A DNA stretch of 57,219 bases from Alphaproteobacteria bacterium. GTDB lineage: Bacteria; Pseudomonadota; Alphaproteobacteria; Micavibrionales; Micavibrionaceae. The notes beneath the pieces were generated by a model. That model worked only from the letters and a program-made list of their open reading frames with translations. It searched no databases and was not told the DNA's origin. Below, in pieces: positions 1 through 57,219 of this stretch; position 1 is the stretch's first letter, and each line of letters opens with the position of its first letter. A program made the position numbers and the translations under genes. The stretch covers positions 1,424 to 58,642 of the forward strand of contig JAEUKO010000002.1 of the NCBI GenBank assembly GCA_016794285.1, given 5' to 3'.

Positions 1-1
1 G

Positions 2-649
2 GAATCTTTTTGTAAAGGGCTTGGGGCAAGTGATACGCGGTTTAATCGAGATGTTGATTATGCCCGTGTGTTCGATGCTCCTTTGACGGTTAAGGTCAAT
101 TTTACCGACGCGGCAAAGACACCTGTTGAGGAAGACGTTATTGCTCTGTTCCGCAATTTATCGGTTGCGCAGGTTCTTCCGGCGGTTTCGAAAACTGTGT
201 TCCAAACCGATACAAAATCAGCAGCAGCTCAAGATTTACGGGCCGCGATTGCAGCGCATAGTGTTGCCCAGAATACCTTTGCCGATATTGTTGGACAGAA
301 ATCTGAAGGAAGCGGGGCCTCTTCCGCAAGTATCAAAGCGGTGATCCAACATCTGGGGCTTTCAGCGGCAGATGCCGAGGCTCATATCGGAAGCAAGCCC
401 AGCTATTACGCACAGATGGAAATTCTGACCAAGAAAATGTACCAAGACCCTGCGTTTATTGCCAATCTTTATGAATCCCCAGAAAACGTAACGCGGCAGC
501 GGGCGGCCATCAAGGCAACCAGTTTGCAACAGGGTTCTGATCTTTACCAAAGTCTGAAACGGCGGGAAATGCTCTTGTCTGCGTTATTGGAGCTTAAACT
601 GCGGCAGCGGGCGGCACAAGAGAACCAAAGCGGATCAACAGCAGACTAG
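2..649 (+). CDS. hypothetical protein, C-terminal part (ORF open to left window edge)
   Basis: The frame of the listed 68..649 ORF has no stop back to nt 2, so the GTG at 68 is probably internal. The C-terminus is Ala/Gln-rich and helical. No family recognised. Confidence 0.45.
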   Translation, partial: ESFCKGLGASDTRFNRDVDYARVFDAPLTVKVNFTDAAKTPVEEDVIALFRNLSVAQVLPAVSKTVFQTDTKSAAAQDLRAAIAAHSVAQNTFADIVGQKSEGSGASSASIKAVIQHLGLSAADAEAHIGSKPSYYAQMEILTKKMYQDPAFIANLYESPENVTRQRAAIKATSLQQGSDLYQSLKRREMLLSALLELKLRQRAAQENQSGSTAD

Positions 650-745
650 AAGTTCGGTTTTCCTTGTCTTTTGCAAAATTAACACTATATTTTTGCCATG
701 CAGTGATTGCATTTGATTGAACATATTGCTCTTTGGAGAAGAAAA

Positions 746-1450
746 ATGCTCGAAAATCAATTTGGCGAAACCGTCCGTACAGGAAGTGCCAGTTACGATG
801 TAGGTCTGCGTGACCATATGCAGCGTATTTATAACCGCATGACGCTGGGGGTTCTGGTGACGGCGGTTGTTGCCTATGTGGTAGGTGGCTCACCGGAACT
901 GTTGAATTTGTTCCTGAACGGTCCACAGAAATGGTTGGTCATGCTGGCTCCCTTGGGGATTGTCATGTTTGGATTCAATCCGGCGAGGATGTCCTCGTCC
1001 GCTCTGCGAATTTCCTTCTTGGCTCTTTCCGTTTTGTACGGGATCAGCTTTTCCGCTATTTTCCAAGTCTTCACTGGGGAGAGCATTGCTAATGCCTTCT
1101 TTGTTGCGACTGGTATGTTCGCGGGGCTCAGCATCTTCGGCTATACAACCAGAAAAGATCTGACTGGCCTTGGGAACTTTGCGATCATGGGCGTTTGGGG
1201 GGCCTTAATTCTTGGGATCATCAATATATTCACCCAGTCTTCAGGCCTCGGAAACCTGATTTCAGTGGTTAGTATTATTGCCTTTGCTGGGATAACAGCT
1301 TGGGAAACCCAAAGAATGAAAGAAATGTATTCGGACCGGACCGATCCTGAAATGGCTAGCCGGATGTCATGGTTGTCAGCTCTTAATTTGTATATCAGCT
1401 TTATTGCAATGTTTCAGAGCATTCTCAGCCTGATGGGAAATCGGCAGTAA
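746..1450 (+). CDS. Bax inhibitor-1/YccA family membrane protein
   Basis: Multi-pass hydrophobic protein with BI-1-like N-terminus (YDVGLRDHMQRIYNRMTLGV) and ETQRMKEMY near the C-terminus. ATG at 746 follows GGAGAA; the ORF-track start at 707 is less likely. Confidence 0.8.
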   Translation: MLENQFGETVRTGSASYDVGLRDHMQRIYNRMTLGVLVTAVVAYVVGGSPELLNLFLNGPQKWLVMLAPLGIVMFGFNPARMSSSALRISFLALSVLYGISFSAIFQVFTGESIANAFFVATGMFAGLSIFGYTTRKDLTGLGNFAIMGVWGALILGIINIFTQSSGLGNLISVVSIIAFAGITAWETQRMKEMYSDRTDPEMASRMSWLSALNLYISFIAMFQSILSLMGNRQ

Positions 1451-1473
1451 CAGCTAATCACTACGTTTTTTAG

Positions 1474-1503
1474 AAAACCGCCCGTTGCTGGGCGGTTTTT
1501 TTG
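1474..1503 (+). terminator. rho-independent terminator after BI-1 gene
   Basis: CCGCCC (1478-1483) / GGGCGG (1490-1495) stem, 6-nt loop, then a T-run at 1496-1502. Confidence 0.8.
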
Positions 1504-1574
1504 TTCAAATTGACAAGGAAAGGAGGCTCCGCTAGTCTGACCCCCTCTCAATTTTTCCAAGGAAAGGGTTTCCT

Positions 1575-1991
1575 ATGCTTAAGGAATTCAAGGATTTTAT
1601 CGCACGCGGAAATGTCATTGATATGGCTGTCGGGATTGTCATGGGGGCAGCGTTCACAGCCATTGTTAACTCAGCAGTGGGTGACATTATTATGCCGATT
1701 GTTGGCTGGGCGATGTCTGGTGTTGATTTCTCGAACTACTTTATCCAACTCGGCGGAGACCAAGCCTACCCCTCTCTTAAATCTGCAAAGGATGCTGGTG
1801 TTCCGGTGCTGAGTTATGGGGTTTTGATAAACGCGACCATCAATTTTCTGGCCGTTTCGTTCTTCGTATTTTGGGTGGTTAAGGTCACCAATAAACTAAA
1901 AAAATCAACAGAATCTGCTCCGGCGGAACCATCCGCTCCGCCTGAGGAAGTTGTTTTGCTGCGAGAAATTCGAGATTCTCTTAAAAAATAA
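1575..1991 (+). CDS. mscL: large-conductance mechanosensitive channel MscL
   Basis: N-terminus MLKEFKDFIARGNVIDMAVGIVMGAAFTAIV is the canonical MscL signature; 138 aa. Confidence 0.93.
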   Translation: MLKEFKDFIARGNVIDMAVGIVMGAAFTAIVNSAVGDIIMPIVGWAMSGVDFSNYFIQLGGDQAYPSLKSAKDAGVPVLSYGVLINATINFLAVSFFVFWVVKVTNKLKKSTESAPAEPSAPPEEVVLLREIRDSLKK

Positions 1992-2079
1992 TCATTTTCC
2001 CTCACAAGGGCCAAAGAAGAGAAAATTTTCGCTTGATTACAAGGGAAAGGGGCTTTATTAGTGTTCCCACCTTGTGAGA

Positions 2080-2155
<76 letters not shown>

Positions 2156-2222
2156 TCTTTTCTCAAATGCACATAGTTGCCACGCTGACTTTGCTTTGGG
2201 GTGCTCGGCAGATCACAAGACT

Positions 2223-3119
2223 TTATGCCGGACTATTTTCTGCTTCAGAGGAAACTTTCTTTTTTGCCTTGAACCTGTTTTGAACCGACCATTGGTATAG
2301 GAAGGACAGGAGAGTCACATTAAGAGCAACAAGAATTGCCTGAAAATAAAGGACAGGGCCCAACATAAAAACACCTGCGAGCGATTCCAAATCCTTCTCA
2401 CCAATTTTTAGAATAAACCCCACTACAGCGGCAATTAGAATCACCACAACAATAACAAGGAACAACAAGAAGCCTTGACGCCAAGTGGCACGAATGCTTG
2501 CGACTATGAAAGTCCAGAGAAGGCCTTTGGAGACTTTTTTTGCCCCAGCACGAGTGAGATTAACCCCAACAGAGCGGGCAGGCAAAAGAAAGGAAAACTG
2601 AAGAGCTCTGTACACCCCGAGAGCGATCAAGCCAAGGCAAATCAATCCTCCTATCAAGGACAGAGCTATCATATTAAAATAAGAAAAAATACCAAAGACA
2701 AGCCCTCCTGCCATCCCCAGAAGAAAGGGAAGAAGAGCAATAAAATAAAAGGCCAAAAAGAATCCGCGACTTTTAGGGGGAAGAGATAATGGGGAGACCA
2801 AATTCTCCCTTCGCGCTCCCAAAAGGACAATGCGGTGCCAAGACATGGCAAAACAGGCCCAAAAATAAGACAATATAAAGGAAACCGAAATAGGACCTGC
2901 CACCCCAATCAGCAAATAGCTCTTGCTGTAATTTTTTAGTTCATGTTTGTCTATTGGGAAGTAAACCTCAACAGCAAGACTAGCAAGACTAAGAACGATG
3001 ATGTAAGGAAGCATGGGTTTCATGGCTTCCCACACCCAACCGAGGTTGGAACGAACGAACATACGGGCATCAAGAGCCACTTCGCGAGATGTCAAGGCGA
3101 CACTGCCAGATTCGTACAT
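2223..3119 (-). CDS. hypothetical multi-pass membrane protein
   Basis: 298-aa ORF with about 6-7 hydrophobic segments and AAGGAA upstream of the ATG. No family recognised. Confidence 0.6.
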   Translation of the reverse strand: MYESGSVALTSREVALDARMFVRSNLGWVWEAMKPMLPYIIVLSLASLAVEVYFPIDKHELKNYSKSYLLIGVAGPISVSFILSYFWACFAMSWHRIVLLGARRENLVSPLSLPPKSRGFFLAFYFIALLPFLLGMAGGLVFGIFSYFNMIALSLIGGLICLGLIALGVYRALQFSFLLPARSVGVNLTRAGAKKVSKGLLWTFIVASIRATWRQGFLLFLVIVVVILIAAVVGFILKIGEKDLESLAGVFMLGPVLYFQAILVALNVTLLSFLYQWSVQNRFKAKKKVSSEAENSPA

Positions 3120-3182
3120 TTTTCTGTTCCTTTCTTGTCGGGTCTACACCAAGGAACATTAGCTAAAATTAGTTAACTAACC

Positions 3183-5495
3183 TTAAACCCTCTCAGGCTC
3201 AGTTTCGTTTTCTGCTTTATTTGACTTTGGCTTGTCGGGAACAAAAACGAAGTTCAGAGAGTCATGGTCGCAATCAATAACAACCGATCCACCGTTCACC
3301 AAACGCCCGAATAATAGTTCTTCGGCCAACGGTTTTTTGACTTTTTCTTGAATAGCGCGGGCGAGTGGTCTGGCCCCCATAACTGAATCGTAACCGATTT
3401 TAGCGAGGTATTCCCGCGCCTTGTCTGAAAGGGAGATCACCACATTTCGCTCAGCCAATTGCGCTTCAAGCTGCATAATGAATTTATCAACGACGCGCAG
3501 AACGGTTTGAGGTTTGAGAGCCGCAAAGGGAACAATTGCATCAAGACGGTTGCGGAATTCAGGAGTAAAAAGCCGCTTGATTTCTTCTTCATCCCCGTCG
3601 GCGCGATGATTTGCTTCGAAGCCCAGAGGTGCTTTGGCCATTTGTGCCGCCCCTGCATTGGTCGTCATGATGAGAATGACGCTGCGGAAATCAACAGCCT
3701 TCCCATTATTGTCGGTGAGTTTGCCGTAGTCCATCACCTGCAAAAGAAGGTTAAAAAGGTCAGGGTGAGCTTTTTCGATTTCATCCAGAAGAAGAACGCA
3801 GTGCGGCTGTTGGTCAATCTTATCAGTCAAGAGCCCGCCTTGTTCGTAACCGACATAACCCGGGGGAGCTCCGATAAGGCGCGAGACAGCGTGCCTTTCC
3901 ATGTATTCCGACATATCAAAGCGAATCAGGTCAACCCCCAAAGTTTTGGCCAGTTGTTTGGCCACTTCGGTTTTTCCAACACCTGTTGGGCCAGAAAAAA
4001 GGTAACATCCAATAGGCTTTTCGGGATCACGCAGACCGGCTCGTGCCATTTTAATTGAATCAGACAATACACCAATGGCTTCATCTTGATCGAAGACCAT
4101 TGTTTTCAAATCGCGGTCCAGATGTGCGAGAACAGCGCGATCATCCTTGGATACTGATTTAGCCGGAATGCGAGCAATGGTTGCAACAACAGCCTCAATA
4201 TCCTTGACCCCAATTGTCTTTTTGCGTTTTGCAGCAGGCAGCAACATTTGAGCTGCTCCGACCTCATCAATAATATCAATTGCCTTGTCAGGGAGTTTTC
4301 GATCTCCGATATAACGGGCCGACAATTCTACCGCTGCTTTAATAGCTTCGGCTGTGTATTTCACGTTGTGGTGTTGCTCATAGTAGGGCTTGAGGCCCTT
4401 GATAATCTTAATACTGTCTTCAATGGTGGGTTCAGCCACATCTATTTTTTGAAAGCGACGTGCCAGAGCACGGTCTTTTTCAAAGTGAGAGCGGTATTCC
4501 TTATAGGTCGTAGATCCTACACAGCGCAGCCCGCCGTTGGCCAAGGCCGGTTTGAGCAAGTTAGAGGCATCCATTGCACCTCCGCTGGTTGCCCCCGCTC
4601 CGATAATGGTATGAATTTCATCAATAAACAAAACCACATTGTTCATGGATTGCAATTCGGAAAGAACAGCCTTGAGGCGTTCTTCAAAATCTCCACGATA
4701 CCGCGTTCCAGCTAGCAAGGCTCCCATATCAAGAGAGAAAATAGTGCAGCCCAGTAACACTTCCGGCACATCCCCATCTTCAATTTTCCGTGCAAGACCT
4801 TCGGCAATCGCTGTCTTTCCAACACCCGGGTCCCCGACATAGAGCGGATTGTTTTTACTCCGCCGGCAGAGAATCTGGATGGTTCGGTCCACTTCTTTTT
4901 CGCGGCCAATCAGAGGGTCAATTTTTCCTTTATTAGCCTTGTCATTCAAGTTGATACAATAGGCATCTAACGCTTCTTTTCCTACGCGAACCGGCTTGTC
5001 GTCAGGGAGTTCTTCGCTCCCGCGTGGGACTTTGGGAGAGTCCTCCGTTCCCATAGCCCCGGGGACTTTGGCAATCCCATGAGAAATATAATTGACCGCA
5101 TCAAAGCGGGTCATATCCTGCGATTGCAGGAAGAAAACTGCATGACTTTCTCGTTCAGAAAAAAGAGCAACCAGAACATTGGCTCCGGTAACTTCTTCCC
5201 GTCCAGAAGATTGAACGTGAATAGCTGCGCGTTGCAAAACACGCTGAAAAGCCGTCGTAGGCTTCGCTTCCGCAATATGGGGGTTAATAAGGTAGGAGAG
5301 TTCGTTGTCTAGGTATAAACTGATTTGTTCGCGCAAAGTTCCAAGTGAAACGCCGCAAGAGCGTAAAACCGCCATCGCATCTTGATCTTCGAGCAGAGCC
5401 CACAACAAATGTTCCAGCGTTGCATACTCATGCTGGCGGCTGTTGGCCGAAGCCAGTGCTTTGTGAAGGGTTAGTTCAAGGTTGCGCGAAAGCAC
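3183..5495 (-). CDS. clpA: ATP-dependent Clp protease ATP-binding subunit ClpA
   Basis: 770 aa with a Clp N-domain and two AAA+ modules (GDPGVGKT and GPTGVGKT Walker A). Lies directly downstream of clpS. Confidence 0.96.
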
Positions 5496-5501
5496 GGCTT
5501 G

Positions 5502-5930
5502 CTACTCTTTTTCCATGGTACACTGCAAAGGCTGTTCGTTCGAACGTGCGAAATCCATAACCTGATTGACCTTCATTTCGGCAATCTCATAGGTAAAAAT
5601 TCCGCACAGCCCGACACCGCGACGATGGACGTGCAGCATAATATCCGTCGCCTCTTCCCTAGTTTTACTGAAAAACCTTTCTAAAACGTGAACAACAAAC
5701 TCCATCGGGGTATAGTCGTCATTCAGCAAAAGAACTTTATAGAGGGAGGGTTTGCGCGTTTTGGGTTTAGGTTTAAGCAGAACGCCTGGTTGCAGACGTT
5801 CCTCTCTATCGGGATTTTCTCCTGCAAAAGGACCTTCCCCTACTGGGTCCAGCAAGGGGGTAAAAGAAATTTCTGCGAACGAACGGGTATGCGCGACTAT
5901 CATTGCTTTGAAACCTAAGGCCAAGATCAT
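5502..5930 (-). CDS. clpS: ATP-dependent Clp protease adaptor ClpS
   Basis: Core motif [24 protein letters not shown]...[17 protein letters not shown]. Start is uncertain (ATG at 5930 or 5903). Confidence 0.9.
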
Positions 5931-5974
5931 TTCGAGCCTATCTATTAATTAGGCAATCAAGAGGCGTGGATCAA

Positions 5975-6012
5975 GAAAAAACCTCCAGAAGCTGGGCATC
6001 CGGAGGTTTCTT
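5975..6012 (-). terminator. rho-independent terminator downstream of phasin gene
   Basis: On the minus strand, a CCTCC..GGAGG stem with an inner CCAG/CTGG pairing is followed by TTTTTTC (plus-strand A-run 5975-5980). Confidence 0.6.
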
Positions 6013-6053
6013 TGTTTGTCATACCCTTTAACAAGGGAATTGCAACATTTTGA

Positions 6054-6584
6054 TTAGGCGGAAAATCCTTCAGAGGCTTTTTTAACGGTTTTTGTAACTT
6101 GATCGTTAATCGGCTCCAGAGCTTCGGTGCAGAGTTTGATGGTCATTTCCGAAATTTTGGTAGCTGCGGCCATAGCGTCTTCGAAACCCTGTTGAGCCAA
6201 TTTGCTTTGAGCTTCTGACATTTCACTGACTGTTTTGGCAGCCATCAAGGACTTCCAAGCAGATGAACTGCGTTCGGTGTTTTCTTGCGCCATGGACATC
6301 ATAGTTTTCATGATGCTTTCGGCCCCTTTAGCAAAGCAGGACGCGCTTTTTGTCCATGCTTCAACGCCTTGACGACTGACCGTTCCGGCATCGCCAGATA
6401 TTTTCTCGTATTGTGATTTCGCACTACCCATTATTTTCTCCACAGATTCAAAATTGTTGGAACTAGAAGGATTACACATAGAAGCTGCCATCGGGCTGAA
6501 TGGAACGACCGACATCGGAGATTCCTTTTTCACAGGAGTGGCTTTTGCTTTCGGAGCTGGTTTTTTGGTTGGTTTGCTTGGCAT
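6054..6584 (-). CDS. phasin-family (PHA granule-associated) protein with lysine-rich N-terminal tail
   Basis: The helical Ala/Glu/Lys-rich body, ...SEAQSKLAQQGFEDAMAAATKISEMTIKLCTEALEPINDQV, matches the alphaproteobacterial phasin pattern. The first 22 aa are MPSKPTKKPAPKAKATPVKKES. Confidence 0.65.
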   Translation of the reverse strand: MPSKPTKKPAPKAKATPVKKESPMSVVPFSPMAASMCNPSSSNNFESVEKIMGSAKSQYEKISGDAGTVSRQGVEAWTKSASCFAKGAESIMKTMMSMAQENTERSSSAWKSLMAAKTVSEMSEAQSKLAQQGFEDAMAAATKISEMTIKLCTEALEPINDQVTKTVKKASEGFSA

Positions 6585-6657
6585 GGTTTAAGACCTCAAT
6601 CTTTGAAACACTATAAGTTGTTGTTTTGTTATCCTGAACTTAAAATATACGCAATTT

Positions 6658-6773
6658 TGCAGTGCCGCAAAGACTAAAGGAGAAATATCTTAACTCCACC
6701 CACAATTTTGCAATGCACCATTTGAGTGATAACCCAAGCCATATAAAAAATCAATAGAGATTTGTGCGGTGCA
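6658..6773 (-). promoter_or_regulatory. three TGC-N3-GC(A/C) palindromic sites upstream of phasin gene (candidate PhaR operators)
   Basis: TGCAGTGCC at 6658-6666, TGCAATGCA at 6709-6717 and TGCGGTGCA at 6765-6773. The first two sit inside a longer direct repeat CAATTTTGCA(G/A)TGC. Confidence 0.35.
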
Positions 6774-6964
6774 TTATTTTCAGCTTTTATAGACACTCTT
6801 TCCTTTATTGGCTAAAGTTTGGGCGCGGGGAGATTCGCAAATCCAAGGGGTTCGTTGAGTGAATCCTAAGTCCGGTTTTTCTAGCAATGAGACTAGCAAT
6901 AAGAAATGTTATAGTATAGCACTTTGTGACTATTGGGCGTTTCAAGGGAGTGGTAAAAGTGATA

Positions 6965-8248
6965 ATGCGGAGCCGTTCCGTCAACCTTTTGGTGTTGCTA
7001 TGTGTAGCTTTGGTGGCTTGTTGGCCATCATTAGCTGACGCAAGAGGCAAAGGTAAAAAACCTAGCCGCAACATTTATGCTGCAATTGTTATTGATGCGG
7101 ATAGTGGGGAAGTTATCCATCAAGATGAAGCTGATAAAGTTCTTCATCCGGCCTCTTTGACTAAAATTATGACGCTGCTTTTGGTGTTTGAAGCTCTTAG
7201 TAAGAAAGAGCTATCTTCCCGCTCTTCTGTAACTGTTTCTCGTTATGCCGCTTCGATGAGTCCCAGCAAAGTCGGGTTAAAGCCCGGACAAAGTATGTCT
7301 GTGCAAGATGCTGTTTACAGCCTTGTGACCAAATCGGCCAACGACATTTCTGTAGCCCTTGCCGAGAAAATTGGCGGTAGCGAAGCCCAGTTTGCGAGAA
7401 TGATGACTGCAAAAGCTCGCGAGATTGGCATGAACAAGACACGGTTTGTCAACGCGTCAGGTTTGCATGATCCCCGCCAGCAATCGACAGCGCGAGACAT
7501 GGCAATTCTGGGGAGGTATATTTTCAAGACGTATCCGCAATATTATCATGTTTTTGGTCAAAAAGCTTTTCGCTACAATGGAAGACTTTTTCGCAACCAT
7601 AACCATTTGATGGAAAGCTATCAGGGCATGGATGGGATAAAAACAGGATATGTCGCCGCTTCTGGGTTTAACCTTGTTGCCTCGGCCAAGCGAGGCAATC
7701 ATCGTCTGATTGGTGTTGTTTTTGGCGGACAGAGTACCAGTTCCAGAAATTCGCGTATGGCGGACTTGCTTGACGATGGATTCGAGAAAGTTAAAATGCG
7801 GCGGAGTGTTCCTAAAAATATATCGCCAACTCTTCCTGTGGAAACCAAGCGGGTTGATCCTGTTGTGCCGCCTGTCCTGACCTCACCCGCTGCTTCAACT
7901 CCACCTCCTGCTGTTCCAGAGGTTCCCCAGTTTGCGCAGCCTATTCAATCTGCTGCTGCCGACCCTTCGTCTTCTCAGGCCTTCTCGGCCAGTCCTTTGA
8001 GCAATGGAACATGGTCGGTGCAAATTGGCGCGTACCAATCGCGCCTTGCGACCGATCAAGCCTTATATCAAGCAATGCGAAAACTTCCCTCCCACTTGGC
8101 ACGTGCGAATCCCTTGGTTGTTCCTTTGCGGACCACCGAAGCAACATGGGTGTTTCGAGCGCGGCTTAGCGGATTCAGCAAAGATCAAGCGATTGAAGCG
8201 TGTAAGTATCTTTCGGAGTGCCTTCCCATTTCACCCCAAGCCAATTAG
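6965..8248 (+). CDS. D-alanyl-D-alanine carboxypeptidase (S11 family) with C-terminal SPOR domain
   Basis: Signal peptide MRSRSVNLLVLLCVALVACWPSLADA, SLTK (SxxK) motif, KTG motif (GIKTGY), a Pro-rich linker, then a SPOR-like WSVQIGAYQSRLATDQA...FRARLSGF. Confidence 0.85.
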   Translation: MRSRSVNLLVLLCVALVACWPSLADARGKGKKPSRNIYAAIVIDADSGEVIHQDEADKVLHPASLTKIMTLLLVFEALSKKELSSRSSVTVSRYAASMSPSKVGLKPGQSMSVQDAVYSLVTKSANDISVALAEKIGGSEAQFARMMTAKAREIGMNKTRFVNASGLHDPRQQSTARDMAILGRYIFKTYPQYYHVFGQKAFRYNGRLFRNHNHLMESYQGMDGIKTGYVAASGFNLVASAKRGNHRLIGVVFGGQSTSSRNSRMADLLDDGFEKVKMRRSVPKNISPTLPVETKRVDPVVPPVLTSPAASTPPPAVPEVPQFAQPIQSAAADPSSSQAFSASPLSNGTWSVQIGAYQSRLATDQALYQAMRKLPSHLARANPLVVPLRTTEATWVFRARLSGFSKDQAIEACKYLSECLPISPQAN

Positions 8249-8260
8249 GAAAGGGACAAA

Positions 8261-8938
8261 ATGTCTCATCAACGCGGGAATATTCTTTTCTATGTTTTAA
8301 TCGGCATTGTTCTGGTGGGTCTTCTAACTGTCGCCCTGCGCAATACAGGAAACATGAAAGACAATATAGACTCGGAGAATTTAGTTATCCGCGCCGGAGA
8401 AGTACAAAGGCACGCTGGCGAAGTCGAAAAAGCCGTTGGAATTCTCATTGGCAACCATGTCAGTGAAAGCGATATTCGTTTCGCCCACCCCGATGCTCCA
8501 GCTGAATACGGAACCATCACCACCAACCCAACATTTCAGGTTTTCTCAGAAACGGGTGGAATGGCAACTTACAGGCTTCCACCTAGTGGAGTAAATGATG
8601 GGAGTAAATGGGAGTTCTATGGCACCAGCGATATTCCCGAAGTCGGGTCTGACCAATCAGAATTGATTGCTGTTCTGCCTAACGTTACGCAAGAATTCTG
8701 CAAAGTAATAAACGCTCAATTAGGCTTTACCGCTGGAACGCAACCTCTTGATGACTCAAGTGGAGCTTCCCCTGATTGTGTCCAAGGAGCTGCCGTCAAC
8801 CGCTTTACTGGAACTTTTGATACAACGCCCAATCTGCTCGACAAGACAACCTTCAGCGTCTTGCCCTCTTACCAAGGGTGTGTGACGTGCGCGAGCGACA
8901 ACTCCTATCACTACTTCCATGTCTTGTTGTCTCGATAA
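8261..8938 (+). CDS. pilin-like protein, uncharacterised family (paralogue 1)
   Basis: N-terminus MSHQRGNILFYVLIGIVLVGLLTVAL resembles a prepilin leader plus hydrophobic helix but lacks Glu5. It has 4 Cys in the C-terminal half, shares blocks with 12339..13016, and has a GGAAAGGGA RBS. Confidence 0.6.
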   Translation: MSHQRGNILFYVLIGIVLVGLLTVALRNTGNMKDNIDSENLVIRAGEVQRHAGEVEKAVGILIGNHVSESDIRFAHPDAPAEYGTITTNPTFQVFSETGGMATYRLPPSGVNDGSKWEFYGTSDIPEVGSDQSELIAVLPNVTQEFCKVINAQLGFTAGTQPLDDSSGASPDCVQGAAVNRFTGTFDTTPNLLDKTTFSVLPSYQGCVTCASDNSYHYFHVLLSR

Positions 8939-8940
8939 TT

Positions 8941-9480
8941 CTAAAGTATAGGCTTGGCGTGAAGGGCCCCCCTCATGCGGTTAATTCCCTTCACGAGATT
9001 ATAGGGATCTTTGACCGTTGGTAGATGAACATCTCCCACAAAGCGCATATCCAGAAAGATCGTTCCATAGCTTAAAAAACTTCCCAAAAACCCATGGTTG
9101 ACGGTTTCGGAAGATATTTCATCAAGGGAGATTTCTTCCACTTCAACAAAAATAAGGCCGCGTTTATAGACAACCCGTTTGTTGGTTAAAACAATCTCGG
9201 TGGACAAAAGCTTGATAACATAGACCCAAAGAACCAGAATCCCCGTGGCTAAAAACAAGGCGAGGACGGCATGAAATTGAAGCCAAAACGGGATGTAAGA
9301 AAAGGAAACAATGGGCCCGCTTCCCTCACTGATAAAATAGATTCCCCAGTCAGCGGCGAAGCCAAATCCTGCCAAGAACAAAAACCACATCAGGCCCTTA
9401 ACTGCGTAGATCCAGTGCAAGCGCGTGATCGTTACCACCCGTTCATCGGACCCAACAATATGTTTGGCAATAAAACTCAT
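8941..9480 (-). CDS. membrane protein with bacterial PH (bPH_2/YdbT-like) domain
   Basis: Two TM helices are followed by IVLTNKRVVYKRGLIFVEVEEISLDEI...VGDVHLPTVKDPYNLV, typical of bPH_2. The ATG at 9480 is preceded by AGGAGG. Confidence 0.65.
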   Translation of the reverse strand: MSFIAKHIVGSDERVVTITRLHWIYAVKGLMWFLFLAGFGFAADWGIYFISEGSGPIVSFSYIPFWLQFHAVLALFLATGILVLWVYVIKLLSTEIVLTNKRVVYKRGLIFVEVEEISLDEISSETVNHGFLGSFLSYGTIFLDMRFVGDVHLPTVKDPYNLVKGINRMRGALHAKPIL

Positions 9481-9557
9481 CTTTTCCTCCTGTCCCCTCA
9501 TCTTATACGCCGCCTTCCTGCAAAACCAGAAGGGATTTAAGGACGAGGGGATGAAAG

Positions 9558-9878
9558 TTAGCTAGGGGAGTAGGCGCGCTCGTGATTTTCGCCAATGATC
9601 CGGTAAAGTTGAAGTGTCAAAGAATCGCTTCCTTCTTGGTAAAGGTTCAACAGATCGTTCACAAGAGAAGCGCGAGTTTTTGAATCGGGAATCACTTTTG
9701 CCAAAGTCCCTGCAAAATCCTTGCAAAGATCGGGGCGGTTACCCAACCCGTTTGCGACGACAGCGTCTACAAAAGAAGTGGCGAGAGCAGCAACCTCTTT
9801 GGGCTCTGCTTTTTCCAGTTTTTCTAATATGTCTTGTGCGTGTTGGTTAAAATCACAAACTCGTTCACTTGCCATCAC
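9558..9878 (-). CDS. hypothetical small helical protein
   Basis: 106-aa ORF with no overlap with neighbours and no recognised motif. Confidence 0.4.
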   Translation of the reverse strand: MMASERVCDFNQHAQDILEKLEKAEPKEVAALATSFVDAVVANGLGNRPDLCKDFAGTLAKVIPDSKTRASLVNDLLNLYQEGSDSLTLQLYRIIGENHERAYSPS

Positions 9879-9954
9879 AATTCCCCTTTTTAAGTTATGA
9901 ATAATAAACTTAAAAAAATCTCAATTGCAAGTTATTTTTTGCCGTGGTTTTGGT

Positions 9955-11790
9955 TTATTGACAGGCAAGGCACTCTTCGTACTTCTTCGGCTCAGTCGCC
10001 GCGCCGAGTTCCAGCTGTTCATTCGCAGCTTTAAGATCCTTAGCACGCTGCCAGCTGGCCGCACTTTCCGCACGTTGAATAGATTTGGATCGGCAATAGT
10101 ACAGGGATTTGACCCCCTTAGCCCATGCTTCCCAGTGAACTTGGTGCAGGTCCCGTTTGTGAACGTTGGCCGGCAAAAAGACGTTGAGAGATTGGGCCTG
10201 ACAGACAAAAGGCGTGCGGTCGGCAGCGTGTTCAATTAACCATCTTTGATCGATTTCAAAGGCTGTTTTGAACACGTCTTTTTCGTCTGCGTTCAGGAAG
10301 TCAAGGTGCTGAACAGATCCTTCATTGGTAAAGATCGAGGACCAAACGTCATCTGTATTCAGCCCCTTTTCCGCTAGAATTTTTTCCAAGTAAGGGTTTT
10401 TAACCGCAAAAGACCCCGACAAGGTTTTATGCGTGTAAGCATTGGCAGCGTTTGGCTCAATCCCGGGAGAGGCTCCTCCACAGATAATAGAAATCGAAGC
10501 GGTAGGGGCAATGGCCATTTTATTCGAGAATCTTTCCATGACCCCGTAATCCGCGGCATCAGGGCAAGGACCGAGTTCATGGGCCAATTTGACCGAGGCA
10601 TCATCTGCCTGACGCTTGATGTGCTGGAACATTTTACGGTTCCAGACCTTGGCCATCACGGATTCCATAGGAATCATTTTCATCTGTAGGAAAGAGTGGA
10701 AACCCATGACTCCAAGCCCAACGGAGCGTTCGCGCATCGCAGCGTACTTGGCGCGCTTCATAGAATCCGGAGCCTTCGCGATAAAGTCCGAGAGGACATT
10801 ATCCAGAAAACGCATCACATCTTCGATAAAAGTCGGGTGATCCTGCCATTCCTCGAATGTTTCAAGGTTGAGAGACGACAAACAGCAAACCGCTGTGCGG
10901 TCATTTCCCAGATGGTCGCGTCCGGTTGGTAAGGTGATTTCAGAACACAGATTGGACATTTTGACGTTCAATCCCGCCATTTTGTGATGTTCTGGAATCC
11001 GGTCATTGACGTGGTCGATATAAACCAAATAAGGCTCGCCTGTTTCAATCCGAGCGGTCAGCAAGCGAATCCAGAGATCCCGCGCTTTCACTCTGCTGAT
11101 GACAGCTTTATCTTTGGGAGAGCGTAGTGCCCATTCTTCATCCCGTTCCACAGCGTGCATAAAGGCATCGGACACCAAAACTCCGTGATGCAGATTGAGG
11201 GCTTTTCGGTTTGGATCCCCCCCCGTCGGACGACGAATTTCAATGAATTCCTCAATCTCTGGGTGGTCGATTGGTAGGTAAATCGCAGCGGATCCTCGGC
11301 GCAGTGAGCCTTGAGAAATGGCCAGAGTGAGGGAATCCATGACCCGAATGAACGGAACAATTCCCGAAGTCTTACCATTGCGCCCAACTTTTTCGCCAAT
11401 GGAACGCACATTGCCCCAATAAGAGCCAATTCCGCCGCCCAAAGAAGCTAACCAGACATTTTCGTTCCATAGAGAAACGATGTCTTCAAGCGAATCCCCT
11501 GATTCATTCAGGAAGCAGGAGATAGGGAGACCGCGACTGGTTCCCCCATTTGATAAAATCGGTGTAGCTGGCATAAACCACAGCTTGGAAATATACTCGT
11601 AAATCCGCTGGGCATGGGCATTGTCGTTGCCGTAATACATGGCGACCCGCGCAAAAAGGTCTTGGGGGCTTTCCTCGGGGAGCAAGTAACGATCCACCAG
11701 CGTTGCAATGCCGAATGGAGTGAGTTTCGAATCGCGAGATCGGTCAATTGTGACCCGATTTCCCCGTTCCATTTGTGCAACATCAAACAT
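9955..11790 (-). CDS. nrdA: ribonucleoside-diphosphate reductase alpha subunit (short class I form, no long ATP-cone)
   Basis: 611 aa with PATPILSNGGT, SCFL, GGGIG, NLCSEI, the active-site region and a C-terminal CxxC tail (ECLACQ). Confidence 0.93.
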   Translation of the reverse strand: MFDVAQMERGNRVTIDRSRDSKLTPFGIATLVDRYLLPEESPQDLFARVAMYYGNDNAHAQRIYEYISKLWFMPATPILSNGGTSRGLPISCFLNESGDSLEDIVSLWNENVWLASLGGGIGSYWGNVRSIGEKVGRNGKTSGIVPFIRVMDSLTLAISQGSLRRGSAAIYLPIDHPEIEEFIEIRRPTGGDPNRKALNLHHGVLVSDAFMHAVERDEEWALRSPKDKAVISRVKARDLWIRLLTARIETGEPYLVYIDHVNDRIPEHHKMAGLNVKMSNLCSEITLPTGRDHLGNDRTAVCCLSSLNLETFEEWQDHPTFIEDVMRFLDNVLSDFIAKAPDSMKRAKYAAMRERSVGLGVMGFHSFLQMKMIPMESVMAKVWNRKMFQHIKRQADDASVKLAHELGPCPDAADYGVMERFSNKMAIAPTASISIICGGASPGIEPNAANAYTHKTLSGSFAVKNPYLEKILAEKGLNTDDVWSSIFTNEGSVQHLDFLNADEKDVFKTAFEIDQRWLIEHAADRTPFVCQAQSLNVFLPANVHKRDLHQVHWEAWAKGVKSLYYCRSKSIQRAESAASWQRAKDLKAANEQLELGAATEPKKYEECLACQ

Positions 11791-11883
11791 GGTTTCGCCT
11801 TTTTAACAATCTCGCTCTAACAAGCACAGCGAGGCTGGGTTTCAAAAAATCTGGTTCTTCGTGAAAGTTAGGAAATGGGGAAC

Positions 11884-11932
11884 CCACAACCTATTGTGAT
11901 ACATACACTTGGTAACCTACTACATATTGTTC
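11884..11932 (-). promoter_or_regulatory. two candidate NrdR boxes upstream of nrdA
   Basis: CCACAACCTATTGTGA (11884-11899, 12/16 to consensus acaCwAtATaTwGtgt) and CTACTACATATTGTTC (11917-11932, 11/16). Centres are 33 bp apart, 95-140 bp upstream of the nrdA ATG. Confidence 0.3.
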
Positions 11933-12193
11933 TTACGAACAAAATAATTGTCACCAAAAAAACCGCTCTGGCAAGAGCCACAAGACCAGACCCCTCCGTG
12001 GAAGTCAAAGTGATTCAACAAGTTATCGAGAGCTGTGGGAATCGGGGACAACTCAAAAAAGCAAGCATATTTCAAAATTACTGGAATTTGAGACTGAATT
12101 TACTTTTCGGGAATCTTGTAAATAAATTTCACGATTCGAGAATACCGCAGAAAACCGAGAGATAAGGTGATTCGCGGAATACCGAATCACTTA

Positions 12194-12338
12194 GTGTCCA
12201 TCCATAAAGTTTCCATCTATGGACTGCAAATGGTGGTTTCCTGCGCTTTTGTTGCTCAAGTACCCTGATGTACGTTCCGCTACGGTTCTCGGAGATCCGC
12301 CATTTTCGTCACATATCTGGAACTTTCTGGACGGACAC
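12194..12338. other. ~145-nt long imperfect hairpin (candidate structured RNA or MITE-like palindrome)
   Basis: GTGTCCATCCATAAAGTTTCC (12194-12214) pairs with GGAACTTTCTGGACGGACAC (12319-12338). A second helix joins GACTGCAAATGGTGG (12222-12236) to CCGCCATTTTCGTC (12297-12310). The apical region is 60 nt. The element starts right after the stop codon of the minus-strand gene. Confidence 0.4.
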
Positions 12339-13016
12339 TTACCGTTCAATCAGCACTTCGTAGTAAACATATTTATTGAGGGTTGTTGATCGGTAACAAA
12401 AGGCCGCCTTCCCGTTCAAAGCCGGATCAGAAATGGTGGCGGCGTAGCTAAAAGTTCCGGTAAAGACTGTTGTTTCTCCGGCAACTGTGATGTTAACGGG
12501 TGTGGCCAAACTTCCCGAGAACCCTTTATTGATATAACGACAAGTGTTTAGGCTAATTCCGGGCAAAAAGGCAACAAGATCAGACCCCGCCCCTGTTCCA
12601 TCTGTGCTGCCTATACCATCAATTTCGAGTGATCCGTTAAAAATCCAATCTGATCCGTCATTTACTCCTGCTGGAACAGCCTGATAGGGAATGGCCCCCC
12701 CTTGTGGATGGAAAACTTCCTTTTCGGGGGCCGTACCAAAAACTCCATAAGCAACCGTTCCCGGGTGCGCAAAGCTAATATCAGCGTTGGTGAGCTCATG
12801 AGAGAGTTTGATTCGGACAATGGCCTGACGAACAGATGTTGGAAATTGGTGGATATAGACACTTTCGACACGGTTTTTTTCTTCGCTAACCCCCCCACTT
12901 CCTTGGCGCATGGTCTGTGAAATCGCGTAGGAGAGGGCCGCAAACAAGGCCACGGCAATCAAAATAAGGAATAAGACGTTCCCCTTTTGAGGGGAAAAAG
13001 AGTCATGGCTCATCAT
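12339..13016 (-). CDS. pilin-like protein, uncharacterised family (paralogue 2)
   Basis: N-terminus (M)MSHDSFSPQKGNVLFLILIAVALFAALSYAI. Shares DISFAHP..YG, GG..Y...P.GVNDGS.W.F.G, L(V/I)A(F/V)LP, C..IN and FTGTF blocks with 8261..8938. Start is uncertain (TTG 13025, ATG 13016 or 13013). Confidence 0.6.
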   Translation of the reverse strand: MMSHDSFSPQKGNVLFLILIAVALFAALSYAISQTMRQGSGGVSEEKNRVESVYIHQFPTSVRQAIVRIKLSHELTNADISFAHPGTVAYGVFGTAPEKEVFHPQGGAIPYQAVPAGVNDGSDWIFNGSLEIDGIGSTDGTGAGSDLVAFLPGISLNTCRYINKGFSGSLATPVNITVAGETTVFTGTFSYAATISDPALNGKAAFCYRSTTLNKYVYYEVLIER

Positions 13017-13148
13017 AATGGCCAAGATTATGAGGGTTTTCCCTGTGAAGCAACTGTTTTTATTTGCACTTTACAAGGTGACCAAGTGAAAATCGCATGA
13101 TAAAAGGGCTCAGTAAATCCAGAGACAGAATCGGAAGTGTAAGATCAG

Positions 13149-14576
13149 ATGACAAAAATTATTCGTTCCCGCCAAACAAAAATTGTTGCGACCCTCGGCC
13201 CTGCTTCGGCCTCCGAAGAGATGATTCGGAAGCTTTTTCTGGCAGGAGTTGACGTTTTTCGCCTGAATTTTAGCCACGGAGAACATAGCGACCACCAGTC
13301 GCGTGTAGATATTATTCGCAAAGTCGAACAAGAAACAGGCCGACCAATTGGTATTATTGGTGATTTACAAGGGCCGAAGCTAAGAGTTGGAAAATTTAAG
13401 GACGGAAAAATATCTTTAACGGCGGGACAAAAGATTCGCCTAGATTTGAGTTCCGAGCTCGGCGATGAAACCCGAGTAAACCTTCCCCATCCCGAGGTGA
13501 TTGCGGCCATGAAACCCGGGTCCTTTATCTTGCTTGATGATGGGAAGGTTCGCATGGAGATCGTAGAACAAGGTCCTGACTATTTGGTTGGACAAATTAT
13601 TTCCGGACGGGCCTTATCTAATAACAAAGGATTTAATGTCCCGGGTGTTGTTTTGCCCATTTCTCCGCTGACTCCCAAAGATCGCATTGATCTGGAAGCC
13701 GCCATTGGTATGGGGGTTGACTGGATTGCCCAGTCTTTTGTCCAACGTCCCGAAGATGTTGCTGAAGCTAAGCAGCTTATTGCGGGCCGTGCAGCCCTTC
13801 TCATTAAAATTGAAAAACCATCTGCCCTTAATTACCTCGATGAAATGGTTGCTCTTGCGGATGGCGTGATGTTGGCGCGGGGAGATCTGGGTGTTGAAAT
13901 TCCGCCCGAAGAAGTTCCTATTGTGCAGAAAAAAGTAGTGCGTGCTGTTCGCTTTGCTGGGAAACCGATTGTGGTTGCAACTCAAATGCTTGAGTCCATG
14001 ATCGAGAATCCCTCCCCCACACGCGCAGAAGCTAACGATGTGGCTACAGCCGTTTTTGATGGAACAGATGCTGTTATGCTTTCTGCTGAAACAGCCGCTG
14101 GTCAGTATCCTCTTGAGGCCGTTCAAATTATGGACCGCATTTGCCGCCGCGTTGAACAAGATGAATTATATCGCAGTTTAATTGATGCCGATCATCCCAA
14201 CGCTCGTCAAAATGATGCCTCAGACGCGATTACCATTGCAGCAGATCAGGTGGCCCACGACTTGAAGGCTTCTTGTATTGTTACCTATACAACATCGGGT
14301 TCAACGGCTCTGCGGGCTGTCCGGCAACGCCCCGCGATGAAAGTTGTGGTTATGACACAAAACATCGCGACTGCCAGACGTTTGGCTGTTTCCTATGGAG
14401 TTCATGCCATTGAAGTTCATGAAGCCAAGAGTTTTTCAGATGCGGTTCTCATTGCCCAACATCGCGTTGGAGAAGAAGAAGTCGCCAAGAAGGGGGACCG
14501 TTTCGTCATGACAGCAGGGGTTCCTTTCGGAACCCCCGGGTCAACGAATATTTTGCGTGTCGCGTGGGTGGAGTGA
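13149..14576 (+). CDS. pyk: pyruvate kinase
   Basis: 475 aa with RQTKIVATLGPAS, FRLNFSHG, MLARGDLGVEIP and VATQMLESM motifs. Confidence 0.95.
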   Translation: MTKIIRSRQTKIVATLGPASASEEMIRKLFLAGVDVFRLNFSHGEHSDHQSRVDIIRKVEQETGRPIGIIGDLQGPKLRVGKFKDGKISLTAGQKIRLDLSSELGDETRVNLPHPEVIAAMKPGSFILLDDGKVRMEIVEQGPDYLVGQIISGRALSNNKGFNVPGVVLPISPLTPKDRIDLEAAIGMGVDWIAQSFVQRPEDVAEAKQLIAGRAALLIKIEKPSALNYLDEMVALADGVMLARGDLGVEIPPEEVPIVQKKVVRAVRFAGKPIVVATQMLESMIENPSPTRAEANDVATAVFDGTDAVMLSAETAAGQYPLEAVQIMDRICRRVEQDELYRSLIDADHPNARQNDASDAITIAADQVAHDLKASCIVTYTTSGSTALRAVRQRPAMKVVVMTQNIATARRLAVSYGVHAIEVHEAKSFSDAVLIAQHRVGEEEVAKKGDRFVMTAGVPFGTPGSTNILRVAWVE

Positions 14577-14585
14577 CCCGACCTT

Positions 14586-15542
14586 CTACCTAGCTGAAGC
14601 GATCTGGGTTGAGCTGCCCCGACTTGTATGAAGCCACCACGCGCTCCGATTGATTGAAAAGATCGGTTTATAATGCGAGATGGAATCTGCGCGCCTCATT
14701 TGCTTGATCTGGTTGTCGAGCACCATTGGACCGGACTCGGTATAAACAATCAAAATCGCATGAGGGATACCCTTTTGGGTGTCTTTCACCACCGCCAACC
14801 TCATATGGCTATCTGGCACTCCAAGTGCTCGCAAGGATGCGTATTTGGTAATGGCAAAATCTTCGCAGTCCCCTCCTCTGGAGAAGAATTCGGTTGGAGT
14901 CTCCCAGTAATCTGACTTACCCCAGTTCCGGCTATCGCTGATATAGCGGACGCGGTTCACCATGTCGTTGACGTTGGAAGCCATCTGTTCAATCGGCTGG
15001 TTTTTGAACTGCCGAAGATTATCTTTCCATTCGACTAGGACGGCATTGCTCGAAGCAGACCGAGCCTCATAGCTAAATCGGTCAAAGACTGATTTCCACT
15101 TTGAAAAAGCACTCAGGTCGGTTGATCTCCGCTCTCCTGTCCCAAACAGAGCGTAGTCTGTAACATCAGGACTATAGGAAACTTGAACCATTCCATTCTG
15201 TGACCCCTCCTTCAGCGAGGATCCCGCCCATGCAGGCCGCGTGTGCAGAGATGAAGCCGATACGAGAAGAGTGACCACAGCCGCTCCGCAGCGCAAGGCA
15301 GCTTGAGTTGCGAGCGTCCAGCGAATCTGACTTTGCGTAACCCACCCTTCCTCAACCAGAATCTGACCGAGAGGCCGCCGTTCTAACTGTTGACGCGACA
15401 AAGCCTCCTTGAGTTGCCACGGAGAGAGCCTCTCGCGCAGAACCAGCAACTCTCCCATCCGGTTGCGGTCGAGATAGGCCTTGATGTTCCTCAGAATTCC
15501 CTTGTTTTTTGGCAGATACACGCCATCATTGTTTTTATCCAT
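14586..15542 (-). CDS. MshEN-like (T2SSE_N) tandem motif + single TM + BTLCP/LapG-like transglutaminase-fold cysteine protease
   Basis: Residues 28-80 are RMGELLVLRERLSPWQLKEALSRQ-QLERR-PLGQILVEEGWVTQSQIRWTLATQ. The hydrophobic span is AALRCGAAVVTLLVSASSL. The C-terminal domain carries GGDCEDFAITKY, IPHAILIV and VLDNQ (Cys226/His261/Asp276). Confidence 0.7.
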   Translation of the reverse strand: MDKNNDGVYLPKNKGILRNIKAYLDRNRMGELLVLRERLSPWQLKEALSRQQLERRPLGQILVEEGWVTQSQIRWTLATQAALRCGAAVVTLLVSASSLHTRPAWAGSSLKEGSQNGMVQVSYSPDVTDYALFGTGERRSTDLSAFSKWKSVFDRFSYEARSASSNAVLVEWKDNLRQFKNQPIEQMASNVNDMVNRVRYISDSRNWGKSDYWETPTEFFSRGGDCEDFAITKYASLRALGVPDSHMRLAVVKDTQKGIPHAILIVYTESGPMVLDNQIKQMRRADSISHYKPIFSINRSAWWLHTSRGSSTQIASAR

Positions 15543-15725
15543 GATGTCCCCTTTTGGTCCCTATATTTTACCATTTCGTTATTTTTTATGTGCTTTAATT
15601 TTGCACTTTTTCTTACCCTCTCATTAAACACTGGAAAGATTGACAAAGCATAAATATTCTGTCAAAAGAAGTCAGGTTTCCCTGTTTTTTTATGTTTTGG
15701 CGATACCTCTATCCGGAGTCCCTTG

Positions 15726-17270
15726 ATGACCTCTTCCGAAAATATGACAGAATTGGTTTCCCGCATGGGAAATGTCCGTGTTTTGGTGATTGGCGACTTA
15801 ATGCTGGACCGATTTGTCTATGGTGATGTTGAACGAATTTCACCAGAAAGCCCCGTTCCTGTCTTGGTTGTCCGTCGTGAAAGTCGGATGTTGGGAGGAA
15901 GTGGGAATGTTTTGGCCAATTTGCATGGCCTTGGTGTGCGAGCCGAACTTCTCTCGGTTATCGGAGAGGATTATGAGGGAGACCTTTTAAGGGGATTGGT
16001 TGAAGCCGCTGGAGCTAGCGGAGACCACCTCATTCGTCTGCCAGAAATTCCCACAACCATAAAAACCCGCTTTCTGGCTGGACACCAACAATTGCTCCGT
16101 GTCGATCAAGAACGGAATACACCTCTTCCCAAAGGGACAGAGGACAAGATTATTGAATCCCTCACAAATTTGCTTGTATCTCAAGACGCACTCATTCTCT
16201 CTGACTACGGAAAGGGAGTTCTGACCCCCACTGTCCTTGATTTGGCAATATCTCTGGCACAGAAAAAAGGAATCCCTATCCTTGTTGATCCAAAAGGCAA
16301 TGACTACAAAAAGTATAAGGGAGCCAGTGTGGTTACGCCAAACCGCAAGGAGCTCTCGGAAGCCGCGGGAGGTCTTGCCACGTCTGAAGATGATGATGTC
16401 GTGATAGCGGCTGAAACAGTCATACGCGCTTCTGGAATTGCAAGTGTTGTGGCAACACGTTCTCAGGACGGGATGACGATTCTTCAACAAAACACAGAAA
16501 CAGGAACCTTCGAAAGACCTGTCCATCTGCGGACGCGGGCGCAGGAAGTTTATGATGTTTCAGGTGCAGGAGACACGGTGATTGCTACGATTGCGGCGGC
16601 ACTGGCGGCAGGAGCCAATCTCGTCGAGGCAGCAAGTCTTGCGAATATTGCGGCTGGCATTGTTGTTGCCAAAATTGGGACGGCTTCCATTCGCAGCCGT
16701 GAACTGCAAGAAGCTATCAAACAGCAAGATTCACCTAAGGAAATACTCAGAGGGGATACCGGAACAATGGCGCGGTCTTGTCAGGCCCCTGTTTGCGACT
16801 GGGAGGAAGCGAAGGAAGAAGTTGACCGCTGGCGGGCTCGTGGGCTCAAAATAGGGTTTACCAACGGATGTTTCGATATTTTACACGCCGGACACGTCAA
16901 CTACCTGAACAAGGCCCGAAAATTTTGTGATCGTCTGGTTTTAGGCTTGAATCACGACACCTCAGTTCATTTGCTCAAAGGGCCGACAAGGCCTGTTAAC
17001 GATCAGATTTCACGAGCAGCGGTGCTGGGAGCCTTAGGAGCCGTGGATATGGTTGTCTTTTTTGGGGCCCAAACCGAAGGAGAGGACAATACTGCCAAGA
17101 CTCTCATCCAACTTTTGCAACCGGACTACTACTTCAAAGGGGCTGATTACACGATAGACCGCATTCCCGAAGCTGGGATTGTGGCTTCCTACGGCGGCGA
17201 GGTTCGTTTGGTTCCCCTGACCGAGGGGCTTTCAACCACGGATATTATTGCCAAAATCGTCAAGAGCTGA
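15726..17270 (+). CDS. hldE: bifunctional D-beta-D-heptose 7-phosphate kinase / D-beta-D-heptose 1-phosphate adenylyltransferase
   Basis: N-terminal ribokinase-like domain (VSGAGDTVIA) and C-terminal cytidylyltransferase domain (GFTNGCFDILHAGHVNYL). Confidence 0.92.
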   Translation: MTSSENMTELVSRMGNVRVLVIGDLMLDRFVYGDVERISPESPVPVLVVRRESRMLGGSGNVLANLHGLGVRAELLSVIGEDYEGDLLRGLVEAAGASGDHLIRLPEIPTTIKTRFLAGHQQLLRVDQERNTPLPKGTEDKIIESLTNLLVSQDALILSDYGKGVLTPTVLDLAISLAQKKGIPILVDPKGNDYKKYKGASVVTPNRKELSEAAGGLATSEDDDVVIAAETVIRASGIASVVATRSQDGMTILQQNTETGTFERPVHLRTRAQEVYDVSGAGDTVIATIAAALAAGANLVEAASLANIAAGIVVAKIGTASIRSRELQEAIKQQDSPKEILRGDTGTMARSCQAPVCDWEEAKEEVDRWRARGLKIGFTNGCFDILHAGHVNYLNKARKFCDRLVLGLNHDTSVHLLKGPTRPVNDQISRAAVLGALGAVDMVVFFGAQTEGEDNTAKTLIQLLQPDYYFKGADYTIDRIPEAGIVASYGGEVRLVPLTEGLSTTDIIAKIVKS

Positions 17271-17437
17271 TGGGATGGCTGTCTTCGGCGCATCTTTCTC
17301 GATATAGAAATTGGGCTCTGGTTAAAATGTATGAAAACCCCTCTCGTTTCCGCGAAGCCTCTGGTCGAAGGGGAAAAGTCCTGATAAACTCAATTGCGTT
17401 TTAGCTCCCGATTTCATTTTCTCTTCGTGAGGGTAGT

Positions 17438-18106
17438 ATGAATTTTTCTCTTTTTTATCGTGTAACCCTGTTTGGGGGATCTTTGTTGGTACTCGCGGCG
17501 TGCGATCCGGTAGGAACGCCAGGCTGGATGCCAAACGGATACCGTTTTCAGGACAACACCCCGTTGTCATCCCCCGCGCCGAGCCGTCCATGGGTTGACG
17601 AGGCCGTTATCCACGATACCGAGAAACTGGCTTCTAATACAGCAGCGTGGCAGGGTGCGGTCTTTGAGTTGGTAGAAAAAATTTCTCCGTCTTTACCAAC
17701 GGATGGAACTCCTCTTTTTCTTCAAGAGCCCACTGTAAAAACAGCTCAAAATCAGGCGTTGGATCATTATCTGCGCCAAGCGTTGATGCAAAAAGGATTC
17801 ACGTTGACCACCACTCCCGGGTTTGGCCATGTTCTGCAGGCAACGGCGGGAAGTTTGATGGAAACAGATATTCTGAAGCTGGCGCAAAAAGAAGACAAGT
17901 TCGAGAAAGTTTCAGGGGTTGATCTGCATGACTTCTATCGGCTCTCCCTCGCGGTTGTTGGCGACAAAGGGGCTCTTCTTGCAAAATCTTCGGTTATTGC
18001 GACCCTTCCCTTCGAAAAGCGCGAGTATCTCCGCTTGCCCGGGTTTTCCTATCAACCTGTCGCTGGGCAGACCAGATCTCCCCAAAAGGTTTATAATCGC
18101 CAATAG
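17438..18106 (+). CDS. hypothetical lipoprotein
   Basis: Signal peptide with lipobox LVLAAC. No recognised domain. Confidence 0.55.
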   Translation: MNFSLFYRVTLFGGSLLVLAACDPVGTPGWMPNGYRFQDNTPLSSPAPSRPWVDEAVIHDTEKLASNTAAWQGAVFELVEKISPSLPTDGTPLFLQEPTVKTAQNQALDHYLRQALMQKGFTLTTTPGFGHVLQATAGSLMETDILKLAQKEDKFEKVSGVDLHDFYRLSLAVVGDKGALLAKSSVIATLPFEKREYLRLPGFSYQPVAGQTRSPQKVYNRQ

Positions 18107-18121
18107 AGTAGGTGGATTTTT

Positions 18122-18736
18122 TTAATTAGGAGTGTTTTTGTTTTCTTTGTTCTTGCGATGCTGGCGAATCCACATGACCACTGGCCATGCGATGATAATC
18201 AGCAAAACGAAGCTTGCAGGGAAAACTAGGATTTCAAAAACTTCTTTGGAGATGAGATTTCCTAAAAGATATCCAACGGCGGGAAGACCTGCTCCCCATA
18301 GAATGGCTCCAATCAGGGAATGTACAACAAATTCATGGTAGGGCATTTTATAGATCCCAGCCAGAATAGGAGAAATGGTCCGCAGAACCGGAATAAATCG
18401 GGTTGCGGTGATGGTAACAAAGCCATACTGCTTAAGAAATCTGTTAAAAATCTCGACACGGTCATGAGAGACAAGAGATGAGGCATATTTTCTGAGAAAC
18501 GGCATTCCAAGCCGAGAACCAACCTCATACCCCACAATGTTTCCCATAAGCGCAGCGGAGAAACAGCCAAACATCATGACCCAAATATTAAAGAAACCTT
18601 GCGCACACAAAACGCCGGCTGAAAAAAGAAGGCTGTCTCCTGGCAGAAGAATCCCAAAGAGGATGCCGCATTCACTGAAAATAATCCCCCAAATACCAAC
18701 ATAACCAAGAGATTCAATAAAATGATCTAGCGACAT
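18122..18736 (-). CDS. DedA family membrane protein
   Basis: SECGILFGILLPGDSLLFSAGVL and RFIPVLRT motifs. ATG at 18736 is preferred over the TTG at 18775. Confidence 0.85.
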   Translation of the reverse strand: MSLDHFIESLGYVGIWGIIFSECGILFGILLPGDSLLFSAGVLCAQGFFNIWVMMFGCFSAALMGNIVGYEVGSRLGMPFLRKYASSLVSHDRVEIFNRFLKQYGFVTITATRFIPVLRTISPILAGIYKMPYHEFVVHSLIGAILWGAGLPAVGYLLGNLISKEVFEILVFPASFVLLIIIAWPVVMWIRQHRKNKENKNTPN

Positions 18737-18936
18737 AATGAAAAGTGCCTTTGACTTGAAGCACGGAGAAAACAAAAAAGCATACTACCACATAAAGAGG
18801 AGAAAGGAAGGCAGAGAAAACTTAATATCTTTTCTCTTTCTGGTTAAACCCCTATAAAGTTTGCTAGAAGGTTCTATGTAGTAAGGCTGTAATGCCGCTG
18901 TTAATCCAATGTGAGTATTTTTAGGAGCACGCCCCC

Positions 18937-20010
18937 ATGACGAATTCCAATCAACCTGTTATCTCCCGTATAGAAGTTTTGAGCGATGATGTAACCAAAT
19001 CTACGTCACCGCTTCTGGTTGAGAGGCACGTTTACAAACCATTCTTGTATCCTTGGTGCTACGAGGCTTGGTTAACCCAGCAAAGGATTCACTGGTTGCC
19101 GGAAGAAGTCCCTTTGGCCGAAGACGTCCGCGACTGGAAAAAGAATATTTCTCCTGCCGAAAAGAATTTGATGACACAAATTTTCCGTTTTTTCACGCAA
19201 GCGGATGTGGAAGTCAATAACTGTTACATGAAACATTATTCGCGGGTTTTCGGGCCAGTCGAAGTTCAGATGATGCTGGGTGCGTTTGCTAACATGGAAA
19301 CCGTTCATATCGCAGCGTATTCCCACTTGCTTGATACGGTCGGAATGCCTGAACTCGAATATCAGGCCTTCTTGAAGTACAAGGCCATGAAAGACAAATA
19401 CGACTATCTACAAACTGCGAGCATGAAGTCTCGCCACGACATTGCCAAAACCATGGCCATGTTCGGGGCTTTTACCGAAGGGGTTCAGCTTTTTGCGTCT
19501 TTTGCTATTCTGATGAACTTCCCTCGCTTTAACAAAATGAAAGGGATGGGCCAGATCATCACATGGTCCGTTCGTGATGAGACTTTGCACTGCCTATCAA
19601 TGATTCGTTTGTTCCGTACGTTCATTGAAGAAAACCCAGATGTTTGGACAGAAAAACTGCGGAGCGAAATCACCGAATGTTGTCGTGAGATTGTCAAAAT
19701 CGAAGACAATTTTATTGACTTGGCGTTTGAAATGGGTGGCGTTGAAGGGTTGGAACCTCAGGAAGTCAAAGACTATATCCGCTATATCTCTGACCGCCGC
19801 TTGCAACAGTTAGAATTAGAGCCAATTTTCGGCATTGATAAAAACCCTCTGCCGTGGATGGACATCATGCTGAATGGGGCGGAACACGCTAACTTTTTTG
19901 AGAACCGTGCAACCGAGTATTCAAAAGCCTCAACTCAAGGGACATGGGAAGATGTGTTCGGCGAGCAGGCCTTTAGCGGAACTTATGGCCAGAAAGCAGT
20001 CAATGGGTAA
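18937..20010 (+). CDS. nrdB: ribonucleoside-diphosphate reductase beta subunit
   Basis: 357 aa with ferritin-like di-iron ligand regions (FTQADVEVN, ANMETVHIAAYSH, FASF, RDETLH). Confidence 0.93.
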   Translation: MTNSNQPVISRIEVLSDDVTKSTSPLLVERHVYKPFLYPWCYEAWLTQQRIHWLPEEVPLAEDVRDWKKNISPAEKNLMTQIFRFFTQADVEVNNCYMKHYSRVFGPVEVQMMLGAFANMETVHIAAYSHLLDTVGMPELEYQAFLKYKAMKDKYDYLQTASMKSRHDIAKTMAMFGAFTEGVQLFASFAILMNFPRFNKMKGMGQIITWSVRDETLHCLSMIRLFRTFIEENPDVWTEKLRSEITECCREIVKIEDNFIDLAFEMGGVEGLEPQEVKDYIRYISDRRLQQLELEPIFGIDKNPLPWMDIMLNGAEHANFFENRATEYSKASTQGTWEDVFGEQAFSGTYGQKAVNG

Positions 20011-20043
20011 TTCTTTTTGCCGCACCAAGAGGTAGAAAAAATT

Positions 20044-20646
20044 ATGAGAGGCCGGATAGGATTCGGAAGAAATTTTCTTTTGTCCTTGGCGGTTGTTTTT
20101 GTCGGAACAGGGTTAGGGGGGATGCTTTATTCTTTAGGATCCCCCCTTTCTATCGTTTCTTTGGCAGAGAGTTACCATTTCTCGTTGATTGACCACGATG
20201 GAAAAATGCGAACCGAGAAAGACTTTTCGCAGCCCTATAAACTGGTTTATTTTGGCTTCACCTACTGTCCACTCATTTGTCCAACTGAGTTGCAAAAAAT
20301 GGCTGAGGCCTATCAAAAACTTACACCCAAACAACAATCTCTTATTCAACCCTTGTTTATTTCAGTAGATCCAGAACGAGATACCCCAGAAGCACTCAAG
20401 AACTATGTGGACTTATTTTTGCCAAACCTTGTTGGCTTAACCGGAAGCATAGAGCAGATCGAATCTGCCAAGAGAGCTTACAGTGCTTTTTCCCGTAAAG
20501 TTCCCGAAGGGGATAGCTATACAGTAGATCACTCATCTTTCATTTATCTAATTGGGCCAAAAGAAAAATTGTTGGCTCAATTCAAACCCAGCGATTCTTC
20601 ATCTGTTTTGGCAGAACGATTATCCGACCTTTTGCAGGAGCAGTAG
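20044..20646 (+). CDS. SCO1/SenC family copper chaperone (thioredoxin fold)
   Basis: N-terminal TM anchor, FGFTYCPLICP (CxxxC) motif and downstream H (TVDHSSFIYL). Confidence 0.88.
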   Translation: MRGRIGFGRNFLLSLAVVFVGTGLGGMLYSLGSPLSIVSLAESYHFSLIDHDGKMRTEKDFSQPYKLVYFGFTYCPLICPTELQKMAEAYQKLTPKQQSLIQPLFISVDPERDTPEALKNYVDLFLPNLVGLTGSIEQIESAKRAYSAFSRKVPEGDSYTVDHSSFIYLIGPKEKLLAQFKPSDSSSVLAERLSDLLQEQ

Positions 20647-20662
20647 AAACAAAAAACCCTAC

Positions 20663-21373
20663 CTAATAAATACCCTCAAAACTTGATGGGGGCGGGTTTT
20701 CTTCTGGTTTGGGAGCCTCACCTTGAGAGGGCGGAATAGGCGAACTATCGTCCGCAGGCATTTCATCCGTGGGCAAGTCAGATCGAGAGGGAAGTTCCTC
20801 TCTTATTGGTGGAGTCTCCAAAGGAATCTCTCCAGAGTCAGGTTGAGGCTCTGTCCGAGGAACGGTTTTTTGTTCTTCGGGAGATTGTGTTGGTTCTTGC
20901 ACCTGATCGGGTGACACGGGACCTTCTGGAACGATTGATGGATCTTGCGTAACCGTTTCCTCTGGTGGGGGGAGTTCCTCGGGATCTTTACCCAGACAGT
21001 CTAAAACCCACACATCGTAAATCGAATGGTTCATAGCCGACAAGGTTGGCGAAGACGAAAACATCCACCCAGAAAAAACCCAGTTTGACTCTCCCATAGA
21101 TTTATTGATCTGCCAGATTTGCAAAAAAGCGGCAGCTTCGTTTTTTTCAACCGGTGGGGGTTTCCGGCAAGACTGTATTTTGATGAAAATTTCACCAAAT
21201 TTTACGGTCGATCCAACCTTGGCATCAAAAGTCATAGTGCGGGCAGTGATTTTGTCCAAAGACCGCAACCGGACAACGGGGTAATCTTCGTAATCTAGAG
21301 CGAAAGCAGACGGAACCCAAACAAGAAAACTTGCTAGAAAACAAAAAACAATCTGGCAAAAAAATTTCCGCAC
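20663..21373 (-). CDS. DUF2155-like periplasmic protein with long acidic Pro-rich C-terminal tail
   Basis: Signal peptide, then VVRLRSLDKITARTMTFDAKVGSTVKFGEIFIKIQSCRK...SGWMFSSSP as in DUF2155. Sits next to mlaD and NDUFA12 as in other alphaproteobacteria. Confidence 0.7.
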   Translation of the reverse strand: MRKFFCQIVFCFLASFLVWVPSAFALDYEDYPVVRLRSLDKITARTMTFDAKVGSTVKFGEIFIKIQSCRKPPPVEKNEAAAFLQIWQINKSMGESNWVFSGWMFSSSPTLSAMNHSIYDVWVLDCLGKDPEELPPPEETVTQDPSIVPEGPVSPDQVQEPTQSPEEQKTVPRTEPQPDSGEIPLETPPIREELPSRSDLPTDEMPADDSSPIPPSQGEAPKPEENPPPSSFEGIY

Positions 21374-21379
21374 GACGAC

Positions 21380-21979
21380 TTAAGGGGACTCCGGCATAGA
21401 AATATGAGCCGGCGCGTTAGAAGAGGGGGCTTCACTTTGTGGAGGAATCGGAGCGTCCCCTTCTGAAAGGGGTTCTGAAACTTCTGGATCTGGTTTGACT
21501 GGAGGTTCCGGCGGACTGGCTTTTTCTCCTTTATCTCCGTCTTTCATGCTGAAAATAAATTTACCCAAGAGTTCCTCAAGATTTTGTGGAGCTTGAGTGA
21601 ACTGAATTTCTCCACCTGCCGGTATCGTTTCTTCTGCTCCCCCTGGTTCAATTGAGAGGTAACGTCCCCCCAGCAAACTCTGGCTGCTAATCATGGCTGC
21701 TGTATCTTCAGGAAGGCGAACGGCATTATCCAGCTCCATCGTAATGCGTGCAAGATAGGTCTTAGGGTCCAATTCAACCTTGGCAATCTGGCCAACCTTA
21801 ACGCCACTAATCATCACATCATCACCAGCTTTAAGGCCTCCGATGCCAGAAAAATTGGCTTTGATTTCATATCCCTCGACATCGGCAACATCAGCGGTTT
21901 GATAGCTGAACGCCAAAAAAACTCCTGCAACAAGAAGGACCAAAGCCCCGAGAACAGTTTCAACAACGCTGCGGTTCAT
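21380..21979 (-). CDS. mlaD: outer-membrane lipid asymmetry protein MlaD (MCE domain) with Pro-rich C-terminal tail
   Basis: MNRSVVETVLGALVLLVAGVFL anchor and MCE domain (GLKAGDDVMISGVKVGQI). ATG at 21979 is preceded by GGAG. Confidence 0.85.
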   Translation of the reverse strand: MNRSVVETVLGALVLLVAGVFLAFSYQTADVADVEGYEIKANFSGIGGLKAGDDVMISGVKVGQIAKVELDPKTYLARITMELDNAVRLPEDTAAMISSQSLLGGRYLSIEPGGAEETIPAGGEIQFTQAPQNLEELLGKFIFSMKDGDKGEKASPPEPPVKPDPEVSEPLSEGDAPIPPQSEAPSSNAPAHISMPESP

Positions 21980-21999
21980 AAAAAAGGCTCCATTTTTGG

Positions 22000-22407
22000 T
22001 TATCGGGGAGGGGTCCACGGTTCATAATCCCCCGTGGCTTTGGCACGGGACCCGCCAGAAAGCAGATGCCCGGGTGGGTGGTAAGCGCGACTAGTTCCAG
22101 TTAGGTTTTCCTGAGGAGGTAATTGCCAAGGTTGGCGGAAAGAAGGGGCCTCGTTCTCAGGAACACTGTTTGTCTGGTAATGTAACCAACCATGCCACTC
22201 AGGAGGAACGGAACTTGGCTCGGGGGCTCCTTTGTACAGAACCCAGCGTCTGGGGTGGTTGTATCCTGAACGGGGTTTGCGCTCATAGTAAACATTACCA
22301 AGCGAATCAGAGCCAATTTTCTTGGCTCCAGACAACAAAGTCAGCAACCGGATATGAACCGGAGACTGCGCTCCTAATAAGCAAAAAACCGAACTAAAAA
22401 ATCCCAT
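22000..22407 (-). CDS. NADH:ubiquinone oxidoreductase subunit NDUFA12-like protein
   Basis: GNVYYERKP....RRWVLY....EPSSVPPEWHGWLH signature. Confidence 0.85.
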   Translation of the reverse strand: MGFFSSVFCLLGAQSPVHIRLLTLLSGAKKIGSDSLGNVYYERKPRSGYNHPRRWVLYKGAPEPSSVPPEWHGWLHYQTNSVPENEAPSFRQPWQLPPQENLTGTSRAYHPPGHLLSGGSRAKATGDYEPWTPPR

Positions 22408-22503
22408 ATATCAAGTCCTTAATTCCCTTAAGAGTGATGGCCTAAAACGTTCTACAAATCAAGATGGAATAGGCTTTCTTCTCTTATGTTATCTTCAAAA
22501 CAC

Positions 22504-23382
22504 TTAGTCTTGAACTTGTTTACTCAAAAGGCTCCATGCCCCCAGAATTTCTAAAGCCCTTGCGTGTCCTAGTTGCTTCATAGGAACAGGCCGAACCTGC
22601 TTTGGGGGCCGAATTTGTGCCACGTCTTCGTGAGAAAGGGCGTAGTAAACTTGGGCCAGACCAACGCTTTCAATCAGGGCCTGACCAATGGCTGTCGGTT
22701 GGCCGCTGCAGAAAAGGCTGCACGTTTCAAGGTGGGATTGGTTGAGGGCTTCTGTGGCTTGCCGTATAGCCATGACCTCTGCATGGGCAATAGGATCACA
22801 GCGAGACGTCATTCCGCTTGCGCCTTCTCCTAATATACGGCCATTTTCATCGGCAACAACAGCTCCAAACGGCCCGCCTTTTCGTGTTTCAGCATTTCGT
22901 AAACCAAGTTCTAAGGCCCGATCCATCAATTCCTCTGGGGTGTAGCTATGATCTCTGCTCATAATGCTGACCACTATAGGGGAAGAAGGGGCTGTTTTTT
23001 TCTCTTCGGGACCTGCTTCGCGGAGAGTTCGCTTCACCGCTTCGCCCAAGCGTTTGGGGTCCACTGGTTTTTTCAAATATCTGGAAATTCCGTGACGCGT
23101 AATTTGCATGAGCAAATCGGACGTTTCCTCATCTGTTACCAAAATCATAGGGATTTTCTTGCCACTGTTGCGCAGGGTGCGCGCAAAATCAAATCCCCCA
23201 TGCGGATCCATGAAGTGGTCAATAATGGCAACAGACACCGAATGTTCTTTTACGACTTTCAAGGCACTACCGCCATCAATCGCTTGAATAACGCGATAGC
23301 CCGAGGCCAGCAAGGTGTTGGCCATTTGTTCTCGTGAAACTTGGTTATTATCCGCAATCAGGACCAGCGGCGAATCATCCAT
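22504..23382 (-). CDS. response-regulator receiver domain fused to guanine-deaminase-like (CDA-fold) domain lacking the PCxxC zinc ligands
   Basis: REC features: LIADNN, IID (Asp55), ILVTD, LKKP. The C-terminal half, GGPFGAVVADENGRILGEG....DPIAHAEVMAIR, aligns with GuaD-type deaminases, but CEPCPMC is replaced by SGQPTAIG (22684-22701). Confidence 0.7.
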   Translation of the reverse strand: MDDSPLVLIADNNQVSREQMANTLLASGYRVIQAIDGGSALKVVKEHSVSVAIIDHFMDPHGGFDFARTLRNSGKKIPMILVTDEETSDLLMQITRHGISRYLKKPVDPKRLGEAVKRTLREAGPEEKKTAPSSPIVVSIMSRDHSYTPEELMDRALELGLRNAETRKGGPFGAVVADENGRILGEGASGMTSRCDPIAHAEVMAIRQATEALNQSHLETCSLFCSGQPTAIGQALIESVGLAQVYYALSHEDVAQIRPPKQVRPVPMKQLGHARALEILGAWSLLSKQVQD

Positions 23383-23561
23383 GATATTGCCCTCGATTAG
23401 GGGCTAAGCCTATGCGAATTTCTGCCCAATAACAAGGGGAGCGGTAAGAAAGCAGCCTAAGACGACTAATCCTCAAAAATGGCGGTTCTGTAGGATGTTT
23501 TGCAAATATCCCCTTAAGAAAGGAATTGACTCTCGCGGCAACCTCCCCTAAACAATTTCTG

Positions 23562-23592
23562 GCCTTGAAAAACTCAAGGCTTTGGGTTTTTT
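23562..23592 (+). promoter_or_regulatory. terminator-like hairpin in the tuf leader
   Basis: GCCTTGA-AAAAC-TCAAGGC followed by TTTGGGTTTTTT, 33 nt upstream of the tuf ATG. A possible -35 TTGACT (23526) and -10 TAAACA (23549) lie just upstream. Confidence 0.35.
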
Positions 23593-23624
23593 AACGTCTT
23601 GAGACAACATAAGGTGCTATAAAA

Positions 23625-24818
23625 ATGGGCAAGGAAAAATTTGAGCGGAACAAGCCGCACTGTAACATTGGAACGATTGGTCACGTTGACCACGGGAAGA
23701 CGACGCTGACGGCTGCGATCACGAAAGTGTTGGCAGAGACGGGTGGTGGCGCGACCGCGATGAGCTATGACCAGATTGACAAATCACCAGAAGAGAAAGC
23801 GCGTGGGATTACGATTTCGACCTCACACGTTGAATATCAAACGGCTGCGCGTCACTATGCGCACGTTGATTGCCCTGGTCACGCAGACTATGTGAAGAAC
23901 ATGATTACCGGTGCGGCGCAAATGGATGGTGGGATTTTGGTGGTTTCGGCTGCTGATGGTCCTATGCCTCAAACCCGCGAACACATTCTGTTGGCGCGTC
24001 AGGTTGGGGTTCCTGCCTTGGTCGTGTTCATGAACAAAGTGGACATGGTCGATGATGCCGAGCTTCTTGAGCTGGTTGAGATGGAAATTCGTGATTTGTT
24101 GTCGAAATACGATTTTCCTGGCGACGATATTCCGATCATCAAAGGATCGGCATTGGCTGCGCTTGAAGGGAAGAACGACGAAATCGGGAAACAGAAAATT
24201 CTGGAACTGATGGCGGCGGTTGACAGCTACATTCCACAACCGGAACGTCCAAAGGACAAACCATTTTTGATGCCAGTTGAAGACGTGTTCTCGATCTCTG
24301 GTCGCGGTACCGTTGTCACGGGCCGTGTTGAGCAAGGGATTGTAAAAGTCGGTGAAGAGATTGAGATTGTTGGGATTCGTCCAACGATTAAGACGACGGT
24401 CACTGGCGTTGAAATGTTCCGCAAATTGTTGGATCGTGGAGAAGCTGGCGACAACATTGGGGCCCTTTTGCGCGGTACGAAACGTGAAGAAGTCGAACGC
24501 GGTCAAGTATTGGCGGCACCTGGTTCGATTACACCTCACACGGAATTCACGGCAGAAACCTATATTCTTTCGAAAGAAGAAGGTGGTCGTCATACACCAT
24601 TTTTTGGGAACTACCGTCCACAGTTTTACTTCCGGACAACGGACGTGACTGGGGAAGTTTCGTTGCCTGAAGGTGCGGAAATGGTGATGCCTGGTGACAA
24701 TGTTCAGTTGAAAGTAAAACTGATTGCGCCAATCGCGATGAACGAAGGTCTTCGTTTCGCTATCCGCGAAGGTGGCCGGACCGTCGGTGCTGGCGTCGTT
24801 GCTAAAATTATTAAGTAA
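23625..24818 (+). CDS. tuf: elongation factor Tu
   Basis: 397 aa with [15 protein letters not shown] and NKVD motifs; full-length canonical EF-Tu. Confidence 0.98.
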
Positions 24819-24837
24819 GGGTTTTGTTCCATACTTT

Positions 24838-24869
24838 GAAAACCCCGCCTTCTGGCGGGGTTTTTTTTG
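24838..24869 (+). terminator. rho-independent terminator after tuf
   Basis: CCCCGCC-TTCT-GGCGGGG (24843-24860) followed by T8. Confidence 0.85.
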
Positions 24870-24925
24870 TGCCCAAAGATTCTACTGGAAAAACCGCAAG
24901 CAATATTATAGAAGTAAGGCCGTGT

Positions 24926-25001
24926 AGGGGTATAGCTCAGTTGGTAGAGCATCGGTCTCCAAAACCGAGGGTCGAGGGTTCAAGTCCTTCTGCCCCTGCC
25001 A
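24926..25001 (+). tRNA. tRNA-Trp (anticodon CCA)
   Basis: AGGGGTA..TGCCCCTGCCA acceptor stem, anticodon loop CTCCAAA, GGTTCAAGTCC T-arm. Position after tuf is as in many bacteria. Confidence 0.92.
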
Positions 25002-25137
25002 GTTTCCAAAACCATAAAGACTCGTCCTCAAACCACTTATGCTATGATTGGTTCGGTTAGCCTTGAGCGCGGCTTCGTCGGTGAGGCCTGTCCCGTTCAA
25101 CTGATACGCTATAGCTGATACTATAAACAGTGATAGA

Positions 25138-25273
25138 CTGCCGTCATCCCGTTGGCGTGCCCCGCAGGGACGCTGGCACAAACGGGATCCAGAATCTTGT
25201 GAGGCTTTTGCCTCACTCTTGCGCTGGATCCCCGATCTGCGGTCAGCTTTGCTTCCCTTGTCGGGGATGACAG
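25138..25273 (+). repeat. MITE-like three-hairpin palindromic repeat, copy A
   Basis: Terminal inverted repeats GTCATCCC / GGGGATGAC. Internal hairpins are ATCCCGTT..AACGGGAT, GTGAGGC-TTTT-GCCTCAC and ATCCCCGA..TCGGGGAT. About 80-85 percent identical by eye to the reverse complement of 33886..34017. Confidence 0.75.
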
Positions 25274-25389
25274 ACCCTCTCTATAATTCTATTATTAGCT
25301 ATATACCGTAGAAACAGATGTGTTCGTCAAGCAGTGCGTGCGTTGTGGGGTCACGGAATATGGCTGATGAATCTAAAATGCCAGAGGTT

Positions 25390-26472
25390 CTAGCTCGACT
25401 TGGTGGCTTGATTGGGGCGATTGAGCGGGTCAAATCCGTAATGGGACAGCCATCGCGTATCGGCCTCAAAGAAAGTCCGCAAATCTGGAATACCGTATTT
25501 GAGCATCAAAATTCTCTCAAGCCCCATGCCAAAGGCAAACCCTTGGTACTCATCGGGATCAAGACCACAATTGCGGATAACATTCGGATGTACCATACCG
25601 CATCCCAGAATTTCCAACCATGAATCCCCTGCGCCGATTTTAAGACCACCGTCTTTGCGCGAACAGCCAATGTCCATTTCTGCGCTGGGTTCGGTGAACG
25701 GAAAGAAGCTGGGACGGAAGCGAACGGGCAAATCATCTACCTCGAAATAGCTTCGCACAAAATCCATCAGGCATCCCTTCAGATGACCCATATGGGTCGA
25801 TTTATCAATGACCAGTCCCTCCATTTGATGAAAAACGGGTGTGTGAGTCATGTCGTAGTCGGAGCGGTACACTCGCCCCATGCAGATGATTTTAATAGGG
25901 GGTTTGTTTTTCAACATATGTCGAATTTGAACCGTTGAGGTGTGGGTACGCAGCAATTTGCGGCGAGCTTCCCCCTCTTTGCTTTCGTCATCGGGAAGAT
26001 AAAACGTGTCGTGCATTTCCCGCGCCGGATGGCCGATGGGGAAATTAAGCGCGGTAAAATTGTGGAAGTCATCCTCAATATCTGGACCTTCGGCCACGGT
26101 AAACCCCATATCGGCAAAGATCGAAACCAATTCGTCCATGCCTTGGGAAATTGGGTGAAGGCTTCCCCTCCGTTCGGGGCGTGGAGAGAGAGATATATCC
26201 ACACTCTCTCCAGCCATACGGGCATCCAGCTCCTGCTGTTTAAGAGCGATGGCCTGTGTTTCAATCAACTCTGAAATTTCGTCTTTCAGTAGGTTGAGTT
26301 GACTGCCGGCCTCCTTGCGATCATCGGGGGACATTGATCCTAGGGCTTTCATCAGGTCGGTAATACGGCCTTTTTTACCAAGCGCATTCACCCTGACATT
26401 TTCAAGGGCAGCCATATCAGGGGCTGTTTCAATCAGCAAGGCCAATTCTTTTTTGAGAGCAGATGTATCCAT
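25390..26472 (-). CDS. pheS: phenylalanine--tRNA ligase alpha subunit
   Basis: Class II aaRS motifs ([30 protein letters not shown]). ATG at 26472 follows AGAGGA; the longer ORF-track start would overlap the upstream gene. Confidence 0.95.
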
Positions 26473-26491
26473 TTTTTCCTCTTTGTCTGCT

Positions 26492-27157
26492 TTATCTTTG
26501 CAGAATTTCTTTGATTTCTGCAAGTTCATCTACAACATGGTGGGTTGGGCTCTTGCGCAGCCTTTCGGCTGAAACACTTCCCCACGTGACCGAGAAACAC
26601 GTCAGGCCCAGTTCCTTCGCGACTTCTGGCTCTTCCATAGAATCCCCAACGATGAAGGCCTCTTCGGGTTTATAGCCAAACTCGTCCATGATTGCTTTCA
26701 ATCGTCCAGATTTTGTGGTGCGGGTATGGTCTTGTTTGTTAAAATCAACGTTTCCGCTGATATGCTTAAAATACTGGAAAACGTGCCGTTCGGAGATCTG
26801 AGCCTCTAACTCATATTGAGTATAATTGCTGAGAATCATAAGAACTATTCCTTCGTCTTGAAGCCAAGACAGCAAATCGGTTGTTCCTCGCCGCAGGGGG
26901 GAGGTTTTCGAGGCCTCCTCATAAGCATCTGTCCAAACTAAACCGTATTCCTGAAAATTGGCAAGGTAATCATCAACCGTGATTCCGTTACGGGAATATA
27001 GGTGGATGATGGGGAAATCCAAAGTGTCGAGGTAACGCTCTAGGCTAATGGATGGGACACCCGCTTGTGCCAATACGGCATTGGTGGCGATTAAGCAGGC
27101 CTCAGCATCATCAATCAACGTTCCATTCCAGTCAAAAACGGCCAGTTTATAACGCAT
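26492..27157 (-). CDS. HAD-superfamily hydrolase-like protein (motif I DWNGT)
   Basis: [11 protein letters not shown] motif I, ILSN motif II, and IVGDSMEE motif with upstream K. Confidence 0.7.
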
Positions 27158-27444
27158 TATAAAATCTCTTTCAGAGCAGGGTGGTGCTTGATGGGATCAA
27201 ATTCAATGACTTCATATTTGGCAATACCCTCGATTGAGAAAGGATCCTGACTCAGCAAAATTTGAAGCTCGTCTTTACTTTGTCCCCCTCTCGCAATCAG
27301 AACGCCGCCTATCCGAGGGATTTGGGGACCAGAGGCGAGCAAAACATTTTTCTGATATAACTCATCAAGATAAGCGCGGTGGGGAACAACAACTCGTTCC
27401 ACGTCCTCAAGAGGTTTAAGATAGGTCAGTAAAATAACAAACAT
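27157..27444 (-). CDS. YciI-family protein
   Basis: 95 aa with the ...HRAYL......LLASGP.......GVLIA.......ELQILLSQDPF pattern. Its stop overlaps the next start by 1 nt (TAATG). Confidence 0.7.
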   Translation of the reverse strand: MFVILLTYLKPLEDVERVVVPHRAYLDELYQKNVLLASGPQIPRIGGVLIARGGQSKDELQILLSQDPFSIEGIAKYEVIEFDPIKHHPALKEIL

Positions 27445-27539
27445 GAGCTTTCTTCCGGTTTCGTCAGGTTGACAGTTATAAATTGCGCATAAAAAAAGCA
27501 GCCCCGCAAGGCTGCCTTTGAGAATTTATTGTGCCGTCT

Positions 27540-27902
27540 TTAAGCAGCAAGAGCTTTCTGAGCTTGGTCAAAAATTGCCTTGAATGCGGCCGCGTCATTC
27601 ACAGCCAATTCTGCCAGAACTTTACGGTCAACTTGGATACCTGCTTTAATAAGGCCGTTCATGAAGCGGGAATAGGGCAGGCCATGTTGGCGGGAAGCCG
27701 CATTGATCCGTTGAATCCACAAGCCACGAAAATCACGTTTCTTGTTGCGGCGGTCGCGGTAGGCGTATTGCAGAGCCTTTTCAACACGCTCAAGAGCAAT
27801 CCGGTAACAGTTCTTGGAACGACCACGATACCCTTTGGCCAGTTTCAGAATTTTAACGTGACGCGCATGGGCGCGAGGGGAACCTTTTTTAGCACGGGAC
27901 AT
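27540..27902 (-). CDS. rplT: 50S ribosomal protein L20
   Basis: [28 protein letters not shown]... is canonical L20; 120 aa. Confidence 0.97.
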
Positions 27903-27925
27903 CTTTTTATCTCCTTTTCTTTTTG

Positions 27926-28180
27926 TTACGCGTCATTGGCTGCAGCAGGTGCCGAGCTAACTCGGGCATGCTTGCGAACACGGCTGTAAGGAAGGAAATT
28001 GCAAAGAATAATCCGTGCATCCGATGGCGAAAGAATCGCAGAGCCGCGAGCTTTACGTTTCATGGATTTTGGTTTGTTCATCTGCATATGGCGCATATTG
28101 GCCTGTTTGCATTTCACGCGGCCAGAGCCGGTGATCGTGAACCGCTTTTTGGCGGCACTTTTAGTTTTCATCTTCGGCAT
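27926..28180 (-). CDS. rpmI: 50S ribosomal protein L35 (with ~18-aa C-terminal extension)
   Basis: [31 protein letters not shown]... The usual end ...LPY is followed by [19 protein letters not shown]. Confidence 0.9.
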
Positions 28181-28205
28181 TTTTGTCTCCTAGGTTAGAG
28201 AGTTA

Positions 28206-28246
28206 GCAAAAACCCGCCGAGGCAGCCGATATACAAGCCAGACGGG
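28206..28246 (-). promoter_or_regulatory. terminator-like hairpin in rpmI-rplT leader
   Basis: Minus strand: CCCGTC...GGCGGG stem with an inner GGC/GCC pairing, then TTTTTG, about 25 nt upstream of the rpmI start. Confidence 0.35.
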
Positions 28247-28449
28247 TCACAATCAGGAATGGTGGGTTATACACAAGCTAAGGCCCTAAAAGCAAGAAGA
28301 TAATTGCTGGTCCCTCGGCCCCCTATTTGTATATTACATAACGTTAAAGAAATGGCGGATATGAGAAGATTTGAAGCAGCCGCATGACTTTGGAGCAAAA
28401 ATGCTCTAAAGTCGTTTTCTTGATTTGTGATCCTATTCCCATGGACGAT

Positions 28450-29214
28450 ATGAAAAAGTTCTTTCTTGGCTTGTTTGCTACTTGTTTTATAGGTGGAGCC
28501 GCCGCCGCCGCGACGTTTATTGGCTACGCCTATCCTTATGGTCATTTGGACCTGAACAAGGAGTTGGGTCCAACCCCTTTGGTTGTCGAGATGTTTACAA
28601 CACCGGCTTGTATTTTTTGTCCGGTTGCGGATAGTTTTTTTGGCGACCTTGTCAAAAAAGCCCCGATTATTGCGGTGAGTTGTCCGGTAGATCATCTAGA
28701 TGTCAAGGTTGAACCCATTGGCCTTAAAACTTGCACCCAGCGGCATTACGGTTACGCTGCTTCTATTCCAACCTCAACTTTTACGCCCCTCATGATTATT
28801 AACGGGCGCGAACCAGTGGTAGCCTATTCTTATACCAAGGTCTTAGAAGCCCTCCGCAAAGAAGCAAAAACTCCACCTGTTCATCTGAATATTAAAAAAA
28901 TGGGAAAGGGAACCTACAGTTTCGACTTGCCCGAAACCGAGATGGGACACGTTAGGGGGTTCAGTAAAGATGCCAATATCATTCTGATTGAATACAAAAA
29001 ACCAACTGCGAAAATCATTAAGGACGGAGATAGCCAAGGCGTCACCACTCATTACACCCATATGGCCTCTTCTGTGGTCAAATTGGAAGAATGGGATGGG
29101 AAAGCCAAGACTTTTAATTTTCCTCTGACTCCGGACCCCTCTTCAGAGGGAGCCGCAATTTTGGTTCAAAACCGTAAGGTTGGAATTATCGCAGCCGGCG
29201 AGATTAAGTTTTAA
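28450..29214 (+). CDS. DUF1223-like thioredoxin-fold secreted protein
   Basis: MKKFFLGLFATCF signal, then VVEMFTTPACIFCPVAD, matching the DUF1223 E(L)FTSQGCSSCPPAD signature. An alternative ATG is at 28441. Confidence 0.7.
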   Translation: MKKFFLGLFATCFIGGAAAAATFIGYAYPYGHLDLNKELGPTPLVVEMFTTPACIFCPVADSFFGDLVKKAPIIAVSCPVDHLDVKVEPIGLKTCTQRHYGYAASIPTSTFTPLMIINGREPVVAYSYTKVLEALRKEAKTPPVHLNIKKMGKGTYSFDLPETEMGHVRGFSKDANIILIEYKKPTAKIIKDGDSQGVTTHYTHMASSVVKLEEWDGKAKTFNFPLTPDPSSEGAAILVQNRKVGIIAAGEIKF

Positions 29215-31970
29215 TGGGCCTGTGACCAATTTTTTCCGCATTTAGCATCGGCCACCAATGGAATACTAAATCGGGCCACAGACTCCATTGCTGCTTTAAT
29301 CATCTTCGCAAGCCTTTCGGCTTCATTCTCTGGTCCTTCCAGAACCAGCTCATCATGAACTTGTAGCAGAAGACGCACAGGAAGGTTTTCTTCCTCAATC
29401 ATTTTGTTTACACGAATCATGGCCATCTTAATCAAGTCAGCCGCCGTTCCTTGCAAGGGTGCGTTGATTGCTTGCCGTTCAGCAAAATTGCGCCGTGCGG
29501 CATTCTTATCATGAATGCCGGCAATCATGCATTTGCGACCATAAAGGGTTCGTACGAATCCATTGTCTCGCGCTTCAGCCTTGGTGCGGTCCATAAAGGC
29601 ACTCAGTTCAGGAAACCGTCCAAGATATTGTTTGATATAAGCGGAAGCCTCGGATGGAGAACAATCAAGCTGTTTGGCAAGACCAAACCCACTGATGCCG
29701 TAGATAATTCCAAAGTTGATGGCTTTAGCCTTGCGGCGAATATCGGGAGTCATCTGGTCAAGAGGAATGCCAAAAACTTGAGAGGCGGTTAAGGCGTGAA
29801 TATCTTCTCCGCTCCGAAAGGCTTGTTTAAGAACTTCAATGCCGGCCATCTCCGCAACAAGGCGCAGCTCAATCTGGCTGTAGTCAGCAGAGATCAAAAG
29901 ATGTCCTTCTTCCGCAACAAAAGCAGTGCGGATCAAGCGACCCTCTTCGGTACGAATGGGTATATTTTGCAAGTTCGGGTCAGAAGAAGACAGCCTCCCT
30001 GTATTGGTCAAGGCCATTGAGAACGAGGTGTGAACGCGGCCTGTTGCGGGATTGATAGCTTCTTGCAATGCTTCGGTGTAGGTGGATTTGAGTTTCGAGA
30101 GATGTCGCCATTCCAAAATTTTTTCAACAAAGCCGTGGCCTTGAACCGCAAGGTCTTCAAGAACATCGGCAGAGGTGGACCATTCTCCCGTTTTGGTTTT
30201 TGTTCCTCCGCTGAGTCCCATCTCGTCAAATAATACAGTTCCAAGCTGCTTGGGCGAACCTACATTAAACGTGTGCCCAGCTAGTTTGTGAATCTCATCT
30301 TCCAGAGTCACAATTTTAACACCGAATGTCTGACTCAAAGATCGCAAAACAAGAGGATCAACTTTGATACCGGCAAATTCCATGTGTGCAATGATATCGG
30401 CCAGAGGGCGTTCTATATCTTCGTAAACCGCCGTCATTTTTTCTGGTGCAAGGCGCGGCTTCAAGTGATGATAAAGTCGCAGCGTAAAATCCGCATCCTC
30501 AGCAGCGTAGTCGCAGGCTTTGTCCAGAGGAACGGTTGCGAAAGAAATACGACCCTTTCCGGTTCCGGTAACCTCATCATAGGAAATCATTTTATGGCCG
30601 CAAAGAGTCAGGGCTAGTTCATCAAGACCATGACCGTGGGATGTTCCATCCAGAACATAGGACATCAACATTGTGTCATCAAGCGGACATATCTGCACGC
30701 CATACGGCATCAACATTTGTAAATCAAATTTAATATTGTGGCCGACTTTGAGAAGGCTCGGATCTCTTAAAAGTGGTTGCAAGACATCCAAAATCTCGGA
30801 GATACTCGGCTGAGCAAGAGAGTCTTGAGAAAGTCCGAGCAAGTCCCCCCCACCATCATGACCAACAGGAATATAACAAGCGCGGCCTGCCCGCGTGGCA
30901 AGGGAAATACCAACCAGCTTTGCGCGAGCTGGAGTAAGCCCCGTTGTTTCAGTATCAATCGCCAGTAAACCAGTTTCTTCGGCATCCTTGATCCAGTCTT
31001 TGAGCAAAGCTGGCGATGTCATCAGGGTGTAGTCTGTTTGAAGAGGAGGAAAAACCTCTGGAGTTGCGGCAGAGGAAGAAGCAATGGGAGCAGGAGGTGT
31101 GGTCAAAGATTTCTGGGCCATACGCGCTGCCAGAGATTTGAACCCTTGAGCCTCTAGAAAATCGACCAATCTTTGTGAGAAAGGGTGTTCCGGAACAAGG
31201 GTTTCAATAGCTTGAGGAACTGGAACTTGATCGCTGAGCGTTACCAGCTTTTTTGACATCCGCGCTGCTTCGGCATTTTGTTCAAGAGATTCTCGCCGCT
31301 TAGGTTGTTTTATGTCCGCCGTTCGGTTCAAGAGTTCTTCGAGACTTCCGTATTCAGTAATGAGTTGTGCCGCAGTCTTGACACCAATTCCCGGGACCCC
31401 GGGAACATTGTCAATGGAGTCTCCAGCCAAGGATTGCACATCAATGACCTTATCTGGGAGAACCCCGAATTTTTCCATGACTTCGGCTGGACCGATGATG
31501 GTTTGCTTGATGGGGTCCATCAAGCGGACTCCATCCCGAACCAACTGCATCAAATCTTTATCAGAAGACACAATCGTAACACCGATACCGGATTCAACAC
31601 CCAATCTTGCGTAAGTGGCAATCAAATCGTCCGCTTCAAACCCATCAAGTTCCAAAGAGGGAAGCCCATAAGCCTTAGTGGCTTCGCGAATCAAAGCAAA
31701 CTGGGGAATAAGGTCTTCGGGCGGAGGAGGACGGTTGGCCTTGTAGGCTGGATAAATCTCATTTCGAAAAGTTTGACGCGATGTATCAAAGACTACAGCA
31801 ATTTTGGCGTGGGGGTGATCGAGAAGGAGTTTGAGCAACATATTGCAAAAACCCATGACGGCTCCGACCGGTGTTCCATCACGGCGAGTCAGGGGCGGCA
31901 ACGCATGATAGGCCCGAAAAATAAACCCCGAGCCATCGACCAGAAACAGATCATCCGAATTTGAAACCAT
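29211..31970 (-). CDS. polA: DNA polymerase I
   Basis: 919 aa with a 5'-nuclease domain, a 3'-5' exonuclease domain (DTETTGL) and polymerase motifs (DYSQIELR, QVHDELV). Confidence 0.97.
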   Translation of the reverse strand: MVSNSDDLFLVDGSGFIFRAYHALPPLTRRDGTPVGAVMGFCNMLLKLLLDHPHAKIAVVFDTSRQTFRNEIYPAYKANRPPPPEDLIPQFALIREATKAYGLPSLELDGFEADDLIATYARLGVESGIGVTIVSSDKDLMQLVRDGVRLMDPIKQTIIGPAEVMEKFGVLPDKVIDVQSLAGDSIDNVPGVPGIGVKTAAQLITEYGSLEELLNRTADIKQPKRRESLEQNAEAARMSKKLVTLSDQVPVPQAIETLVPEHPFSQRLVDFLEAQGFKSLAARMAQKSLTTPPAPIASSSAATPEVFPPLQTDYTLMTSPALLKDWIKDAEETGLLAIDTETTGLTPARAKLVGISLATRAGRACYIPVGHDGGGDLLGLSQDSLAQPSISEILDVLQPLLRDPSLLKVGHNIKFDLQMLMPYGVQICPLDDTMLMSYVLDGTSHGHGLDELALTLCGHKMISYDEVTGTGKGRISFATVPLDKACDYAAEDADFTLRLYHHLKPRLAPEKMTAVYEDIERPLADIIAHMEFAGIKVDPLVLRSLSQTFGVKIVTLEDEIHKLAGHTFNVGSPKQLGTVLFDEMGLSGGTKTKTGEWSTSADVLEDLAVQGHGFVEKILEWRHLSKLKSTYTEALQEAINPATGRVHTSFSMALTNTGRLSSSDPNLQNIPIRTEEGRLIRTAFVAEEGHLLISADYSQIELRLVAEMAGIEVLKQAFRSGEDIHALTASQVFGIPLDQMTPDIRRKAKAINFGIIYGISGFGLAKQLDCSPSEASAYIKQYLGRFPELSAFMDRTKAEARDNGFVRTLYGRKCMIAGIHDKNAARRNFAERQAINAPLQGTAADLIKMAMIRVNKMIEEENLPVRLLLQVHDELVLEGPENEAERLAKMIKAAMESVARFSIPLVADAKCGKNWSQAH

Positions 31971-32115
31971 GGTGACGTTCTATCGGACTTTTCCAAACCG
32001 CGATAGAGGGAGCGATAGCGGACGTAGTTACGAAAATTATAACCTGTCTAGCCTTTTATAAAAACAACGTGATACGGTTTCCCCTGACCAACTTTCTTCC
32101 GTTTTGGGATGGACC

Positions 32116-33363
32116 ATGCGTCTTTTCTTTTCTCTTTCTCCGTCACGCTTTTGGGCATGGGCCTCTTTTCTCTTGCTGCTAACGGCACTTGCCGCAGCAA
32201 TCAACCCGCTGACCCTTTCGGCGAGTCTTCCCCTCTTGAGCTTGAGTTTTGGAGTGGGATACCGTCTTACCTTTCGCCAGTGGCCGCCTGTTGATTGGAC
32301 TTTGCTTTTTTTTCTTCTGGCTCCTGCTCTCCTTGGTATGGCCAGTTGGTTTTGGTCGATCACCCCTGCTGCAAGCTTTGAGCGGGCCTTGAAAATTGGC
32401 GGGTTGACGGTTCCGGCTATATGGCTTTTCTCGGTGATCTCCCTCCGTCCCGATTCTGTTAGAGAGATTTTTGCACGTTATGCCCCCGTGATTTATACTA
32501 TTCTGGCCACAGGGGTTGCGATTGAATTGGTGTTCGATTTTCCCTTGTATCGTGGGTTTTCGGGGGTTTCAGAAGACGAAGCTATTTCAACCTCCATTCT
32601 TAACAAATTTATGGCGGTCCTCATTTTGCCGCTCCCCTACCTGATCTCCTTTTTGTTAGAGCAGAAGAAATACTACGTTCTCGCGACGCTGGTTGGGATG
32701 ACTTTGGTTGCTTTGTTGACGACCCAATCGCAAGCGGCCCAGATGGCTAGCCTCGTCATGGGTGGAGCATGGCTTGGAATTCGGTTTCTTCCCCGTATCA
32801 CTCCTGTTTTGACCTTTGCCGTGATTGGTCTCATTCTGGTTGTCTTGCCGTGGTTGGCTCCCTTTTTATACAACCATTTGGGGGAGGAATTTAGAAACGG
32901 AGCGTGGCTGGTTCGTGCCGCTTCTTCCAGTGAACGTCTTGAAGTTTACACATTCGTTTCACAGCGGATTCAACAAAACCCGCTCTACGGTTTTGGTATG
33001 GACTGCACACGGTCCATTACTGATTTTGTCAGTGCCAAAAAATACTTCCCATCTTCGACGATTATGCACCCGCATAACATCGGTCTTCAGCTTTGGATTG
33101 AGTTTGGTTGTTTTGGGATTGCGCTGGCTCTATCCGCTCTTTTGTTCGTTTATAAAAGGCTTCGGATGCGTCTCATAGACCAACAAATTCTCCCCTTCAC
33201 AGTCTTTTGTGGGACGGTGGTGTTTTTGATGGTGTCGTGGTCTCTTTGGGCGAGCTGGCTTATCAGCTTGCAACTCTTCATGCTGGCTTTTACCCTACTG
33301 GTCTCACCACCTGTGCAAAAAAGACTTCCCGAAGGGCTTCCCGAAACGGCTTCTCCGGTATAA
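32116..33363 (+). CDS. O-antigen ligase (Wzy_C) family membrane protein
   Basis: About 10-12 TM segments with a periplasmic loop HPHNIGLQLWIEFG typical of the O-antigen ligase family. ATG at 32116 (TTG at 32104 is possible). Confidence 0.75.
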   Translation: MRLFFSLSPSRFWAWASFLLLLTALAAAINPLTLSASLPLLSLSFGVGYRLTFRQWPPVDWTLLFFLLAPALLGMASWFWSITPAASFERALKIGGLTVPAIWLFSVISLRPDSVREIFARYAPVIYTILATGVAIELVFDFPLYRGFSGVSEDEAISTSILNKFMAVLILPLPYLISFLLEQKKYYVLATLVGMTLVALLTTQSQAAQMASLVMGGAWLGIRFLPRITPVLTFAVIGLILVVLPWLAPFLYNHLGEEFRNGAWLVRAASSSERLEVYTFVSQRIQQNPLYGFGMDCTRSITDFVSAKKYFPSSTIMHPHNIGLQLWIEFGCFGIALALSALLFVYKRLRMRLIDQQILPFTVFCGTVVFLMVSWSLWASWLISLQLFMLAFTLLVSPPVQKRLPEGLPETASPV

Positions 33364-33402
33364 ATTAAGACTCATATGCCTTTTGAAAAAGAAAGTTTGA
33401 CG

Positions 33403-33534
33403 ATGAAGAAAAAATTTGTCATATTGTTTTCGCTGGTGACTGCGATTCTTTCGCTGTCCGCTTGTGGCAACACAGCAAATGGAGTAGGCAAGGACTTTGA
33501 AAATTGGGGCCGCACTATTCAGGATACGTTTTAA
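33403..33534 (+). CDS. entericidin-like small lipoprotein (43 aa; below ORF-track cutoff)
   Basis: Translates to MKKKFVILFSLVTAILSLSACGNTANGVGKDFENWGRTIQDTF. It has lipobox LSAC and the entericidin-type NT.NGVGKD.E..G motif. Confidence 0.65.
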   Translation: MKKKFVILFSLVTAILSLSACGNTANGVGKDFENWGRTIQDTF

Positions 33535-33550
33535 TCAGGGGGTAATTTAG

Positions 33551-33856
33551 ATGCTTCGTTTTGTACTATTAGCTTTAATCGTTTTTGGAATTTCTCTTCC
33601 AGCCTTGGCGCGAGATGACGGCGGGTTTGGCTCTGCCCGTTTCTCCGGCAAAGCACCGGCGGCTCTTGGTGGAGAAACGCCAGCTTCATCTTCTTCGGAT
33701 TTGGCGCAAGAGGAAACAGTTCCCTTTGATCCAAACCAAATCGAACCCGCTGCGGGAGAGGAAGAAGACTCCGTCAATCAAACCCCCTCTGCTCCAGTTG
33801 TTAAGAAAGAAGATCAGAAAGAGCCGGATCTATCCGAATACGATCTTGCTCCTTAA
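33551..33856 (+). CDS. hypothetical secreted acidic low-complexity protein
   Basis: Signal peptide MLRFVLLALIVFGISLPALA, then an E/S/P/A-rich sequence. Confidence 0.45.
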   Translation: MLRFVLLALIVFGISLPALARDDGGFGSARFSGKAPAALGGETPASSSSDLAQEETVPFDPNQIEPAAGEEEDSVNQTPSAPVVKKEDQKEPDLSEYDLAP

Positions 33857-33885
33857 AGCTTTAACTAAGTTTATAATTATTTATA

Positions 33886-34017
33886 CAGTTGTCATCCCCG
33901 ACAAGGGAAGAGAAGCTGACCGCAGGTCGGGGATCTGGTATGTGAGTGCAGCGAAGCTGCACAAGATTCCGGATCCCGTTTGTGCCAGCGTCCTGCGGAC
34001 GCGCCAACGGGATGGCG
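33886..34017 (-). repeat. MITE-like three-hairpin palindromic repeat, copy B (inverted relative to copy A)
   Basis: GTCATCCCCGACAAGGG...CCAACGGGATGGCG has the same three hairpins. The middle hairpin is GTGCAGC-GAA-GCTGCAC, with compensatory changes relative to copy A. Confidence 0.75.
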
Positions 34018-34061
34018 TATAAGTAACTATATAGGCTTGGCTACTCTTTCCCAGAAAGGGC

Positions 34062-35276
34062 CTAGCGGCCAAGGCGGTCGGCAAGGTTCTTAGGCAATAA
34101 GAACCAGTATCGTCCAGCGGATTTCATGGGACCTGCGTTTTCCTCTGCTGTGGTCCCGTGTCCCCAAAACACATCGCCTCGAACAGGGCCTTGAATGGCT
34201 CCGCCAGTGTCTTGGGCAACCATAACTTTTTGAATGGGGGGAAGAGCTGGGTTCGGGCTATTTGCAGCAAGAAAAAGAGGAAGGCCATAAGGAATCAAAG
34301 ACCGATCAACGGCCAAAGACCGTTCTGGTGTAAGAGGGAGTCCTTCTCCTCCAATCGGTCCGCCGTTCTTCTCAACATCGGAATCAGTGAAACGGAAAAA
34401 AACGTAGGATTTGTTGGTTTGCATGATATTGGTGGCATCTTGAGGATGCGCACTCAGCCAAGCGCGAATGGTTTGCATCGACACGTTGTCTTTGGTCAGG
34501 GCTCCCCGTTTAATCAATTCTTTCCCAATAGCAGAATAGACATGGCCGTTTTGACCATCAAACCCTACCCGCCTTTCGCTGCCATCGGTCATTGTTACGA
34601 CACCAGACCCCTGAACCTGAAGGAAGAACGCCCCAACAGCACTATCTGTCCATAGCAAAGGAATCTCCATACCAGCGGGAAGTTTTCCGTTCTCAATAGC
34701 GGCGCGATCTTCATAAGGTTTGAGGTAACCATCTGTAACCCGTCCAGCAATGCGTTGACCGCGCAGTTCAGGACGAAATTCCCCCAAGTTAACCATGACC
34801 AAATCAGCCGGCCGTGCCAGAAGCGGAATTTGATAAGGCCTCTCTCGATTGAAAGATCCCTTGAGAGAAGCTTCGTAATAACCAGTGAAGAGACCTTCAG
34901 GCTTCCCATCTGCCAAAGCGGCAACAGGAGTAAACCATGTTTCAAAATAACGGCGGGCTTGGTCAGGCGTGGCTGTTTCAACCGGAGGCAAGGCTTGGCA
35001 GGCCTTTTGCCAATCGCTGTACTGCCCCGCCCAAGGATCTGGGCCAAACGGTTTGTCTGCGGATTGCTTGAGAATTCTGGTGCAGGAGCGGGAAAAAGCA
35101 AGCAGTCCCGCATCGTGCGCATCAGACTCCCACCCGGGAAGGTCCGAAAAAGAGGCAAGCTTGAACCCCAATACTTCTTTTTTAGACGGGGGGGGCGTTT
35201 CAATTCCTCCCCATTCAGCACATCCAGAGAGCATGAACAACACCGTAGCCGAAGCCAAAAAGAGAGAGAGTTTCAT
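34062..35276 (-). CDS. mltA: membrane-bound lytic murein transglycosylase A
   Basis: Lipobox LSGC, MltA domain and C-terminal 3D domain (AQDTGGAIQGPVRGDVFWG). Confidence 0.92.
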   Translation of the reverse strand: MKLSLFLASATVLFMLSGCAEWGGIETPPPSKKEVLGFKLASFSDLPGWESDAHDAGLLAFSRSCTRILKQSADKPFGPDPWAGQYSDWQKACQALPPVETATPDQARRYFETWFTPVAALADGKPEGLFTGYYEASLKGSFNRERPYQIPLLARPADLVMVNLGEFRPELRGQRIAGRVTDGYLKPYEDRAAIENGKLPAGMEIPLLWTDSAVGAFFLQVQGSGVVTMTDGSERRVGFDGQNGHVYSAIGKELIKRGALTKDNVSMQTIRAWLSAHPQDATNIMQTNKSYVFFRFTDSDVEKNGGPIGGEGLPLTPERSLAVDRSLIPYGLPLFLAANSPNPALPPIQKVMVAQDTGGAIQGPVRGDVFWGHGTTAEENAGPMKSAGRYWFLLPKNLADRLGR

Positions 35277-35279
35277 CGC

Positions 35280-35999
35280 TTACTTCGCATCAGGAATATA
35301 TGTTTTGGTATGTTCGGGCACATCATCGGACGTTTCATACAAAAACCACGTTGGATCTTTGCTCCGCAAGTCGTGGCCAAAAGTCCATACATCGTTCATT
35401 TCTGTGATTCGGTCAGGATTGCCAGACAGAATATTGCCATCCCGATCACGCGTGACCGAAGTTTCATCGGCAATGAAACGAATCTTAATATAAGCCATAC
35501 GCTCCATCAGACGAACATCGATAATCTGGGTTTTCCGAACGGCGTGAATCTCGGTTGCCACTGTTTGACCTTTGACTTGTCGGTCCTCAATCGCTTGTTC
35601 AAAAGCAGTATAAACACCAGGAGAAAGGAGATCTTTAAGAGTCCGCAAATCCCCTTTCGCAAAGGCTTCTATAATAATGGGGAAAGCCTCGCGCGCTCCT
35701 TCTACAAAAATATGGGGATCAAAACTGCGATCTGCGCGAATGAGGTCCAAAATTCCTTGTTGAGCATCTTTGTCCTGACAGTCTATTCCGTGCAGCAGAT
35801 CATCGACCATGTCACGATCGGGATAGACTCCGTCCGTTATGTCTAAGATTTTTCCACGTGTTTCAAGGCGTGACGGCTCCATTCCTTCTAAAGGATTGGT
35901 CCGTTCGCGTTCGCTGCCGTGGCGTGTTCCCAGTGTATTTCTGAGCCAAAAAACAAGAACTGCGGCAATAACAACGTAAAGGAGAAGATCAACAGGCAC
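35280..35999 (-). CDS. Tim44-like domain protein
   Basis: N-terminal TM and C-terminal Tim44-like fold. Conserved alphaproteobacterial position between mltA and secB. Confidence 0.8.
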   Translation of the reverse strand: MPVDLLLYVVIAAVLVFWLRNTLGTRHGSERERTNPLEGMEPSRLETRGKILDITDGVYPDRDMVDDLLHGIDCQDKDAQQGILDLIRADRSFDPHIFVEGAREAFPIIIEAFAKGDLRTLKDLLSPGVYTAFEQAIEDRQVKGQTVATEIHAVRKTQIIDVRLMERMAYIKIRFIADETSVTRDRDGNILSGNPDRITEMNDVWTFGHDLRSKDPTWFLYETSDDVPEHTKTYIPDAK

Positions 36000-36150
36000 A
36001 GGAAAACCCCCTATAAAAGCAACACCAATTACTCAATATACAGCCTATTTGAGCAGAGATACAAGCAGAAGGGACATTCTTCCCGACTTGTTATGTCGCC
36101 TTGTTTCTGCTAATTCGATTTACGCTTTAGATTTAACCATAGGTAATATT

Positions 36151-36660
36151 ATGACAGATTCAGAATCCCTTTCGTCCGAAGGCGCAGAAAAAGTTGTGGT
36201 CCAAGCCCCAAACCTGCCTTTGATGGTCCATGCCCAGTATGTCAAGGATATATCCTTCGAAAATCCCCATGCTCCGCATTCTCTGCGGGCTGGACTTGAA
36301 ACTCCCCGTATGGATGTCAACATCACACTGGATGCGCGTGCGCTTGAAGACGATAAGATCAAGTCGTTATATGAAGTTGTTTTGCGCGTTGCAGCCCGAG
36401 CCGAGCGCAAAGAACAAACCGTCTATGTGGCAGAGGTTTTGTATGCAGTTTGCGTTTCTTTACCCAACGTTCCTGAAGAACATCACCATCCAGTGCTTCT
36501 GGTCGAGGTTCCGAAGCTCGCCTTTCCTTATGCTAGAAAAATTCTTGCTGATCTCACCCAAGACGGGGGGTTTTCTCCGCTGATGCTCGGACCAGTTGAT
36601 TTCCACTCCATGTACATCTCGCGTTTTGCAGCGAAGGACGATTCGCAAAAATCAAATTAA
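36151..36660 (+). CDS. secB: protein-export chaperone SecB
   Basis: LPLMVHAQYVKDISFENPHAP...LLVEVPKLAFPYARKILADLTQDGGF. ATG at 36151 gives about 169 aa. Confidence 0.92.
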   Translation: MTDSESLSSEGAEKVVVQAPNLPLMVHAQYVKDISFENPHAPHSLRAGLETPRMDVNITLDARALEDDKIKSLYEVVLRVAARAERKEQTVYVAEVLYAVCVSLPNVPEEHHHPVLLVEVPKLAFPYARKILADLTQDGGFSPLMLGPVDFHSMYISRFAAKDDSQKSN

Positions 36661-36669
36661 AACCAGCGG

Positions 36670-37365
36670 CTAAACCGAGGTCTCCCATAAATGGTCTTTA
36701 AGGTCGTCCAACATTGTCTGGTGGACGGCCTTTTCTTCAGGAGGAACGGCAAAAAGGCGAGGTTCCCGATAAGGACGATCTTGCCTTGGTGTACTCACAG
36801 AATCTTGCTTGTTCTCCCCCTCTATTTTTTCGCTACCAAGTCCAAGTCCATGCTGGCGACCTCCCATCAATTCTAGATACACCTGTGCGAGCAATTGAGA
36901 GTCAAGCAAAGCGCCGTGAAGAGACCGGTCGGAAAGGTCAACACCAAAACGACGACAAAGAGCATCCAGATTAGCGGGTTGTCCCGGGTATTTTTTCCGC
37001 GCCAATAGCAATGTGTCGGTGACATCATTCAATTTTATAAGCGGAAACCCGTAGGGTTTAAGTTCAGCGTTTAGGAATTTAACATCGAATTCTGCATTGT
37101 GAATAACCAGTTTTCCATCGGCAATGAAGTCCATTAAATTTCCAACAATTTCGCCAAAGGTAGGCTTGTCTTTCAGGAATTCGGTTTTGATACCGTGAAC
37201 GGCAGCGGCTCCGGCCTCAACCTCTCTTTCTGGGTTGATATAAGTTTGCCAAGTTCTGCCCGTGGGAACATGGTTGAGAAGTTCAACGCAGCCAATCTCT
37301 ATGATTTTATGTCCCTCGTCTGGGTCCATACCGGTGGTTTCGGTATCAAGAACAATTTCACGCAT
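36670..37365 (-). CDS. dnaQ: DNA polymerase III epsilon subunit (3'-5' exonuclease)
   Basis: MREIVLDTETTG, HNAEFD and HGALLDSQLLAQVY exo motifs. Confidence 0.95.
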   Translation of the reverse strand: MREIVLDTETTGMDPDEGHKIIEIGCVELLNHVPTGRTWQTYINPEREVEAGAAAVHGIKTEFLKDKPTFGEIVGNLMDFIADGKLVIHNAEFDVKFLNAELKPYGFPLIKLNDVTDTLLLARKKYPGQPANLDALCRRFGVDLSDRSLHGALLDSQLLAQVYLELMGGRQHGLGLGSEKIEGENKQDSVSTPRQDRPYREPRLFAVPPEEKAVHQTMLDDLKDHLWETSV

Positions 37366-37960
37366 TTTTCTTCTCCAGTGTCCGTAAATATTTTTTTAAG
37401 GACCTCAATGTGTGGGCGTACCCAAGTCCGGTTTGGATAACCTGATCGGCCCGCCGACGTTTTTCAGTATCTGAGAGTTGCAGATCAAGGATAGTATAAA
37501 ACTTTTGTAGCGTCATACCAGATCGTTGTAACACACGAGTTTTTTGAATGAGAAACGGAGCCGTGACGCAGGCAACCGAACAAAAGTTCCGCTCAGCTCT
37601 GGTTTCAAATAAAAGAGGAATATCAAGCACCAAACGCTTTAAGCCCATGCGTTTGGCTTTGCGCACAAATTCAATTTGAGAGTGCCCGACAAGCGGATGC
37701 AAAATAGCCTCTAACTTTTCTTTTTTCTGAGGGTTTGAGAAAACGATCTGCCCTAATTTTCGCCGATCAATTTGGTGGGTTTTGGCGTTCCAACATTCAG
37801 GAAAGGTCAGAGCCACCCGTTCGAAAGCCTTTCCATTTGGGGCGAGCAAAGCATGGACAGCAGCATCCGAATCATGAACAGCAACACCCAATCTCCGAAA
37901 GATTCCGGCAGCAACGGATTTCCCCATTCCGATAGATCCGGTTAGCCCAATTATTTTCAT
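37358..37960 (-). CDS. coaE: dephospho-CoA kinase
   Basis: MKIIGLTGSIGMGKS P-loop; 200 aa; overlaps dnaQ and aroE as an operon. Confidence 0.93.
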   Translation of the reverse strand: MKIIGLTGSIGMGKSVAAGIFRRLGVAVHDSDAAVHALLAPNGKAFERVALTFPECWNAKTHQIDRRKLGQIVFSNPQKKEKLEAILHPLVGHSQIEFVRKAKRMGLKRLVLDIPLLFETRAERNFCSVACVTAPFLIQKTRVLQRSGMTLQKFYTILDLQLSDTEKRRRADQVIQTGLGYAHTLRSLKKYLRTLEKKNA

Positions 37961-38775
37961 GGGACCAGTACCCTTTGTTTTAGTTCATCGGTAACCTCGG
38001 GCATGACACCAAACCATGCTTCAAAAGCAGGCCGCGCTTGATGTAACAACATCCCAATTCCGGTTATAACCTGCAATTTTTTGCTGCGTGCTTGGTTCAG
38101 TAATTCTGTTTCTAACGGGGTGTAAACAATGTCATAGACAAGACTGCTGGGGTTCATTGGAGCCAGATCAATCTCTAGTGCATCTTGCCCTTTCATGCCA
38201 AGGCTGGTGGTATTGATGAGGGCGATAGACTCCTCTAACGCAACATTGCGCATTCCCCACTCGTAGGGTTTGATACCAAAATCATCGGCCAAACGCTTGG
38301 CTTTTTCCCAACTGCGATTGGTGGCCCTGATTTCACAAACGCCTGCTTTTTGTAGGGCATAAATGACAGCGCGAGCGGCTCCTCCTGCTCCCAAAACTGT
38401 AACAGGACCGAGGGACCAGTCAAAGTAAGGGATGGTCTCACGGGCATTTTCCATGAACCCAAATGCATCGGTATTTCGTCCCTCAATATCACCAGAGGAA
38501 TGATAAATAACTGTATTCACTGCCCCTATGGCCTTTGCTTCGTTACTCAGTGTCGTACACAAATTCATGATTGTTTGCTTGTGCGGCAAGGTTACATTAA
38601 ATCCCTTGAGACCACCGGAATCTAGCAAGTTTTTGGCTTCCCCCAGAAAGTTCTCTGGAGGAATATCATAGGCTAAGTATTCCCCGCGTATCTCGTATTT
38701 GCGTAGCCAATATTGATGGATAAGCGGAGATTTGCTGTGAGCAATAGGATGTCCAATAACACCGGCTTTCATCAT
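37957..38775 (-). CDS. aroE: shikimate dehydrogenase
   Basis: GVIGHPIAHSKSPLIH, NVTLPHK, GAGGAARA. Confidence 0.93.
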   Translation of the reverse strand: MMKAGVIGHPIAHSKSPLIHQYWLRKYEIRGEYLAYDIPPENFLGEAKNLLDSGGLKGFNVTLPHKQTIMNLCTTLSNEAKAIGAVNTVIYHSSGDIEGRNTDAFGFMENARETIPYFDWSLGPVTVLGAGGAARAVIYALQKAGVCEIRATNRSWEKAKRLADDFGIKPYEWGMRNVALEESIALINTTSLGMKGQDALEIDLAPMNPSSLVYDIVYTPLETELLNQARSKKLQVITGIGMLLHQARPAFEAWFGVMPEVTDELKQRVLVP

Positions 38776-39620
38776 GGTTTAGTCTCGCGGTTTTCTTTAC
38801 TTCTTTGCAGAAGAACCATGATTTCAGCGGCAGTTTCTTCAACAGATCTTTTGGTCACGTCAATAATTGGCCAGCCTTGTTCGCGGAAGAATTTTTGGGC
38901 TTTTTGCACTTCTTCTTCAACGCGTTCGGGATCAATATAACTATTGCCAGACAAATGACGGGATTTTTGGTCTGTCCGTATTCTTGATGCGCGAACTTCA
39001 ATCAAACGGTCTGCCGATTCGGTCAAGGCAACAAAAAGAGGTTTCTTTAAGGCCAGCACTTCTTTGGGAAAACCCACTTCGAAAACCAAAGGAATATTGG
39101 CGGCACGAATTCCTTGCCGCGCTAGGTAAATACAGGTTGGGGTTTTCGATGTACGCGAAACGCCGACTAAAATCACATCAGCCGTTTCAATTCCCTTGAG
39201 AGTTTGCCCGTCGTCGAAGCTCATGGCAAAGTCGATTGCCTCCATGCGGCGGAAATAGGTATCATCCAGTTTGTGTTGCAGTCCGGGGAGTCCCTTAGGA
39301 GGCTGCCCAAGAAAAGCGGAAAGCCCTTCAAGAATGGGAAACATCACAGCAATACACGGAAGAGAAAAACGGGCACAAGCGGATTCTAATTCACCAATCA
39401 TGCTCGCATCCACCAACGTATAAAGAACTGGGCCCGGGTGGTCTTCAAGATCGCGGATGACCCGTTCCAACTGGCGGGATGAACGCACCAAGGGCCAGAG
39501 TTTTTGATGTGGACTTATCAAATCAAACTGAGCAAGAGCAGCTTCGGCCAAGCCTTGCAGCGTTGCGCCTGTTGCGTCTGAAACCAGATGAACGACAATA
39601 TCTTTGTTGGTAGAGGTCAT
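38772..39620 (-). CDS. pyruvate,phosphate dikinase / PEP synthase regulatory protein (DUF299 kinase/pyrophosphorylase)
   Basis: VHLVSDATG..., GVSRTSKTP P-loop-like motif; 282 aa. Confidence 0.88.
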   Translation of the reverse strand: MTSTNKDIVVHLVSDATGATLQGLAEAALAQFDLISPHQKLWPLVRSSRQLERVIRDLEDHPGPVLYTLVDASMIGELESACARFSLPCIAVMFPILEGLSAFLGQPPKGLPGLQHKLDDTYFRRMEAIDFAMSFDDGQTLKGIETADVILVGVSRTSKTPTCIYLARQGIRAANIPLVFEVGFPKEVLALKKPLFVALTESADRLIEVRASRIRTDQKSRHLSGNSYIDPERVEEEVQKAQKFFREQGWPIIDVTKRSVEETAAEIMVLLQRSKENRETKP

Positions 39621-39777
39621 GGGAGGACACTAAGCCAAAGAGAGAAGAGAGAGAAGAGGGCAGTGCGAGAGATGTATTTTTAACATAATTGTTTACAAAG
39701 AGGCCATTCTCTAAAAATATTTTTCCTTTCCTGAGTCTTAGAGATAAGATTACCCCAAACAATCAAGGAAATTTCTC

Positions 39778-40347
39778 ATGAACCGCTTCGCCTTTCTTTT
39801 CTCCCTCTTCCTCCTTCTTTTTCCAGTTTCAGCTTTTGCCGGATGTCCACCCATTGAGGGAGAAAGCCCTGACGAAGCGATGGTGGGAAGTTTTGTGAAG
39901 CTTGCCACTAAGATGGGTGTGGGTTGTCCAATCTCCTATCAGACAAACCCTGAAAACCACTCCATCACCATCGAGTATATTTCTCCAAGTGAGAAAACAG
40001 ATACGTGGACTCGAATGATGACAGCCACCCTCATTGAAACAGGAAATAAACGGTCAGCAGCAATGACATTGGCTTTAACTAGAAACTTCACCAAAACGAT
40101 TGCGAGTGCTGGTGGGAACGCTCAAATCATCGCTCAAACCGAACGGAAAGCAGGGCGCAATGCCCAAGGAATTTGGTATGCGGTTAAATACGAAGCGGGG
40201 AATGAACGGAGCATTGCGGTCATTCGAACAATTGATGAAAGGCTGGCGGCAGTTGTACAGTTTCAACAGAAAAAGACACCCCTTACCGAAGAAACGATCG
40301 AGAATTTTTTGACCTCTAATGGAATGGCCAGCGGCGTCCTGAGATAG
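39778..40347 (+). CDS. hypothetical secreted protein
   Basis: Signal peptide MNRFAFLFSLFLLLFPVSAFA. No recognised domain. Confidence 0.5.
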   Translation: MNRFAFLFSLFLLLFPVSAFAGCPPIEGESPDEAMVGSFVKLATKMGVGCPISYQTNPENHSITIEYISPSEKTDTWTRMMTATLIETGNKRSAAMTLALTRNFTKTIASAGGNAQIIAQTERKAGRNAQGIWYAVKYEAGNERSIAVIRTIDERLAAVVQFQQKKTPLTEETIENFLTSNGMASGVLR

Positions 40348-40401
40348 AAATTTAAGACCTTTTGCGTATCCCTGCGGCGATGATTGGGGTTGTAAAAGAA
40401 A

Positions 40402-40487
40402 TGGTGGAAGGGGTAGGATTCGAACCTACGTACGCTCACGCGGGCAGATTTACAGTCTGCTGCCATTAACCACTCGGCCACCCGTCC
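40402..40487 (-). tRNA. tRNA-Tyr (anticodon GTA)
   Basis: The reverse complement GGACGGGTGGCCGAGTGG...GACTGTAAATC...GGTTCGAATCCTACCCCTTCCACCA is 86 nt with a long variable arm. Confidence 0.92.
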
Positions 40488-40537
40488 ATCAAAAAAAGAA
40501 CCGTCAAGACTGGCCCTACCTCGCTTTTGAAGCTTAT

Positions 40538-41647
40538 TTGCCTCGCAAACGGGCGGCCACCCGTCCAAAATCATCGAAATCGCAAAAAAGAGTGGACTTA
40601 ATTGCGCAGACAGAAGAAAAGAGAAAACGAGGAGCAAGTCAAGAGAAAATGAGAAAACAAAGCGGAAATTTTGGAAACGGGCAAAGTGGCAAGGGGAATC
40701 CCCCGACTTCTCGCGGTGGAGTTCACCGAAAAGGCGAACGGGATGAGTCCCGCCGAGAAGGCGGAGACCGAACCGGTGCGAAAGGGACTCGTTCAGGAGC
40801 TCCTGCCAAACCTTCGCACAAAACGCCTCGTGAAGCCGACCGTCATGGGGCCAAGCCCCAGACACGTCGGGAGGGAAAACGTCAAGAAGCGGAGCACAGG
40901 CACGATTCTCGTCCTCGCATTGGGCTATTCGGCCTTCATGCTGTTGAGGCCGCCTTGCTCAATCCCTTGCGGGAAATTCGCGCCGTCTATGTAACCGAAG
41001 CTGCCGAAGAGCACGCTTATAAATTTGTCGATGCCGCAAGATCAATCGGGTTAGACCGCCCCGAACCAGTCATTATTGATGCCGAAGCCTTTGACCGCGC
41101 TCTGCCGAAAGCCACAGTCCACCAAGGTATAGGACTGGATTGCTCCCCATTGGAGGACACGTTTCTTCCTGATCTGATTCACCAAGCCGAAGCCAGAGGA
41201 AAATCGCTTGTTGTCCTGTTGGACCAAGTGACAGACCCCCACAATCTAGGAGCCATTATCCGCTCTGCCTGTGCCTTTGGGGCGGATGGGGTCATTGTTC
41301 AAACGCGCCACGCGCCAGAGATCACTGGAATCGTTGCCAAAACCGCGAGTGGTGCATTGGAACACGTTCCCGTCCTCTATGAAACCAACCTTGCCCGCGC
41401 CATTGATATGCTCAAGGATGCAGGATTTTTTGCCATTGCCCTTGACGAGCGGGGCGAGAAAACACTTGCCGAGGCTCCAAAATTTCAGAAAACCCTTTTG
41501 GTTTTGGGGGCTGAAGGTCCGGGGCTTCGCCCTCTCGTGCGTGAAAAATGCGATGTTTTGTTGCGCCTGCCAACCTCTGGAAAATTATCAAGCCTCAACG
41601 TGTCGAATGCGGCTGCCATAGCTTTGTATGGGGTGAGTGCGGGATAG
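40538..41647 (+). CDS. rlmB: 23S rRNA 2'-O-ribose methyltransferase RlmB/TrmH family with ~125-aa basic N-terminal extension
   Basis: SpoU core (LGLHAVEAAL, VTDPHNLGAIIRSA, LGAEGPGL, SLNVSNAA). The N-terminus is K/R/E/G-rich. Start (TTG 40538) is uncertain. Confidence 0.85.
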   Translation: MPRKRAATRPKSSKSQKRVDLIAQTEEKRKRGASQEKMRKQSGNFGNGQSGKGNPPTSRGGVHRKGERDESRREGGDRTGAKGTRSGAPAKPSHKTPREADRHGAKPQTRREGKRQEAEHRHDSRPRIGLFGLHAVEAALLNPLREIRAVYVTEAAEEHAYKFVDAARSIGLDRPEPVIIDAEAFDRALPKATVHQGIGLDCSPLEDTFLPDLIHQAEARGKSLVVLLDQVTDPHNLGAIIRSACAFGADGVIVQTRHAPEITGIVAKTASGALEHVPVLYETNLARAIDMLKDAGFFAIALDERGEKTLAEAPKFQKTLLVLGAEGPGLRPLVREKCDVLLRLPTSGKLSSLNVSNAAAIALYGVSAG

Positions 41648-41732
41648 TTTAACATAGTATTAAATTTTTCTTGATTTTTGCAAAGAAAACAGATAGAAAA
41701 TCCTTAATCAATTCTTAAAAGAGGGTGTTTTC

Positions 41733-42446
41733 ATGACAAATTTCAAAGAAGCTTTTTCTGCTGTTGCGTTGGCTACGACTGTTGGCTTGACAGGCTGCGC
41801 AGGAACTCATTTCACTGCTCCTTTCAGCGATCCGCGGGATTCGACGGTGGTCAATCGTCCGGAAGATCGGGGAGTCAAAGAATATGGCTCACAAGCTTGT
41901 CGGGAAGCAGGCATTGATGTCGTCCCGGGGCATAGTCTTGGGTCATACCGTGGAGGTGGGGCCTATTATTCACGCTACTCTGGGTTTTACAATAGAAACC
42001 AACAGTTTCGTCAATCTGTCTCGGTGACATCAGGGAGTGGACAGCCTTATACGCTGGTCCCTTCGAGTGAAAGAAGTCGGCTTTTTGAAATCGCAGGGAC
42101 AGTCGCTGGGGCTTTGGCAGGGGGGGGTGCAGCTCATGGTCGCCGCTCAACCCAACAGGGCCTTGCTGGAGTTATTGGAGCGGCTGTTGGAAATGTGGCG
42201 GGCCGGATGGCCGATAGTTTCTGGGAAGTAGGTGCCCGTGAGGCCATTGATCGCTGCCGAGGCGATGTCATGGGCGGAGCCTATGATCGGCCCCAGCATC
42301 TAGGGCCAGGTTACCAGCAGCAGGGCTACCAGTATCAGCAGCCGCAGGTCATTCAAGGATATCGGCCTATTGGAGAACCCGCCCCGGGGACAGTTCCAGC
42401 TGTTGAATGTCCTCAAGGGTTTACTTGTATCCCACAACGTCGCTAA
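41733..42446 (+). CDS. lipoprotein with glycine-zipper segment and Q/Y-rich C-terminal region
   Basis: Lipobox LTGC. GTVAGALAGGGAAHG...GLAGVIGAAVGNVAG is a glycine zipper resembling the 17-kDa antigen type. The C-terminus is GPGYQQQGYQYQQPQVIQGY. Confidence 0.6.
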   Translation: MTNFKEAFSAVALATTVGLTGCAGTHFTAPFSDPRDSTVVNRPEDRGVKEYGSQACREAGIDVVPGHSLGSYRGGGAYYSRYSGFYNRNQQFRQSVSVTSGSGQPYTLVPSSERSRLFEIAGTVAGALAGGGAAHGRRSTQQGLAGVIGAAVGNVAGRMADSFWEVGAREAIDRCRGDVMGGAYDRPQHLGPGYQQQGYQYQQPQVIQGYRPIGEPAPGTVPAVECPQGFTCIPQRR

Positions 42447-42512
42447 GAGACTTCCAAAAATTTTTGGCCAGCATCCGGACTTTCACAAGTTCGGGTGCTT
42501 GTTTTTTGTCCT

Positions 42513-42746
42513 CTAACTTGGCGCGGGGGCCGAAGGTTCTGTGGATGAAGGATCGACAGGTGATGAAGGGGCCGTCAGCTTTGCAGCATCCTCAAAAATA
42601 AGATCAAGACTGAGAGGACAAGACGCAGCCGCGCACAAGAGAGCCAAGCCTCTTTTATCAGGAACAAGACTGGGCTCAAGCGTCAGAACACCGCTTGGCT
42701 GCGAAACACCCTCGCCTGTATAGGTGTAGAAGACCACGCGGCTCAT
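42513..42746 (-). CDS. hypothetical small protein (77 aa), translationally coupled to upstream ORF
   Basis: Its ATG overlaps the stop of 42743..43030 (ATGA). No recognised motif. Confidence 0.4.
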   Translation of the reverse strand: MSRVVFYTYTGEGVSQPSGVLTLEPSLVPDKRGLALLCAAASCPLSLDLIFEDAAKLTAPSSPVDPSSTEPSAPAPS

Positions 42747-43030
42747 ACCAGTTCTCCTTCTTCTGCGCTGCAGACCTGAAACAACATCCGCGATTTTGTG
42801 TGATCGCCAAATAACAGAAGATCGGACTCTCCCCCTAGCTTTTTAACCAAGTTGATAACCTTCATTTCTGCCACGTCCATATCCTCGTTTGGATCCAAAA
42901 CGTAGTAGTCTCCAACCGGCGAAAGGGTGCCGTCTTCCATTTTTTCAAGAATCAAAAACGATCTCTCCAGCCCGGGACTCGCCCTATGGGTAAAAGTTCT
43001 TTTGTTTTCAGTTAATTGCTCGGCACCCAT
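42743..43030 (-). CDS. hypothetical small protein (95 aa)
   Basis: ATG at 43030 is preceded by AGGGTGA (the ORF track begins at TTG 43072). No recognised motif. Confidence 0.4.
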   Translation of the reverse strand: MGAEQLTENKRTFTHRASPGLERSFLILEKMEDGTLSPVGDYYVLDPNEDMDVAEMKVINLVKKLGGESDLLLFGDHTKSRMLFQVCSAEEGELV

Positions 43031-43103
43031 GTTTGAATCACCCTTTGCGCTTTGTCTTGCTTTTGTCGTCAATCTGTTCCTAAATGTAACAGCATATATT
43101 TAA

Positions 43104-44459
<1,356 letters not shown>

Positions 44460-44473
44460 TTCGGGGAGACTGC

Positions 44474-44505
44474 AAAACACGGGGTTTCTGCCCCGTGTTT
44501 TTTAT
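44474..44505 (+). terminator. rho-independent terminator after ahcY
   Basis: ACACGGGG-TTTCTG-CCCCGTGT followed by a T-run. Confidence 0.85.
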
Positions 44506-44546
44506 CCGTCTTGAAGAGAAAGGCCGAGGTCGTTAAAGTGCTTGCC

Positions 44547-46850
44547 ATGACATCTGCTGCCCCATCAAACTTGAGAGATCGTTTGTTTGGCCCTTCGGTT
44601 GCGGCCCGAGAGAAGGCGCGACTTGAGGCTTTTCTTTCTGCCTTTCCCGGGGAGTATTGCGGATTTAATCCGGATGGTTCTTTGGCCTATTCTTCGGGAT
44701 TTTTGTCTTTGCTCAAACTATCGCGGCTTGAAGGACTGACAGACATTCAGCACGCATTGCGGCCCGGGGATTCCGCAGCTCTTGAGGCGTGTTTTTCCCG
44801 CCTCAAAGAAACGGGTCAGAAATTTGCTCTCAAAGTCTATACGGCGGACGAATCTCTTATTCTAAGAATTTCGGGGTCGTCAGGAATGGCGCCGCATGAC
44901 GCCGATCGCTACGATATTCTCTGGATCGAAGATATTACAGCTCAGGAACGCGACTACGAGCAAACCAGAGATGTTTTAGTCAAACACGAGGAGAAAAATC
45001 GCCGACTCAAATCCATTCTGGATGCGGTCGATCATCCGGTTTGGCTTCACGATGGACGAGGGACGCTGGTCTGGTGCAATCAACGGTATGCCGAGTTGTT
45101 ACAATCCACACAGGATAAAATTGTAACGGAAGGGAAGGAACTTTCCTTCACGCCTTCTAAAAAGAAAAATGCGCCCAACCGGACATTAAAAGAAATGGTT
45201 GAGCTAGCCCTGCACGCTGGGAACAAGCAGACTGATTATAAATACCTGATTATCAAGGGGAACCGCCACTTGATGCAGGTGGATGAAATTCCGGTTTCTC
45301 ATCTTGATCTGGTGATTGGGCAGGCTCTGGACGTTAGCAAAGAAGAGGATCTCGAAAGAGAGTCTCAGCGTAATCTAGCCGCCAACCGCGAATTGATGGA
45401 ACAACTACGGGCAGCTATAGCTATTTTTGGTCCCGATCACAAAATTGAATTTTATAACTCTGCCTATGCGCAGCTCTGGCGTCTTGAAGAAAACTGGCTC
45501 AATACAAAACCCAAGCTTGGAGATATTCTCGAACAATTGCGGGAAACCAGACGGCTTCCTGAACAAGCGGATTTTCGGCGGTACAAGCAAGGATGGTTTG
45601 ACTTTTTTACCAGCTTGTCTCCGCATGAAGATATGTTGTATTTACCGGATGGGTCCGCTTTGCGGATGCTGGTTGTCCCTCACCCGATGGGGGGACTGAT
45701 GATGACTTTCGAAGATGTTTCCAGTCGGTTGGAACTTGAATCTTCGTATAATACCTTGATTGCGGTTCAGAAAGAAACACTGGACAACCTAGCAGAAGGG
45801 ATTGCTGTGTTTGGCAGCAATGGGAGGTTGCAGTTCTGGAACCCCGCTTTTGCACGAATGTGGGAATTGCATCCTGAAGATCTGGAAGGACAACTTCATG
45901 TGACCCAGATTCTCGATCGCGCCCGCCGCTTTTTTCCTGCCGAAAACTGGGAGGAAATAAGAGAGAAGATCGTTTCTGAGCTGCTGCGCCGTGAGGACCG
46001 GACAGGAGACATCACGCGAACAGATGGAAAAATCCTCCACTACACCTCTGTTGCTCTTCCTGATGGGGGGAGTATGGTCACCTACCAAGATGTAACCGAT
46101 ACGGTGCGGGTGGAAAACGCTTTGCGGGAAAAAACCGTTGCCCTTGAAACGGCAGAGCGTTTGAAACTCGATTTTCTGGCCAACGTTTCCTACCAGCTGC
46201 GAACACCCCTGAATGCAATTATTGGCTTCACCGAACTTTTGGATAAGGAATATTTTGGTCCACTAAATCTCCGTCAAAAAGAATATACCAAAGGGCTGGG
46301 CGAAGCCGGAGAACGGCTGAAAAACCTGATTGATGATATTCTGGATCTCTCAACGATTGAGGCCGGATATATGACCCTTAACAAAGACCACGTCAATATT
46401 CACAGCGTATTAGCAGGCTTGTTCGGCCTTACGCAAGAATGGGCACGCAGCCAGCATGTTGAGGTTTCTCTTTCATGCGCGGATGACATTGGAACCATTG
46501 AAACAGATGAGCTCCGTTTGAAACAAGTTCTGCTCAACCTGATTCGCAATGCTATTGATTTTACTCCGGCGGGGGGGCGCATTACGCTCTCAGCGGTCAG
46601 GATAGGTCAGGAAGTAGCTTTATCGGTTATTGATAGCGGCCCGGGAATTGCAGAGCCTGACCAAGACCGGATTTTCAAACCTTTTGAAAGAACCGATGAA
46701 GCAAGGGAAGGAAATTCTCGTGGGGGCGCAGGTCTTGGCCTGACCCTTGTTAAGAGCATTGTTGAACTTCAAGGGGGAAGAGTTCAATTGAGCAGCCTCC
46801 CGGGTCAGGGAACAGCGGTTACCGTGGTACTACCTGAAACTTCTCACTAA
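44547..46850 (+). CDS. divL: DivL-type PAS sensor kinase-like protein (Tyr replaces phospho-acceptor His)
   Basis: About 767 aa with several PAS-like repeats. The H-box reads FLANVSYQLRTPLNAIIGF, with TAC at 46191-46193 where HisKA has His. N, G1, F and G2 boxes are intact. Confidence 0.75.
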   Translation: MTSAAPSNLRDRLFGPSVAAREKARLEAFLSAFPGEYCGFNPDGSLAYSSGFLSLLKLSRLEGLTDIQHALRPGDSAALEACFSRLKETGQKFALKVYTADESLILRISGSSGMAPHDADRYDILWIEDITAQERDYEQTRDVLVKHEEKNRRLKSILDAVDHPVWLHDGRGTLVWCNQRYAELLQSTQDKIVTEGKELSFTPSKKKNAPNRTLKEMVELALHAGNKQTDYKYLIIKGNRHLMQVDEIPVSHLDLVIGQALDVSKEEDLERESQRNLAANRELMEQLRAAIAIFGPDHKIEFYNSAYAQLWRLEENWLNTKPKLGDILEQLRETRRLPEQADFRRYKQGWFDFFTSLSPHEDMLYLPDGSALRMLVVPHPMGGLMMTFEDVSSRLELESSYNTLIAVQKETLDNLAEGIAVFGSNGRLQFWNPAFARMWELHPEDLEGQLHVTQILDRARRFFPAENWEEIREKIVSELLRREDRTGDITRTDGKILHYTSVALPDGGSMVTYQDVTDTVRVENALREKTVALETAERLKLDFLANVSYQLRTPLNAIIGFTELLDKEYFGPLNLRQKEYTKGLGEAGERLKNLIDDILDLSTIEAGYMTLNKDHVNIHSVLAGLFGLTQEWARSQHVEVSLSCADDIGTIETDELRLKQVLLNLIRNAIDFTPAGGRITLSAVRIGQEVALSVIDSGPGIAEPDQDRIFKPFERTDEAREGNSRGGAGLGLTLVKSIVELQGGRVQLSSLPGQGTAVTVVLPETSH

Positions 46851-47244
46851 CAAAATCGCTTGGCCCAACACAATCGGCATAAAGTTTGGTACTTTCGTCT
46901 GGCTGTTTGTCGGCGTGGAGGTATATTTTTCCAGCCAATCTGGTTTTACACTGAAAAACAGGCATCAGGGTTCGCAAAGAAAGCGCAACAGTATAGCCAG
47001 TGTAAAAAGGACCGGTTGAGCAAATTTGTTGATCGCCTTTTGGCTCCAGTCGGAACTGAACCTCGTGTCGCCGTTTAACTCCAGCTTCGTCCGTATAATA
47101 ATCGGAACGGACTGTGCCATAAATACGAACATCTGCGGTATTCACGAGAGTTGCGCATTGAGGGTCTTTGCTCACCAAAGGGTCGGCCAAAACCGGACCA
47201 GAGAGCAAAACAAGGCAAAAGATGAATAAAAGACGTGTAACCAT
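46819..47244 (-). CDS. hypothetical secreted Cys-containing protein
   Basis: Signal peptide MVTRLLFIFCLVLLSGPVLA; 4 Cys; its 3' end overlaps the divL 3' end by 32 nt. Confidence 0.5.
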   Translation of the reverse strand: MVTRLLFIFCLVLLSGPVLADPLVSKDPQCATLVNTADVRIYGTVRSDYYTDEAGVKRRHEVQFRLEPKGDQQICSTGPFYTGYTVALSLRTLMPVFQCKTRLAGKIYLHADKQPDESTKLYADCVGPSDFVSEKFQVVPR

Positions 47245-47262
47245 GCTTTCAACTATACCATA

Positions 47263-48279
47263 TCAAGAGCCGTGTGGCACGCCCCGTGTGGTCGAATATT
47301 CCATGTGGAGAGCAGTTGTCGGGTGAATTTGTCGGTAAATGGCATGAGCCACTTGGGCGGCTTCGGCAAAGCCGGTCAGAATAAGTTTAAGTTTATGGGG
47401 GTAACTGGCAATATCGCCACACGCATAAATGCCGGACAGGTTTGTGGCTCCTGTTCCCTGCTCTATGGTGATCTGGTGGTGGTCAAGGGCTAACCCCCAT
47501 TCGAGAATAGGTCCCAAATTCGAAGAAAGCCCAAAAAAGGCTAGCAGGCAATCTGCGCTAAGGGTTTGTGTTTGCCCATCTAGATTGGTTACTTGCACCG
47601 CGGTTAACTGGCCGTTTTGTCCTTCGATGCTGTGAAGTTGGTAGGGAACGACCAACTGAATCTTTTTGTGCGTGGCCAGTTGTTCAAGGTGGTGAATACT
47701 GGCCGGTGCGGCGCGGAATTTATCGCGCCGATGGACAAGGTAAATTGTTTCGGCGATATCGGATAGGGAAATTGCCCAATCAACGGCACTATCGCCACCG
47801 CCAGCAATAACGACTCGTTTTCCCGCAAAATCACTTTTGCGGCGAACGGAATAAAAAACCGACTGGCCTTCATAAGCTGCCAATCCATCCAAAGGAGGGC
47901 GTTGCGGTCCAAAAGACCCGCTTCCTCCGGCAATCACGACGGCTTTGGCAGTTAGCGTTAGACCGATTGAACTGGTGAGTTTCCAATTTCCAGAAACAAA
48001 TTCCAGACCAGTAATCTGTTGCCCAAGATGGTAAGTTGGTGCAAAGGGGGCGGCTTGGGCTTCAAGCTCGGCAATCAACTGGTGAGCTTCAATTTTGGGG
48101 TAGGCCGGAATGTCGTAAATGGGCTTTTCTGGATAGAGGGCTGTACATTGTCCGCCAATCTGGTCTAGTGAGTCGAAGACGTGACAAGACAGGCCAAGCA
48201 TTCCGCATTCAAACACGGTAAAAAGGCCCACAGGTCCGGCTCCGATAATCGCAACATCTGTTTGAAGCATCTGCGTCAT
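47263..48279 (-). CDS. thioredoxin-reductase-like ferredoxin--NADP(+) reductase
   Basis: DVAIIGAGPVGL, GGQ..ALYPEKPIYDIP, GGGDSAVDWA, ACGDIASYP. It lacks the CxxC redox motif of true TrxB. Confidence 0.82.
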   Translation of the reverse strand: MTQMLQTDVAIIGAGPVGLFTVFECGMLGLSCHVFDSLDQIGGQCTALYPEKPIYDIPAYPKIEAHQLIAELEAQAAPFAPTYHLGQQITGLEFVSGNWKLTSSIGLTLTAKAVVIAGGSGSFGPQRPPLDGLAAYEGQSVFYSVRRKSDFAGKRVVIAGGGDSAVDWAISLSDIAETIYLVHRRDKFRAAPASIHHLEQLATHKKIQLVVPYQLHSIEGQNGQLTAVQVTNLDGQTQTLSADCLLAFFGLSSNLGPILEWGLALDHHQITIEQGTGATNLSGIYACGDIASYPHKLKLILTGFAEAAQVAHAIYRQIHPTTALHMEYSTTRGVPHGS

Positions 48280-48339
48280 AGCTTTATAGATAAGGGAGAA
48301 GTTGTTTGAGGGAAAGACAGAAAATATGGAATTGACACA

Positions 48340-48792
48340 ATGATCCCGTTTGACGTTTTCGAGAGCTTATCAGAGGCAGATACAATTAAGCTGGCGGAAA
48401 TCTGCGCAGGAGACATTCAGTCTCACGATATTCTCCTGCTTGAAGGAGATTTGGGAAGTGGAAAATCTTTTTTTACACGGGCTTTGATTCGCAGTGTTCT
48501 GGAAGACCCGTCCTTGATGGTTCCAAGTCCGACGTTTACGTTGCTTCAAACCTACGAAGGACCGAAGGGCTCTGTCTTTCACTACGATCTTTATCGCTTG
48601 AAAGACCCGGAAGAAATATTCAATCTTGGTTGGGAAGAATCCTTAGCCGAAGGGGTGGTAATTGTTGAATGGCCAGATCGTTTGGGTCCTTATCGCCCTC
48701 ATAAATCTCTCGCTCTGAAATTTGAAAATCAAGCAGGGACAGAAGATGCCCGAAAAATTACGCTCACAGATACAAGGTCAAGAAAATCATGA
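48340..48792 (+). CDS. tsaE: tRNA t6A37 biosynthesis ATPase TsaE
   Basis: LLLEGDLGSGKSFFTRALI, PTFTL...Y......HYDLYRL. Confidence 0.9.
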   Translation: MIPFDVFESLSEADTIKLAEICAGDIQSHDILLLEGDLGSGKSFFTRALIRSVLEDPSLMVPSPTFTLLQTYEGPKGSVFHYDLYRLKDPEEIFNLGWEESLAEGVVIVEWPDRLGPYRPHKSLALKFENQAGTEDARKITLTDTRSRKS

Positions 48793-49505
48793 ATCCGCTC
48801 CCTACACAGGCTTTTGTTCTTGCGGCTGGATATGGAACGCGGATGAGGCCACTTACGGACACGCTTCCCAAACCTTTGGTAAAGTTGCAAGGACGGCCCT
48901 TGCTTGGTTACGTTTTAGACCATCTTAAAACCGTTGGCCTCTCACGTGTTGTCGTGAACTCACACCATCATGCCGATGTGTTACACAAGTTTCTTTCGTC
49001 TCGCTCTGATCTGGTTTTGGTTCCTTCTTATGAAGAAATTTTGCTGGAAACGGGCGGGGGAGTTAAGAAAGCTCTTTCCCTTCTTGGGGAAAACCCGTTC
49101 TATATGATTAACGGGGATGCATTCTGGACTGATGGTCCATCTGGCAATGTGCTTCTATCTTTGGCCAAAGTTTTTGATCCAAAAAAGATGGATGTTCTTC
49201 TGCTCCTCATTCCGCTGGAGCGGATGGTTTTGACGGAAGGTATCGGCGATTACGATTTATTGCCCGATGGGCGGTTGCGCCGTAGTCTCAACAAGAGCGG
49301 AAAATTTATGTTTACGGGGATTCGGATTTGTCACCCGCGTGCGCTGCGTGATACTCCCGAAGGCCCTTTTTCTTTCTTACAGGTGATGGATCGCGCCGAG
49401 CAGGAAGGAAGGCTGTTTGGTCTGGTCCACGATGGAGCTTGGCATCATATCAGTACACCACAAGACTTACAGAGAGTTGAAGAGGACGGAAACAAAACCT
49501 TATGA
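48789..49505 (+). CDS. nucleotidyltransferase family protein (MurU-like sugar-1-phosphate nucleotidyltransferase)
   Basis: FVLAAGYGTRMRPLTDTLPKPLV. Position between tsaE and addB is as in other alphaproteobacteria. Confidence 0.8.
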   Translation: MNPLPTQAFVLAAGYGTRMRPLTDTLPKPLVKLQGRPLLGYVLDHLKTVGLSRVVVNSHHHADVLHKFLSSRSDLVLVPSYEEILLETGGGVKKALSLLGENPFYMINGDAFWTDGPSGNVLLSLAKVFDPKKMDVLLLLIPLERMVLTEGIGDYDLLPDGRLRRSLNKSGKFMFTGIRICHPRALRDTPEGPFSFLQVMDRAEQEGRLFGLVHDGAWHHISTPQDLQRVEEDGNKTL

Positions 49506-52474
49506 CGCCCCTCTCGTACTCTCATGCGCTGTTTTCAATTTCTTCTGATCGCCCGTTCCTCAGAACGCTGGCCAAAGGAATTTTGCAAAACTGTACCGAC
49601 CAAGGCGAAAATCTGACAGATACGAGGATTTTTCTTCCAACACGGCGGTCTTGTCGGGCTCTGCGGGATACTTTTCTAGAAATTAGCAAAGGCCAACCCT
49701 TACTGCTGCCGCGAATGCAGCCAATTGGGGATATTGATGCCGACGAACTGGAAATTTCTCTGGCCGGATACGGCTTGCGAGACGCTTGGCAAGACATACC
49801 CGAATCTATCTCACCTATGGAGCGGCAATTTCTTTTGTCACGTTTGATTGCCAGCAAAGATCCTGACTTGTCCTATGACCAAAATTTGTCGCTTGCTGCC
49901 TCTTTGGCGCGTTTACTCGATCAAGTCCATACCGAAGATCTTGATTTTTCTGATCTACAGAAATTGGTTCCTGATAATTTGTCGGCGCATTGGCAGACGA
50001 CTCTCGAATTTCTTGAAATCATCACAAAGAATTGGCCGCGTATTCTGCAAGAACGAGGTCAAATTGACCCCGCTGACAGGCGTAATCGGCTGCTTAAGAA
50101 ACTAACGGAGTTTTGGAAAATTTCTCCGCCGACTACACCAATTATTGCCGCCGGATCAACTGGCTCCATTCCTTCAACAGCAGCGTTTCTTGAGGTTGTT
50201 TCAAGATTACCTAAAGGCGCGGTTATACTACCCGGATTGGACCAAAGCCTTGATGAAGAAAGCTGGGAGGCCATTGGCGACACACACCCTCAAGCAACCA
50301 TGAAAGCGTTGTTGGGAAGAATGGGTGCTCATCGGTCCGATGTGCGTATTTGGCCAGTGGATGGAGCCCAGACGGACTCTCCTTCTGCGCGCTTTCGCTT
50401 GGCGCAGGCGATGATGCGTCCGGCCAGCACGTTCCGCGCTGAAAAAGAACTTGGGCCAGATAGTGCAGATGCTTTGGTGGGACTCCAGATTATAGAAGCA
50501 AACTCCGCGCAAGAAGAAGCTACAGCCATTGCGGTTGCTCTCCGCGAAGTTCTTGAAACACCCGGGCAGACAGCGGCTTTGGTAACGCCTGATCGTGAAC
50601 TGGCACGGCGGGTTTCCTCGGCTTTGACCAGATGGGGACTCCATGTCGATGATAGTGCGGGAGCTTCTCTTGCCGCCTCTGCCAGCGGTCTGTTCCTGCA
50701 AAAAATAGGCAAAGTTATTGCCGATCACTTTGCACCAGTCCCCTTGCTTGATTTGCTTAAACACCCGTTAACGCGATTACCAGAGTCTGCGCCGTTGGTG
50801 GAGTTTGAAATATTTCTGACCAGAGGTCCCCGTCCAGCGCGAGGAATAGAAGGGCTAAAAGCTCGTTTGGAAGCCGGAGAAAAAATTCCGAAGAAGGAGG
50901 CTCTTAGCTGTTTTCTTGGATGGATAGAGGAATCATTTTCTCCAGCCAAAGATTTAACCCAAGAGAAGAAACCTTTTGGGGTGATGGGAGAGGCCCTCAT
51001 TAAAATTGCCGAAACCTTAGCGGTGGATAGCAAGACTCTCTGGTCACAACCAGAAAGTCCCACACTGTCCACATTTCTTGTGGATTTACAAACTTACGGT
51101 TCGCTCTTACCCGATGTCAGCGTTGAGGATTATATAAATATCTTAACCCACCTCCTGGAAGCGCAAACATTGAGACCTGTCGGGGGAGACGATTCGCGTC
51201 TGATTATCCTTGGCCAGCTTGAGGCTCGCCTCATTCAGGCGGATATGATGATTCTTAGTGGCTTGAATGAAGGAACATGGCCACAAGAGGCAGGTCATGA
51301 TCCGTGGATGTCTCGCCCTATGAAGCAAGACTTCGGACTTCCTCCTTCTGGCCGTAGTATTGGTCTATCGGCACATGATTTCTTTCAGGGGTTTTGCTCT
51401 CCACGAGTTCTCATTACACGGGCAACGCGTATAAAAGGGGTCCAAACTGTTCCATCAAGATGGTTGCAAAGGTTATCTGCGGTTCTGACAGCAGAAGGTC
51501 ATTCTCTCCAATGGGGAAATTCTCCCTATCTTGATTGGGCACGGGCTTTGGATATGCCTGTTGAAACATTTCCAGCCCTGAGGGCACCACAACCCTGCCC
51601 CCCTTTGGCAGCGCGCCCGCAAGAACTTTCTGCAACATGGATCGAAAAATGGGTTCGAAACCCCTACCATGTTTATGCCAGTAAAATTCTTCGTCTGCGC
51701 CGTCTTGAGGGGTTAGAAGAAGAGGCTTCCCTCGCTGACCGAGGGAGTTTTCTCCACACCGTCCTTGAAAAATTTGTCAGAACTTATCCAGAAAAGATGC
51801 CAGAGCAGGCCGAAGAAATTTTTATGGAGTTAGCCAAGGTTGAACTGTCAAAACTGGAAACGCTTTCTCCAGATTGGGTTTACTGGGAACCACGTCTGCC
51901 CCGCGTGGCGGAATGGTTTGTGTCTCAGGAAAGCTCTTGGCGAAAACAGGCGAGTCCGTGGTTAATTGAACAGCAAGGATCTCTCTCTCTTCCAGTCTCT
52001 TCGGAGCGTATTTTTACCCTAACAGCCAAGGCGGACCGGATTGATCGTTTGCGGGAGGGAGAAGCTGTGATTATTGACTATAAGACAGGGGCTATTCCTT
52101 CGCTCAAAGAGATTTGGGCGGGCCGTTCGCCACAACTTCCGCTAGAGGCTCTAATTCTCGAATCAGGCGGATTCGGTGAGAAAGCTTCGGTGAAAGATTT
52201 GTCTTATTGGCAAATTTCCGGCGGCGTTGAAGCGGGGAAAGCCGAGTTTTTAGAGGCAAGGAAGACTTTTGATGTCAGGCGATCTATTCGTGAAGCCGAA
52301 GAGGGATTTAAAAAACTTGTTATGGCGTTTGAAGACGAACAGACCCCTTACATTGCCAAGGTTCCACGAAAAGCCAATCTCTACGATGACGAAAAAGCCT
52401 ACGCCCATTTGGCAAGAACAACGGAGTGGAGTTCCCTCACCCTAGAAGATGAAGAAGAGGAGAAACAGGAATGA
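49502..52474 (+). CDS. addB: double-strand break repair protein AddB (alphaproteobacterial type)
   Basis: 990 aa with a C-terminal PD-(D/E)xK nuclease motif (AKADRIDRL...VIIDYKTG). Overlaps addA. Confidence 0.88.
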   Translation: MTPLSYSHALFSISSDRPFLRTLAKGILQNCTDQGENLTDTRIFLPTRRSCRALRDTFLEISKGQPLLLPRMQPIGDIDADELEISLAGYGLRDAWQDIPESISPMERQFLLSRLIASKDPDLSYDQNLSLAASLARLLDQVHTEDLDFSDLQKLVPDNLSAHWQTTLEFLEIITKNWPRILQERGQIDPADRRNRLLKKLTEFWKISPPTTPIIAAGSTGSIPSTAAFLEVVSRLPKGAVILPGLDQSLDEESWEAIGDTHPQATMKALLGRMGAHRSDVRIWPVDGAQTDSPSARFRLAQAMMRPASTFRAEKELGPDSADALVGLQIIEANSAQEEATAIAVALREVLETPGQTAALVTPDRELARRVSSALTRWGLHVDDSAGASLAASASGLFLQKIGKVIADHFAPVPLLDLLKHPLTRLPESAPLVEFEIFLTRGPRPARGIEGLKARLEAGEKIPKKEALSCFLGWIEESFSPAKDLTQEKKPFGVMGEALIKIAETLAVDSKTLWSQPESPTLSTFLVDLQTYGSLLPDVSVEDYINILTHLLEAQTLRPVGGDDSRLIILGQLEARLIQADMMILSGLNEGTWPQEAGHDPWMSRPMKQDFGLPPSGRSIGLSAHDFFQGFCSPRVLITRATRIKGVQTVPSRWLQRLSAVLTAEGHSLQWGNSPYLDWARALDMPVETFPALRAPQPCPPLAARPQELSATWIEKWVRNPYHVYASKILRLRRLEGLEEEASLADRGSFLHTVLEKFVRTYPEKMPEQAEEIFMELAKVELSKLETLSPDWVYWEPRLPRVAEWFVSQESSWRKQASPWLIEQQGSLSLPVSSERIFTLTAKADRIDRLREGEAVIIDYKTGAIPSLKEIWAGRSPQLPLEALILESGGFGEKASVKDLSYWQISGGVEAGKAEFLEARKTFDVRRSIREAEEGFKKLVMAFEDEQTPYIAKVPRKANLYDDEKAYAHLARTTEWSSLTLEDEEEEKQE

Positions 52475-55400
52475 GCTTATCTAACGCTGTTCTTCCTTAT
52501 CTTCCTGATGGCTCGCCAGACCCTAATCTTATTCAGCGACAAGCCGCAACACCAGAGCATATGGTCTGGGTAGGAGCCTCGGCGGGATCAGGGAAAACCA
52601 AAGTTTTAACAGATCGTGTTTTGCGTCTCCTTTTACCGGACCCTCAAGGACGTTGGTCGGGGGCGGCTCCTCACCGAATTTTATGCATTACCTTTACCAA
52701 AGCGGCCGCGGCGGAAATGGCACTACGCGTGGCCAAGCGGCTTGAAAATTGGGCGGTTTGCCCTGAAGAAAAACTGACAGCCGAGCTTGCGTCTTTGTTC
52801 GGGACACCCCCTTCTGTCGAAAGTCTTCGCGCCGCACGTCGTTTATTTTCTGAGGTTCTTGACGCTCCCGGGGGGCTCAACATCCTGACAATTCATTCAT
52901 TCTGTCAATCTATCTTGGGACGGTTCCCTCTTGAATCCCAAGTGACCCCGGGATTCTCTATTCTTGAAGACCAAGCGTCTCGTAGCTTGCTCAGCACTGT
53001 CATACGATCTTTCTTGATGGAAACAAATGCGCAGGTCAAGGAGCCTCTCGCTCGTCTGGCAATAGGTCATTCTTTGGACGATCTTGAGAAGAATATTCTG
53101 ACGGTTTTGGGACAGAGTCGCGAATTGTTAGAAATATGCTCTCCTTATGACGCGAACGAAGCGTTTTTGGCTCATATTCGTTCAGGCCTTGGTCTTGAAA
53201 ATGGAATAGACGATCAAACTCTTGTTTCAAATTTTCTCGAAAATCTGCCTGAAGCCAGTTTGCAAGCGGCTGTAGGCGTCTTCTGTGCAGGGAGCAAAAG
53301 CTATCAAACTATAGGAGATTCCCTGCGCGACTGGCTACGCTTACCTCTGAACCAACGGCCAGTATCTCTGACAGCATATAAACTCATCTTTCTTACGACA
53401 GAGAACACTGTCCGCAAGCTGAAAAATTTTGGTGAGGACCACCCTGAAATCTTAAGATTATGGGAGGCAGAAGGTCAACGATTCCTAGATTTTGAAGATA
53501 AGCGGCGCAGTTTGCGGATAGCCCAGAAAACATCTGATCTGTTATGGGTGTCTCATCAGATATTGACTGAGTATAATCGCCGCAAGAGGAAAATAAATGC
53601 TCTTGATTTTAACGATCTGATTATCAAGACGCGGGGTCTTCTTGAACAGACGGGGACGGAATGGGTTCATTACAAACTGGATGGTGGGATTGACCATATC
53701 TTGGTGGATGAAGCTCAAGATACCAATAGCGATCAATGGGCAATCATTAAAGCGTTGTGTCAGGAATTCTTCTCGGGGGTAGGACGAGATAGTTTTTCTC
53801 CCCGCAGCTTATTTGTCGTGGGGGATGAGAAACAGTCAATCTTTAGCTTTCACGGAGCAGATCCGGCTGGGTTTTCTAGGATGCGTCGCTTTTTCGAGGA
53901 CAAGTCGGTTGAGGCAGAGCGCATATTCAATTCACTTGGTTTGGATGTTTCTTTCCGTACATCTCCTCCTGTTTTGCAGGTCGTGGATCAAGTCTTCTCA
54001 AACCCAGCCTTACGGCAGAATTTAGGACTTTTACCGGAGACACCTCTGGTTCACTACGCCCACCGCTCGCGTGATGCGGGAGTGGTGGAGCTCTGGCCCG
54101 TTCGGGAAGAACCAAAGGCAGAAAAACAAGAAGGTTGGGAACTTCCCTTTGGCGAGACAGATAAACCAGCAATAGGCGGAACTTTGTCCCAGAGCGTGGC
54201 CATGATGATCTCTGGTTGGTTGCAAAGGAAAGAAATTCTAGAATCAAAAGGAAGACCGATTGAGGCTGGAGATGTTCTGGTTCTTGTCCAGAAGCGCGGT
54301 TCTTTTGTCATGGATTTGATCCGCCACTTGAAGCAGCTGCGCATTCCAGTAAGTGGCGTTGATCGCATGGTTTTGACGGATCATATTGCTGTTCAGGACT
54401 GCCTTGCTTTAGGTCGGTTTGCAAGGCTGCCCGAAGACGACTTGGTCTTGGCGTGCTTGTTAAAATCTCCCTTCATTCGTCTTGGAGAAGAGGAGTTGAT
54501 GAATCTGGCACTGGGACGCGGCGGGTCTTTATGGGAAGAGGTAAAGAAGAAACATCCTCCTATTGCCGACTGGTTGTCAGGTGTGATTCACCGCGCTGGT
54601 GTCCAGTTGCCGTTTGATTTTTTTGATGAGAGCTTAACGGCTCCGTGTCCAGCTGATCTGGAGGGAGGGTCAGGGTGGCGTGCCTTTGCAACCCATTTGG
54701 GACCAGATGCACTTGATCCGCTAGGCGAATTCTTAACACTTTGTTTACAAAGTGAAGGGGATGGAACGCGATCTTTAGAGCAATTTCTTGTCGATCAAGA
54801 CCGGAACACAACCGAAATTAAGCGAGAAATGGAAGAAGGCGGGGGACAAGTCCGGATTATGACGGTTCACGCATCAAAGGGGTTGGAAGCCCCGATTGTT
54901 ATTTTGCCGGACACAACGGCTACACCTTCCAGACAAAAGACGGAGAGACTATTCTGGCCGTCTAAATCTGGTTTAGCCGTTCCGATATGGGCCGCTCGCG
55001 CCGATGATGAAGCCCGCATTATTGTCAATCTTCGGGAAGACGCTTATCGGGAACGCTGCGCTGAGTATATTCGGTTGATGTATGTAGCCCTGACGCGGGC
55101 GCGGGACCGACTCTATCTGATGGGCAATAAAAAAGTATCCCCTCTGTCATGGTATACTCATTTACAGCAAGCTTTCGCGGTTTTGCCAAGTGTTCAGACC
55201 CTTGATTCCGGAGTCTTGCGGTTTCAGTCATCGCAATTGGGACCAGTCAAAACTGCAGAGAGTAGAGTAGAAGCCAGAGGACAAGTGTCTATCCCTTCAT
55301 GGCTTCGGTGTGAACCGCCACTCGAACCCACGCCTCCCCAGCCGTTGATGCCCTCGCGGCTTAGCGGGGCCGAGGAAGTCTATTCTCCGCTTGATAGGGG

Positions 55401-55896
55401 GGGTGATGGACGGTTTCAAAGGGGGGTGCTCACACACAAGCTTTTGCAATTTTTACCCGAGATTCCTTGTGAGACGTGGCAAATCGCGGGGGAAACCTTT
55501 CTCAGCCGAAATGCAAAAGACACGTCTGATTTCTTTAGACACAGCATTCTTAAGGAATGTCTTCGCATTCTGACCGACCCAGTCTTCGGCGAAATTTTTG
55601 GACCTCATTCTCTTGCTGAAGTTCCTTTGACAGGACTTCTTGGACATAACAGGATACTAAGCGGTCAAATCGATCGGCTTGTGATCTTACCTCACAAAAT
55701 ATTAATTGTTGATTTCAAAACCAACCGACCGTCCCCTCTTAATCCCTCGGATATTCCTGCGATTTACCTGCACCAAATGGCCTCTTATCGGGCTGCTATT
55801 GCACGCATTTACAGGGATAGAGAGATATTATGTGGTCTGTTATGGACGGATGAGCCCCGTCTCGTCTTTCTGGATAATTTGCCTAACCTTGCTTGA
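52471..55896 (+). CDS. addA: double-strand break repair helicase AddA
   Basis: UvrD-type helicase motifs (GASAGSGKT, VDEAQDT, TVHASKGLE) and a C-terminal nuclease (GQIDRLV...IVDFKTN). Confidence 0.93.
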   Translation: MSLSNAVLPYLPDGSPDPNLIQRQAATPEHMVWVGASAGSGKTKVLTDRVLRLLLPDPQGRWSGAAPHRILCITFTKAAAAEMALRVAKRLENWAVCPEEKLTAELASLFGTPPSVESLRAARRLFSEVLDAPGGLNILTIHSFCQSILGRFPLESQVTPGFSILEDQASRSLLSTVIRSFLMETNAQVKEPLARLAIGHSLDDLEKNILTVLGQSRELLEICSPYDANEAFLAHIRSGLGLENGIDDQTLVSNFLENLPEASLQAAVGVFCAGSKSYQTIGDSLRDWLRLPLNQRPVSLTAYKLIFLTTENTVRKLKNFGEDHPEILRLWEAEGQRFLDFEDKRRSLRIAQKTSDLLWVSHQILTEYNRRKRKINALDFNDLIIKTRGLLEQTGTEWVHYKLDGGIDHILVDEAQDTNSDQWAIIKALCQEFFSGVGRDSFSPRSLFVVGDEKQSIFSFHGADPAGFSRMRRFFEDKSVEAERIFNSLGLDVSFRTSPPVLQVVDQVFSNPALRQNLGLLPETPLVHYAHRSRDAGVVELWPVREEPKAEKQEGWELPFGETDKPAIGGTLSQSVAMMISGWLQRKEILESKGRPIEAGDVLVLVQKRGSFVMDLIRHLKQLRIPVSGVDRMVLTDHIAVQDCLALGRFARLPEDDLVLACLLKSPFIRLGEEELMNLALGRGGSLWEEVKKKHPPIADWLSGVIHRAGVQLPFDFFDESLTAPCPADLEGGSGWRAFATHLGPDALDPLGEFLTLCLQSEGDGTRSLEQFLVDQDRNTTEIKREMEEGGGQVRIMTVHASKGLEAPIVILPDTTATPSRQKTERLFWPSKSGLAVPIWAARADDEARIIVNLREDAYRERCAEYIRLMYVALTRARDRLYLMGNKKVSPLSWYTHLQQAFAVLPSVQTLDSGVLRFQSSQLGPVKTAESRVEARGQVSIPSWLRCEPPLEPTPPQPLMPSRLSGAEEVYSPLDRGGDGRFQRGVLTHKLLQFLPEIPCETWQIAGETFLSRNAKDTSDFFRHSILKECLRILTDPVFGEIFGPHSLAEVPLTGLLGHNRILSGQIDRLVILPHKILIVDFKTNRPSPLNPSDIPAIYLHQMASYRAAIARIYRDREILCGLLWTDEPRLVFLDNLPNLA

Positions 55897-55964
55897 TTTA
55901 TTTAGAACAAAGACGATAATTCTTTTTTAATTAATTGCGTTGATTCGAAAAAAAGGAGCCTTCC

Positions 55965-56288
55965 ATGTCCAACCACCATGTCAATGATCAGAATTTTGAA
56001 GCTGAAGTTTTGAAATCTACCCAGCCAGTCGTTGTAGATTTTTGGGCTGAGTGGTGTGGCCCATGCAAGATGATGTCTCCCTTGATTGACGAACTTTCTA
56101 CCGAGTTGGCAGGGCAAGTTAAGGTCGTCAAAATGAATATTGATGAAAGCACAAATACCCCTACAAAGTACGGAATCCGTGGCATACCGACCTTCATTGT
56201 TTTTAAGGAAGGGCAGGTTGTGGCAACCAAAGTAGGGGGGATGTCCAAAGGACAACTCTCTGACTGGGTGAAAACATCCATCGCATAA
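55965..56288 (+). CDS. trxA: thioredoxin
   Basis: 107 aa with WAEWCGPCK active site and GIRGIPT motif. Confidence 0.96.
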   Translation: MSNHHVNDQNFEAEVLKSTQPVVVDFWAEWCGPCKMMSPLIDELSTELAGQVKVVKMNIDESTNTPTKYGIRGIPTFIVFKEGQVVATKVGGMSKGQLSDWVKTSIA

Positions 56289-56447
56289 AACGGATTCTAA
56301 ACTTCTCTTTTAGACTCATATTCTGTTGCTTGTATGTTACAGCCCGTCTCTAAAATGAGTGGGATGAAAAACGTGTTTTGAATTTTTTCAAAAACGCGAT
56401 ACACTGTGCCGAATCGTGTTCTAACCTCAAACAGGAGAAATACAAAA

Positions 56448-56777
56448 ATGGCATTAGCAAAAAAAGCACCTGCAGCAAAGCCAGCTGCTAAACCAGCAGC
56501 TAAACCGGCTGCCGCTAAAAAACCAGTAGCAAAAAAACCAGCTGCTGTAAAAAAACCAACCGCAGCCAAACCAGCTGCAGCTAAAAAACCAACAGAAGAC
56601 AAACCAGCTGCTGCTAAAAAACCAGCCGCAGCCAAACCTGCTGCCGCTAAAAAACCAGCTGTAAAAAAACCAGCCGCAGCCAAACCTGCTGCCGCTAAAA
56701 AACCAGCTGTAAAAAAACCAGCCGCAGCTAAACCTGCTGCCGCTAAAAAACCAGTAGCTAAAAAGCCAGCTGCCTAA
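56448..56777 (+). CDS. histone H1-like Lys/Ala/Pro repeat protein
   Basis: 109 aa made almost entirely of AKKPAA/AAKPAA repeats. ATG at 56448 follows AGGAG. The minus-strand ORF 56297..56683 is a mirror artefact. Confidence 0.75.
   Translation: MALAKKAPAAKPAAKPAAKPAAAKKPVAKKPAAVKKPTAAKPAAAKKPTEDKPAAAKKPAAAKPAAAKKPAVKKPAAAKPAAAKKPAVKKPAAAKPAAAKKPVAKKPAA
56616..56759 (+). repeat. 3 x 48-bp in-frame tandem repeat inside the H1-like gene
   Basis: Units at 56616-56663 and 56664-56711 are identical. Unit 56712-56759 differs at a few positions. Each encodes KKPAAAKPAAAKKPAV. Confidence 0.85.
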
Positions 56778-56798
56778 TTAGCTGGTTTCTTGTAGAAC

Positions 56799-56829
56799 AA
56801 AAAAACCCTCTCAATTGAGAGGGTTTTTT
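56799..56829. terminator. bidirectional rho-independent terminator between H1-like gene and infC
   Basis: Perfect palindrome CCCTCTCAATTGAGAGGG (56806-56823) flanked by an A-run and a T-run. Confidence 0.85.
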
Positions 56830-56848
56830 ATATGTCGACTTCCAGAAT

Positions 56849-57219
56849 TTACTTAGGGACGGAAGAGCTAATAACCATCATAACCTGACGGCCTTCCATT
56901 TTGGGTTCTGCTTCAACTTTTCCTAATGTCCCAATGTCCTCAATCATTTTTTTGAGAAGGTCGAGCCCAAGTTTGGTATGGGAAAGTTCGCGTCCACGAA
57001 ATTTCAGAATGACTTTGACTTTGTCGCCGTCTTCAAGAAAGCGTTTAGCGTTCTTGAGTTTAACCTCGTAGTCATGATCTCCGATCATGGGACGAATTTG
57101 TATTTCCTTAATCTCGATTATTTTCTGATTTTTTCGGGCTTCGGCAGCTTTCTTTTGCTGTTCGTACCTATATTTACCGTAATCAAGTATTTTGCAAACG
57201 GGAGGATCTGCGTTCGGAG
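56849..57219 (-). CDS. infC: translation initiation factor IF-3 (C-terminal part; 5' end beyond window)
   Basis: The frame stays open to the window edge and reads ...[65 protein letters not shown]..., canonical IF-3. Confidence 0.93.

Follow-up and report, generated by a model that had tools for sequence, protein, structure and literature searches.

A protease precursor with a putative c-di-GMP-binding unit ahead of its probable export signal in Micavibrio-like Alphaproteobacteria

The gene, its family and its neighbours

The window, i.e. the whole stretch of 57,219 nucleotides that was analysed, contains an open reading frame of 318 codons that joins an MshEN_N unit, a signal-peptide-like span, a linker and a BTLCP protease in a single chain. 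The preliminary description of this DNA had named the same domains in the same order. Profile matches and the translation of the reading frame agree with it, and all peptides and coordinates quoted there are exact. The features are the following:

14586-15542, minus strand: whole open reading frame, 318 amino acids, MshEN_N unit, then signal-peptide-like span, linker and BTLCP protease
15462-15506, minus strand: conserved helix alpha0, residues 13-27, NKGILRNIKAYLDRN, preceding the MshEN_N unit; predicted helix at residues 16-25
15390-15461, minus strand: MshEN_N motif 1, residues 28-51, RMGELLVLRERLSPWQLKEALSRQ, matched by NF053729; aligns to MshE R9..Q32
15375-15389, minus strand: spacer QLERR, five residues, the length seen in MshE
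15303-15374, minus strand: MshEN_N motif 2, residues 57-80, PLGQILVEEGWVTQSQIRWTLATQ; its last helix runs into the hydrophobic span
15246-15302, minus strand: hydrophobic span, residues 81-99, AALRCGAAVVTLLVSASSL, signal-peptide h-region or signal anchor; R84 precedes
15225-15245, minus strand: c-region HTRPAWA, residues 100-106; signal peptidase I is predicted to cut after A106
15150-15224, minus strand: variable disordered linker, residues 107-131
14628-15149, minus strand: BTLCP/Peptidase_C93 domain, residues 132-305, starting with a LFGTGE..S..LS.F.KW lobe
14862-14870, minus strand: D225-C226-E227, catalytic Cys and flanking calcium-site acids, invariant (162/162)
14865-14867, minus strand: catalytic Cys226, invariant (162/162)
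14760-14762, minus strand: catalytic His261, invariant (162/162), aligned to the LapG His
14715-14717, minus strand: catalytic Asp276, invariant (162/162)
15543-15722, no strand assigned: intergenic region between this gene and the divergently oriented hldE (15723-17270, plus strand)

The ATG of the reading frame has the sequence GGGGA six bases upstream. A downstream start at M29 can be dismissed, since residues 13-28 are conserved and the Shine-Dalgarno sequence lies ahead of the first ATG. Helix alpha0, which is missing from MshE, has two nearly invariant positions across the family, G15 and N27. Neither a sigma-70-like site nor a TTAA-N7-TTAA (CtrA) box was found in the intergenic region at 15543-15722.

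The fusion is not peculiar to this contig. A database survey yielded 162 distinct sequences of the same architecture, complete chromosomes among their sources, which rules out an artefact of gene fusion or assembly. The homologues are full-length, the query being covered to 92-100% in all of the 120 best matches. In genomes, the fusion occurs only in Micavibrio-like Alphaproteobacteria, including the cultured M. aeruginosavorus, and the family is present in all 43 Micavibrio-like genome loci found. In 41 of these 43 the gene is divergent from hldE, a linkage tighter than that to any other neighbour; the genes for DacC, pyruvate kinase (pyk) and ribonucleotide reductase (RNR) are likewise retained nearby.

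The gene is monocistronic and surrounded by housekeeping genes (pyruvate kinase, HldE, ribonucleotide reductase, ClpA, PolA, AddAB and others) and, therefore, its surroundings do not point to a substrate, which counts against the explanation preferred below. A gene of the O-antigen-ligase family is also present in the window. LapD, type I secretion systems (T1SS) and giant adhesins had been reported as absent from the window, and this is borne out among the window ORFs tested; nor did the neighbours tested there comprise any GGDEF, EAL or HD-GYP protein. The LapD and T1SS adhesin companions of LapG were found neither in the window nor in the 43 related loci. An ABC transporter near the gene in one locus (L029) was considered as a T1SS and rejected, being of the generic MsbA/glucan-exporter type.

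The unfused relatives live in different company. One of the nearest (L053) is next to T1SS ABC/HlyD genes and a dCache-HD-GYP protein. Others among the nearest are found by T1SS genes (L050), by a REC-PAS-GGDEF-EAL protein (L048) or by a ShlB/FhaC transporter (L073).

Sensor unit and protease domain

Residues 28-80 match the NCBIfam model NF053729 (c-di-GMP_motif, MshE-related) from the first to the last of its 53 profile positions (E 1.6e-13). The score, 50.3 bits where the curated cut-off is 38, is far above chance, and the homologue of M. aeruginosavorus also exceeds the cut-off with 45.6 bits. The Pfam model T2SSE_N (PF05157), which had been suggested for the purpose, does not match even at E ≤ 10. 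It is, thus, the NCBIfam domain model that detects the MshEN_N unit, not Pfam T2SSE_N. The MshE-like motif pair of 24+5+24 residues claimed earlier is present: in a phmmer alignment, residues 26-83 pair without a gap with residues 7-64 of V. cholerae MshE (5HTL).

The MshE residues that are critical according to Wang et al. are L10, G11, L25, L29, Q32, L39, G40, L54, L58 and Q61. They align, in this order, with M29, G30, L44, L48, Q51, L58, G59, I73, L77 and Q80 of the window protein. In motif 1, R/K28 and G30 are each found in 161 of the 162 sequences, L44 and L48 in all of them and Q51 in 141. In motif 2, G59 and Q80 are invariant (162/162), and the positions of L58, I73 and L77 are always hydrophobic save for two Arg at L77. 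The spacer measures five residues in 156/162, which makes a unit of 53 residues. The equivalents of the critical residues and the spacer are thus retained across 162 sequences with identities down to 39%.

The window protein deviates from MshE in having Glu37 in place of the Gly in the alpha1-alpha2 turn (MshE G18) and Pro57 in place of MshE R38. Its E37 and R38 also fall outside the published relaxed motif, at position 10 ([GAS]) and position 11 (hydrophobic), respectively. This relaxed motif permits P at position 1, and Arg mutants lose less than fivefold in affinity. Both MshEN_N motifs are present in the window protein, despite E37 and P57.

The structural comparison with MshE that had been proposed points in the same direction. 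The AlphaFold model superimposes on c-di-GMP-bound MshE with 0.8 A over 55 columns; over MshE and PilF GSPII-B (5HTL, 8PFA) taken together, the four-helix unit fits with rmsd values of 0.8-1.2 A over 53-55 columns. When the whole protein is modelled, the N-terminal unit reaches a pLDDT of 85-91. Foldseek E-values for this domain are not significant (0.4-2) because the unit is short, and every top match is a GSPII/MshEN domain. A separate model of residues 1-106, which gave such non-significant E-values, is less confident (pLDDT 68.5) than the full-length model is over these residues; one continuous helix from residue 70 to 97 is seen in both. No second MshEN_N unit was found in the window. From alignment and models we infer that residues 28-80 constitute a putative c-di-GMP-binding MshEN_N unit.

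With Peptidase_C93 (PF06035), the profile recommended for checking the protease domain, the score is 82.5 bits, the cut-off being 27. LapG (4FGO) is the best match for residues 169-314 by both sequence (phmmer E 3.7e-24) and structure (Foldseek with the AlphaFold model, E 2.8e-10, TM 0.71). The residues equivalent to D225/C226/E227, D316/C317/E318, are required for activity in DvhG (PMC13090378). The earlier term "LapG-like" holds in the sense that the domain is a BTLCP and LapG its nearest solved relative. It does not hold in the stricter sense of the LapG equivalog: NF045674 scores 101.9 bits (99.3 bits with the M. aeruginosavorus homologue), far from the cut-off of 320, and this counts against the explanation that we prefer.

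The hydrophobic span

The span between the two domains had been described as a TM helix, i.e. a permanent tether of the protease. Its anatomy is rather that of a cleavable Sec signal with a conserved (-3,-1) site, and a cleaved signal peptide had been named at the outset as an outcome that would refute a permanent one-chain switch. A Sec type I signal has a basic n-region, an uncharged h-region of about 10-17 residues and, at -3 and -1, residues that are small; the window protein shows R84, then 17 uncharged residues and then such a (-3,-1) pair. R/K84 is present in 161/162 family members. The stretch from R84 to R/K102 comprises 17 residues in 135/162, is uncharged in 149/162 and averages 1.65 on the Kyte-Doolittle hydropathy scale. 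All 162 sequences have Ala at -1 and a small residue at -3 (Ala 113, Ser 41, Thr 4, Val 3, Gly 1). Positions -2 and +1 vary, the latter never being Pro. Q80 and A106 lie 24-27 positions apart in 161/162. The linker that follows varies from 19 to 37 residues; the model has a pLDDT below 50 at residues 99-128. In the unfused relatives, ordinary signal peptides are found at the equivalent place.

What does not fit is the n-region. It should be short in a Sec signal peptide; here the span with its conserved A-x-A sits behind a predicted cytoplasmic unit of 80 residues. This folded n-region is unusual for a Sec signal, as is a basic residue that is conserved at -5 (R/K102), and both argue against the preferred explanation. 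Nevertheless, the hydrophobic span is probably a cleaved signal peptide with the sensor as its n-region, and not a permanent tether, because -3 and -1 are conserved in 162/162 amid variable flanks and the length of the h-region is fixed. Self-cleavage by the protease at A-x-A-G was also considered and discarded: position -2 is bulky, variable and not Ala, which does not agree with [T/A/P]AAG, the pattern that LapG cuts behind a retention module.

The junction is not restricted to proteases of this type. Among the best 150 representatives matching residues 1-106, the MshEN_N unit abuts a signal-peptide-like span in 69, and 12 of these 69 have canonical lipoboxes, which imply processing. Their cargo is typical of exported proteins and includes C39-like peptidases and fn3/Big_7 domains. 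An unassigned domain of 155 amino acids was also seen as cargo. In the literature searched, we found no description of MshEN_N directly ahead of signal peptides. That the same junction recurs in many unrelated exported proteins hints at a general design. One might go further and postulate a widespread, hitherto undescribed class of "second-messenger-gated export signals", in which MshEN_N units precede Sec signals of the type I and lipoprotein kinds and c-di-GMP at the membrane face decides on targeting, translocation or cleavage of the precursor. As a general rule this is doubtful; if true, each such protein would carry its own receptor for its release into the envelope.

Known systems, possible mechanism and meaning

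In the Lap system of P. fluorescens (LapD, LapG, LapA), cytoplasmic c-di-GMP likewise governs a periplasmic calcium-dependent BTLCP with the same triad and the D-C-E motif. There, however, a separate inner-membrane GGDEF-EAL receptor sequesters soluble LapG, whereas here the MshEN_N unit is itself a part of the protease precursor; the window has neither LapD nor T1SS nor adhesin among the ORFs tested. The Dvh system of D. vulgaris (DvhD, a dCache-PAS-HD-GYP protein, and DvhG; PMC13090378) provides a BTLCP from outside the Gammaproteobacteria that works with a different type of c-di-GMP receptor, and the unfused relative in L053 belongs to a comparable T1SS-BTLCP-dCache/HD-GYP locus. DvhG combines a TM helix at the N-terminus with a long linker that is disordered, while most of its orthologues have plain signal peptides (PMC13090378). 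Unlike the window protein, DvhG lacks a sensor of its own; the receptor is a separate protein.

The GSPII domains of MshE and PilF (PMC5013675, PMC11731258) share with the window protein the 24+5+24 motif pair, the gapless alignment and the four-helix fold at about 1 A rmsd. In contrast, their unit regulates a secretion ATPase on the same, cytoplasmic side and is followed by MshEN_C; the window protein has the N-subdomain only, and the export signal comes immediately after. In the literature searched, the only earlier fusion of MshEN_N to a normally extracytoplasmic peptidase was MshEN_N-Peptidase_M23 in the NlpD protein AM1_1153 of Acaryochloris marina (Wang et al. 2016, Supplementary Table 4). 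That entry carries no analysis of topology or function, and the protein belongs to another peptidase family and another phylum. HvyA of Caulobacter crescentus (PMC4241560), compared by its description, is a Sec-exported periplasmic BTLCP of an alphaproteobacterium whose effect depends on its abundance and not on allostery, control being exerted through cell-cycle transcription, through translation and through its instability (PMC4241560). It differs in having a classical short signal sequence and in acting on capsulation.

As to the layout, the window protein has a counterpart in a quite different system. Alg44 of P. aeruginosa has, in one chain, an N-terminal cytoplasmic c-di-GMP receptor domain (PilZ), one span and a periplasmic part, the output being that of a polysaccharide co-polymerase and the span a stable anchor without any peptidase site. 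The two proteins thus differ in PilZ versus MshEN_N and in co-polymerase versus protease. A paper describing the present fusion was not found in the literature searched, in line with the earlier impression that the architecture had not been described.

Our preferred explanation, which we hold tentatively and with somewhat less than an even chance, is that of a sensor-signal peptide-protease precursor whose export or release is gated by c-di-GMP and whose substrate is most likely an adhesin. Residues 28-80 would fold in the cytoplasm as a four-helix MshEN_N unit and bind c-di-GMP. The last helix of the unit would continue directly into the Sec signal made of R84, about 17 hydrophobic residues and A-x-A; with no linker in between, the sensor would itself be the n-region and its ligand site would lie at the membrane face. 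The amount of protease that enters the membrane, is processed by signal peptidase I and becomes free in the periplasm would then depend, in one direction or the other, on the level of c-di-GMP. The exported part would be a calcium-dependent cysteine protease of the LapG/DvhG type, and the built-in sensor would replace a separate LapD or DvhD. Once free, the enzyme would most likely cleave an RTX adhesin of the type I secretion route at its periplasmic retention end and, in consequence, control attachment of the predator. The arrangement suggests a cytoplasmic messenger that controls an enzyme working outside the cytoplasm, and a well-conserved sensor ahead of an export signal probably implies control of export or release by c-di-GMP rather than of a tethered enzyme. 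Such control would be irreversible for each molecule and would, therefore, need turnover of the protease, which counts against this explanation.

The proposal made at the beginning, a one-component inside-out switch, survives in part: sensor and protease modules do reside on one chain, the permanently tethered enzyme is what has become unlikely. Here the span would be an uncleaved N-in anchor, and c-di-GMP would shift, tilt or dimerise the helix and thereby alter how far the tethered periplasmic protease reaches or how active it is. The helix running in the models from motif 2 into the membrane span would provide rigid coupling, the basic residues conserved at both ends of the 17-residue span are reminiscent of a short TM helix, and single-pass receptors with a cytoplasmic c-di-GMP domain are known (Alg44). 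That a tethered enzyme can work is exemplified by DvhG of D. vulgaris, a membrane-anchored BTLCP. An anchor, however, would not require that -1 be always Ala and -3 always small, with the spacing to the h-region fixed and the surrounding stretch otherwise variable, the sister architectures with lipoboxes imply processing, and a disordered linker of 19-37 residues offers no obvious allosteric path to the protease. The most improbable reading is that the N-terminal unit no longer senses c-di-GMP and merely has a structural or protein-binding role (polar targeting, slowing of export, topology) on an ordinary exported protease. Some MshEN domains such as that of XpsE have indeed lost binding, and in the window protein the turn Gly is replaced by Glu and the second Arg by Pro. 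Degenerate domains, though, lose G11, L29, G40, L54, L58 and Q61, the equivalents of which are here kept in 141-162 of 162 sequences. Also retained in the family are both Gln residues, which contact nothing but the ligand, and the five-residue spacer (156/162), and the c-di-GMP-motif model NF053729 scores above its cut-off.

The same regulatory design could, of course, serve another target. Like HvyA, which as a periplasmic BTLCP of an alphaproteobacterium blocks capsulation, the protease might act on capsule, LPS or an envelope-assembly protein. The divergent hldE, a gene of ADP-heptose synthesis, is the tightest neighbour link (41/43 loci), an O-antigen-ligase-family gene lies in the window, and there is no T1SS or adhesin nearby. 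Yet simple inheritance of the gene order may account for the hldE link, DacC, pyk and RNR being kept nearby as well, and the closest unfused relatives reside in T1SS, TPS and c-di-GMP-receptor loci, not in polysaccharide loci; a target of this kind is rather improbable. By analogy with Lap and Dvh, an adhesin is the likely target, because the closest unfused relatives adjoin T1SS genes and HD-GYP or GGDEF-EAL proteins. A candidate exists in M. aeruginosavorus: a 2892-aa RTX/VWA protein is encoded beside TolC/HlyB/HlyD and is induced on attachment. Diguanylate cyclases, a point raised at the outset, exist in the lineage. M. aeruginosavorus has many diguanylate cyclase and EAL genes; its expression table contains at least 10 genes for a "diguanylate cyclase domain protein".

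Lap and Dvh, the two compared systems of c-di-GMP-controlled periplasmic proteolysis, need a separate transmembrane receptor. From the present family one would learn that a receptor may also form part of the precursor of the protease itself, and that its fold may then be another one, MshEN_N. Were the span removed by cleavage, as its conservation suggests, it would be export or maturation that is controlled, and no report of such control by c-di-GMP was found in the literature searched. The compact module of 106 residues is a candidate for making the secretion of a chosen protein dependent on c-di-GMP. M. aeruginosavorus preys epibiotically, attachment to the prey and departure from it being central to its life cycle, and the family offers a testable link between c-di-GMP and predator attachment.

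A predicted c-di-GMP sensor fused to a protease

14586-15542, minus strand: target ORF of 318 residues, ATG start with GGGGA ahead

The domains that the preliminary description saw in this ORF are present, and its peptides and coordinates proved exact on re-checking. The MshEN-type c-di-GMP motif pair is recognised by NCBIfam NF053729 ('c-di-GMP_motif, MshE-related'), whose whole 53-position profile matches residues 28-80 with 50.3 bits (cut-off 38); Pfam T2SSE_N, the check named there, found no match in the protein. The protease is a BTLCP, with Pfam Peptidase_C93 at residues 181-287 (82.5 bits vs a cut-off of 27). It is LapG-like in that residues 169-314 match Legionella LapG among the sequences of solved structures (E 3.7e-24) and the protein model reaches TM 0.71 against LapG, but it misses the NCBIfam LapG equivalog cut-off (101.9 bits vs 320).

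Residues 26-83 align without gaps with residues 7-64 of Vibrio cholerae MshE. The pairs are R28=R9, M29=L10, G30=G11, L44=L25, L48=L29 and Q51=Q32 in motif 1, and P57=R38, L58=L39, G59=G40, I73=L54, L77=L58 and Q80=Q61 in motif 2. Mutation of the hydrophobic and Gly positions of MshE lowers c-di-GMP affinity more than tenfold, that of the Arg positions costs less than fivefold, and Pro is permitted at position 1 of the relaxed motif (Wang et al., PMC5013675). The AlphaFold2 model has a pLDDT of 85-91 over residues 31-80; the protein model superposes on c-di-GMP-bound MshE at 0.8 Å over 55 columns.

Each of the best 120 database matches has 303-343 residues, and their alignments take in 92-100% of the query. 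With one genome scanned per species, the full-length fusion occurs in 43 loci only, all from Micavibrio or Micavibrio-like Alphaproteobacteria. They include complete chromosomes and the cultured M. aeruginosavorus HCB189, whose copy passes NF053729 (45.6 bits); outside these loci, matches are confined to the protease part. Among 162 aligned non-identical members, down to 39% identity, L44, L48, G59 and Q80 are each kept in 162, G30 and R/K28 in 161 and Q51 in 141, while the inter-motif spacer has 5 residues in 156. Degenerate MshEN domains, XpsE among them, have lost precisely these sensor positions, in contrast to the fusion family. The triad C226/H261/D276 and the calcium site D225-C226-E227 are invariant; the counterpart of the latter in DvhG, D316/C317/E318, is needed for activity (PMC13090378).

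In public databases the members are named only 'transglutaminase-like cysteine peptidase'. The architecture had not been recognised as a described one, and full-text searches (MshEN with transglutaminase or signal peptide, BTLCP, Micavibrio with Lap terms) indeed gave nothing on the fusion. The MshEN architectures of Wang et al. include MshEN_N-Peptidase_M23; a BTLCP fusion is not listed and a signal peptide after MshEN not mentioned (PMC5013675).

Signal peptide or anchor

A TM helix had been placed behind the motif pair. The hydrophobic span is there, but the conserved signal peptidase (-3,-1) pattern points to its cleavage. In both structure models a single helix runs from residue 70 to 97-98, so motif 2's final ligand-contacting helix passes into the span without a linker. 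R/K84 precedes the span in 161 of the 162 members; 17 residues lead up to R/K102 in 135, and the span is uncharged in 149. At the site behind it, -1 is Ala and -3 is A, S, T, V or G in 162/162, -2 is variable (F, H, R, S, Y, W, Q) and Pro is absent at +1. The distance from Q80 to this site is nearly constant (24-27 residues); the stretch after it is predicted to be disordered and varies in length (19-37 residues). Judged by the alignment, these small residues are the signal peptidase I (-3,-1) pattern under strong selection, which a pure anchor would not require. At the same position the unfused relatives carry an ordinary signal peptide, and the same LFG..E..S..L..F.KW lobe comes after it. 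Cleavage of the span as a signal peptide is graded only as probable, because neither an n-region of 80 residues nor a basic -5 residue is usual.

Just past the predicted site, most members show a K-D-I-P...L-A-S motif (Pro in 80%), in columns corresponding to residues 111-122 (nt 15177-15212); the window's own clade is without it. The motif bears a loose resemblance to the DP...[T/A/P]AAG substrate signature and could be a pseudo-substrate or pro-segment.

A search with residues 1-106 against 1.84 billion cluster representatives gave 1203 matches at E<=1e-3. In 69 of the best 150 of these, 1-5 MshEN_N units lead directly into a signal-peptide-like span. A canonical lipobox is found in twelve of the 69; its Cys lies about 20 residues past the last motif Gln. 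Lipoboxes are sensible only if the span is processed; the signal-peptide reading of the Micavibrio protein is therefore strengthened. The metagenomic proteins singled out are P0134, P0141 and those tabulated by name below; P0140 has three NF053729 units (158.7 bits).

Cargo behind the junction in cluster representatives matching residues 1-106
P0128, P0130, P0140, P0158, P0167, P0174: Peptidase_C39_2
P0180, P0181, P0262: fn3 and Big_7 domains
P0133 and others: domain of ~155 residues without family name

Such cargo is of kinds typical of exported proteins. The comparison suggests that MshEN_N plus signal peptide is a general design; this junction is not described in the literature searched.

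Genomic setting and likely target

About the role of the protease the window is uninformative. The target gene is monocistronic and lies amid housekeeping genes: it converges on the pyruvate kinase gene and is transcribed away from hldE (ADP-heptose synthesis); the intergenic region and hldE together span 15543-17270. The hldE pairing recurs in 41 of the 43 Micavibrio-like loci; the opposite flank varies. As the preliminary description had it, there is no T1SS gene near the target; genes for GGDEF, EAL or HD-GYP proteins are absent there too. Other features of the window are:

8261-8938, plus strand, and 12339-13025, minus strand: paralogous ~225-aa proteins, each with one N-terminal hydrophobic span, no match in Pfam or NCBIfam, kept near the target in Micavibrio-like loci
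22504-23382, minus strand: response-regulator receiver joined in one protein to a cytidine/dCMP-deaminase (TadA-like) domain; as the output of a two-component receiver this is unusual
41649-41663 and 41704-41718: TTAA-N7-TTAA (CtrA-box-like) sites, 55 bp start to start, 40 bp between, directly upstream of ORF 41733-42446, which has no annotation; 3 such sites in the whole window vs 1.3 expected

Loci of the closest unfused BTLCP relatives
Magnetococcales (uncultured), L053:2561-8552: T1SS ABC(C39), HlyD, BTLCP and dCache-HD-GYP protein, consecutively
Roseospira: adjoins T1SS ABC and HlyD genes
Defluviicoccus: adjoins a REC-PAS-GGDEF-EAL protein
Parvibaculum: adjoins a ShlB/FhaC transporter

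By analogy, the Magnetococcales locus is an adhesin-control module of the Dvh type, in a group other than the sulfate reducers. Next to TolC/HlyB/HlyD, M. aeruginosavorus has an RTX protein of 2892 aa that carries VWA domains and has an expression index of 16.9 in the attachment phase and 0.3 in the attack phase (PMC3189940). The M. aeruginosavorus genome also has many diguanylate cyclase and EAL genes. Because of these genes, the attachment-phase RTX protein and the loci of the unfused relatives, our best guess is that the Micavibrio protease trims an adhesin.

How c-di-GMP might act

The best-supported reading, to which we give somewhat less than an even chance, takes the MshEN_N sensor as the n-region, on the cytoplasmic side, of the signal that exports the protease. 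c-di-GMP would be bound at the membrane face, adjoining R84 and the h-region, and its level would determine the amount of protease that undergoes insertion, cleavage and release. The built-in sensor would replace LapD or DvhD. The proposed c-di-GMP control of a periplasmic BTLCP resembles the Lap and Dvh systems; in contrast to these, the Micavibrio protein is no LapG equivalog, and no separate receptor is encoded close to it.

The permanent tether with helix-borne signalling, as originally proposed, draws on the continuous helix from motif 2 into the span and on the DvhG precedent, but the conserved peptidase site and the lipobox-bearing relatives make it rather unlikely. That the N-terminal unit has lost c-di-GMP binding is quite improbable, with the ligand-only Gln residues and the inter-motif spacer kept. 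The same design might also serve an HvyA-like envelope target, an unlikely variant that overlaps both of these rivals. The hldE pairing may be plain synteny, or it may be a hint of a connection with envelope polysaccharide, as for Caulobacter HvyA (PMC4241560). Export gating by c-di-GMP, if real and general, would amount to a novel type of control.
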